DNA of 64,000 nucleotides from the human T2T-CHM13v2.0 reference genome, Homo sapiens: NCBI RefSeq assembly GCF_009914755.1, contig NC_060927.1, one strand, 5' to 3'. Below, piece by piece: positions 1 through 64,000 of the stretch (positions within the stretch are counted from its first letter, which is position 1; each line of letters opens with the position of its first letter). Made by a program: the position numbers and the translations under genes. The notes beneath the pieces were generated by a model. It had not been told where the DNA came from. It saw nothing but the letters and a program-made list of their open reading frames with translations, and searched no databases.

Positions 1-1809
<1,809 letters not shown>

Positions 1810-1872
1810 TATGATGTTAGCTGGTTATTTTGCTCGTTAGTTGATGCAGTTTCTTCCTAGTCTCGATGGTCT

Positions 1873-2889
1873 TTACATTTTGGCATGATTTTGCAGCGGC
1901 TGGTACCCGTTGTTCCTTTCCATGTTTAGCGCTTCCTTCAGGAGCTCTTTCAGGGCAGGCCTGGTGGTGACAAAATCTCTCAGCATTTGCTTGTCTGTAA
2001 AGTATTTTATTTCTCCTTCACTTATGAAGCTTAGTTTGGCTGGATATGAAATTCTGGGTTGAACATTCTTTTCTTTAAGAATGTTGAATATTGGCCCCCA
2101 CTCTCTTCTGGCTTGTAGAGTTTCTGCCGAGAGATCCACTGTTAGTCTGATGGGCTTCCCTTTGAGGGTAACCCGACCTTTCTCTCTGGCTGCGCTTAAC
2201 ATTTTTTCCTTCATTTCAACTTTGGTGAATCTGACAATTATGTGTCTTGGAGTTGCTCTTCTCGAGGAGTATCTTTGTGGCGTTCTCTGTATTTCCTGAA
2301 TCTGAACGTTGGCCTGCCTTGCTAGATTGGGGAAGTTCTCCTGGATAATATCCTGCAGAGTGTTTTCCAACTTGGTTCCATTCTCCCCATCACTTTCAGG
2401 TACACCAATCAGACGTAGATTTGGTCTTTTCACATAGTCCCATATTTCTTGGAGGCTTTGCTCGTTTCTTTTTATTCTTTTTTCTCTAAACTTCCCTTCT
2501 CGCTTCGTTTCATTCATTTCATCTTCCATTGCTGATACCCTTTCTTCCAGTTGATCACATCGGCTCCTGAGGCTTCTGCATTCTTCACGTAGTTCTCGAG
2601 CCTTGGTTTTCAGCTCCATCAGCTCCTTTAAGCACTTCTCTATATTGGTTATTCTAGTTATACATTCTTCTAAATTTTTTTCAAAGTTTTCAACTTCTTT
2701 GCCTTTGGTTTGAATGTCCTCCCGTAGCTCAGAGTAATTTGATCGTCTGAAGCCTTCTTCTCTCAGCTCGTCAAAGTCATTCTCCGTCCAGCTTTGTTCC
2801 GTTGCTGGTGATGAACTGCGTTCCTCTGGAGGAGGAGAGGCGCTCTGCTTTTTAGAGTTTCCAGTTTTTCTGTTCTGTTTTTTCCCCAT
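1873..2889 (-). CDS. L1 ORF1p (RNA-binding chaperone), intact 338 aa
   Basis: Full-length ORF MGKKQNRK...NHAKM, with REKG, ARR and YPAKLS motifs retained. Confidence 0.93.
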   Translation of the reverse strand: MGKKQNRKTGNSKKQSASPPPEERSSSPATEQSWTENDFDELREEGFRRSNYSELREDIQTKGKEVENFEKNLEECITRITNIEKCLKELMELKTKARELREECRSLRSRCDQLEERVSAMEDEMNETKREGKFREKRIKRNEQSLQEIWDYVKRPNLRLIGVPESDGENGTKLENTLQDIIQENFPNLARQANVQIQEIQRTPQRYSSRRATPRHIIVRFTKVEMKEKMLSAAREKGRVTLKGKPIRLTVDLSAETLQARREWGPIFNILKEKNVQPRISYPAKLSFISEGEIKYFTDKQMLRDFVTTRPALKELLKEALNMERNNGYQPLQNHAKM

Positions 2890-3344
2890 CTTTGTGGTTT
2901 TATCTACTTTTGGTCTTTGATGATGATGATGTACAGATGGGTTTTTGGTGTGGGTGTCCTTTCTGTTTGTTAGTTTTCCTTCTAACAGACAGGACCCTCA
3001 GCTGCAGGTCTGTTGGAGTACCCTGCCATGTGAGGTGTCAGTGTGCCCCTGCTGGGGGGTGCCTCCCAGTTAGGCTGCTCGGTGGTCAGGGGTCAGGGAC
3101 CCACTTGAGGAGGCAGTCTGCCCATTCTCAGATCTCCAGCTGCGTACTGGGAGAACCACTGCTCTCTTCAAAGCTGTCAGACAGGGACATTTAAGTCTGC
3201 AGAGGTTACTGCTGTCTTTTTGTTTGTCTGTGCCCTGCCCCCAGAGGTGGAGCCTACAGAGGCAGGCAGGCCTCCTTGAGCTGTGGTGGGCTCCACCCAG
3301 TTCGAGCTTCCCAGCTGCTTTGTTTATCTAAGCAAGCCTGGGCA

Positions 3345-3653
3345 ATGGTGGGCGCCCCTCCTCCAGCCTCGCTGCCGCCTTGCAGTTTGATCTCAGACTG
3401 CTGTGCTAGCAATCAGTGGGACTCCGTGGGCGTAGGACCCTCCGAGCCAGGTGTGGGATATAATCTTGTGGTGCGCCATTTTTTAAGCCTGTCGGAAAAG
3501 CGCAGTATTGGGGTGGGAGTGACGCGATTTTCTTGGAGCCGTCCGTCACCCCTTTCTTTGACTAGGAAAGGGAACTCCCTGACCCCTTGCGCTTCCCGAG
3601 TGAGGCAATGCCTCGCCCTGCTTCGGCTGGCGCACGGTGGGCACACCCACTGA
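3345..3653 (+). CDS. L1 ORF0-like antisense ORF (102 aa) in the 5' UTR
   Basis: MVGAPPPASLPPCSLISDCCASNQ... matches primate ORF0. Donor-like sites CAG/GTGTGG at 3451 and GA/GTGAGG at 3600. Expression is not shown. Confidence 0.65.
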   Translation: MVGAPPPASLPPCSLISDCCASNQWDSVGVGPSEPGVGYNLVVRHFLSLSEKRSIGVGVTRFSWSRPSPLSLTRKGNSLTPCASRVRQCLALLRLAHGGHTH

Positions 3654-3862
3654 CCTGCGCCCACTGTCTGGCACTCCCTAGTGAGATGAACCCGTTACCT
3701 CAGATGGAAATGCAGAAATCACCCGTCTTCTGAGTCGCTCACGCTGGGAGCTGTAGACCGGAGCTGTTCCTATTTGGCCATCTTGGCTCCTCAAATAAGT
3801 TGTCTGTTTCTTTGAAATCTCCCAAGGGGTTTGTGAAGGTACATTTCAGAAGATTTCGAAGT

Positions 3863-3946
3863 CCTGAGCGCTTAGCCGTGCAGGAACAATGGTGAGTCTT
3901 TAGCCCGATCGGGAGCGGCAATGGACGCCTCGCTGGATCAGGAGTG
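3863..3946 (-). mobile_element. Short HERV-W/LTR17-like LTR fragment
   Basis: Minus strand CTCCTGATCCAGCGAGGCGTCCATTGCCGCTCCCGATCGGGCTAAAGACTCACCATTGTTCCTGCACGGCTAAG resembles the HERV-W LTR U5 region as I recall it. Confidence 0.7.
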
Positions 3947-4279
3947 AATAATTTTTTTATTTAAAAAAATGTTTTAGACAAAGACAGTTCACTCCACTAA
4001 AGAGGAGTTTGGTACCAGCTACTAAGTAATTCTACCTAACCCCTTTCATTATTGATGTTCAGCCAGTGTGTTATCTGAGATTCTGTGCCAGCCACTAAGA
4101 TAATCCCCACCTATCCACTGCATTACTGATGCTCAGCTGCTGTGTTGATTGGCTTATTTACCAGTACTCCTTGCGGCACACCCTTTGCCTGGCCAGGGAG
4201 GCCATCCATACAACTTACACCCTGGGTGTGACCCAGAGGACACGGCTATGGTACTAGTACAAGCAATGGAAGCCATTAA

Positions 4280-4930
4280 TTAATAAATTATGAGAATTTA
4301 CTAAAAAATGCTAAGGTAGCTCATGGAATCCGAGAAACAGGGAAACCCCAGCCCCAGGAAGGCTGGGATCAGAGCTGTGTGGAGTCCACAGCCCTGCAAG
4401 TTTGCAGTTTCTTTCTTGTTTTTGTTTGTTTGTTTGTTTTGTTGTTGTTGTTTTGAGACACTGTCTCACTTTGTCGCCCAGGCTGGAGTGCAGTGGTGCA
4501 ATCTGCACTCGCTGCAAACTCTGCCTCCCAGGTTCCAGCAATTCTTGTGCCTCAGCCTCCCAGGTAGCTGAGATTATAGGCACTCACCACCACACCTGGC
4601 TAATTTTTGTATTTTAACTAGAGACAGGGTTTCACCATGTTGGCCAGGCTGGTTTCAAACTCCTGACCTTGGGTCATCCACCTGCCTCTGCCTCTCAAAC
4701 TGCTGGGATTACAGACATGAGCCACAACACCCAGCCAAGTCTGCAGTTTCACACTACCTCTTTGTCTACAATTAATGTGACTCTGCTGGAAAGACTGCTA
4801 GTTCATATTTGTATATATTCTAAACTTCAGATTCCCACAGCAGAGTCTGATTGGGTCAGCTTGGGTGAGGCATCTGCCTGTGGACCTATGAATGATATTT
4901 AAGGGCCAAGGAAAGTGGTAGAGACATGGC
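4280..4930 (-). mobile_element. Old MaLR LTR (MLT1J/K-like) interrupted by an Alu
   Basis: Motif gagtctgattgggtcagcttgggtgagg is typical of old MLT1 LTRs. Boundaries and strand are approximate. Confidence 0.5.
4412..4736 (-). mobile_element. AluS (Sx/Sz-like)
   Basis: Dimeric Alu. TSD AAGT(T/C)TGCAGTTTC at 4398-4411 and 4737-4750. Confidence 0.92.
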
Positions 4931-5353
4931 CATTTCCACAGGTGGGGTCGTGGTAGGTGACCAGGGGAGTGGGCAGGTGTATTGGACTGGGAAGCCAGCT
5001 TGGGAAGACGTGCTTCAGCTGTTCATTCATAGTCTGTGTCACACTCACAGGAGGTGGACCCTCCATTCTGAGATCACCATCCTGAGTGGCCCAACCCTTA
5101 ACCCTATGTGACATTGGTGGTGTTGGTTTTTAAAGAGTATAAGCTGTAGGCTCTAATGAAATTCTAAGCCTTGTTTTGAGGTTTGAAACTTAAGAAGTAT
5201 TTCAACCTTTCTGCCACTGCCATAGTGGGCCAGGGCACAGCGTCTTAGGTTGTATTTCATGGCACTTGTCCTCTTTGTCCTGTTTGCTGGCTCCCCTCTG
5301 GAAATACTCCCTCCTGCTTGTCAAACAGAATCTTTACACTTGCCCTGAGTCCC

Positions 5354-5679
<326 letters not shown>

Positions 5680-6226
5680 CCAGAGTCCTTTTTCTTTTGT
5701 AACCGTTTGATGTAGGCAGCCATGCCACTTGTATTCTTCACTGTCTTTTTTTTTTTTTTTTTTTTTTCCCCTCAGCGCTAGCACAATATTTTACAAGGAA
5801 ATTTGGGAATTAATGCCACAGTTAGCTTAAGCTATATAGATAATTAGGGTTTATAGTTCGAAAAATTGTCCAAACTGAACCTAGATACCTATTTCTTACG
5901 AATTTTTTTATTGCTGTGGATTCTTTTAAAATTTAGTGTCAAGTTGTATAGTTAAAGTTAGTTGTTTAAATAAAGTTTGTTTTTGTTTTTAGTGGTAGGG
6001 TTTGGGATTTGGGTGGAAAAAAAATAGAAAAAGATGCAGATTCTCAATTAATAAAGCCTGTTATTCTAACCTTAGCCTTTCAGACTTTGCAACTGTCATA
6101 CTTCTGCCACCTACTGCAGAATGCTCTGATTGATGCTTGAACATTACGAGGTGTAAATAATAATTATTGGAGGCATTTATCAATTATTTTCTATGTGATA
6201 AGCACCCTATTGAGCGCTTTGCAGGC

Positions 6227-6671
6227 TGCATTAATTTCTGTGGGCTGCCATAACAAATTACCAGAAACTTGGTGGTTTAAAACAACATAATTTTTTTTCT
6301 CTCACAGTTATGAAGACCAGAAATCTAAAATAAAGGTGTTGGCAAGACCATGTCCTCTCTGCAGCCTCTTGGGAAGAATCCTTCCTTGCCTCCTCCTCTT
6401 CTGGTGGTTCTCATTATTCCTTGGCTTATGGCAGGTAAGTCCCATCTCTGCCTCCATCTGCATATGGTCGTCTCTGTATCTCTCTGTGTCCTCTCCTTTT
6501 CTTATAAGGACATCAGCCACTGGATTTAGCATCCTCCTTAACCAGTGAGATCTCATCTTTATAGTTAACTAATTACATTTGCAAAGACCTTCTTTCCAAA
6601 TAAGATCACATTCTGAGGTTCTCAGTGAACATGAATCTTGTTGGGGGGCAGGTATTCAATCCACTCTCACA
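6227..6671 (-). mobile_element. MaLR solo LTR (MLT1B/C-like) inserted in a MIR
   Basis: gggctgccataacaaattaccagaaacttggtggtttaaaacaac is the MLT1 3' end reversed. MIR-like sequence lies on both sides (about 6170-6222 and 6680-6830). Confidence 0.8.
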
Positions 6672-6969
6672 TCGGGATTAGTAGATATAGTTATTTCCAT
6701 TTCATCAATGGGAAAGGTGAGACCCAGGAGGAGATGAACTTGCCCTGCCACTGAACTGAACACTGAAAGAGTTTGGTTGAGGACTTAGCTCAGTCTGATG
6801 CCAGCTTTATTCTCTTTCTGCTGTGTCATGCTGCTTCTAGAAAACCAAACTGCAAACTCAAGTCTAGAAAGTAATGACATCAACATTTATCCATCCATTG
6901 GCTTCCAGACCATACCACTTGGAGGCAAAAGATCAGGAGTAAGTAGATAAATTCTCGTAGAATATGAGA

Positions 6970-7135
6970 ATTTTGAGCTCCTACTAGGTGCCAAATTTTT
7001 ATATGTCCCTTAAATAGCCACAATACCTTATGAAGTGACTATTTGAGGTCACTTCATTCAGGGATGGGATTGAGACTCAAAGATTTTGACTTGCCCAAGG
7101 TCACATAGCTAGTGGGTTACCGAACTCAAATTTTG
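6970..7135 (-). mobile_element. MIR
   Basis: Core gagactcaaag...gacttgcccaaggtcacatagctagt. Confidence 0.7.
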
Positions 7136-7878
7136 TTTCAGATATTGTGTTGCATTTAAGTTCATGATGAGCTCATCAGTGGAAGTGATTATGCCATGTA
7201 TTGCAATATTAGGTACTCCATCAGGACCTAACTATCCAACCATCACACAATGGTGAGAGGGCCAGGATCATTCTCCTGTAGGGTCCTAGTTCTAACTAGT
7301 GAGGTGACCTTAGACAAGTCAATTTTCTGGGCCTTTGTAATAGGAAGAGCTAGCACTGGACAATGCCTTCATTGCTGATGTTTTGTAAGCATATTGTATA
7401 GTTATAGGAAAGTGCCCTTGCCCATATATGTTAATATTTGCTGGAGTGTGGCCAGGGTAATACAAAGTATGTTCTCACTACTGACTTTTCACCCCCAAGT
7501 TAATAGTTAACTTTGCCTCCTTGTTTAACTATGCTGTCTGTTGGCTTTGGTCAGAAAGAAAAATTCTGAAACACCTAGTGGAACGGTGCTAACATTTGTC
7601 TTTCTTCACCTTTACTTGATGTGGTTTATTTCTATTAAGTTAGGTCAGGATAGCTTTTCAAAAACATGATATTTCAAAAACATAGTTTAGTGTAACACAA
7701 TTTACCATATAAATCTCTGAACAGATAAATGTTCAAAATAGAAGTATTTTCTTTATATGTTCATGGTATTTTTAAAGGTTAGAGTCATCTATTGCAGCAA
7801 TTTGGAAAATCCTTCTTTACAGGCTGCTCAGTAAAGGAAAGGTCTATGGCCGCACTGTGAGGTGGGAACAGTAGGAAC

Positions 7879-8037
7879 TTTTTTTTTTTCCAGACAGGGT
7901 CTTATTCTGTCACCCAGGCTGGAATGCGGGGACCACATCTTGGCTCAATGCAACCTCTAACTCCCAGGTTCAAGCGATTCTCCTGCCTGAGCCTCTCAAA
8001 GTGCTGGGATTACAGGCATGAGCCACTGCATCCAGCC
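7879..8037 (-). mobile_element. Monomeric Alu (left-arm 5' end fused to right-arm 3' part)
   Basis: About 160 bp with poly(T). TSD aacagt(ag/gt)gaactt at 7867 and 8038. Confidence 0.88.
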
Positions 8038-8069
8038 AACAGTGTGAACTTTGGGGTCATGCAAACCTT

Positions 8070-8240
8070 TGATCAATTTGAGTTCTGTAACCCACTAGCC
8101 ATGTGACCTTGGGCAAGTCACAATCTCTGAGTCTCAATCTCATCCCTGAATGCACCTCAGAAAGTCACTTCATAAATTATTGTGTCTATAAAACGGACAT
8201 ATAAAAATTTGGCACCTAGTAGGGGCTCAATTAATCCACT
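8070..8240 (+). mobile_element. MIR
   Basis: tgtgaccttgggcaagtcac core and ggcacctagtaggggctcaatta end. Confidence 0.7.
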
Positions 8241-9138
8241 CCTCCTCCTCCCTCCTTTAGTCTGTTGTTTTGTGGAGTAAAAATCCACCATTTTGCAAAT
8301 GTGGTTAGGACCACACGATGTAATTCCCTTCTCTTCCAAGTCTACTGGTGAAGTGGAAAAGGTGAATCTATTTGTCTCATTTTGATTAGGCCTCAGGGAA
8401 GGCCTAATTCTGGAAGAAACTCAAGCAGCATGGAATGTTTTCTCGCCATTCAGAAACAGTGCCTACGTTCATACATGTAAATTGGATCTGCCATTCTGTC
8501 TCACCACTGGATTTTACCTCGGGTGCCCTGAAATGAAAGGAAGTTTTGAAGGAGCACCGTGAAACTGTCAGTGAGCTCACTTGATAAATCATTGTTGGAA
8601 CTGGAGGGATTTTTGCTGTGGAGGTAACAAGGGGCCACAGCCTGCTTTGGTGCCCAGCCCAGAAAAGTATAGCTGAGACTTGGGCCTGCTTCTGGTTGCA
8701 AATTGTTTACTGCTCAGCACTGTGGGCACATTTCCTTTTGGCTCTGCACAGAAACGACAGATGCCCATGGTCATGCATCAGGACTTGGCCTGTCAGAGAA
8801 GCTTGTTTAGAAGAGATTTAGACTATGGAGGGAAAATCATCATGAGGGTGAAAAGGGTTGGGTAAGATTGCTGTGCGCAGAACCCCGGACAATGAAGGCA
8901 GGGGCAAGAGAATGGGCTGGGTCACCTTGGCAGGCCTCTCCAGTCCCAGCAGCAAACAGGTAATGAGCCTTTGTATGCTGCTTTTGTGTGCTAGCCCCTG
9001 TGCTCCCAGCTGGAGGAATGAGGGTAAATGAGAAACAGCTCCTGCCTCCGAGGTCAGAATTTAGTGCAGAAGACAGCCTATTAGCCATCTCGTGCAACAA
9101 GGCAGAACAGAGGCCTCTGCTCCACATGGAAGGAAGAG

Positions 9139-9360
9139 GGCACAGTTAAGGACAGGGCCTCTGCAGTCCCACAGCCTGGATTCAAACCCTACCTGAGCTG
9201 CTACCTAGCTGTGTGACCTTGGGCAAGGTGCCTGACCTCACTGAACCTCAGAGGCCTCACCTGTGAAATGAGGACTATAATAATACCAAACTCCTGGGGT
9301 TGTCAGAGGATGGAAAGAGCATTTTCAGAGTACCTGGCACATTGGAGGCACTTTGCTGTT
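9139..9360 (+). mobile_element. MIR
   Basis: ggattcaaaccc...tgtgaccttgggcaag...tgtgaaatgagg core. Confidence 0.8.
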
Positions 9361-11049
9361 AAAATATAACCCTCATGAAATCTGTTTTCAGTATGAGCTG
9401 AGACAGAGACCACATTTTGCAAACTGAAAACCAAGGCATCTGAATATGCCAGCAGAGCTCTCCTGATTTATACACATGTATTTGTGAAGTCTTACAGAGC
9501 GTGGAAACATTAAAGCACGTTTGGGTTTAACAGGAGAATCCAAGTATTTGACATTAGCACCTTGTCTGCCTTTTGCCACTGGTTCTTTCCAGCAGAGTCT
9601 TATGGGGCTCTTTCAAATGCTGGGGAGGCCTGGAAGCATCCCCAGGTCTTCAGCAAACTTCCTTAGGTAAAATCAGAGCAATGTAGGAAAGACTGGCTCT
9701 GTGATAAATCCAGGAGACCAAACGAAAAGACCCAGTGATGCAGAGAGAGCCAGTATGGGTAGAAACAGGTGCTTTCCAGGATAGCTCTCCTGTCTTCCCC
9801 ACAGGTCTGCTTTCTGTTTCTAATAGTCCTGTTTCCATTCTATCCATCCTGACCCCACGCTGCCATGGAACACATCCTGAGCACATATATGTGTACATAT
9901 GTTTATAAGCATTCACATGTGCCCATGGGTGTGCACACACACATATGTCAGGGCTATCTCTCTAAGCTCTCCTGGCTCTGAGGAAATAGTCTTGTTTCTA
10001 ACTGGATCTAGGCAGGCCCCTAATAGTACATCCACTCAGGCCATAAGGCCTGTGAGCCAGGCTGTGTCTCCCACATACCACAGGTCTATTTCCTGCCCTC
10101 ATTCTGACCTTCTCAGCAAGTCCTCGTTTCCAGCCCAATGCCCTCCTCCCTGACTTGGAGACAGAATTTGGCCCTCAGGGCTCCATGGGACACAGCCTGC
10201 AGTCATCCTATGGCTCCACACTGAAACCCAATCAAACTAGTTCCAGCCACTGGAACCCACCCAATGTAGATGGCCAGGCAGGCCTGAGCACCTGTGCAGG
10301 TGAGGAGGCATCACTCTGCCCCTCTGTAGCTGCAGCCTCTCTGTGATCCCCAGAGCCAACAATTTTTCCTCAACTCAGTTATGAATAGCACTTTCCCTCT
10401 CCAGGGAAGCATCATGGTGGCATACGATGAGAAAAGAATGGCCCTTGCATCGGAAGACTGTTCTAGTGTGGTGACATCTTGGGGAGATGCTGTAAAGATT
10501 CTGGGCCTTGATGTCTCCCTCCCACATTTTAAGTATCCCGTAAAGTTTTATAGACGGAAACACTCTGTAAATTTTTAAGGGAAACTATTCTTTCTTGCCC
10601 TTTCTGTTCCTACCTGCTCCCTTTCCACACTTGCCCCTCACACCCTTCCCCTTCATATTTCATATCAGAAGCAATATTTTTATTAATTCTCAATTCCTCC
10701 AACCACCTATTTCTGGATAATGATTCTGTTATAATAGATTTATATAAGCAATTAAAGACTGGGAGTGTGAGGACTGAGTTTTTCAAGAACAGGACTGTGT
10801 GCCAACTTCCCAGCCCCTAGCGCAGTGCCTGGTTGAGTGAATGAATGAACAAAGGAATGCATGCCATGACGAGTTTGCTACTTAGCATGAAAGGCTGCTT
10901 TATGCTAGCCAGACCAAAGATGCCATCTGGTAATGTGGAGTTCACTGCGGCATCCCATGAAGATTAGCTGCACAGCAAAGACTGACAGAGACACGAGATG
11001 GTGTCCACAGAAATGTCTCTGCTTCTGCACTGCCCTATTCCTACTTGGG

Positions 11050-11370
11050 ACTCTTCCCAGAGTCCTCGTCTTGGCACGTGGCACTCCAGTCAGAACATAG
11101 AAGTTATCTTCAACATCATTCTCCCTTACTCACATTGTTTAGCCTTAGGGATCCCACATACCAAAACTTCTGTCTCTCTCTCTCTCTCTCTCTCCTGCTA
11201 CCACCCCATATTTTTAGCCATTATTACCTCTTGCCTTTATTACTGTACAATACTAGATCCCTAATCTCTCCCCTAATTTGTTTAGCTAGAGTTATCATTT
11301 TCTAGCAAAAATCAGGTCATTTCCCTGCTTAAAACCCTTCCATGGCTTCAGGCTACATTTAGAATAAAAT
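11050..11370 (+). mobile_element. L2 fragment
   Basis: ccctgcttaaaacccttccatggctt is L2-like. L2 TGAA-repeat tails occur near 10830-10850 and 12020-12060. Confidence 0.5.
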
Positions 11371-11451
11371 AGGACTCAAAATAAAATTTTGTATAGTAGT
11401 TATACAATGTGTAACTCTAACTTATACATTGCACAAAATAACTTAGCACAA

Positions 11452-11886
11452 TGTATAAGTAGGAGTAATGCTAGCTGCTGTAACAAATGGAACACAAAAC
11501 ATATAATGGTTGAAACCCAGTAGAAGGCTATTTCTCTGGACATAACAGTCCAAGATGAGCGGTCCTAGTTAGCAATGGTTTTAAACCGTGATTTAGGAAC
11601 CAAAGTTTCTTCTGTCTAGCAACTTTACTATTGTTGAGAGCCTCAAAGACATCTGCTTCTAGCTGGGAGAATGGAAAAGAGAGCTCTGGGGAGGTAAATC
11701 TATCTCTTAAAGGTCCCAGCCTAAAAATGACATGTATCATTTTGATTTGTTGGCAAGAAGTGGCCACATCAAAATGTGAGGATGATGGGAATGTAGTTCC
11801 TGATTGATCAGCCACTTCCCAGGAGCAACTGTGTATTCTGAAAGGGACAGCATAATTTTCAGTGGGAAGGAGTCATCTCTATAACA
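11452..11886 (-). mobile_element. Old MaLR LTR (MLT1K/L-like)
   Basis: Terminus taatgctagctgctgtaacaaa and internal ttggcaagaagtggccacat. Subfamily uncertain. Confidence 0.6.
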
Positions 11887-12114
11887 CATGGCACACAAGG
11901 CCATATATGACATGCCCGACATTTTCTACTTCATTTGAGTCTGCCAGCATACCTTTCACTCTCAGTGGGCCACTGTCTTTCTTTCTCACTTGACCCACTC
12001 TCCAGCTCCCTTTCAGTGCCATAAATATTTGTTGAATGAATGGATCTATGAATGAATGAATATCTTATTTTTAATATTTATGAAATTAAATTAAGGTTAG
12101 GAGACAGAGTAATC

Positions 12115-12310
12115 TTGTATTTATTGAGCATTTATTATATGCCATTGCTTGGCTAAAATCTTCACATACATTATATAATTTAATCCTCAGACTAACTTTT
12201 CAAGATAAGTATCTTTACTTCCACTGTTCTCTGTGAGGGATCTGAAGCTCATGATTCCTAAGCATTTTGCCACAAATCAAATAGCCAGAACTTGGTGAAG
12301 GTGGAATTCA
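12115..12310 (-). mobile_element. MIR
   Basis: atttattgagcatttattatatgcca...atttaatcctca. Confidence 0.65.
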
Positions 12311-13048
12311 TGCTCCCAAAGGTCAAGGCTCACTGGGATTTTTACAGTGTCGTTAAAGGAAATTCCACCAGTAGGAAGGACAGATCAAGCAAACTGCATT
12401 AGGACAAGAGTTCTTCACCTACTCTTGTCCTCTCATTTATATTTTCTTTTTATCTGTGCAGGCAGGTGCTGTGGAATGAGTGTTTTCTGTTTTCTTCTCT
12501 TTATTTAAATATGTTTTGGTAACAGTTAAGTACTTCTATAAGCCTACCCACTTCACCCACAAAAATTCTCTCATCCATACCTTCCATGTTTCTGGAAAGT
12601 TAAATTCTAATAGTGCCTTTTCCTATGAAGCGAGTCCATTCAGAAGAGCAAGTGATAAACAAGCACAGACTTAGCCATTGGTACCTGAGGGCTGCAAGGC
12701 CAAGCAAATCCATTCTCCATCAGGATTTCCTGGGGTCAGAGGTCAGAGCACAAAGAGGTTCCAGCTGAGGGGCAGGAAAATAGTACTGAACCCAAAAAGG
12801 GAGAAAGAAGGACCTGCTCCATAAAAGCAATGTAAAATAAGGCTCCACTTTGGAAACCTCTGTAAGCCGTTCACCATCCTGTCCCCCAGCTTATTCTTGT
12901 TTCCCTTTAGCCCCAACACCAACACTTTGGTGTCAATTACAGAATTCATTTTGAGGCTACAAGTGAAGGGAAGGGGATAGGGGATGAGAAGGTGATTCAA
13001 CACATACATTCAATCAATGGTAAGACCAGATCACAGCCCTGTCCCTGC

Positions 13049-13157
13049 TAGAGTAGCCAAATGTTCGTTTACCTGAGACTGAAGAGCTACCCTGGTTGCA
13101 GGACTTTCAGTGCTAAAATCTGCAAAGTCCTGGGAGAATGATGACTTGGTCACCCTA
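13049..13157 (-). mobile_element. MER81 (hAT-Blackjack MITE)
   Basis: Degenerate TIRs tagagtagccaa and ttggtcacccta, internal ggactttcagtgctaaaa, and 8-bp TSD gtccctgc/atccctgc. Confidence 0.8.
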
Positions 13158-14412
13158 ATCCCTGCTGACCTACTCTCTAGAAAAATATACAGGAATAATT
13201 TATAACCCAGAAGTCATTTATAATTAGATATTAAAATAAATACCAAGATTCATTGAGTTAAAACACTTAGGATTTGTACATTTTTCTGTAGTATTTTACA
13301 TTTTAATGTAAATTTTACTTTTAAAAGATCTCTAGTTTTAGAAGGTTGTTATTACTGTGTCACAAATAATAACTGCTATGACTTCATAGGTTACTAATCA
13401 GCAAACAGTTTAAATATTTAATTTGAACTCAGGTGATCTGTTTACAGATAATTATACAATGTAAAAAGATAGAGGGAAGTTTGTCATTAAAAACTGATTG
13501 CATTTGGCAATAACAATTGAATATTTTAAATTTTAATGTTATATGTTGCAACATTATCTTGTAAAATAAAAACTATAATAATCTATTCAAATTACAGTTA
13601 TCATATAAATATCTATTATTTGCTTTTCTTAACATTGTTGAGTCAAGTCCTTAATTCTAGTGAAAAGTGAATACAAATCTGTGAAATATTAATATGAATT
13701 ACATTTTAGAAAATAGGCTTCATTGAAGCATCCAAAAATAGGAAAATAAAATAATGAAAATGAACCTCAGATTTAACGTATGTGGATATTATGAGTCAGC
13801 CCATAGGTCAGGACTTTATTTAAAGCCTCACTGCTTTATTTAAAATGTCAGAAATGGTAGTGTTCATTTGTTCAGATCCTAGGTGAATACAGCAGGCCAT
13901 CCTAAATTACTTTGCATATGTTGCTTTTAAGCAGAAAAGCTAAGGATAACCCGGGAAAGAAAACTTGCAATTTATTTAACATCATGACCTATATATGCAG
14001 AAAGGTAGGCCCCTGCTCTCTGTCATGGATAGGAGAGAAGAGAGGATGCCTATGCTCTGGTGACCGCACCTCTTAGATAACGCAGGCCAACTGCTGTCCT
14101 GTTTGTCCCTGAGGCGAGAGCGAGGAGATGCGAGGAACACAATGAAGGAGGGGACTCTAATGCTTCAAGGGGTACTGCCAATCATGGCACACGAGAAAAC
14201 ACATGCAATTCATAGTGCCAGTCAGCACTTACTTCGACTGAAAGAAAGTAAAATGAGGCAATAACACCCAGACCTTGCTAAAATGTACAATGTTTCCCTT
14301 TCTTACTCTCTTCATATATCTCCATATATCTCTCTTTGGGATGACTATTTTCTCCAAAGGAGACAGTGTCTGTTGGAATGTGTATGTATTTGAGGTGATC
14401 TATATCAGCATC

Positions 14413-14987
14413 TGTGATGGTTCATGTTCTGTGTCAACTTCACCAGGCTATGGCCAGCTGTTTGGTCAAACACCAGCCTAGATGTTGCTGTGAGGGTACT
14501 TTTTAGCTGTGATTAACGTTAACAATCAGTTGTCTTTGAGTGAAGATTAACATGAAATCAGTAGACTTTAAGTATGCAGAGTGCCCTCCGAATGACAGTG
14601 GGCCTTGTATAATCCATTGCAAGCCTTAAGAGCAAGATGGAGATTTCCTGAAGAAGAAGAAATTCCCCTCAAGACTGCAACATCAACTCTTGCCTGAATT
14701 TTCACAAATTTCAGATTTGCTAGCCCACACAATTGTGTGAGACAATTCCTTAAAGTCTCTCTATTATATGTAATATAAAGTTCAAAAGCTATAGAGAGAG
14801 AGCTTTCAGAAGTGCTCTCTCTCTCTGTATATGTATATATACACACATAGAATATGCATTATGTATAGATATATACATATAATCGAGTATGTATATGTAT
14901 TCATATATATATACATATATACACACACACACACATATCCTATTATTTCTTTTTCTCTGATTTCTCTGGAGAACCTTAAGTAATGCA
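14413..14987 (+). mobile_element. MLT2D-like solo LTR with internal (TA)/(CA) microsatellite
   Basis: Starts tgtgatggtt...tgtcaactt and ends ctggagaaccttaagtaatgca. 5-bp TSD gcatc/tcatc. Confidence 0.85.
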
Positions 14988-16573
14988 TCATCCTTCTGAA
15001 AAGAAGATCTAGAACATTACAACCAACCACTGTCACAAAAGGACTCTAGTACCAATCAAGCTTGCTAGAATGAGGCTGTCACACCTGACTAGGAAGGTCC
15101 TTCTGCTGATTCTAGCAAGCTGAGGAAAATGGTAGAGGGTAGGTAGAGGGTAGGTAGAGGGTAGCTTTCCCAAGGCTCTTGGTTGACCACAGTTTGTTCT
15201 GCTTAAAATATAGTATATATGTTCTTAAGAAGTCTTGTTACAAAAGTACCCATAAAGACGAGCTTCAGTTGGAGAAGGAAGGGGATTCAGGCCTAGAGAC
15301 TTTCAAATGCTCAGTAGTAAAGTCCTGTTTATCCTGTGGGAATTTTGATCATGATAATTTTTAATAGCTGCAGAATTAATCTGTAAAACCCAAACATCAC
15401 TGAGCAGGGTTGGACCACATCTAGTTTTTGCTCGTGGGTTCAGGCCTTTCTTCCCCTTTCTCTGCCAGCAGTTTCATTAGTTTAGGGAGCCAAACCACAT
15501 GAACAAAGTAGCCTCCTGCATTGAGGGTTGGTCCTAAGAACTGCTAGTTCGTCATTACCAGGCCAGACTAACCAAAGACTTCACCTGAAAAGCTAGCCTT
15601 GTCCTTAGGTAGTTCCCTCACATTCAATTAGCATTACAAAAACACATGGTGCAGGGAAAAGGCTCTCATTTCAGTGTGAGTCATCCTGTGGGCAACTTGT
15701 GATCAAGGTTTTTCAGCTGTGAGCTAGTAGAGTTAGGTGCAGAGATTTAAAGTCCCCTCATTCTTTTTTCTTTTAGTCAGTTCAGAAGCTAGAATTGGGG
15801 GTTTGCAATGCAATGGTAACCCCAAGAATGCATGGCATATTCCCTTAGAAAAGACTATTTAAAATCAGAAACCCAATTGGATGCTTCTGCCAGTATCTAC
15901 CAAAGATTGATACTTTGATTCTACAGATGAGTCCTGCACACAAAGACGTGGAGACAAGGGGCACAGTTTGCACTGGGGAAGCTCGAGGTCTCTGACTCCA
16001 CCTCACATGCCAACCATAGTGGGTTGTAGATATATCCCAGAATATATTCATTAATCTACAAATAACTATTGAGTGCCCGTGATATGCCCAGTACTTTTCT
16101 AGGTGCTGAAATCTGTGTGCCCAGTTTCCCAGAAATGGTCTGGGTACGGCACCTCTCTTAAGAATCTTTCATTACAGGGAGAGGTGTATGGAACTTGTGA
16201 GCTTGGCACTAGTACATGAGAATACTTGTGGCTACAGTGAGACAGAATATTCTTGATGGGAATATTACATGTTCCAGAAATCTGTATGCATAGGCCATAA
16301 ATTAATTGCCTGATCACCTTACTTGGTACAAATTCCTCCAATTTCCTCTCCCACAACCCTACTAATGGGGAGTTTAAAAAGATGAAATGGCAAAGACACA
16401 GTGGTGCCCAGGCCACAGCTGGCCAAAGGTCCTGAGAGTTTTCAAACTGTATTTTGGTTTGGGGTTTTTTGTTGTTGCTGTTTTTTTTTTTTTTTTTAAT
16501 TGTGAAATATACTTACTCAATTATCAGGCAGAAAGGAGAAGGAGAGCACCCTCAAATGTAGAATGTAATAAAG

Positions 16574-17379
16574 TGAGGACTAAACTCTGATCTTTTTCTT
16601 CTCTTGCCCAAATTCCTATCTAAGGGGACTGGAGAGTCATACCCTACAAACCATAAAATCTCATCAGAGGAGTTTCATTTAACCCTATATAATGTGGCCT
16701 GCTTTCCAATGTTGACTCTGGCACAATACCACATGCCAGACAGAAAAACGAAGGAAATCAAAATAATTTATCCCTGAATATGTTTCTTTGTCATATTTTT
16801 AAATGGCCTGCATAGCTGTTCAGTGGCGGTAGGTGGGGCAAGGGGATTGCATCTGTAAAGAATATCTATTACTATAACTAGATCTTTTCCCCTTCCAGTC
16901 TCTCCCAGTCCTGAAGAGATTAACTGAGAGTCCAACATCTTTTAGAGATCTGAATAGCAAACACTTGTCAACTAGAGTCTCTAAGGGCAGCCACGCATGA
17001 GGCTTCATGTACATAACAAGAACCGCAGTCTCCACAATCCCTTATCTTGAACCTGACACTCCTTTCTGTTGATTCCAGGACTTTAGATCATAATAACAAT
17101 TCTTTCAACCAATTGTCAGCCAGAAACTCTTTGAATCCACCTATGACCTGTAAGCTCACCCCGCCCAACTTAGAGTTGTCCCGCCTTTTGAACCAAACCA
17201 ATGCATACCCCATATGTATTGATCATGTCTCCCTAAAATGTATAAAACCAAGCTGTGGCCCAACAGCCTGGGCACCTACTCAGGGCCTCTTCAGACTGTG
17301 CCTCAGGCCTTGGTCACTAATATTTGATGCACAATAAACCTCTAAAATATATTACAGGGTTTGACTCTTTTCACTGACA
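16574..17379 (+). mobile_element. MER4E-like ERV1 solo LTR
   Basis: Starts tgaggactaaactctga...cccaaattcctatctaagggg, has AATAAA, and ends tttcactgaca. 4-bp TSD aaag. Confidence 0.85.
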
Positions 17380-17573
17380 AAAGGATAATTTTTGAAGATA
17401 AGGACAGGGTTAGGAAGACAATAGGAAGACAATAGATAAGGACAGGGTCAGGCCTTGGTCACTAATATTTGATGCACAATAAACCTCTAAAGTATATTAC
17501 AGGGTTTGACTCTTTTCACTGACAAAAGGATAATTTTTGAAGATAAGGACAGGGTTAGGAAGACAATAGGAAG
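17303..17573 (+). repeat. 126-bp tandem duplication with a 19-bp templated junction
   Basis: 17303-17428 and 17448-17573 differ at one base. Confidence 0.95.
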
Positions 17574-17806
17574 CAGGGAAGCACCTGGGGCCAATGGCTG
17601 TGGGGAGCACTTAGCTCCCCCAGTCCTGAGGTGGCAAAGGGAGGGTGCGACTACCTGCACGAGAGCTGTGGCCTTTGGGGAAGGACCACAGCATTCGTGT
17701 GTGGTTTGGCAGAGAGGGAGCAGAGGGGTAACCTCCCAACCTAATGTTCCCCTCATCCTGCAGTTTCCTGCCAGCACCTCCCATAGCCACACCAAAAACA
17801 GGGATG

Positions 17807-18150
<344 letters not shown>

Positions 18151-19389
18151 CTACAGTCCATAAAGATGAGCAGGATTGGAAGGGCAAATGGAAACTCACC
18201 AGCACAACTGCCATTCAAACAACGCATCAACAGCAAAAGTGCTAAAGCAGTTTGTATTGCTTGAACTCCTGCTCCAAGGTAAGGTGAGAGGCACCAGGAA
18301 CTGCATTCTCTCATTTGATCCTCCTCACATAACAGTTGAGTTATGTGAACTTCTGGATAAGGATCAAATCTGAAACTCTTAGAGCCCCAGAAACAGAAAC
18401 AGTGTTATATCCATGGGAGGCAGGAATGAGCAGTTCCTGTCAAACCATTTGAAAAGAAAAAGGGGACTCTGAACAGAATACGGGGGGACGGGGTCACTAA
18501 CAACACAATAGCTCTCCCCACCTCGCCACGTGCACAACTCATAGCCTGGACTCCTGAGTTCTGGTCTCCAATTTGGCCACTAGCAAACCTACCTAAAGGA
18601 ATGCTTGGTTCCTAGTCAGTTGTGTTGACACAGAGTGAATGGAAATGAATTACTTCTCACTTCCTGGTTTGGAGTCTGTAAAATTATCACACTGTCACAG
18701 AAACAAAATTAGTCAAAGCCCCAAGTGAGTCATTAAATTAACACCCCGTGAACTTGACTCTCCTTACTTGATTCATAAGACAGTTTACAATTTTAAACAC
18801 CATTCTTGGGGAGGAAAATTTAAAAAGGGCTTGTGTGGAACTTTCTAGATTGACTTCTGGGATCGCCCAACTGATGGACATCCTCCATTTTTAATACATT
18901 GCCCTGTTGTTGACCCTGTTGTCAGGTTTGGTCGTTTGTGATTGCATGCAGGTGACTTTCTGTAGCTAGAATTCCACACCCTCATAGTATTAGAATCTGG
19001 TTTACCAGTTAGGATTGCATTGACCCTTGCAGTGAGCCTCTGATGCCGGCTGGAACTCAAACTCAGAGAGGGAGTGTTCATAGGCTCCCTAAGGGTTGGC
19101 TGCATTGGCACTTTTACAACCTGTGTTAATGGCCAGAAGCATATTCCTTGACCAGTAGGCTTGTTCTTATGGGCAGTGGATGAGGCCAGCCTAGCTCACC
19201 AGGTGATGGGTCATTAGGTAGCTGGGAGGTGGGAGGCCAGAGGTCACAACCTCCTCTTTGTCTAGCGTGTGAGATGAGGAAAGTGACTCCTGGGTTAAAT
19301 ACCCATCTGTGCTGCCCATGGTTCTTGGTGAGAGTCTAGCATCCCATAAAACTGAGCCAGCCTTGTTCGGCCCCACCCCCCGACTCCCA

Positions 19390-19835
19390 CCTCAAGTGCT
19401 GAGCACCTGCCTATCAGCCCTCAAGCCCTCCCCTGCCCTGCTCTGTGCTGCAGATGCCAGCCATGCAAACTGCAATTCCTAGGCTTCCTTGTCTACTGGC
19501 TTCTGCTTAGGTTTGGCTGATGGAAGGAAGACAGACAGGACATTGGAGGGTGGGAGGGAGGAGGGTAGAAGCCAGGGTTTCTCCCCTTATCTCTCGGCTT
19601 TGGCTCTCATGTCTCAGGCAGTGGCAGCATCTTCTTCATGGATCCAGCTCACACCTTCAGGGCTCAGGTGACAGCACCTCCACCTTCGTTCCTCCTACCT
19701 TAACTGTTGCTGACCTCTAGGTCACCTCACTGTCTCCTTCTATGTGCCCTATCAGCTTTTCTACTAACTCCAGTCCCCTACACCAAATTCCTAGCATGGG
19801 TTCTGTCTTCCTGTCTGGAACCATCTGATCCTCTG
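19390..19835 (+). mobile_element. LTR33-like ERVL LTR
   Basis: ccctgccctgctctgtg...ggcttctgcttaggtttggctgatggaagg motifs. Confidence 0.6.
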
Positions 19836-20879
19836 CCTCTCTTTTTATTACTTAAATAGGCTCTGCTACTTGCTCTTTCTAGTGTCTTCTGCAAAGATCC
19901 AAAATGCCTCTATACTTTCCACTAAGAGATCCCTCCCTTCCTTGGTCCTGGCCAGCCCAGAGCAGTCTGGACTTCGGATTCCTGGAGAAGGGTCTCTTTA
20001 CAGAACAAGCAAGGCCTAGGACCTTGAGCCCAAGGTGGCAAGCAGCCAACTCACTTCTACCTCCCTGAATTCTGAAAAAGCCCAGAGATCCCAGCATTTG
20101 CACAAAAGGTCACTGCTCATTTTAATCAAACCACATTGCTCTGAATGGCTGGGCTGTGGCCTTCAGTCAAGATTTCCTGCATGGCAGATTTTCTCTCCTC
20201 TTGGACAACAGTGATACTTGCTGCAAGCATCCAATAGGGCTTGAAATTACCCTGGCAAGTTGTTTACTCTTCTTGAGAGTGGCACTAGGCTCTGAGCAGT
20301 GTTTGTCTAGCACCGTCATTATTTTTATTAACTATACCCTTGCACTTCCAAAGTGTGCTGTAAGCTCTGTAAATATTTTATTAGCCTTTGTAATTAGTCG
20401 TTGCATTTCACAGCCCTGCTGAGAAGTGGGTCAGTGTGACAATCCCCATTTTACCACTGATGTGGAAAAGAGCCACCCAGAGATAGGAAAGAGGCCTTGG
20501 ATTTGAGGGCAGAGGGTACAGTTCTTTCTCTTTCAAGGGAAGGCATGGACTTTGCTGGAGTTTATAGGGATCTGATAGTGTGCAAATACTGAATAAGAAG
20601 AACAACTCTCCGTCCCCTGCAAATGGATGAAATTCCCTTACACAGGAAGGTGTTGAGAACTGGATTTTAAAAATAGGAAAAGTGGCTAATGCATAGAAGC
20701 TGCTATCTCATAGTAGCCACCCAAGAACCTCAGTTCCCACTGCTCTCCCTTTCTTGCCTTCTCATTACTACCTAACGCTTGATTTATTCACCCTTGGAGG
20801 GGGATGGGGAGCAGGAAGAAACAAAGACAGCTGCGGTCTTCAAGGAGTGTGGTCCAAGAATGTGACCTGTAAAATCTCT

Positions 20880-23800
20880 TATTGGAGATAGTTTATTTGT
20901 TTTCTTTTGTGATCAAGTATATGTTGATTTCTAAACATGTTTTCCAGGGTGAACAAAATCATAGACAGCTATTAAATTAGCTTGTTGGCTGTAATATTTA
21001 AATGCTTTCTACATTGCTTATTTTTAATGCCTTAATATACTGAATAATGAAAGCTGTAATAAAACCTTCTACTATCATTGTGATTTTATAAAATTCTCCT
21101 TATATTTCTAGGAGTTTTTGCTCTTTAGTTTGCTATTATATTTTTGAATGCACAAAGGTCTGTAGCTGTTCTATCGTCCTCAAGGATTATTTCTTTTATC
21201 ATAAACAATCTAGTTCTTTTCTTCAATTCATGGTGTAAGCCTCAAATTAAGTTTTATAGTAAAATGTCATCTTTCTTGTTTTTTAATTGTTTGCATTTGC
21301 CTGGTATATCTTTGATCTCTAAAATCAAGATTAAAATAAACATTTCTTTATTTTTTTGCTTTTAAGTATGTCTCATACACTTTATACAGATGCAAATTTT
21401 GTGGGGTTTTATTGTAGCCTGAGAGTCCTTTTTTTTTTTCAAGAAAAAGGAGAAGTCAACTCATTTATGATTATTAGTTTAAATGGTATATTTATTTTCC
21501 TTTTGTTCATGTTTTCTATTTATTATACTTGTTGCTACTGATTTATTTTTTTGTTAGTATGTGCTTGACTGAGTTTTTTTTCTATACTACCACCCCCCAA
21601 CTACCACCATTAATTTCCAACTGTTATTATGCTTCTCCATTTTGCTAGTGGGTTCCTCCCTATCTTCATTACCATATTTAAGCCTATATTTCCCATTGAT
21701 ATATGAGATGAAACAATGGCCATTCTGTCCCCAACAAGACATTTTGCCAGCCCAATTCCCTTTACCACTCCTTGTGAAGGGAACTTTGGAGCATTTCTTA
21801 CTTATTATAGCATTTCTTTCCTCCTTCAACTTTCAGTTTTGCTAAGAAATTATCAATTCTAAACCATTAGTTTTCCTTTTCAAGTATTTATCTACTGCTG
21901 CAAAAATTCTGCATTTACACTTTGCATTTCCTTGTTATAGTATCATCTTCCATTTAGATCTTTTTTAGAAAGTAGGTTATTTAATTTCTTTCCATTTTTG
22001 CCTTTGTTTAAAAGTTTTTAATCATTTTAGACTTTTCTTGGGTTTGCCAAGAAAGCAAAGGCTGACTGGGACTATGATCCAGAGGATGGCATGAGTGTCC
22101 AGACAGTGACAGTGGGAAGGAGGACGATAGGACAAAGATGCACTATTGCTCAGCCATGACTGCAGGTGACTGTTTGCTCTATCCAGGGAGATGCCATGAA
22201 TCCTGTCTCAAAACTGTCTGTCCAGAGGAAGAAAGAGGATGTGTTTATCCACCAGCTCAGGACTCTCCACTGGTCAAAAGTTTGCCTTCTGCAGCGTTAA
22301 CTCCCTTGCATTTCCAGGTTGCACAGATGTGGGAAGTGAGTGGGTTCCCACAGTGGCTCCTGCCTGGGATTTCACAGAGAAGCCCAAGAGCATGAAGTCA
22401 GAAGCATAGGGCATGGATCTGAGGCAAGACACTGTCAGGTTACACCTGCAGGAAGCTGGTCAGATCCTGTGTAGAACTGGTTACCACAGCTAAGGTTTGA
22501 ATAACACAGGTGAGGTAGAAACTACCTGAAGCAGTACACAGAGGGTTTACAATGCAAGTGTAGTGCCTACAAATAGTTACACAGTCAAATCATATCAAAA
22601 GATTTAGAATAAAGAATTACAATTCTCCTGCAACCCTTCCAGTCCCCAAGCCCACTTCCTAGAAGCAGTTTATTTTTGCCTCCTTGAACTGTTTTCTCCT
22701 GATATTAACCTGCATATTTCTAAGTAATTTTATATTGCCAGTGTTTAGAATCTACTGATCCCCTGTTTAAATGATTTAAAATTTCATAGTAATATCACCA
22801 AAGGCCACTTCTCTGCTCCCATCCTTCTAAATGCTAACTAGTTTTTTTAATACAGTCAATGTTTACATTATTGTGCCTATGTAAATGACATTCACAGTGG
22901 AAAGCAGAGTATTATATTTTTTCCTGTACTCTTTTTCATTTTCCTGAAGTTAATGGTCACCTGGTTTTATTCATTGACCTGGGCTTTTTTATGTAACTAT
23001 ATTTTTTTCCCACATGCTGCATCTGATTTATATCACATACTTACCAGTGTTTTCTTTTGGAATACTCCATAATATCAGATGACCTTTGAGTAAACAGTTC
23101 CCTTTTATTCCCTTTAGATCCCTCTTTTGGAGCCTTGTCTCTTCTGCGATCCGAGAGGACTGGTTCCCTAGACTTGCTACAAAATCCTTAGCAAGAGACT
23201 TCCCTTTGTGGTATTTTCTGTTGGAGACCATTTCTTGGACTCCATGTCTTCCTATTTCTTGGTTTACTCCCTTAATTTACTACAGTACCTCTCCCACGAA
23301 AGCAGTTATCTCCCACGAAAGGATGCCTTATGGGTTCTGTTTTTCAATCCATGCCTTTATTACTCCTTCACACTTAAATACTTTGATTGCCTCTATAATT
23401 ATAGGTGAATTTGGAAGATGTTTTTTCTTTGTCTTCTAACATCCAGTATTGCCCTTAGGAAGACCCATCCCTGCCATTCTGACTTTTAGTTTTCTGTCTT
23501 TTTTTTTTCTCTCTGGAAGAGTTTCGGAGTTCTGATATACCTGTGATATTCTAAAATCTCATAGTTTCATATTGGAGAGGATACTTTTTCACTCATTGTA
23601 TTGAGCCCTATCTGGGCCCTTTCAATGAAAAAGAAATGTATCTCACTTTTTTAGCCATTTTCTTTCAACAATTTGCTCTTTTTCTGGAACTCATCAATTT
23701 GATACTGAATGTCTTAAATTTATTCTTTGGGTATTTTGTCATTTTTCCATTTTTTCCATCATCTTTTTTCACAATTTCCTATGCATGTTTTATACATGTG

Positions 23801-24010
23801 ACATTTTATTTCATTTCTTCTCTTATTCAGCTTTTATAATAAGCACTTAAAAGGCACTCTATAACTGGTTAAGTAAATGTACTTCTCTGGGGATGATATA
23901 ATTATTTTTATTATTTCAGAGTTTTCTTCTGTTTTGGGTATTATCTTTTATCTCCAGACTCCTTTTAATTTCTTACTTTTATTTGATATCTTTCTTCATG
24001 TATGAAGTTG
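20880..24010 (-). mobile_element. Degraded old L1M (L1ME-like) fragments
   Basis: T-rich sequence resembling reversed ORF2 5' and ORF1. It seems to resume near 30480 (aaagtgagacactaaaa). Confidence 0.45.
22035..22550 (-). mobile_element. LTR16-like ERVL LTR
   Basis: gtttatccaccagctc...actggtcaaaagtttgcc...ttaactcccttgcatttccagg. Confidence 0.6.
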
Positions 24011-24033
24011 AGCCAGTTAAAATTGGGATTGGG

Positions 24034-25246
24034 GCAGAGCAATTAGGCAAGAAAAAGAAATGAAGGGCATCCAAATAAAAAATTAAAAATAAGTAAGTCA
24101 GATTAGCCTTGTTCACAGATGACATGATCTTATACCTACAAAAATCTAAAGACTCCACCAAAAAACTATTAGAACTGATAAACAAATTCAGTAAAGCTGC
24201 AGGATACAAAATCAACATACAAAAATTGGTAGCAATTACATACACCAACAGCAAACAATCTGAAAAAGAAATCAAGAACACAATCCCATTTACAACAGTT
24301 ACAAAAATATAAAATACCTAGGAATCAATGTAACCAAAGAAGTGAAAGATCTCCACAAGAAAAACTATAGAACTCTCATGAAAGAAATAGAAGAGGGCAC
24401 AAAAGAATGAAAAGATAGTCCATGCTCATGGATTGAAAGAATTAATATTGTTAAAATGACAATACTACCCAAAGTAATCTACAGATTCAATGCAATCCCT
24501 ATTTAAATATCAATGACATTCTTCACAAAAATAGAAAACAATATTCCTAAAATGTGTATGGAACTAAAAAAGACCCCAAAGAGCCAAAGCAATCCTGAGC
24601 AAAAAGGATAAAGCTAAAGGCTCACACTACCTAACTTCAAATTTTATCAAAAAGTTATAGTAACCAAAACAGCATGGTATTTGGCATAAAAACAGACACA
24701 CACAGCAATGGAACAGAATAAAGAACGCTGACATAAATCCACACATTTACAGCTTACTCATCTTTGACAAAGGTGCCAAAAACAGTCTTTTCAATCAATG
24801 ATGCTGGGAAAACTGGATAACTATATGCCAAAGAATGAACTAGATTCATTTCTCTCACCATTCACACACACACAGAATCAAAATGGAACCAAAATGTATT
24901 AAAACCTTGAATCTAAGACCTCAAAGTATGAAGCTACTAGAAGGAAACATTGGGGAAATTCTCCAGGACATTGGTGTAGGCAAAAAATTTTTGTGTAAGA
25001 CCTCAAAGGCACAGGCAACCAAAGCAAAAATAGTCAATTGAGATTATATCAAGATAAAAAGCTTCTGCACAGCAAAGGAAATAATCAACAAAATGAAGAG
25101 ATAACCCATAGGATGGGAGAAAATGTTTGCAAACTATCCATATGACAAGGGATTCATAACCAGAATTCATAAAGAGCTCAAACAACTCAACAGCAAAAAA
25201 CAAAACAAAACTCCACAAATAATCCAATTTTAACATGAACAAAAGA
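24034..25246 (+). mobile_element. Old L1 (L1MA-like) ORF2 3' part
   Basis: ORF 24109-24312 (FTDDMILYL) is the RT FADD region. Confidence 0.88.
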
Positions 25247-25247
25247 A

Positions 25248-28200
25248 GGAGGCAGAGCAAGATGGCTGAACAGAAGCCTACACGATTTGTCACCCCTGTA
25301 GGAGCACCAAATTTTAACAGCTAGCTACCCACAAAAAGCATCATCACAAGAATTAAAAATCAGGTGAACAATCACAGTACCTGGTTTTAACTTCTATCAG
25401 TGAAAGAATTATTGAAGAGAGCAAGAAAGACAGTCTTGAAGTGCTGATGCCACCTGTTCCCCATTCCTCAGAAGTGGCTGCATGGTGTGGAGAATCTGTG
25501 TGCTTTGAAGAGGGAGAGTGTGGTGATTATGAGGTTTTGCACTGAACTCAGTGCTGCCCCATCACAGTGGAAAGCAGAACTGGGCTGTACTCAGCTGACA
25601 TCTGCCCACAGAGGGAGCATTTGGACTGGCCCTAACCAGACAGAATTATCTATCCCAGCATGACTTGATAAAAGCCCTGCCACTGTGTGCTGGAGTGCTC
25701 TGGGGCCCTAAGTGAACTTGAGGGGCAGTCTAGGCCACAGGTGTTGCAATTCCTATGCAAGTCCTGGTGCTGAGCTGGGCTCAGAGCCAGTGGACTTGGT
25801 GGGCAGGGCACACAAACTACTGAGACACCAGCCAGGGTGGCTAAGAGAGGGCTTGTTCCACCTCTCCCTCACCCTCTGGTAGCAGCCATGCAGTGCAAAG
25901 AAATCTGTGCACTTGGGAGAAGGAGAGCACAGTGACTAGGGAACTTTACATTGAACTCAGTGCTGCCCTGTCACAGCAGAGACCTGGTAGGATTCACCAA
26001 CTGCTGACTAAAGAGCCCCTGGTCCCTGAATAACCAAGAACAATACATTGGTAATATGCTGTGGGCCTTGGGCTCTGAGACTTACTGGCTTCAGGTGTGA
26101 TCCAGAACATTCACACCTGTGGTGGCTATGGTGAAGGACTCCTTTTGTTTGAGAAAATCAGGTGGGAAAAGTAAAGGGGACTCTGTATTGCACCCTGGGT
26201 AACAACTTGGCCCCAGGAGGGTAGAGCACCAAGTAGGTTCTTAGGGTCCCAAGTCCAGGTCTAGGCTCTTAGTCAGCATTTCTGGACCTGCCCTGGGCCA
26301 GAGGGGAGCTTGCTGCCCTAAAGGTTGAGTCCTAGGCAGCATTCATCATAAGCTGACTGAAGAGGCCTTGGGCTTTAAGTAAACATTGGCAGTGCCCTGG
26401 CAGAATGCCCTATGGATCAGTGCTCATGGTGGCCACATGGAGAGGAGGCTCCTCTGCCTTTGGAAAGGGGAAGGAAAAGTGGAAAGGACTTAATTTTGCA
26501 GTTTGAGTGACAGTTTAGCTGCAGTAAAATAGAACACCAGGTAAATTTCTAGGGTTCCTAGAGAGTATTTCTGGAATTCTGAGGCCTGGGGTTGCCACCC
26601 TGAAGGGAGGGATGCAAACCTGGCTGGCTTTGCCACCTACTCATTGTAGAGCCCTGAGTGAACCAGGTGGTTACAGTGAGCTTTGGGCAAAACCCAGTGC
26701 TGTGCTGGCTTCAGGTCTGAACCAGCACTATCACTGTCGTGGTAGTGACAGGAATGCTTGTGTTCCCCCTAACCCCAGTTCCAGGAGGCTCAGATCAAAG
26801 ACAGAGACTCTGTTTGTTTGGGAGAGAGTAAGGAAAAAGAACAAGAGCCTCTGCCTGGTAACCCAGATAATTCTTCTGGACGTTATCCCACACCACCAAG
26901 GTGATACCTGTATAAGTCTGCAAGAACCACAGTGTTATTGGGTTGGGGCTCAAGTTCCTTCAAACACCTGGAAAGCCTGGAAGGACAGGCACAAATAGTC
27001 CCAGACTGTGAAGACTACAATAAATGCCTAGCTCTTCAATGCCCAGACACTGATGAACAAGTACAAGCATCAAGACCATTGAGGAAAACATGATCTCGCC
27101 AAATGAACTAAGTAAGGCACCAGGGACCAATCCTGAAGGAACAGAGATATGTGACCTTTCAGACAGATAATTTAAAATTAGTATTTAAAGGAAACTCAAA
27201 GAAATTCAAGATAACACAGAGAAAGAATTCAGATTTCTATCAGATAAATTTAACAAAGAGATTGAAATAATTAAAAAGAATCAAGCAGAAATTCTAGAGT
27301 TGAAAATGCAATGGACATAACAAAGAATGCATTAGAGTCTCTTAATAGCAGAATTGATCAAGCAGAAGAAAGAATTAGTGAGCTTGAAGACAGGCTATTT
27401 GAAAATACACAGTCAGAGGAGACAAAAGAAAAAGGAATAAAAAAGAATAAAGCACGCCTACAAGAATTAGCAAATAGGCTCAATAGGGCAAATCTAAGAG
27501 TTATTGGCCTTAAAGAGGAGGTAGAGAATGATAGAGGTAGAAAGTTTATTTCAAAGGATATTAGATAACTTTCCAAACCTAGAGAAAGATATCAATATTC
27601 AAGTACAAGAAGGAACACCAAGCCGATTTAACCCAAAGAAGTCTACCTCAATGCATTTAACAATCAAGATCCCAAAGGTAAAGGATAAAGAAAGGATCCT
27701 AAAAGCAGCAAGAGAAAATAAACAAATAACATGCAATGGGGCTCCAATATGTCTGGCAGCAGACTTTTCAGTGGAAACCTTACAGACCAGGAGAGAGCAA
27801 CATGACATATATAAAGCACTGAAGGAAAAAAAATCTTTTACCCTATAATAGTATATCCAGTGAAAATATCCTTCAAACTTGAAGGACAAATAAAGACTTT
27901 CCCAGATAAACAAAAGCTGAGGGATTTTATTAACATCAGACCTGTCCTACAAAAAATGCTAAAGGGAGTTCTTCAAGTTGAAGGAAAAGGATGTTAATGA
28001 GCAATAGAAATCATCTGAAGATACAAAACTCGCTGGTAATAACGCACAGAAAAACACAGAATATTATAACACTGTAATTGTGGTGTGTAAAATATTCTTA
28101 AGTAGAAAGGCTGAATGATGAACCAATCAAAAATAATAACTATAACAACTTTTCAATACATAGTATAATAAGACATAATAAGAAACAACAAGAAGTTAAA

Positions 28201-28560
28201 AAGTGGGGGAGCAAAATTAAAGTGTATCATTTTTAATAGTTTTCTTGGTGCTTATTTGTTTATACAGACAGTGTTAAGTTGTCATCAGTTTAAAATAATG
28301 GTTTACAAGATCATATTTGGAAGCCTCATGGCAACCTCAAGTGAAAAAATCATACAATGAATACAATCTGCAAGAAATAAAATCACCTTCACTAAAAGGA
28401 AGACAGAAAGGAAGGAAGAAGGAAAGAGAAGATGATAAAGCAACCAGAAAACAAATAACAAAATGGCAGGAGTAAGTCCTTATTTATCAATAATAACATT
28501 GAATGTAAATGGACTAAACTCTATAATCAAAAGACACAGAGTGGATTAAACATGCACATG

Positions 28561-28613
<53 letters not shown>

Positions 28614-30071
28614 CAATGATCTGTTGCCTACAAGAAACACTTCACCCATAAATATACACATAGACTGAAAATAAAGGGATGGAAAAAGATTTTCCATGCC
28701 AGTGGAAAGCAAAAAATAGCAGGACTAGCTAAATTTAGACAAAATAGATTAGATTTCAAGACAAAGGCTGTAAGAAGATACAAAGGTCATTATATAATGA
28801 TAAAAGAGTCAATTCAGAATGTAGATATAATAATTGTAAATATATATGCACCCAGCACTGGAGCACTCAGATATATAAGCAGTATTATTAGAGCTAAAGA
28901 GAGAGATAAGCCTCAATACAATAATAGTTGGAAACTTCAACACCCCACTTTCAGCATTGGACAGATCTTCCAGACAGAAAATCAACAAAGAAACATCAGA
29001 CTTAATCTGCACTACATAACAAATGGATCTAATAGATATTTACAGAACATTTCATCCAACAGCTACAGTATACACATTCTTCTCCTGAGCACATGGATAA
29101 TTCTCAAAGATAGCCCATATGTTAGGCCACATAACAAGTTTTGAAACAGTCAAAAATGGAAATAATATCAACCATCTTCTCTAACCACAATGGAATAAAA
29201 CTAGAAAACAATAAGAAGAGGAATTTTGGAAGCTATACAAACACATGGAAATTAAGCAATATGCTCCTGAATGACCAGGAGATCAATGAAGAAATTAAGA
29301 ATGAAATTGAAAAATTTCTTGAAACAAATGTTAATGGAAACACAACATAGCAAAACAGATGGAATACAGTGAAAATAGTACTAGGAAGGAAATTTATAGT
29401 TGTAAGTGTTTACATCAAAAAGGAAGAAGAACTTCAAACAAGTAACATTAACAATGCATCTTAACTAGAAAAGCAAGAGAAAATCAAACCCAAAATCAGC
29501 AGAAGAAAAGAAATAATAAAGATCAATGAATTTGAAATGAAGGAAACAATATAAAAGATCAATGAAATGAAAAATGGGTTTTTTGAAAAGAAAAATAAAA
29601 TTGACAAACCTTGAGCCAGACTAAGAAAAAAAGAGAGGACCCAAATAAATAAAATCAGAGATGAAAAAGGAGACATTACAGCTGATACTGCAGAAATTTA
29701 AAGGATTGTTAGTGGCTACTATGAACAACTATAGGCCAACAAATTGGTAAACCTAGATGAAACAATAGATTTCTAGACACATACAACCTGCCAAGATTGA
29801 ACCATGAAGAAATCTAAAACCTGAACAAACCAATAACAAGTAAAAAGATCAAAGCCATAATAAAGAGTCTCCCAGTAAAGAAAAGCCTGGGACCTAATGG
29901 CTTCACTGCTGAATTCTGCCCAAACATTTAAAAAAGAACTAATACCAGTTCCCTACTCCAAAAAATAAAGGAGGGGGGAATACTTCCAAACTCATTCTAT
30001 GAGTCCAATATTACCCTCATACCAAAACCAGACAAAGACACATCAAAAAATGAAAACTACAGGCCAATATC
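25248..30071 (+). mobile_element. L1M1/L1MA-like element: 5' UTR, ORF1 (about 27039-27997) and ORF2 5' part (from 28463), truncated at the 3' side
   Basis: Starts GGAGGCAGAGCAAGATGGC. ORF1 remnants at 27311-27848. ORF2 starts MAGVSPYLSIITLNVNG and homology stops at ENYRPI. Confidence 0.88.
28564..28610 (+). repeat. (CA)n microsatellite inside L1 ORF2
   Basis: About 23 uninterrupted CA units. Confidence 0.95.
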
Positions 30072-30460
30072 CAGCCTCTGGTAACCAACCACTAGTCTAC
30101 TCTCTGCTTCTATGGGTTTGACTTTTTTAGATTCCACATGTAAGTGAGATCATGTGACATCTGTTCTTTCTATGCCTGTTGGTCAAAGGATACAAAATTT
30201 CCATTAGATAACAGGAATAAGCTCAAGAAAACTATTGTACAACATACTGACCGCAGTTAATGCCAATATGTTATAAACTTGAAAATTACTGAGAATAGAT
30301 TTTGTGTGCTAACCACAAAAATGTGGTACATACATGAGGTAATGCATCTGTTAATTAGTTTGATTTTGCCATCCCACAATGTATACACAAATCAAAATAT
30401 CATGTTGTAAACCATACATTCCTTTTTTATTTATCAACAAAAAAGAAAATAAATTAAAAA
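30072..30460 (+). mobile_element. L1MA 3' end with 5' inversion (30072-30178 inverted)
   Basis: A reversed 3' UTR segment abuts the forward 3' terminus and A-rich tail. Confidence 0.75.
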
Positions 30461-30710
30461 TGCAAATTTTCAATAAATAAAAGTGAGACACTAAAAGTCT
30501 GATTCTTCATGGGTGGGATTGTCAACTGGAGGATTTCTCTGTGAGATGATCAGTTGGAGAACTGACAATTCTAACAAAGTCTGCAAAATGTCAGCAAATT
30601 ACTGTCAGTTTTGTAGTGTCCTCAAGGATGGCTTTTACTCACAGAAAGTATCATTTAAAGGTTTGTTGTATTTTGTTTAAGATTTAATGTTCAATTTATT
30701 AAAGTTATAA

Positions 30711-30923
30711 TTTTTTTATTATTATACTTTAAGTTTTAGGGTACATGTGCACATTGTGCAGGTTAGTTACATATGTATACATGTGCCATGCTGGTGCACT
30801 GCACCCACTAACTCGTCATCTAGCATTAGGTATATCTCCCAATGCTATCCCTCCCCCCTCCCCCCACCCCACCACAGTCCCCAGAGTGTGATATTCCCCT
30901 TCCTGTGTCCATGTGATCTCATT
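30711..30923 (-). mobile_element. 5'-truncated L1PA2 3' end
   Basis: Diagnostics cacattgtg, cactaactcgtcatctagc, gatattcccc and gtgatctcatt. Possible TSD taattttt. Confidence 0.88.
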
Positions 30924-31916
30924 AATTTTTAAGTCCTCTTTCTTTTGTAAATTTTGACTTGTACTTACAAATGTTATGATTGAATTTATAAGTCTTGCAG
31001 ATCTTAGAAATCATTCCAGAGAGGTATTTGAGTATTTGTTCCTATTTACAAACATAATTTATTAGATACAGTTAAATATTTTAAAATGCATATATAAACT
31101 GAAAATATTCAGTTTTCAAGTATTTTATTTTTTTCTGAATTAACAAACTTCCTGAGCACATAAATAATTTTTGCATTTAAAATATTAAATTTACGTATAT
31201 GTTAAATGTAAAGTTAATTTAAATATTCTAATTCAACCTACAATTACATATCTAAAACAAATATTGAGTACACATTTTAAATTTGAGTTCAAGGTTTTCA
31301 TTTATAATTAGCCAAATTCTAGCATTATAAATACCTAAAATGTCAAATATGAAAAGATTGCCTTTTAACAAAAAATATGAATGCAATGATTTCTATTCTT
31401 TTAAGCCTTTCTATTCTTAATTCTAAATCTTGCTGGGGTTTAAAGATGCCTACCCACTAAAGAAGTAAAATTCTGCTCAGGCAGCCAGGGTTACTTCCTA
31501 TGAGAGATTTTGTCAGACCTGGAGCTGCAGAAACTCAGAACGATCCTTCTCTCTACCCTTACTGTTGTACTGAGCCCCTCTTAGGTATGTCAAAAAAAAC
31601 ATGAAATCAGCACTTTTATACTGTTAATAAAGACATTTATATCATAGGCTTCAAAGCACAAAGAGGCAGTATTCTCATATCTCTCATTACCTAATTCTCT
31701 AGGCCACACAGTTCTTACACATATCTAAAATGACATTTGAGTGAATTTGATGTATCTTCATGAAAACCATTTTCAGGAGCTCTTCTACTTTCTTCCCCCG
31801 TTGACCAAGGGTCAAATAGTACCTTCTAACATTGGTTTATACTCACTTCTGTATTCTTTACTGGCATAACTAATAAGTTGATAATGCCCACAGATAGCAA
31901 GGTAAGAAATGAGATT

Positions 31917-32212
31917 GGGCCCAGTGCAGTGGCTGATTCCTGTAATCCCAGCACTTTGGGAGGCTGTTGGCTTGAGCCCAAGAACTCCAGAACTGCCTGG
32001 GCATCATGGCAAAACCTCATTTCTACAAAGAAATACAAAAATTAGCCAAGCATGGTCGGTACACCTGTCAACCCAGCTACACAGGAGGCTGAGGTGTGAG
32101 GTTCATCTGATCCTGGGGAGGTTGAGGCTGCAGTGAGCCAATACTGCGTCACTGCACTCCAGCCTGTGTGACAGAATGAGACCCCAAATCAAAAAGGAAA
32201 GGAAAAGGAAGA
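31917..32212 (+). mobile_element. AluJ
   Basis: Diverged dimer. 12-bp TSD AAGAAATGAGAT at 31904 and 32213. Confidence 0.9.
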
Positions 32213-32942
32213 AAGAAATGAGATCCAACAGCAATGCATTGCAATCCCACTTATCTTCATGTTAATTATTCAGCCTGGGGATATTTATCTTCTTCCCAGG
32301 TTATTGCTTCAGTCTCTTTTCTGAGGAGTGCATGCCTTCTGGGGAGGGTTGGAAAGGAAAGCTGTAGGGGAGATCCTCTGGTCAGGATGCAGACTTTCAC
32401 TTAATTCCCCTAGGTTAGTTAAGCTTGAGTCATTGCCTCCTACCCTTGACTGTGTCTGGTGTCTTCTGTCTTCTAACTCTTTCCAAGTCAATCTACCCAG
32501 GCCTCTTCCTGTGAAGAGGCAGTAATGAGTCTCTCACTTGCCTTGCTCCCCTTGCCGCACCCCACTTTAGAATTAAAGTTGCTATCTGCCTCCTTGATAC
32601 ACAGAGAGTCTCTCCCAAGGGCAAGAACCACCCCCAGTCCAACACAAAAACCACCTAGATGGTGCCTGACAAAATAATGTTTGCTTCATAGTTTGGCTTT
32701 TATCTCACTTTACTTCCCCTGCAGGTTTCTAGAAAAGTCTTTATCCTGTTCTCCAGAGAGCAATGTATATTTGGTTACTTATCAGTGAAAGCTGCTCAGG
32801 AATCACTGCCTGGGCAGCCACAATGGAAGGGCTGCCCCATCTGGTAGGCGGCTCCAGCCCCTGACAGAGCCAGTCGTCTGGGTCCCCAGATCTAAGCCAC
32901 CAGCTCAGCCATCTGGGGTCCTGCAGAACCATCTCGTTGGTC

Positions 32943-33096
32943 TATAAAAGCCAGGTTGTCTGGGTCTCCCATTCCTGCATGATGGGTCCACAGTGCAGAG
33001 TTCACTTCCTGGCCGCCATCTTGCAGAAGTCATGAGAAATACAACTGCTGCAATTATGCAGCGAAAAAAGAAAGGCCATATGGCACACCTTTGATG
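32943..33096. promoter_or_regulatory. Candidate promoter/enhancer motif cluster in apparently unique DNA
   Basis: TATAAAAG at 32943, ETS CACTTCCTGG at 33003, YY1 GCCGCCATCTTG at 33012, E-box palindrome GCCATATGGC at 33075, TCF/LEF CCTTTGATG at 33088. Confidence 0.5.
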
Positions 33097-33369
33097 AATA
33101 ATCAGCTAAGTAGACGATCAACTCCAAAACAATGGTATAAATGGCCCTGTCCCCCTAGGCATCTCCCAAGAATATTGCTATAAATCTTCACGAAGTGTTT
33201 AAAAAGTACTTATTAGCTTCTGGAAAAATGTCCTAAGTATAATTTATTTTGGCGCTGTGAGGATGGTTTCTGCAAATTTTTCAAAACTTGTTCTCTTGGG
33301 GAGGGACTCTCTCACTGGAACTCTGCTGAGTCTGATGGCTGGGATTGCTGGAGCTCTCACCCTCATGAT

Positions 33370-33550
33370 TCAGATGCCATAACCAATCATGGAGGCAGGT
33401 TACTGTCACGAGTTTACCAACGGGAAAACTGAGATTCAAAGAGGGAAGTGTCCCCCTCCCCCGGGTCACACTGTCCTGCAGTGACGGGGTTGGCACTGAG
33501 AACATGGGTTTCAACGTCTGCGCTTTTGCTGTCATCCAAAGCTGCTTCCA
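33370..33550 (-). mobile_element. MIR
   Basis: gggaaaactgagattcaaagagggaagtg...ggtcacac. Confidence 0.65.
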
Positions 33551-34399
33551 TGATTGGTGAAAGGAGAAGCCAGAGACTCTAGTTTGGCCGTTTCCAGCAC
33601 TTCTCTGTGGCTGTTCTCTGTTCCTGAGACATGTGGATTGTGATCTGTACCTCTTGGATGCTCTACTACTCCACTGGGTTCTCATGCACAGAACGTTGAA
33701 TTGGAGACATTGTTATACCTTGGAGTAGCCTACTCAACGAAAAAAATGTAAAGTGACTGCTCATAGTGTGACATGGCTCTAGAGAATGTGTTTCAATCCA
33801 TAGCTTCAGAAATTAAAATATTCTAATCTAAGACTTAGTTTTGACCTCTAACAAGGAGAGTAAATAAGCAAACCCAGACAACACAAGCCCTGAGCAAGGG
33901 TCACAGAAGCCTAGCCTAGCATTTTAGCAATTAAGGGTACTTGTCCATAAAGCACTTAAAAATCCATTTAGACCATCCAAGTCGGTTCAAGCTCTTTAAT
34001 CTTGGATAAAGTAAACAAGATTGTTTTTAAGGTTTTTTTTTTTTTTTCTATTTTAAAGTAAGAATATTGGAAGAGAAAAAACTAAGACACTCAAGGCCAG
34101 ACCTTTGGACCCCAGTAATGTGTAACAGCTGCAGATGCTGGTGAGACCTTTTGGTGATATTTTCAGTCTGCTAATGCCAGCTCACCCTTTCACAGATTGA
34201 AAACAACTCATCTCTTTGAAGTACCCTTTTCAATTGCACCTCGAAAATTCCTTAAGGGCAGGACCCAGACATTATTCTGTACCCCACAAAGTGTAGTTCA
34301 GCCCATGGGGTCTCAGCAAATGCTTGTTAAGAGATGGCTCGTTGGAAGCAGCAGGCTTTGCCCTCCTCAACAATGGACAAATCTCACCACAGCCCTCAG

Positions 34400-34770
34400 G
34401 CACTGCACTATGCAGCCAAACCAACTCCCTTTCCATTCTGAATCTCTGCCTCCCTGTTTTGCACATACTGGCTACACACCCGAAGCACAGTTCTATCTTT
34501 CTTTCTTCATTCTATCTCCCTCAGCTGAAGGGACACCTCAGAGGAGCTTTCCCTGACCTCTTTGGCAGTTCCCTCGTTTATTTTTCTGCTACCAGTCTCT
34601 TGGCAGTGAGTTCTGGAAGGCATGGACTACTACATGTTTCCCTGTGTTTATTTGTTCAATGTCTGTTTTCCCACCAAACTCCAAGAAGGCAGGGACAAGT
34701 GCTTTATTCACCTCTGTATCCCCAATGCCCAGCACAAGGCCTGCCAGCGTGTGTACTGAGTTGAGCTGAA
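34400..34770 (+). mobile_element. L2 3' fragment
   Basis: ttcacctctgtatccccaatgcccagcacaaggcctg. Confidence 0.6.
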
Positions 34771-35504
34771 TAACTTAGACATCAAGAAGACCAGGCTAAA
34801 CAAATCTCAATTTATTCTCCCTTCCAGTTCAAGTCTTAAAGGATAATGTGTCCTTTAACCAACATGGTTCAGACAGCTGATTAGTCATCGAAGGCCACAA
34901 AACTCCAAGTTTACTGGGTGTGACACTCCAAAGTATGGATTTCAGGAGCCAGAGGAGAAACATCATGGGGTTCTTGTCTGAACAATGTGTACCTACAAGA
35001 GAATTTCCAAGAATAGGAGATGGAATGTGACCAGACTGGGGACAGCAGTGTCTATTTCTACTTGGGAAAATTGTTCAATAGAGCTACAGTCACACCTCCA
35101 CTTTTTAAAGTTCTTTTTCAACTGGAAAATGTTCCCCTACATGGGGGATTTCCTGAAGTCCTGGTCACATTCCCTAAGTAGGAGTGTTCCGGAGAGGCCA
35201 GCAGCCTGCCCCTGTGTGTGTGCTGACAGGTGTGGCACTGTTAGGCAGCAATGTGCTGAACTTCAGACCCCCCCCCGGAGACCAAATACTTCAAAGCTGC
35301 TTGGAGACCTAGAAACACAAACAAAGCATTTAATCTTGAGGCCCTGACACTTTTGCAAGGTAGAAAAATGTCACCAATGGACCACACTCCATTCCTCTAC
35401 TTAGGAGACAAGACGTTGCAAACACACAGCTTTGAGGCTCGTCATACAGCCCCTTTGGATTTTGTTTTGTTTTGATTTCCTGTTCAGTTAGGATAGTCTT
35501 TGTT

Positions 35505-40512
<5,008 letters not shown>

Positions 40513-40636
40513 GCCCTTCCCAGTCCTTGGATTTTAAAGACTGGCTTCTCCTGGAACCCCTATATTGCTTCATAAGGCACTGTTGCATGCATGGAGAAGT
40601 CGGTGCCTTGGAATGGGACTTCCAAAGAGGGATTTA

Positions 40637-46763
<6,127 letters not shown>

Positions 46764-47424
46764 CCAAAGAGGGATTTAAAGTAACACTGAACAAGCAGCT
46801 TCAAGGACTGTTTACTTCACATTGCACACTTGCAAGTAATTTAAATAAATTGTGTAAACAGGCCTGAAAAATCTAGAATACAATTTACTAATAATTTAGG
46901 CTTAATTTATTGCGTGTGTATTTATGTGTAGCGGTATTGAGGTTTAACAAGTGAAAATTGCACATATCCATGATATACAGCTTGATGCTTTCATATACAT
47001 ACACACTGTGAAATAATCACCACAATTCAGCTAATTACCATATCTCTCACCTCACACAGTTGCCATTTGTGTGTATGGTAAGAACACTTAAGATCCACCT
47101 TAACAAATTTGAAGTATACAGTACAGTATTGTTAACCACAGTCACCATGCTATGCATTAGTTATTCAGAACATATTTATCTTGCATAATTGGGATTCCAT
47201 ACTCTGACCAACATCTCATTTCTCCCACCCCCCAACCACTAGAAATCACCATTCTCTGTGCTTCTGTGGTTTGACTGTTTTTCATTCCACATATAAGTGA
47301 GATCACACAGTATTTTTCTTTCTGTGTCTAGTTTATTTCATTAGCTTAATGTCCTCCAAGTTCATCCATGTTGTTACAAATGGCAGGATTTTCTTCTTTT
47401 TTTAAGGCTGAATAATATTTCATT

Positions 47425-47690
47425 ACATATTTATATACATTATATATTTATCTATAATATAGTATTATATATTATTAATATATAATTATATTGTATATTA
47501 TTAATATAGAATTATATTATATTATTAATATAGAATTATATTATATATTATTAATATAGAATTATATTACTAATTAATAACATATAATTGTAATTATATA
47601 ATTAAATAATAGATAATTACATGTAATATATATTTATATAATATGTATTATATATAATGTAATATTTTATATTTATAATAGAATTATATT
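47425..47690. repeat. AT-rich low-complexity tract with a ~25-bp minisatellite
   Basis: Repeated atattattaatatagaattat units; almost no G or C. Confidence 0.9.
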
Positions 47691-49437
47691 TTTTTATTCA
47701 TTCACCCATTAACAGATATTTAGGGTGTTTCCGTATCTTGGCAACTGTGAATAATGCTACAGTGAACATAGGAGTACAGGTATCTCCTTTGACATACTGT
47801 TTTTATTTCCTTTTGATATATATACCCAGAAGTGGGATTACTGGATACCATGAGTTCTATTTTTAATTTTTTGAGGAACCTCCATACTCTTCTTCACAAT
47901 GGCCATACCAATTTACACTCCCAGAACAATGTACAAATGTGTTTCTTTTTCTCCACATCTTCACTAACACTTACCTTTTGTCTTTTTGATGATAGCCATT
48001 CTAACAGATGTGAAGTAATATCTCATTGTGGTTTTGATATGCATTTCTCTGATGATTAGTGAATTAATGACCTTTTCATATACCTGTTGCCTTTTGCATG
48101 TCTTCTTTTAAGAAATGTCTATTCAGGTTTTTTACCCACGTTTTGATCAGGTTATTTGGCTTTTTTGTTGTTGAGTTCTTTTAGTATATTTTGTATATTA
48201 ACATAGTTTGCAAATATTTTCTCCCATTCTGTAGGTTACCTTTTCACTCTGTTAATTATTACTTTTGCTGTGAGGAAGCTTTTTAGTTTGATGTAATCTC
48301 ATTTGCCTACTTTTGCTTTTGTAGCCTGTGCTTTCAGTGTCATATTCCAAAAAATCATTGCTCAGACAAATGCTATAAAGATTTTCTGTATGTTTTTTTC
48401 TAGTTGTTCTATGGTTTCAGATCTTATGTTTAAGTTTTTAATCCATTCTGAGTTGATTTTTATATATGTTGTGAGGAAAGGTTCTAATTTTATTCTTTTT
48501 GCTCTTTTGCACCATTTATTGAGGAGACTATTCTTTCCCCATTGTGTATTCCTGGCACCTTTGCTGAAGATCAGTTGACCATATACATGTGGTTTTATGT
48601 CTGGGCTTTCTAACTGTTCCATTGGTCTGTTTTTAATGCCAGTGCCATACTGTTTTGATTAATATAGCTTTGTACTATATTTTGAAAACAGGAAGCATGA
48701 TGTCTCCAGCTTTGTTCTCCTTGCTCAAGATTGCTTTGACTATTCAAGCTTTTCTGTGGTTTCATATGAATTTTAGGATGACTTCCTTCTACTTCTGTAA
48801 AGAACACCATTGGAATTTTGATAACAAGTGCATTGAATCTTTAGATCACTTTGGGTAGTATGGACATTTTAGCAATATTAATTCTTCCAACCATAAATAT
48901 GAATGTCTTCCCATTTATTGGTGTCTTCCTTATTTTCCTTCATCAGTGATTTAAAAATTCACTGTATGTCTTTCACCTCTTTTGTTAATTTTATTCCTAA
49001 GTACTTTATTCCTTTTCGCTATTGTCAGTGGGATTGTTTTCTTAATTTCCTTTCAGATAATTCATTGTTTATATATAGATAACTCACTGATTTTTGTATG
49101 TTGCTTTTGTTTCTGCAACTTTGAATTCATTTATTAGTTCTACAGTATTTTTGTTGTTGTTGAGACAGGTTCTCAGGCTGGAGTGCAGTAGCATGATCAC
49201 GTTTTGTTTTTTTTTGTTTTATTTTATTTTATTATTATACTTTAAGATTTAGGGTACATGTGCACAATGTGCAGGTTAGTTACATATGTATACATGTGCC
49301 ATGCTGGTGTGCTGCACCCATTAACTCGTCAATTAGCATTAGGTGTATCTCCTAATGCTATCCCTCCCCCTCCCCCCACCACACAACAGTCCCCAGAGTG
49401 TGATGTTCCCCTTCCTGTGTCCAAGTGTTCTCATTGT

Positions 49438-53278
<3,841 letters not shown>

Positions 53279-53326
53279 TTATTTTGCTCGTTAGTTGGTG
53301 CAGTTTCTTCCTAGCCTTGATGGTCT

Positions 53327-54343
53327 TTACAATTTGGCCTGATTTTGCAGTGGCTGGTACCAGTTGTTCCTTTCCATGTTTAGTGCTTCCTTCAGGAGCT
53401 CTTTCGGGGCAGGCCTGGTGGTGACAAAATCTCTCAGCATTTGCTTGTCTGTAAAGTATTTTATTTCTCCTTCACTTATGAAGCTTAGTTTGGCTGGGTA
53501 TGAAATTCTGGGTTGAACATTCTTTTCTTTAAGAATGTTGAATATTGGCTCCCACTCTCTTCTGGCTTATAGAGTTTCTACTGAGAGATCCACTGTTAGT
53601 CTGACGGGCTTCCCTTTGTGGGTAACCTGACCTTTCTCTCTGGCTGCCCTTAACATTTTTTCCTTCATTTCAACTTTGGTGAATCTGACAATTATGTGTC
53701 TTGGAGTTGCTCTTCTCGAGGAGTATCTTTGTGGCGTTCTCTGTATTTCCTGAATCTGAACGTTGGCCTGCCTTGCTAGATTGGGGAAGTTCTCCTGGAT
53801 AATATCCTGCAGAGTGTTTTCCAACTTGGTTCCATTCTCCCCGTCACTTTCAGGTACACGAGTCAGACGCAGATTTGGTCTTTTCACATAGTCCCATATT
53901 TCCTGGAGGCTTTGTTCATTTCTTTTTATTCTTTCTTCTCTAAACTTCCCTTCTCACTTCATTTCATTCATTTCATCTTCCATCACTGATACCCTTTCTT
54001 CCAGTTGATCGCATTGGCTTCTGAGGCTTCTGCATTCTTCACGTAGTTCTCGAGCCTTGGTTTTCAGCTCCATCAGCTCCTTTAAGCACTTCTCTGTATT
54101 GGTTATTCTAGTTATACATTAGTCTAAATTTTTTTCAAAGTTTTCAACTTCTTTGCCTTTGGTTTGAATTTCCTCCTGTAGCTCAGAGTAGTTTGATCGT
54201 CTGAAGCCTTCTTCTCTCAACTCGTCAAAGTCATTCTCCGTCCAGCTTTGTTCCATTGCTGGTGAGGAGCTGCATTCCTTTGGAGGAGGAGAGGCACTCT
54301 GCTTTTTAGAGTTTCCAGTTTTTCTGCTCTGTTTTTTCCCCAT
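53327..54343 (-). pseudogene. L1 ORF1 with premature stops
   Basis: Fragments of 74 aa and 106 aa. Confidence 0.9.
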
Positions 54344-54926
54344 CTTTGTGGTTTTATCTACTTTTGGTCTTTGATGATGGTGTTGTACAGATGGGTTTTT
54401 GGTGTGGATGTCCTTTCTGTTTGTTAGTTTTCCTTCTAACAGACAGGACCCTCAGCTGCAGGTCTGTTGGAGTTTGCTAGAGGTCCACTCCAGACCCTGT
54501 TTGCCTGGATGTCAGCAGCGGTGGCTGCAGAACAGTCGATTTTCGTGAACTGTGAATGCTGCTGTTTGATCGTTTCTCTGGAAGTTTTGTCTCAGAGGAG
54601 TACCCGGTCATGTGAGGTGTCAGTCTGTCCCTACTGGGGTGTGCCTCCCAGGTAGGCTGCTCGGGGGTCAGGGGTCAGGGACCCAGTTGAGGAGGCAGTC
54701 TCCCTGTTCTCAGATCTCCAGCTGCGTGCTGGGAGAACCACTGCTCTCTTCAAAGCTGTCAGACAGGGACATTTAAGTCTGCAGAGGTTACTGCTGTCTT
54801 TTTGTTTGTCTGTGCCCTGCCCCCAGAGGTGGAGCCCACAGAGGCAGGCAGGCCTCCTTGAGCTGTGGTGGGCTCCACCCAGTTCGAGCTTCCTGGCTGC
54901 TTTGTTTACCTAAGCAAGCCTGGGCA

Positions 54927-55217
54927 ATGGTGGGCGCCCCTCCCCCAGCCTCGCTGCTGCCTTGCAGTTTGATCTCAGACTGCTGTGCTAGCAATCAGCG
55001 AGACTCTGTGGGCGTAGGACCCTCTGAGCCAGGTGCGGGATATAATCTCGTGGTACGCCATTTTTTAAGCCCGTCGGAAAAGCGCAGTATTAGGGTGGGA
55101 GTGACCCGATTTTCCAGGTGCCATCCATCACCCCTTTCTTTGACTAGGAAAGGGAACTTCCTGACCCCTTGCGCTTCCGGAGTGAGGCAATGCCTCGCCC
55201 TGCTTCGGCTCGCGTAG
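54927..55217 (+). CDS. L1 ORF0-like antisense ORF (96 aa)
   Basis: MVGAPPPASLLPCSLISDCCASNQRDSVG... Expression is not shown. Confidence 0.6.
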   Translation: MVGAPPPASLLPCSLISDCCASNQRDSVGVGPSEPGAGYNLVVRHFLSPSEKRSIRVGVTRFSRCHPSPLSLTRKGNFLTPCASGVRQCLALLRLA

Positions 55218-55699
55218 GGTGCGCTGCACCCACTGACCTGCGCCCACTGTCTGGCACTCCCTAGTGAGATGAACCCGTTACCTCAGATGGAAATGCAGAA
55301 ATCTCCCATCTTCTGGGTTGCTCACACTGGGAGCTGCAGACCGGAGCTGCAGACCTATTCGACCATCTTGGCTGCCACACTCGCATGATCATGTTTGAGT
55401 GCAATAGCATGATCATGGCTCACTGCAGCCTTGTGTTCCCTGGGCTCAGTTGATCTTCCCACCTCAGCCTCCCAAGTAGTTAGGACTACAGGTGCACATC
55501 ACCATGCCTGGCTAATTTTTATACTTTTGTTGAGATTGTATTTTACCATGTTGCTCAGGCTGGTCTCGAATGCCTGGTCTCAAGCAGTCCACCTGCTTCG
55601 GCCTCCCAAAGTTCTAAGATTATAGAAATAAGCCACTGTGCCAGGCCTACTGCTGGTTTCTTAAAATATAAAGGTATGTTGTTTATTTGAGATATTTCC

Positions 55700-55995
55700 T
55701 TTTTTTTTTTTTCTTTTTTGACAGGGTCTCACTCTATTGCTCAGGCTGGAGTGCAGATGCAATCATGGCTCACTGCAGCCTCGAACTTCTGGGTCCAAGT
55801 GATCTTCCTGCCTCAGCCTCTCTAGTGGCTGGGATTATGGGCACACACCACTACAACTGGCTAATTTTTTTAAAAAAATAGAGATAAGGTCTCACTATGT
55901 TGCCCAAGCTGATTTCAAACTCCTGAGCCCAAGTGATCCTCCCACTTTGGCCTCCCAAAATGCTGAAATTATAGGTGTGAGCTACTGCATCTGGC
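55700..55995 (-). mobile_element. AluJ
   Basis: Diverged dimer containing gctcactgcagcctcgaac. Confidence 0.88.
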
Positions 55996-57544
55996 TCTTT
56001 TTAATATAGGCATTTATTGCTATCAACTTCCTTCTTAGTACTATATGTCATAAATGTTGTGTTTCCATTTTTGTCTGTCTTGGGGTATTTTTTAAATTCC
56101 CTTTTGGTTTCTTCTTCAACCCAATGGTTGTTCAAAAGTGCAGTGTTTATTTTTCATGTATTTGTGAATTTTTCTATTTTTTATGGTTGTTACCAGAGTT
56201 GCTGTTGGGTATGGCTCCTATCAGATCCCTTGCAGGATGGTGCTGGTGGCAAAATTGCAGCTAAGTGGGGCAGGAGCCAAGTCCATAAGAGGGCACGAAA
56301 GATTCCAGGTCCCCAACCAGGACCGTACCACAGCCACTGGGCCTCAGGCCTGCCTTCTCAAAGTGGCCCTCCTGGGTTTTGATGTCCACCAGTGTTTTGC
56401 AGCCTCCTACCTGGATCCTAAGGCTCCTACAAAGGCACATTTGTCCATGGATGATCATCAAATTATTGTTTCTTTAGGGATATGAGAGCTGGGGACCTCT
56501 TATTTCACTACTTTGCTGATGTCATTCTTGGTATAATTTATTGAGTCATCATGTTTCACATTTACCGAACAAGGGTGATGAATAAGAAAAGAAACAAAAT
56601 CAAATTTCAGCTGTCACTTATCTAATTAGTGGGCTTTCCATTGATGTAAAAGAATAGTGAGTTTGGGAAGTTCCTACAAAATCATCATTTATTTTCCTTT
56701 TTTAGGACATTGGTTCAGTCCAATATCATATGTTAACGCCTCATGTTCCCTTTGTGACCTTTCTGAACTCACTGAGTTTCCGTTTCTTATAATATCTGGG
56801 CATGGGGGTGGGGCGTAAGCAAGCAAAACTGAAATCTCATTCAGACTAGTTCTGCAATAAATTAAGCCCCTTTCTAAATATTTCTAAAGGTGAAGAATTA
56901 GAGGTGCCTCCTCTCTCTCTAAGCTGCTTCTAGCTTTTGCTTAGTGACTTCTATCTCATCTCTGTTCCTACTGGCTGTTGTGTTCTCTTGGCATTTTTTT
57001 GCCCCAGACATCAATGTAGCTGCTTCCCCCTTCCTCCCCCGCAGATACCACTAATACAGGGCTTTATAGATAAGGAGATTCCCTAAATGTTTGCAGATAA
57101 CAAAGGGGAAATACTGCACAAGACCAAAGAGTAACAAAGCTGACCATCACTGCCTTGGGTATATTTTACCAACTGGCACCCCAATTCTTGACTACTGGGA
57201 TCACTAGGGAAAATCCAAAAACTCCAATATTAAATTATTGAGGCTGAGTAATTTCCCTCCTTTTGTCTTGACAAGGACCAGGGAGCTCATTTATAACCAA
57301 AAGGGCTATTCAAGCATTTTCTTAAAGAAAAGGATTGTTTTCTTTCTGAAAATAAATTCCCTTTCCCAAAGGCAAAATTGCTTGAAGTGTTTTTAAACAG
57401 CGTTTACCCCAATACTTTTTAAATGATCATGTTTTTTAACTAAACATCAATTTATGTGGTCTGACAAGTTTTTTTCAATGTATAACTATATCTATATGAA
57501 AAACCTTTCAAGGTTTTAAAATTAAATTAGATCACAGTGCATGC

Positions 57545-57700
57545 TTAATGGAGCCTCAGTTTTCTCATCTATAAAACTATGGATGCTATGACCTACCTTA
57601 CAAAACGATTGTGCTATCAATGAGTCACAAAATATGCAAATACTGTAGGCACATAGCCCAGTTTCTGGCACACAGAGCACACTCACTGTGTTAGCTGACC
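57545..57700 (+). mobile_element. MIR
   Basis: gagcctcagttttctcatctataaaa core. Confidence 0.7.
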
Positions 57701-60443
57701 TTATAATGATAAAAGTAAAATTAAAAGAAATTAAGAGTGTCCTGAAATATTTGGGTGGGAATTACCACACCTTACCAAATACATGAGTCTCTCTCCATAT
57801 GTGGTGTTTCAAAAGTTACTTAGAGGAGAAAAGGGATCTTGACACTTCTTCTTTCCAAAACAATCTTTCTTTTCCCTATATCACCCCTTCATTACTTTAG
57901 CATATTATCTTGTGATCAAAGACATAAAAAATTATCTATTAACTTTTTAATTGATACATATTTATGGGGTACATGTGATACTTTGTTATATGCATAGAAT
58001 GTGTAATGATCCAGTTAGAATATTTGGGGTATCTGTCACCTCAAGTATTTATCATTTTTATGTGTTGAAAACATTTCAAGTCCTCTCTTCTAGTTATTTT
58101 GAAATACTTAATACATTGTTGTTAACTACAGTCATCCTACTCTGCTATTGAACATTAAGACTTATTTCTTCAATCTTACTGTATGTTTCTATCCATTAAT
58201 CAAACTCACCTCCCAAACCCCACCCACACATCCTTCCCAACCTCTGATGTCTATCATTCTACTCTACCTCCGTGAGATCAACATTTTTTAGCTCCCACGT
58301 ATTAGTGAGAACATGCAATGTTTATCTTTCTGTGCATGGCTTATTTCACTTAACATAGTGACCTCCAGTTCCATCCATGTTGTTGCAAATGACATAAAAT
58401 CATTCTTTTTTATGGCCAACTTGTATTTCATTGTGTATATATACCACCTTTTCTTCATTCATTCATTCATTGATGGACACTTAGATTGATTTCACATCTT
58501 TGCCATTGTGAGTAGTACTGCTTGTTGCATGGGCTTGTAGATATCGTTTTGATATACTGATTTTTTTCCTTTGAAGAAATTTCTAGTAGTAGGGATTACT
58601 GAATCATATGGTAGTTCTATTTTTAGTGTTTTGAGATACCTCCATACTGTTTTCCATGGTGGCTGTATTAATTTACATTACCACCAGCAGTGTATGAGTT
58701 CCCTATTCTCCACATCTACACCAGCATCTGTTATTTTTTGTCTTGGGGTAATAGCCATTCTGACTTAGGTGAAATGATATTTCATTTTCACTGAGATTTT
58801 GATTTGCATTTCACTGTTGATAGTGATGTCGAGCACTTTTTCATAGACCTGTTGACCATTTGTATGGGCTATTTTGAGAAATGTCTATCCATGTCTTTTG
58901 CCCACTTCTTAATGGGATTATTTGTTTTTTCTGTTGGTAAGTTGTTTGCATTCCTTGTATATTATGGATATTAGTTCCTTGTCAGATGAAGAGTTTGCAA
59001 ATATGTTCTCCCATTCAACAGGTTTTCTCTTCACTCTGTTGATTGTTTATTTTGCTGTGCAGAAGCTTTTAGTTTAATTAAGTCCCATTTGTCTGTTTTT
59101 GTTTTTGTTGTCTGTGCTTTTGAGGTCTTAGCCATAAAATCTTTGCCTAGACCAACATCCTAAAATGTTTTTTTATATTTTCTTCTAGTAGTTTCATACT
59201 TTTCAGTCTTACGTTTATGTCTTTAATCTATCTTGAGTTGACTTTTGTGTATGGTGAGAGATGAGGGCCCAGTTTCATTTTTCTGCAAATGACTATCCAA
59301 TTTTCCCAGTACCCTGTACTAAACAGACTGTCCTTTCCCCCATGTATGTTCTTGGCATCTTTGTCTCAAATGAGTTGGCTATAAATATGAGGATTTATTT
59401 CTAGGTTCTCTATTCTATTCCATTGGTCTATGTGTCTGCTTTTATTACCAATACCATGCCTTTTTGACTACTATAGCCTTGTAATATATTTTGAAGTCAG
59501 GTAGTGTGGTGCCTCCAGCTTTTTTCTTTTTGCTCAGAATAGCTTTGCCTATTTGGGCTTTTTTTGGTTCCATATGAATTTTAGGAGTTTTTTTTCTATT
59601 TCTGTGAAGAATGCCATTGTTATTTTCCTAGGGATTGCATTAAATCTGTAGATTGCTTTTGCAAGTATGGTTATTTTAATAATATTGATTCTTCCAATCC
59701 ATGTTCATGGAATATCTTGCTGTTTGGTCATTTGTCTGTGTCCTCTTTAACTTATTTCATCAGTGTTTTGTGGTTTTCCTTGTGGAGTTCTTTCACCTCC
59801 TTGGCTAAAGTTATTCTCAGGTTTTTTGTTTGTTTGTTTTTGTTTTTGTTTTTAGCTATTGCAAATGGAATTGCCTTCTTGACTTCTTTCTCAGCTAGCT
59901 GAAAATATGTTGATTTTGTATTCTGCAGCTTTACTGAATTTATTGGTCAGTTCTAAGAGTTTTTTGGTGGAATCGTTAGGGTTTTCTAGAAATGAGATTA
60001 TGTCATCTGCAGAGAGGGATACTTTGACTCCCTCTCTTTCAACATGGATGCCTGGTACTTCTTTCTCTTGACCAGTTGCTCTGGCTAGGACTTCCATTAC
60101 TGTGTTGAATAGTAGTGGTGAAAATGGGCATCCTATCTTTTTCTAGTTCTTAGAGGAAAGACTCAGTTTTTCCCCATCCAGTATGATATTAGCTGTGGGT
60201 TTGTCATTTACAGTCCTAATTTACGGTTGAAGTATGTTCCTTCTAAGTCTTGTTTTTTTTTTGAGAGGTTTTTTTTTTTAATCATGAAGTGATGTTGAAT
60301 TTTATTAACTGCTTTTTCTGCATCTATTGAGATGACTATATGGTTTTTGTCCTTTATTCTGTTGATGTGATGTATCATGTTTATTGATTTGTGTATGTTG
60401 AATCTTTGCATCCCTGGAATAAATCCCATTTGATCATGGTGAA

Positions 60444-60776
<333 letters not shown>

Positions 60777-61311
60777 TAGTATTTTCCTGAGAATTTTTGC
60801 ATATATGTTCATCAGGGATATTAACCTGTAGTTTTGTAGTTTTGTTGAGTCTTTGTCTAGTTTTGGTACCAGGGTGATGCTGGTCTTTTAGAATGAATTA
60901 GGAAGAATTTCTTCCTCTTTAGTTTTTCTGGAATAGTTTGAGGAGAATTGTTGTTAGTTCTTTGTAAGGCTAATAGAATTCAGCAGTGAAGCCATCCTGT
61001 CCTGGACTTTTCTTTGTTGGGAGACTTTTTTTTACTGCTTCAATCTCATTACTCATTATTAGTTTGCTCAGTTTTTCTATTTTTCCTGATTCAACCTTGG
61101 TAGGTTGTATGTGTCCAGAAATGTATTCGTTTACTCTAGATTTTTCAGTTTGTTAGTGAAAGAGTTTCTTTTGATCTTTTGTATTTCTGTGGTATCACCT
61201 CTGATGTTTTCTTTTTTATTTCTGATTTTGTTTACTTGGGTCTTCTCTCTTTTTTTTTCTTGGTTAATCTAGCTAGTGGTTTATAAAATTTATCTTTTCA
61301 AAAAGCCAGCT

Positions 61312-61602
61312 TTTATTTTTTATTATTTATTTATTTATTTTGAGACAGGGTCTCCCTCTGCCACCAAGGCTGGAGTGCAGTGGCACAGTCTTGGTTCACT
61401 GCAACTCTGCCTCCTGGGCTCAAGTGATTCTCTCACCTCAGTCTCCCAAGTAGCTGGGACCACAGACATGCACTAATTTTTTGTATTTTTGGTAGAGACG
61501 GGGCTTTGTCATGTTGCTCAGGCTGGTCTTGAACTCCTGGGCTTAAGCAATCCTCCCGCCTTGCCCTCCCAAAGTCCTAGGTGTGAGCCACTGCACCCAG
61601 GC
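61312..61602 (-). mobile_element. AluJ
   Basis: Diverged dimer with (TTTA)n tail. Confidence 0.88.
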
Positions 61603-63345
61603 GAAACCAATTTTTCATTTCATTGATTCTTTGCATTATTTTTTAGTTTCTATTTCTAATTCTGCTATGATCTTTATTATTTCTTCACTTCTACTACTTT
61701 GGGGTTTGATTTGTCCTTGCCTTTTAGTTCCCCGAGGTCCATAATTAGATCGTTTATGTGAAATCTTTTTACTTTTTTGATGTAGGTGTTTATTGCTATA
61801 AACTTCCCTCTTAGCACTGTTTTTTCTGCATCCCATAGGTTTTGGTATAGTATGTTTCAATTTTCATTTATTTCCACAATTTTAAAAGTTTTCCTCCTTA
61901 ATTTCTTCCCTGATCAAATGATAATTTAGGAGTATGTTGTTTAATTTGCATGTATTTGTACAGTTTTCAAAGTTCCTCTTGCTATTGATTTCTAGTTACA
62001 TTCCACTGTGGTCTGAGAAAATACTTATATGATATTTTTTTTAAGTTGTGGAGACCTGTTTTGTGGCCTAACATACGGTCTATCCTAAAGAATGTTCCAT
62101 GTGCTAATGAGAAGAATGTGCGTTTTGTAGCTGTTAGACGGAATGTTTTATAAATGTCTGTTACATCCATTTAGTCTAATGTGTGGTTCCAATTCAATGT
62201 ATATTTGTTAATTTTCTGTCTAGATGATCTATCTGATGCTGAGAGTAGGGTGTTCAAGTCCCTATTATTGTTGTATAGGAGTCTGTCTGTCCCCTTAGAT
62301 CTAATGATATTTGCTTTATATATCTGAGTGCTCCATTTTTGGGTGTGTCTCTGTTTTGAATTGTTATATTCTCTTGCTAAATTGATCCCTTTATTATTAT
62401 ATAATAGATTTCTTTGTTTCTTTTCATTGTTTTTGACCTAAAGTCTGTTGTCTGATGTAAGAATAGCTATTCCTGCTTACTTTTGGTTTCCATTTGCTTG
62501 GAATATCTTTGTTCCATTCCTTTACTTTCAGACTTTATGTGTCTTTACATGTGAGGTGAGTTTCTTATAGGCAGCATATAGTTGGGTCATTTTTTAATCC
62601 ATTCAGTCAGTGTATATCTTTTAACTGTATCATCTATTTATATTCAAGGCTATTTTTGATATGTGATGGCTTATTCCTATCATTTTATTAATTGATTTCT
62701 GATTGCTTTATATGTCTTTTATTCTTTTCTTTTTACTTATTGTTTATCCTTGTGATTTTGTGGTTTTCTATAGTGGTAACAATTGAATTCTTTCCCTTCT
62801 TTATTTGTGAGTTTCTTCTACTAGTGGGTTTTATACTTTCATTATTTTTCTGATGGTAGATATTATCCTTTGACTTCCAGCTGTAGGACTCCCTTAAGCA
62901 TTTCTTTTGGGGCTTGTCTAGTGATGATAAGTTCCCTCAGCTTTTGCTTGTTAGGAAAGACTTTATTTCTCCCTCATTTATGAAGAATAAGTTTCCTAGG
63001 TATAGTATCTTTGACTGGCAGGTTTATTTTGTTTTGGCACTTGAATATATCATTTTATTATTTCCTGTCCTATAAGGTTTCTGCTGAGAATCTACTGTTT
63101 GTCTGAAGCAAGTTCCTCTATAAGTGACTAGATGCTTTCCTCTTGCTGTTTTAAGAATACTCTGTCTTTGACCTTTGACAGTTTGACTATAATGTGCCAT
63201 GAAGATCTTTTTAAATTGTATCTATTTGAGGATCTCTGAGTTTCCTGTATCTCAATATCTAAATCTCTTGCTAGACTTGGGAAGTTTTCAGTTATTATTT
63301 TGTCAAATAGGTCTTCCATCCCTTTCATTTCCTCTTTGCCTTCTG

Positions 63346-63558
63346 TTTATAGCCAAAGAAATCATATGAAGATTATACTACTGCATGCACCCAGAATCAA
63401 AGCCAAAGAGCCCTACCCAATCAACATCATATGTATCTTCAGAAAAAAGTTCTCCTCTACAAAAGCAAATTCAAAGAATTGGAAGAAGTAACTGTTACAC
63501 AAGACGCACAGACAAAAATGTAGGAACACAAGAAACATGAAAAAGCAAGGCAATATGA
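63346..63558 (+). mobile_element. Inverted L1M 5' UTR/ORF1-start fragment inserted in the minus-strand ORF1
   Basis: A-rich segment ending aaacATGaaaaagcaaggcaatatga, embedded in a T-rich host. Confidence 0.75.
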
Positions 63559-64000
63559 AATTCTAAGAAATTCTAAACCAGAAATTTTTTTGATTGCTTT
63601 ATGGTATTCTGTATGTTACGTAGGCTTTGTTCATTCTTTTTTCTTTATTGTTGTTTGACTGGGTTATTTCAAAAGTCCTGTCTTTAATTCTGACTTTTTT
63701 TTTCCTGTTCAATCTGATCTATTCTTGAAATTTTCAAATGTATTTCGCATTTTATTCAATGCAAAGTTTTTCAGTTCTAAAATTTTGTTCTTTTTGATGG
63801 TAGCTATCTGTTTTGGTATATTTCTCATTCAGAATCTGAATCACATTCCTGATTTCTTATATTATTTATCTGTGTTTTCTTATACCTCACTGTTTCTTTA
63901 ATCATATTATTTTGAATTCTTTTTCCAGAATTTCATAAATTTTTTTCATTGAAATCTACTGCTGGAGAATTTTTGTGTTCATTTGGAGGTGTCATATTTC

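What the first reader, a model, noticed from the sequence alone, without database searches (positions are those of the whole stretch)
3793..3970. CpG-rich LTR17-like fragment upstream of the L1: candidate LTR-driven 5' transduction
Seen on the minus strand, in order: TTTTTTT/AAATAAAAAAATTATTCA (L1-endonuclease-like site plus 18 bp, 3962-3945); about 85 bp of HERV-W-LTR-like sequence, with 8 CpGs between 3857 and 3932, that loses similarity near CAG|G; about 70 bp of unrecognised sequence holding a second EN-like site TTTC/AAAGAAACAGACAACTTATTT; then the L1 start. An isolated, co-oriented, little-decayed internal LTR piece fits poorly with a decayed solo LTR. Inference: the source L1 was transcribed from an upstream LTR promoter, possibly spliced to an acceptor about 70 bp before the L1, so 3793-3946 came from the donor locus and the true TSD is at 3945-3962.
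Basis: partly seen in the sequence, partly recalled or inferred. Interest (0 to 1): 0.7.

Follow-up and report, generated by a model that had tools for sequence, protein, structure and literature searches.

The report
Spliced X-chromosome leader on an L1
A jumping gene (L1) on human chromosome 3 carries a 152-base leader made of three pieces that match places spread over 132 kb of the X chromosome, likely because a leftover retroviral promoter transcribed and spliced into a parent L1 that is no longer at that X site; it is a new, well-mapped case of a rare known process.

Summary
Confirmed and extended. The target-site duplication (TSD) is 3945-3962. Its partner lies just past the L1 poly(A) (17/18 match), so the 152-nt leader (3944-3793) was inserted with the 6.0-kb L1. 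The leader maps to chrX, same strand and order. (1) 81 nt from U5 of a solo LTR17, chrX:27,914,593-673, ending CAG|GT. (2) A 60-nt exon, chrX:27,968,493-552, AG...GTAAG; it is the only other genomic hit. (3) 11 nt matching chrX:28,046,574-584, behind a polypyrimidine tract and AG, with an L1-endonuclease motif 16 nt before the junction. No L1 follows that third site in CHM13, so it looks like the empty site of a lost source L1. Introns would be 53.8 and 78.0 kb. Best reading (0.75): LTR-started transcript, cis-spliced twice into a source L1 that did not fix in this genome, 5'-truncated on insertion. LTR promoter use and the lost source are inferred. The class is known (Law & Burns 2026, 17 events; this locus was not found in their tables). 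The case matters because a source-less chimera points to cis-splicing into a lost allele rather than trans-splicing.

The parts
3945..3962 (-). 5' copy of the 18-bp target-site duplication, preceded by a T run (endonuclease-type TT/AAA site). Its last 2 bases (CA) also match the donor LTR, a 5'-junction microhomology. The 3' copy (17/18 identical) lies outside the window at -2272..-2255 (chr3:40,917,728-40,917,745).
3864..3944 (-). Leader piece 1 (81 nt): U5 positions 461-541 of the solo LTR17-type element chrX:27,914,133-27,914,896; ends at a GT donor (CAG|GTTCGT) on chrX
   Evidence: 77/81 identical to the chrX copy, best of 28 copies compared; shares 3 rare variants with it
3804..3863 (-). 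Leader piece 2 (60 nt): exon chrX:27,968,493-27,968,552 with a polypyrimidine tract + TAG acceptor and a GTAAGC donor; inferred intron 1 = 53,819 nt
   Evidence: 59/60 identical; only other hit in the genome, 2 of 2 candidates scored
3793..3803 (-). Leader piece 3 (11 nt): matches chrX:28,046,574-28,046,584, behind an AG acceptor; likely the last 11 nt of the lost source L1's 16-bp TSD; inferred intron 2 = 78,021 nt
1..3792 (-). In-window part of a full-length L1 of 6,024 nt that runs on to about window -2231, followed by an A-rich tail (about -2232..-2254) and the 3' TSD copy. ORF1 intact (338 aa, from nt 904); ORF2 broken into four open pieces. L1PA2 or late-L1PA3 type (recalled diagnostics, no library test).

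Best explanation
The chr3 L1 and its 152-nt leader sit inside one target-site duplication, the leader matches three chrX places in order with splice signals, and it likely comes from a transcript started in the chrX solo LTR17 and cis-spliced twice into a source L1 that likely once stood at chrX:28,046,584. Shown: the TSD, the donor LTR copy, exon 2 with AG/GT ends, and the third match with its acceptor and endonuclease motif and no L1 behind it. Inferred steps: (a) transcription began at the LTR's U3 promoter and read through R, where this copy's poly(A) signal is ATTAGA instead of ATTAAA; (b) a cryptic donor in U5 spliced to exon 2, and exon 2 spliced to an AG inside the source L1's 5' TSD; (c) that RNA was inserted at chr3 by target-primed reverse transcription, losing about 200 nt of the 5' end; (d) the source allele did not fix in this lineage, leaving an empty site in CHM13.
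For: TSD 17/18 with the rival excluded. Pieces 1 and 2 hit chrX in the same strand and order, with GT and AG exactly at the junctions. Donor LTR is the best of 28 copies (4 mismatches, next best 6) and shares variants seen in 3, 1 and 0 of the 27 others. Exon 2 has a single other hit. The third site was sought by a pattern chosen beforehand (A-rich TSD start + AG + 11-mer) and found 78 kb downstream on the same strand. It is the only exact 11-mer match in 88 kb scanned on both strands. Chance of AG + 11-mer within 78 kb on that strand is about 0.004, or 0.011 within 220 kb (156 forward hits genome-wide). It has 15/20 pyrimidines, no other AG in 58 nt, and TT/GAAA (TTTC/AA on the cut strand) 16 nt before the junction; only 128 and 265 of 5,752 AG sites in that region meet these two post hoc criteria. 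TTTC/AA is listed as an L1 EN site in PMC4859970 Table 1. Poly(A) hexamer is ATTAAA in 19 of 27 other copies and ATTAGA in none of the 22 read. Precedent: RAP1GDS1 exons spliced to an acceptor 15 bp upstream of an intronic L1PA2 (PMC13174262).
Against: The source L1 itself was not found: no L1 has this 5' flank exactly, none follows the chrX site, and no 3'-transduced sibling carrying the chrX downstream flank was found. The third match is only 11 nt (13 with AG). I tried three acceptor patterns and one search listed only 100 of 298 hits. The acceptor and EN criteria were set after seeing the site, and the EN motif is partly built into the pattern. The acceptor is AAG rather than the usual YAG, and the U5 donor (GTTCGT) is far from consensus. 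The transcription start is not preserved and no RNA data were available. The date of the ATTAGA change is unknown. The third site lies in a repeat, so similar words recur in the genome.
Confidence: 0.75

Rival explanations
1. The chrX spliced RNA had a third exon starting at chrX:28,046,574 with no L1 there; reverse transcriptase switched template (or the RNAs were ligated) from the 5' end of an unrelated full-length L1 RNA to nt 11 of that exon.
For: No L1 at the chrX site in CHM13. Template switching and RNA ligation are proposed routes for L1 chimeras (PMC13174262 Fig. 7 legend).
Against: It leaves the endonuclease motif 16 nt before the junction, a typical TSD length, as chance (base rate 265 of 5,752 AG sites). 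There is no microhomology at the 11-mer/L1 junction. It needs the switch to land exactly at the L1's full-length 5' end.
Confidence: 0.12
2. Same cis-splicing route, but transcription began upstream of the LTR, so the LTR supplied only a splice donor and not the promoter.
For: The leader starts 205 nt past the R start given for LTR17 (256, PMC5016936; leader start 461), so the start site is not recorded. The LTR sits inside another repeat (MER41-like from recall).
Against: Exon 1 is sense to the LTR and downstream of its TATA-like box (position 227). The two bases before the leader start are CA, not an AG acceptor, which fits 5' truncation.
Confidence: 0.07
3. Trans-splicing of chrX exons 1-2 onto an L1 pre-mRNA from another locus whose 5' flank supplied the 11 nt; the chrX third match is chance.
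For: Proposed for 15 of 17 source-less chimeras in PMC13174262. Four other L1 5' ends have a partly similar flank: chr9 at 3 mismatches in 28 nt; chr1, chr3 and chr7 at 2 mismatches with a gap. These four were not followed up.
Against: No exact flank exists, and near-matches are expected among thousands of L1 5' ends (5,552 candidates for the 5' UTR query). The one close relative whose alignment reached well into the 11-mer (chr15) is explained by its own different TSD. The exact, collinear, acceptor-bearing chrX match would have to be a coincidence of about 0.004 or less.
Confidence: 0.05
4. The LTR piece is an old decayed fragment that was on chr3 before the L1 arrived.
For: None found.
Against: The TSD encloses it, and it is joined to a unique chrX exon exactly at GT/AG sites.
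Confidence: 0.01

Closest known systems
Spliced mRNA/lncRNA-L1 5' transduction chimeras (Law & Burns 2026, PMC13174262; 17 events in Table S5, e.g. MAP3K13-L1PA5, FHIT-L1PA4)
   Same: Sense-oriented spliced exons fused to a full-length L1 inside one TSD at an EN site; long donor introns (their median 48 kb; here 53.8 and 78.0 kb); source L1 missing from the reference.
   Different: The first piece here comes from U5 of a solo HERV-W LTR with a cryptic donor, not from an annotated gene exon. The short linker maps to a candidate empty source site, where the paper favours trans-splicing for source-less cases. This locus was not found in the six readable supplementary files; mmc7.pdf could not be read.
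RAP1GDS1-L1PA2 promoter co-option (same paper, section 14)
   Same: Two upstream exons cis-spliced to a cryptic acceptor a few bases (15 there, 11 here) before an L1PA2-type element.
   Different: There the source is present, has a deleted promoter and made several offspring. Here the offspring's 5' UTR is full length (ORF1 at nt 904), the source is absent and one offspring was found.
HERV-W processed pseudogenes mobilised by L1 (Grandi et al. 2016, PMC5016936)
   Same: LTR17-derived RNA copied by L1 machinery; five related copies seen here (L006, L009, L019, L030, L031) start at LTR position 256-262, as that class does.
   Different: Those carry R-U5 plus internal proviral sequence and U3-R. 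This carries only 81 nt of U5 spliced to non-viral exons and is fused to an L1.
L1 5' transductions in general (Hancks & Kazazian 2016, PMC4859970; RISCI, PMC3024322)
   Same: Upstream-initiated transcript, 5' TSD displaced upstream of the L1.
   Different: Described as a handful of cases in the passages read; this one is multi-exon over 132 kb.

Membership tests
L1 5' transduction (spliced) | One TSD enclosing leader + L1 + poly(A) | tested here: met
   17/18, best of 607 control 18-mers
L1 5' transduction (spliced) | EN-type cleavage site at the insertion | tested here: met
   T run followed by AAAT at 3963/3962
L1 5' transduction (spliced) | Leader maps to a donor locus in sense orientation with GT/AG at the junctions | tested here: met
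   chrX pieces 1 and 2 with exact GT and AG; piece 3 behind AG
L1 5' transduction (spliced) | Source L1 directly downstream of the transduced sequence at the donor locus | tested here: not met
   No L1 follows chrX:28,046,584 in CHM13, and no young full-length + strand L1 in 27.966-28.054 Mb. Also unmet by 15 of 17 published events. This lowers 'proven cis transduction', not 'chimera of this class'.
L1 5' transduction (spliced) | Leader and L1 arrived together (both absent at the orthologous site in outgroups) | not testable with these tools
   No primate genomes are held; the search tool reports no relatives
L1 5' transduction (spliced) | Spliced precursor RNA observed | not testable with these tools
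   No human RNA data available
LTR17 / HERV-W solo LTR (donor) | TG...CA ends, about 780 nt, short TSD, no internal sequence | tested here: met
   764 nt, TG...CA, CCAG on both sides; 780-nt reference length from PMC5016936
LTR17 / HERV-W solo LTR (donor) | U3/R/U5 borders at about 256 and 326; related copies followed by a primer-binding site about 4 nt after the LTR | tested here: met
   Poly(A) hexamer at 310; five related copies begin at 256-262; L009, L012, L030 and L031 are followed by a TGG-starting PBS-like motif (paper passages)
LTR17 / HERV-W solo LTR (donor) | Best match to the LTR17 library model over sister LTR families | not testable with these tools
   No Dfam/RepBase library held; the family name rests on the indirect tests above and on recall
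L1PA2 / late L1PA3 | About 6.0 kb with the short 5' UTR and subfamily-diagnostic bases | tested here: inconclusive
   6,024 nt, ORF1 at nt 904; 96.8-97.0% to two relatives; diagnostic bases recalled, no library

The most novel reading that the evidence does not exclude
A HERV-W solo LTR with a disabled poly(A) signal acted as a long-range promoter that drove a now-lost L1 allele 132 kb away to retrotranspose in the hominid germ line. The short 'untemplated' linkers in source-less exon-L1 chimeras are generally TSD remnants that pinpoint lost source L1s, so many cases ascribed to trans-splicing are cis-splicing into vanished alleles.
Probability: 0.3. Interest if true: 0.75.

Novelty: new member of a known kind. 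Interest (0 to 1): 0.52.

Why it matters
L1 5' transductions are rare, and a 2026 survey could not find a source for 15 of 17 exon-L1 chimeras and leaned to trans-splicing. This case gives a concrete marker for the alternative: the last few linker bases map to an acceptor inside an endonuclease site downstream of the donor exons, i.e. a predicted empty site that can be checked in ape and pangenome assemblies. It would also be a fossil record of an X-linked LTR-started transcript spanning 132 kb in the germ line or early embryo, and of one transposon class supplying the promoter for another.

Tried and rejected
Rival TSD at 3793-3811: 7 mismatches at best. Source L1 with the same 5' flank: exact patterns found only the chr3 copy; mismatch searches gave 1 and 3 partial look-alikes, judged chance and not followed. 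Nearest relatives of the 5' UTR (40 of 5,552 candidates scored): none near chrX 28 Mb. The chr15 copy whose alignment entered the linker has its own different TSD. The L1 at chrX:27.980-27.983 Mb is 5'-truncated and inverted, and other L1 pieces in the 88 kb are truncated or old (71-93% identity), so none is the source. A YYNYAG-type acceptor for the 11-mer: 50 hits, none near the donor. 3'-transduced siblings: 2 hits at 3 mismatches, read as copies of the host repeat, not fetched. Siblings with the same leader or processed copies of the chrX RNA: none. CpG retention as a special feature: chrX lost 2 CpGs in the LTR piece, chr3 gained 1, and 1 in exon 2 cannot be polarised; too few to conclude. 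A leader-encoded peptide: one ATG, 17 codons, no support. One search cut the exons one base off and showed a spurious sixth mismatch; the corrected 81+60 split gives 5 of 141. Literature: no paper held all terms for LTR17+IL1RAPL1, LTR17+Xp21+transcript, LTR-driven+source L1 or the set; some searches gave listings, from which four papers were opened. The search tool cannot take the term with its prime sign, so coverage of that literature is incomplete. The scan's earlier findings could not be consulted.

Full report
Observation. On the minus strand the window reads: T run, 18-mer (3962-3945), 152 nt of non-L1 sequence (3944-3793), then an L1 from 3792. The L1 is 6,024 nt, with ORF1 intact (338 aa) and ORF2 broken into four open pieces. 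I fetched the flank before the window. Directly after the A-rich tail, at window -2272..-2255, lies a 17/18 match to the 18-mer. So leader and L1 lie inside one TSD. The TSD is A-rich, so its inner edge is uncertain by a few bases.

Donor pieces 1 and 2. Searching the genome with 3793-3970 (40 of 507 candidates scored) gave chrX:27,914,591-674 as the best non-self hit for the LTR part and chrX:27,968,491-552 for the unrecognised part, same strand and order. On chrX the first piece ends CAG|GTTCGT. The second is a 60-nt stretch behind a 16/20 pyrimidine tract and TAG, ending CAG|GTAAGC. Pieces 1+2 differ from chr3 at 5 of 141 bases (after correcting a one-base slip in my cut). Exon 2 has no other hit (2 of 2 candidates). 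Among 28 LTR copies compared, the chrX copy is closest (4 mismatches in 81, next best 6) and shares three variants found in only 3, 1 and 0 of the other 27. Those 27 are top hits, not the whole family.

The donor LTR. It is a 764-nt solo element, TG...CA, with CCAG on both sides; the leader covers positions 461-541. PMC5016936 (passages read) gives LTR17 as 780 nt with R-U5 at 256-780 and U3-R at 1-326, so the piece is from U5. Five related copies start at 256-262 and four copies are followed by a PBS-like motif, as HERV-W elements are. No repeat library was available, so the name LTR17 is supported only indirectly. The donor's poly(A) hexamer is ATTAGA; 19 of 27 other copies have ATTAAA, 3 have other variants and 5 were not read. 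This would favour read-through into U5, but when it changed is unknown. The leader starts with a 2-base overlap with the TSD and not at an AG, which fits 5' truncation about 200 nt short of the R start.

Piece 3. The last 11 nt were unexplained. No L1 in CHM13 has them as its exact 5' flank; four partial look-alikes were not followed. I reasoned that if the source L1 had been lost, its empty site would read A-rich TSD start + AG + 11-mer. A YYNYAG pattern gave 50 hits, none near the donor. The plain AG + 11-mer gave 298 hits, 100 listed. The AAAG pattern gave 57, one at chrX:28,046,570-584, + strand, 78 kb past exon 2. It is the only exact 11-mer match in 88 kb scanned on both strands. Using the broad count, chance is about 0.004 within 78 kb and 0.011 within 220 kb. 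The site has 15/20 pyrimidines, no other AG for 58 nt, and TT/GAAA 16 nt before the junction; in that region 128 and 265 of 5,752 AG sites meet these post hoc criteria, and 10 meet both. TTTC/AA with a GAAA-starting TSD appears among disease insertions in PMC4859970 Table 1 (passages). No L1 follows the site, and no 3'-transduced sibling was found. The site lies in a TA-flanked element with imperfect inverted ends (MER44-like from recall).

Mechanism. Shown: co-insertion inside one TSD, donor identity, two exact splice junctions on chrX, and a third collinear match with acceptor and EN features. Inferred: LTR promoter use, cis-splicing over 53.8 and 78.0 kb, a source L1 at chrX:28,046,584 that was lost or never fixed, and 5' truncation. 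Confidence about 0.75 for the whole chain and about 0.97 for 'spliced chrX leader inserted with the L1'. Rivals: template switch or ligation to a third exon (0.12), a start upstream of the LTR (0.07), trans-splicing (0.05), a pre-existing fragment (0.01). Age: about 3% pairwise difference from two relatives at 0.17% per Myr (rate from PMC13174262 methods) gives roughly 9 Myr; rough, and the subfamily call (L1PA2 or late L1PA3) is from recall.

Known work. PMC13174262 (abstract, sections 13 and 14, part 1 of section 34, passages and supplement searches) catalogues 17 exon-L1 5' transductions, 15 without an intronic source, and favours trans-splicing, while noting lost alleles as possible. In the Table S5 rows shown, the chr3 insertions are at 94.4 and 140.6 Mb and the chrX donor is at 33.7 Mb (30 of 33 'chr3' places shown); searches for this leader, TSD, LTR17 and likely hg38 coordinates found no row for this locus. 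One supplement (mmc7.pdf) was unreadable. PMC3024322 (passages) deals with L1HS in the passages read; its supplements were not opened. Searches returned no papers. Subscription papers were not searchable, so the locus may be described elsewhere.

Verdict. A real feature and a new member of a known, rare class, with two uncommon touches: a solo-LTR first exon and a mapped candidate empty source site. Interest 0.52.

Noticed in passing
window 45227-51373 (-): A second full-length L1, about 97% identical to this one in the body, with about 124 extra bases in its 5' UTR (long L1PA3-type UTR from recall).
   Followed up: no
window 36658-42755 (-): An older near-full-length L1, 88% identical in the body and 76% in the 5' UTR.
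   Followed up: no
window 2880-3792 and 6308-6722: The L1 lies antisense in an intron of predicted lncRNA LOC105377043; its antisense promoter would point towards the exon at 6308-6722 (annotation given plus general knowledge; untested).
   Followed up: no
L033 (chrX:27,914,133-27,914,896): The donor solo LTR is nested inside another LTR-like repeat (MER41-like from recall) and has an altered poly(A) hexamer.
   Followed up: partly
L035 (chrX:27,979,988-27,983,428): A 5'-truncated L1 with a 5' inversion (twin-priming structure), 96% identical to the chr3 L1, inside inferred intron 2.
   Followed up: partly
L047 (chrX:28,046,636-28,046,697): A tandem duplication of about 31 bases roughly 50 bases downstream of the candidate empty site.
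   Followed up: no
L006, L009, L019, L030, L031: LTR copies that begin at position 256-262, three of them (L009, L030, L031) followed by a PBS-like motif: likely HERV-W processed pseudogenes.
   Followed up: no
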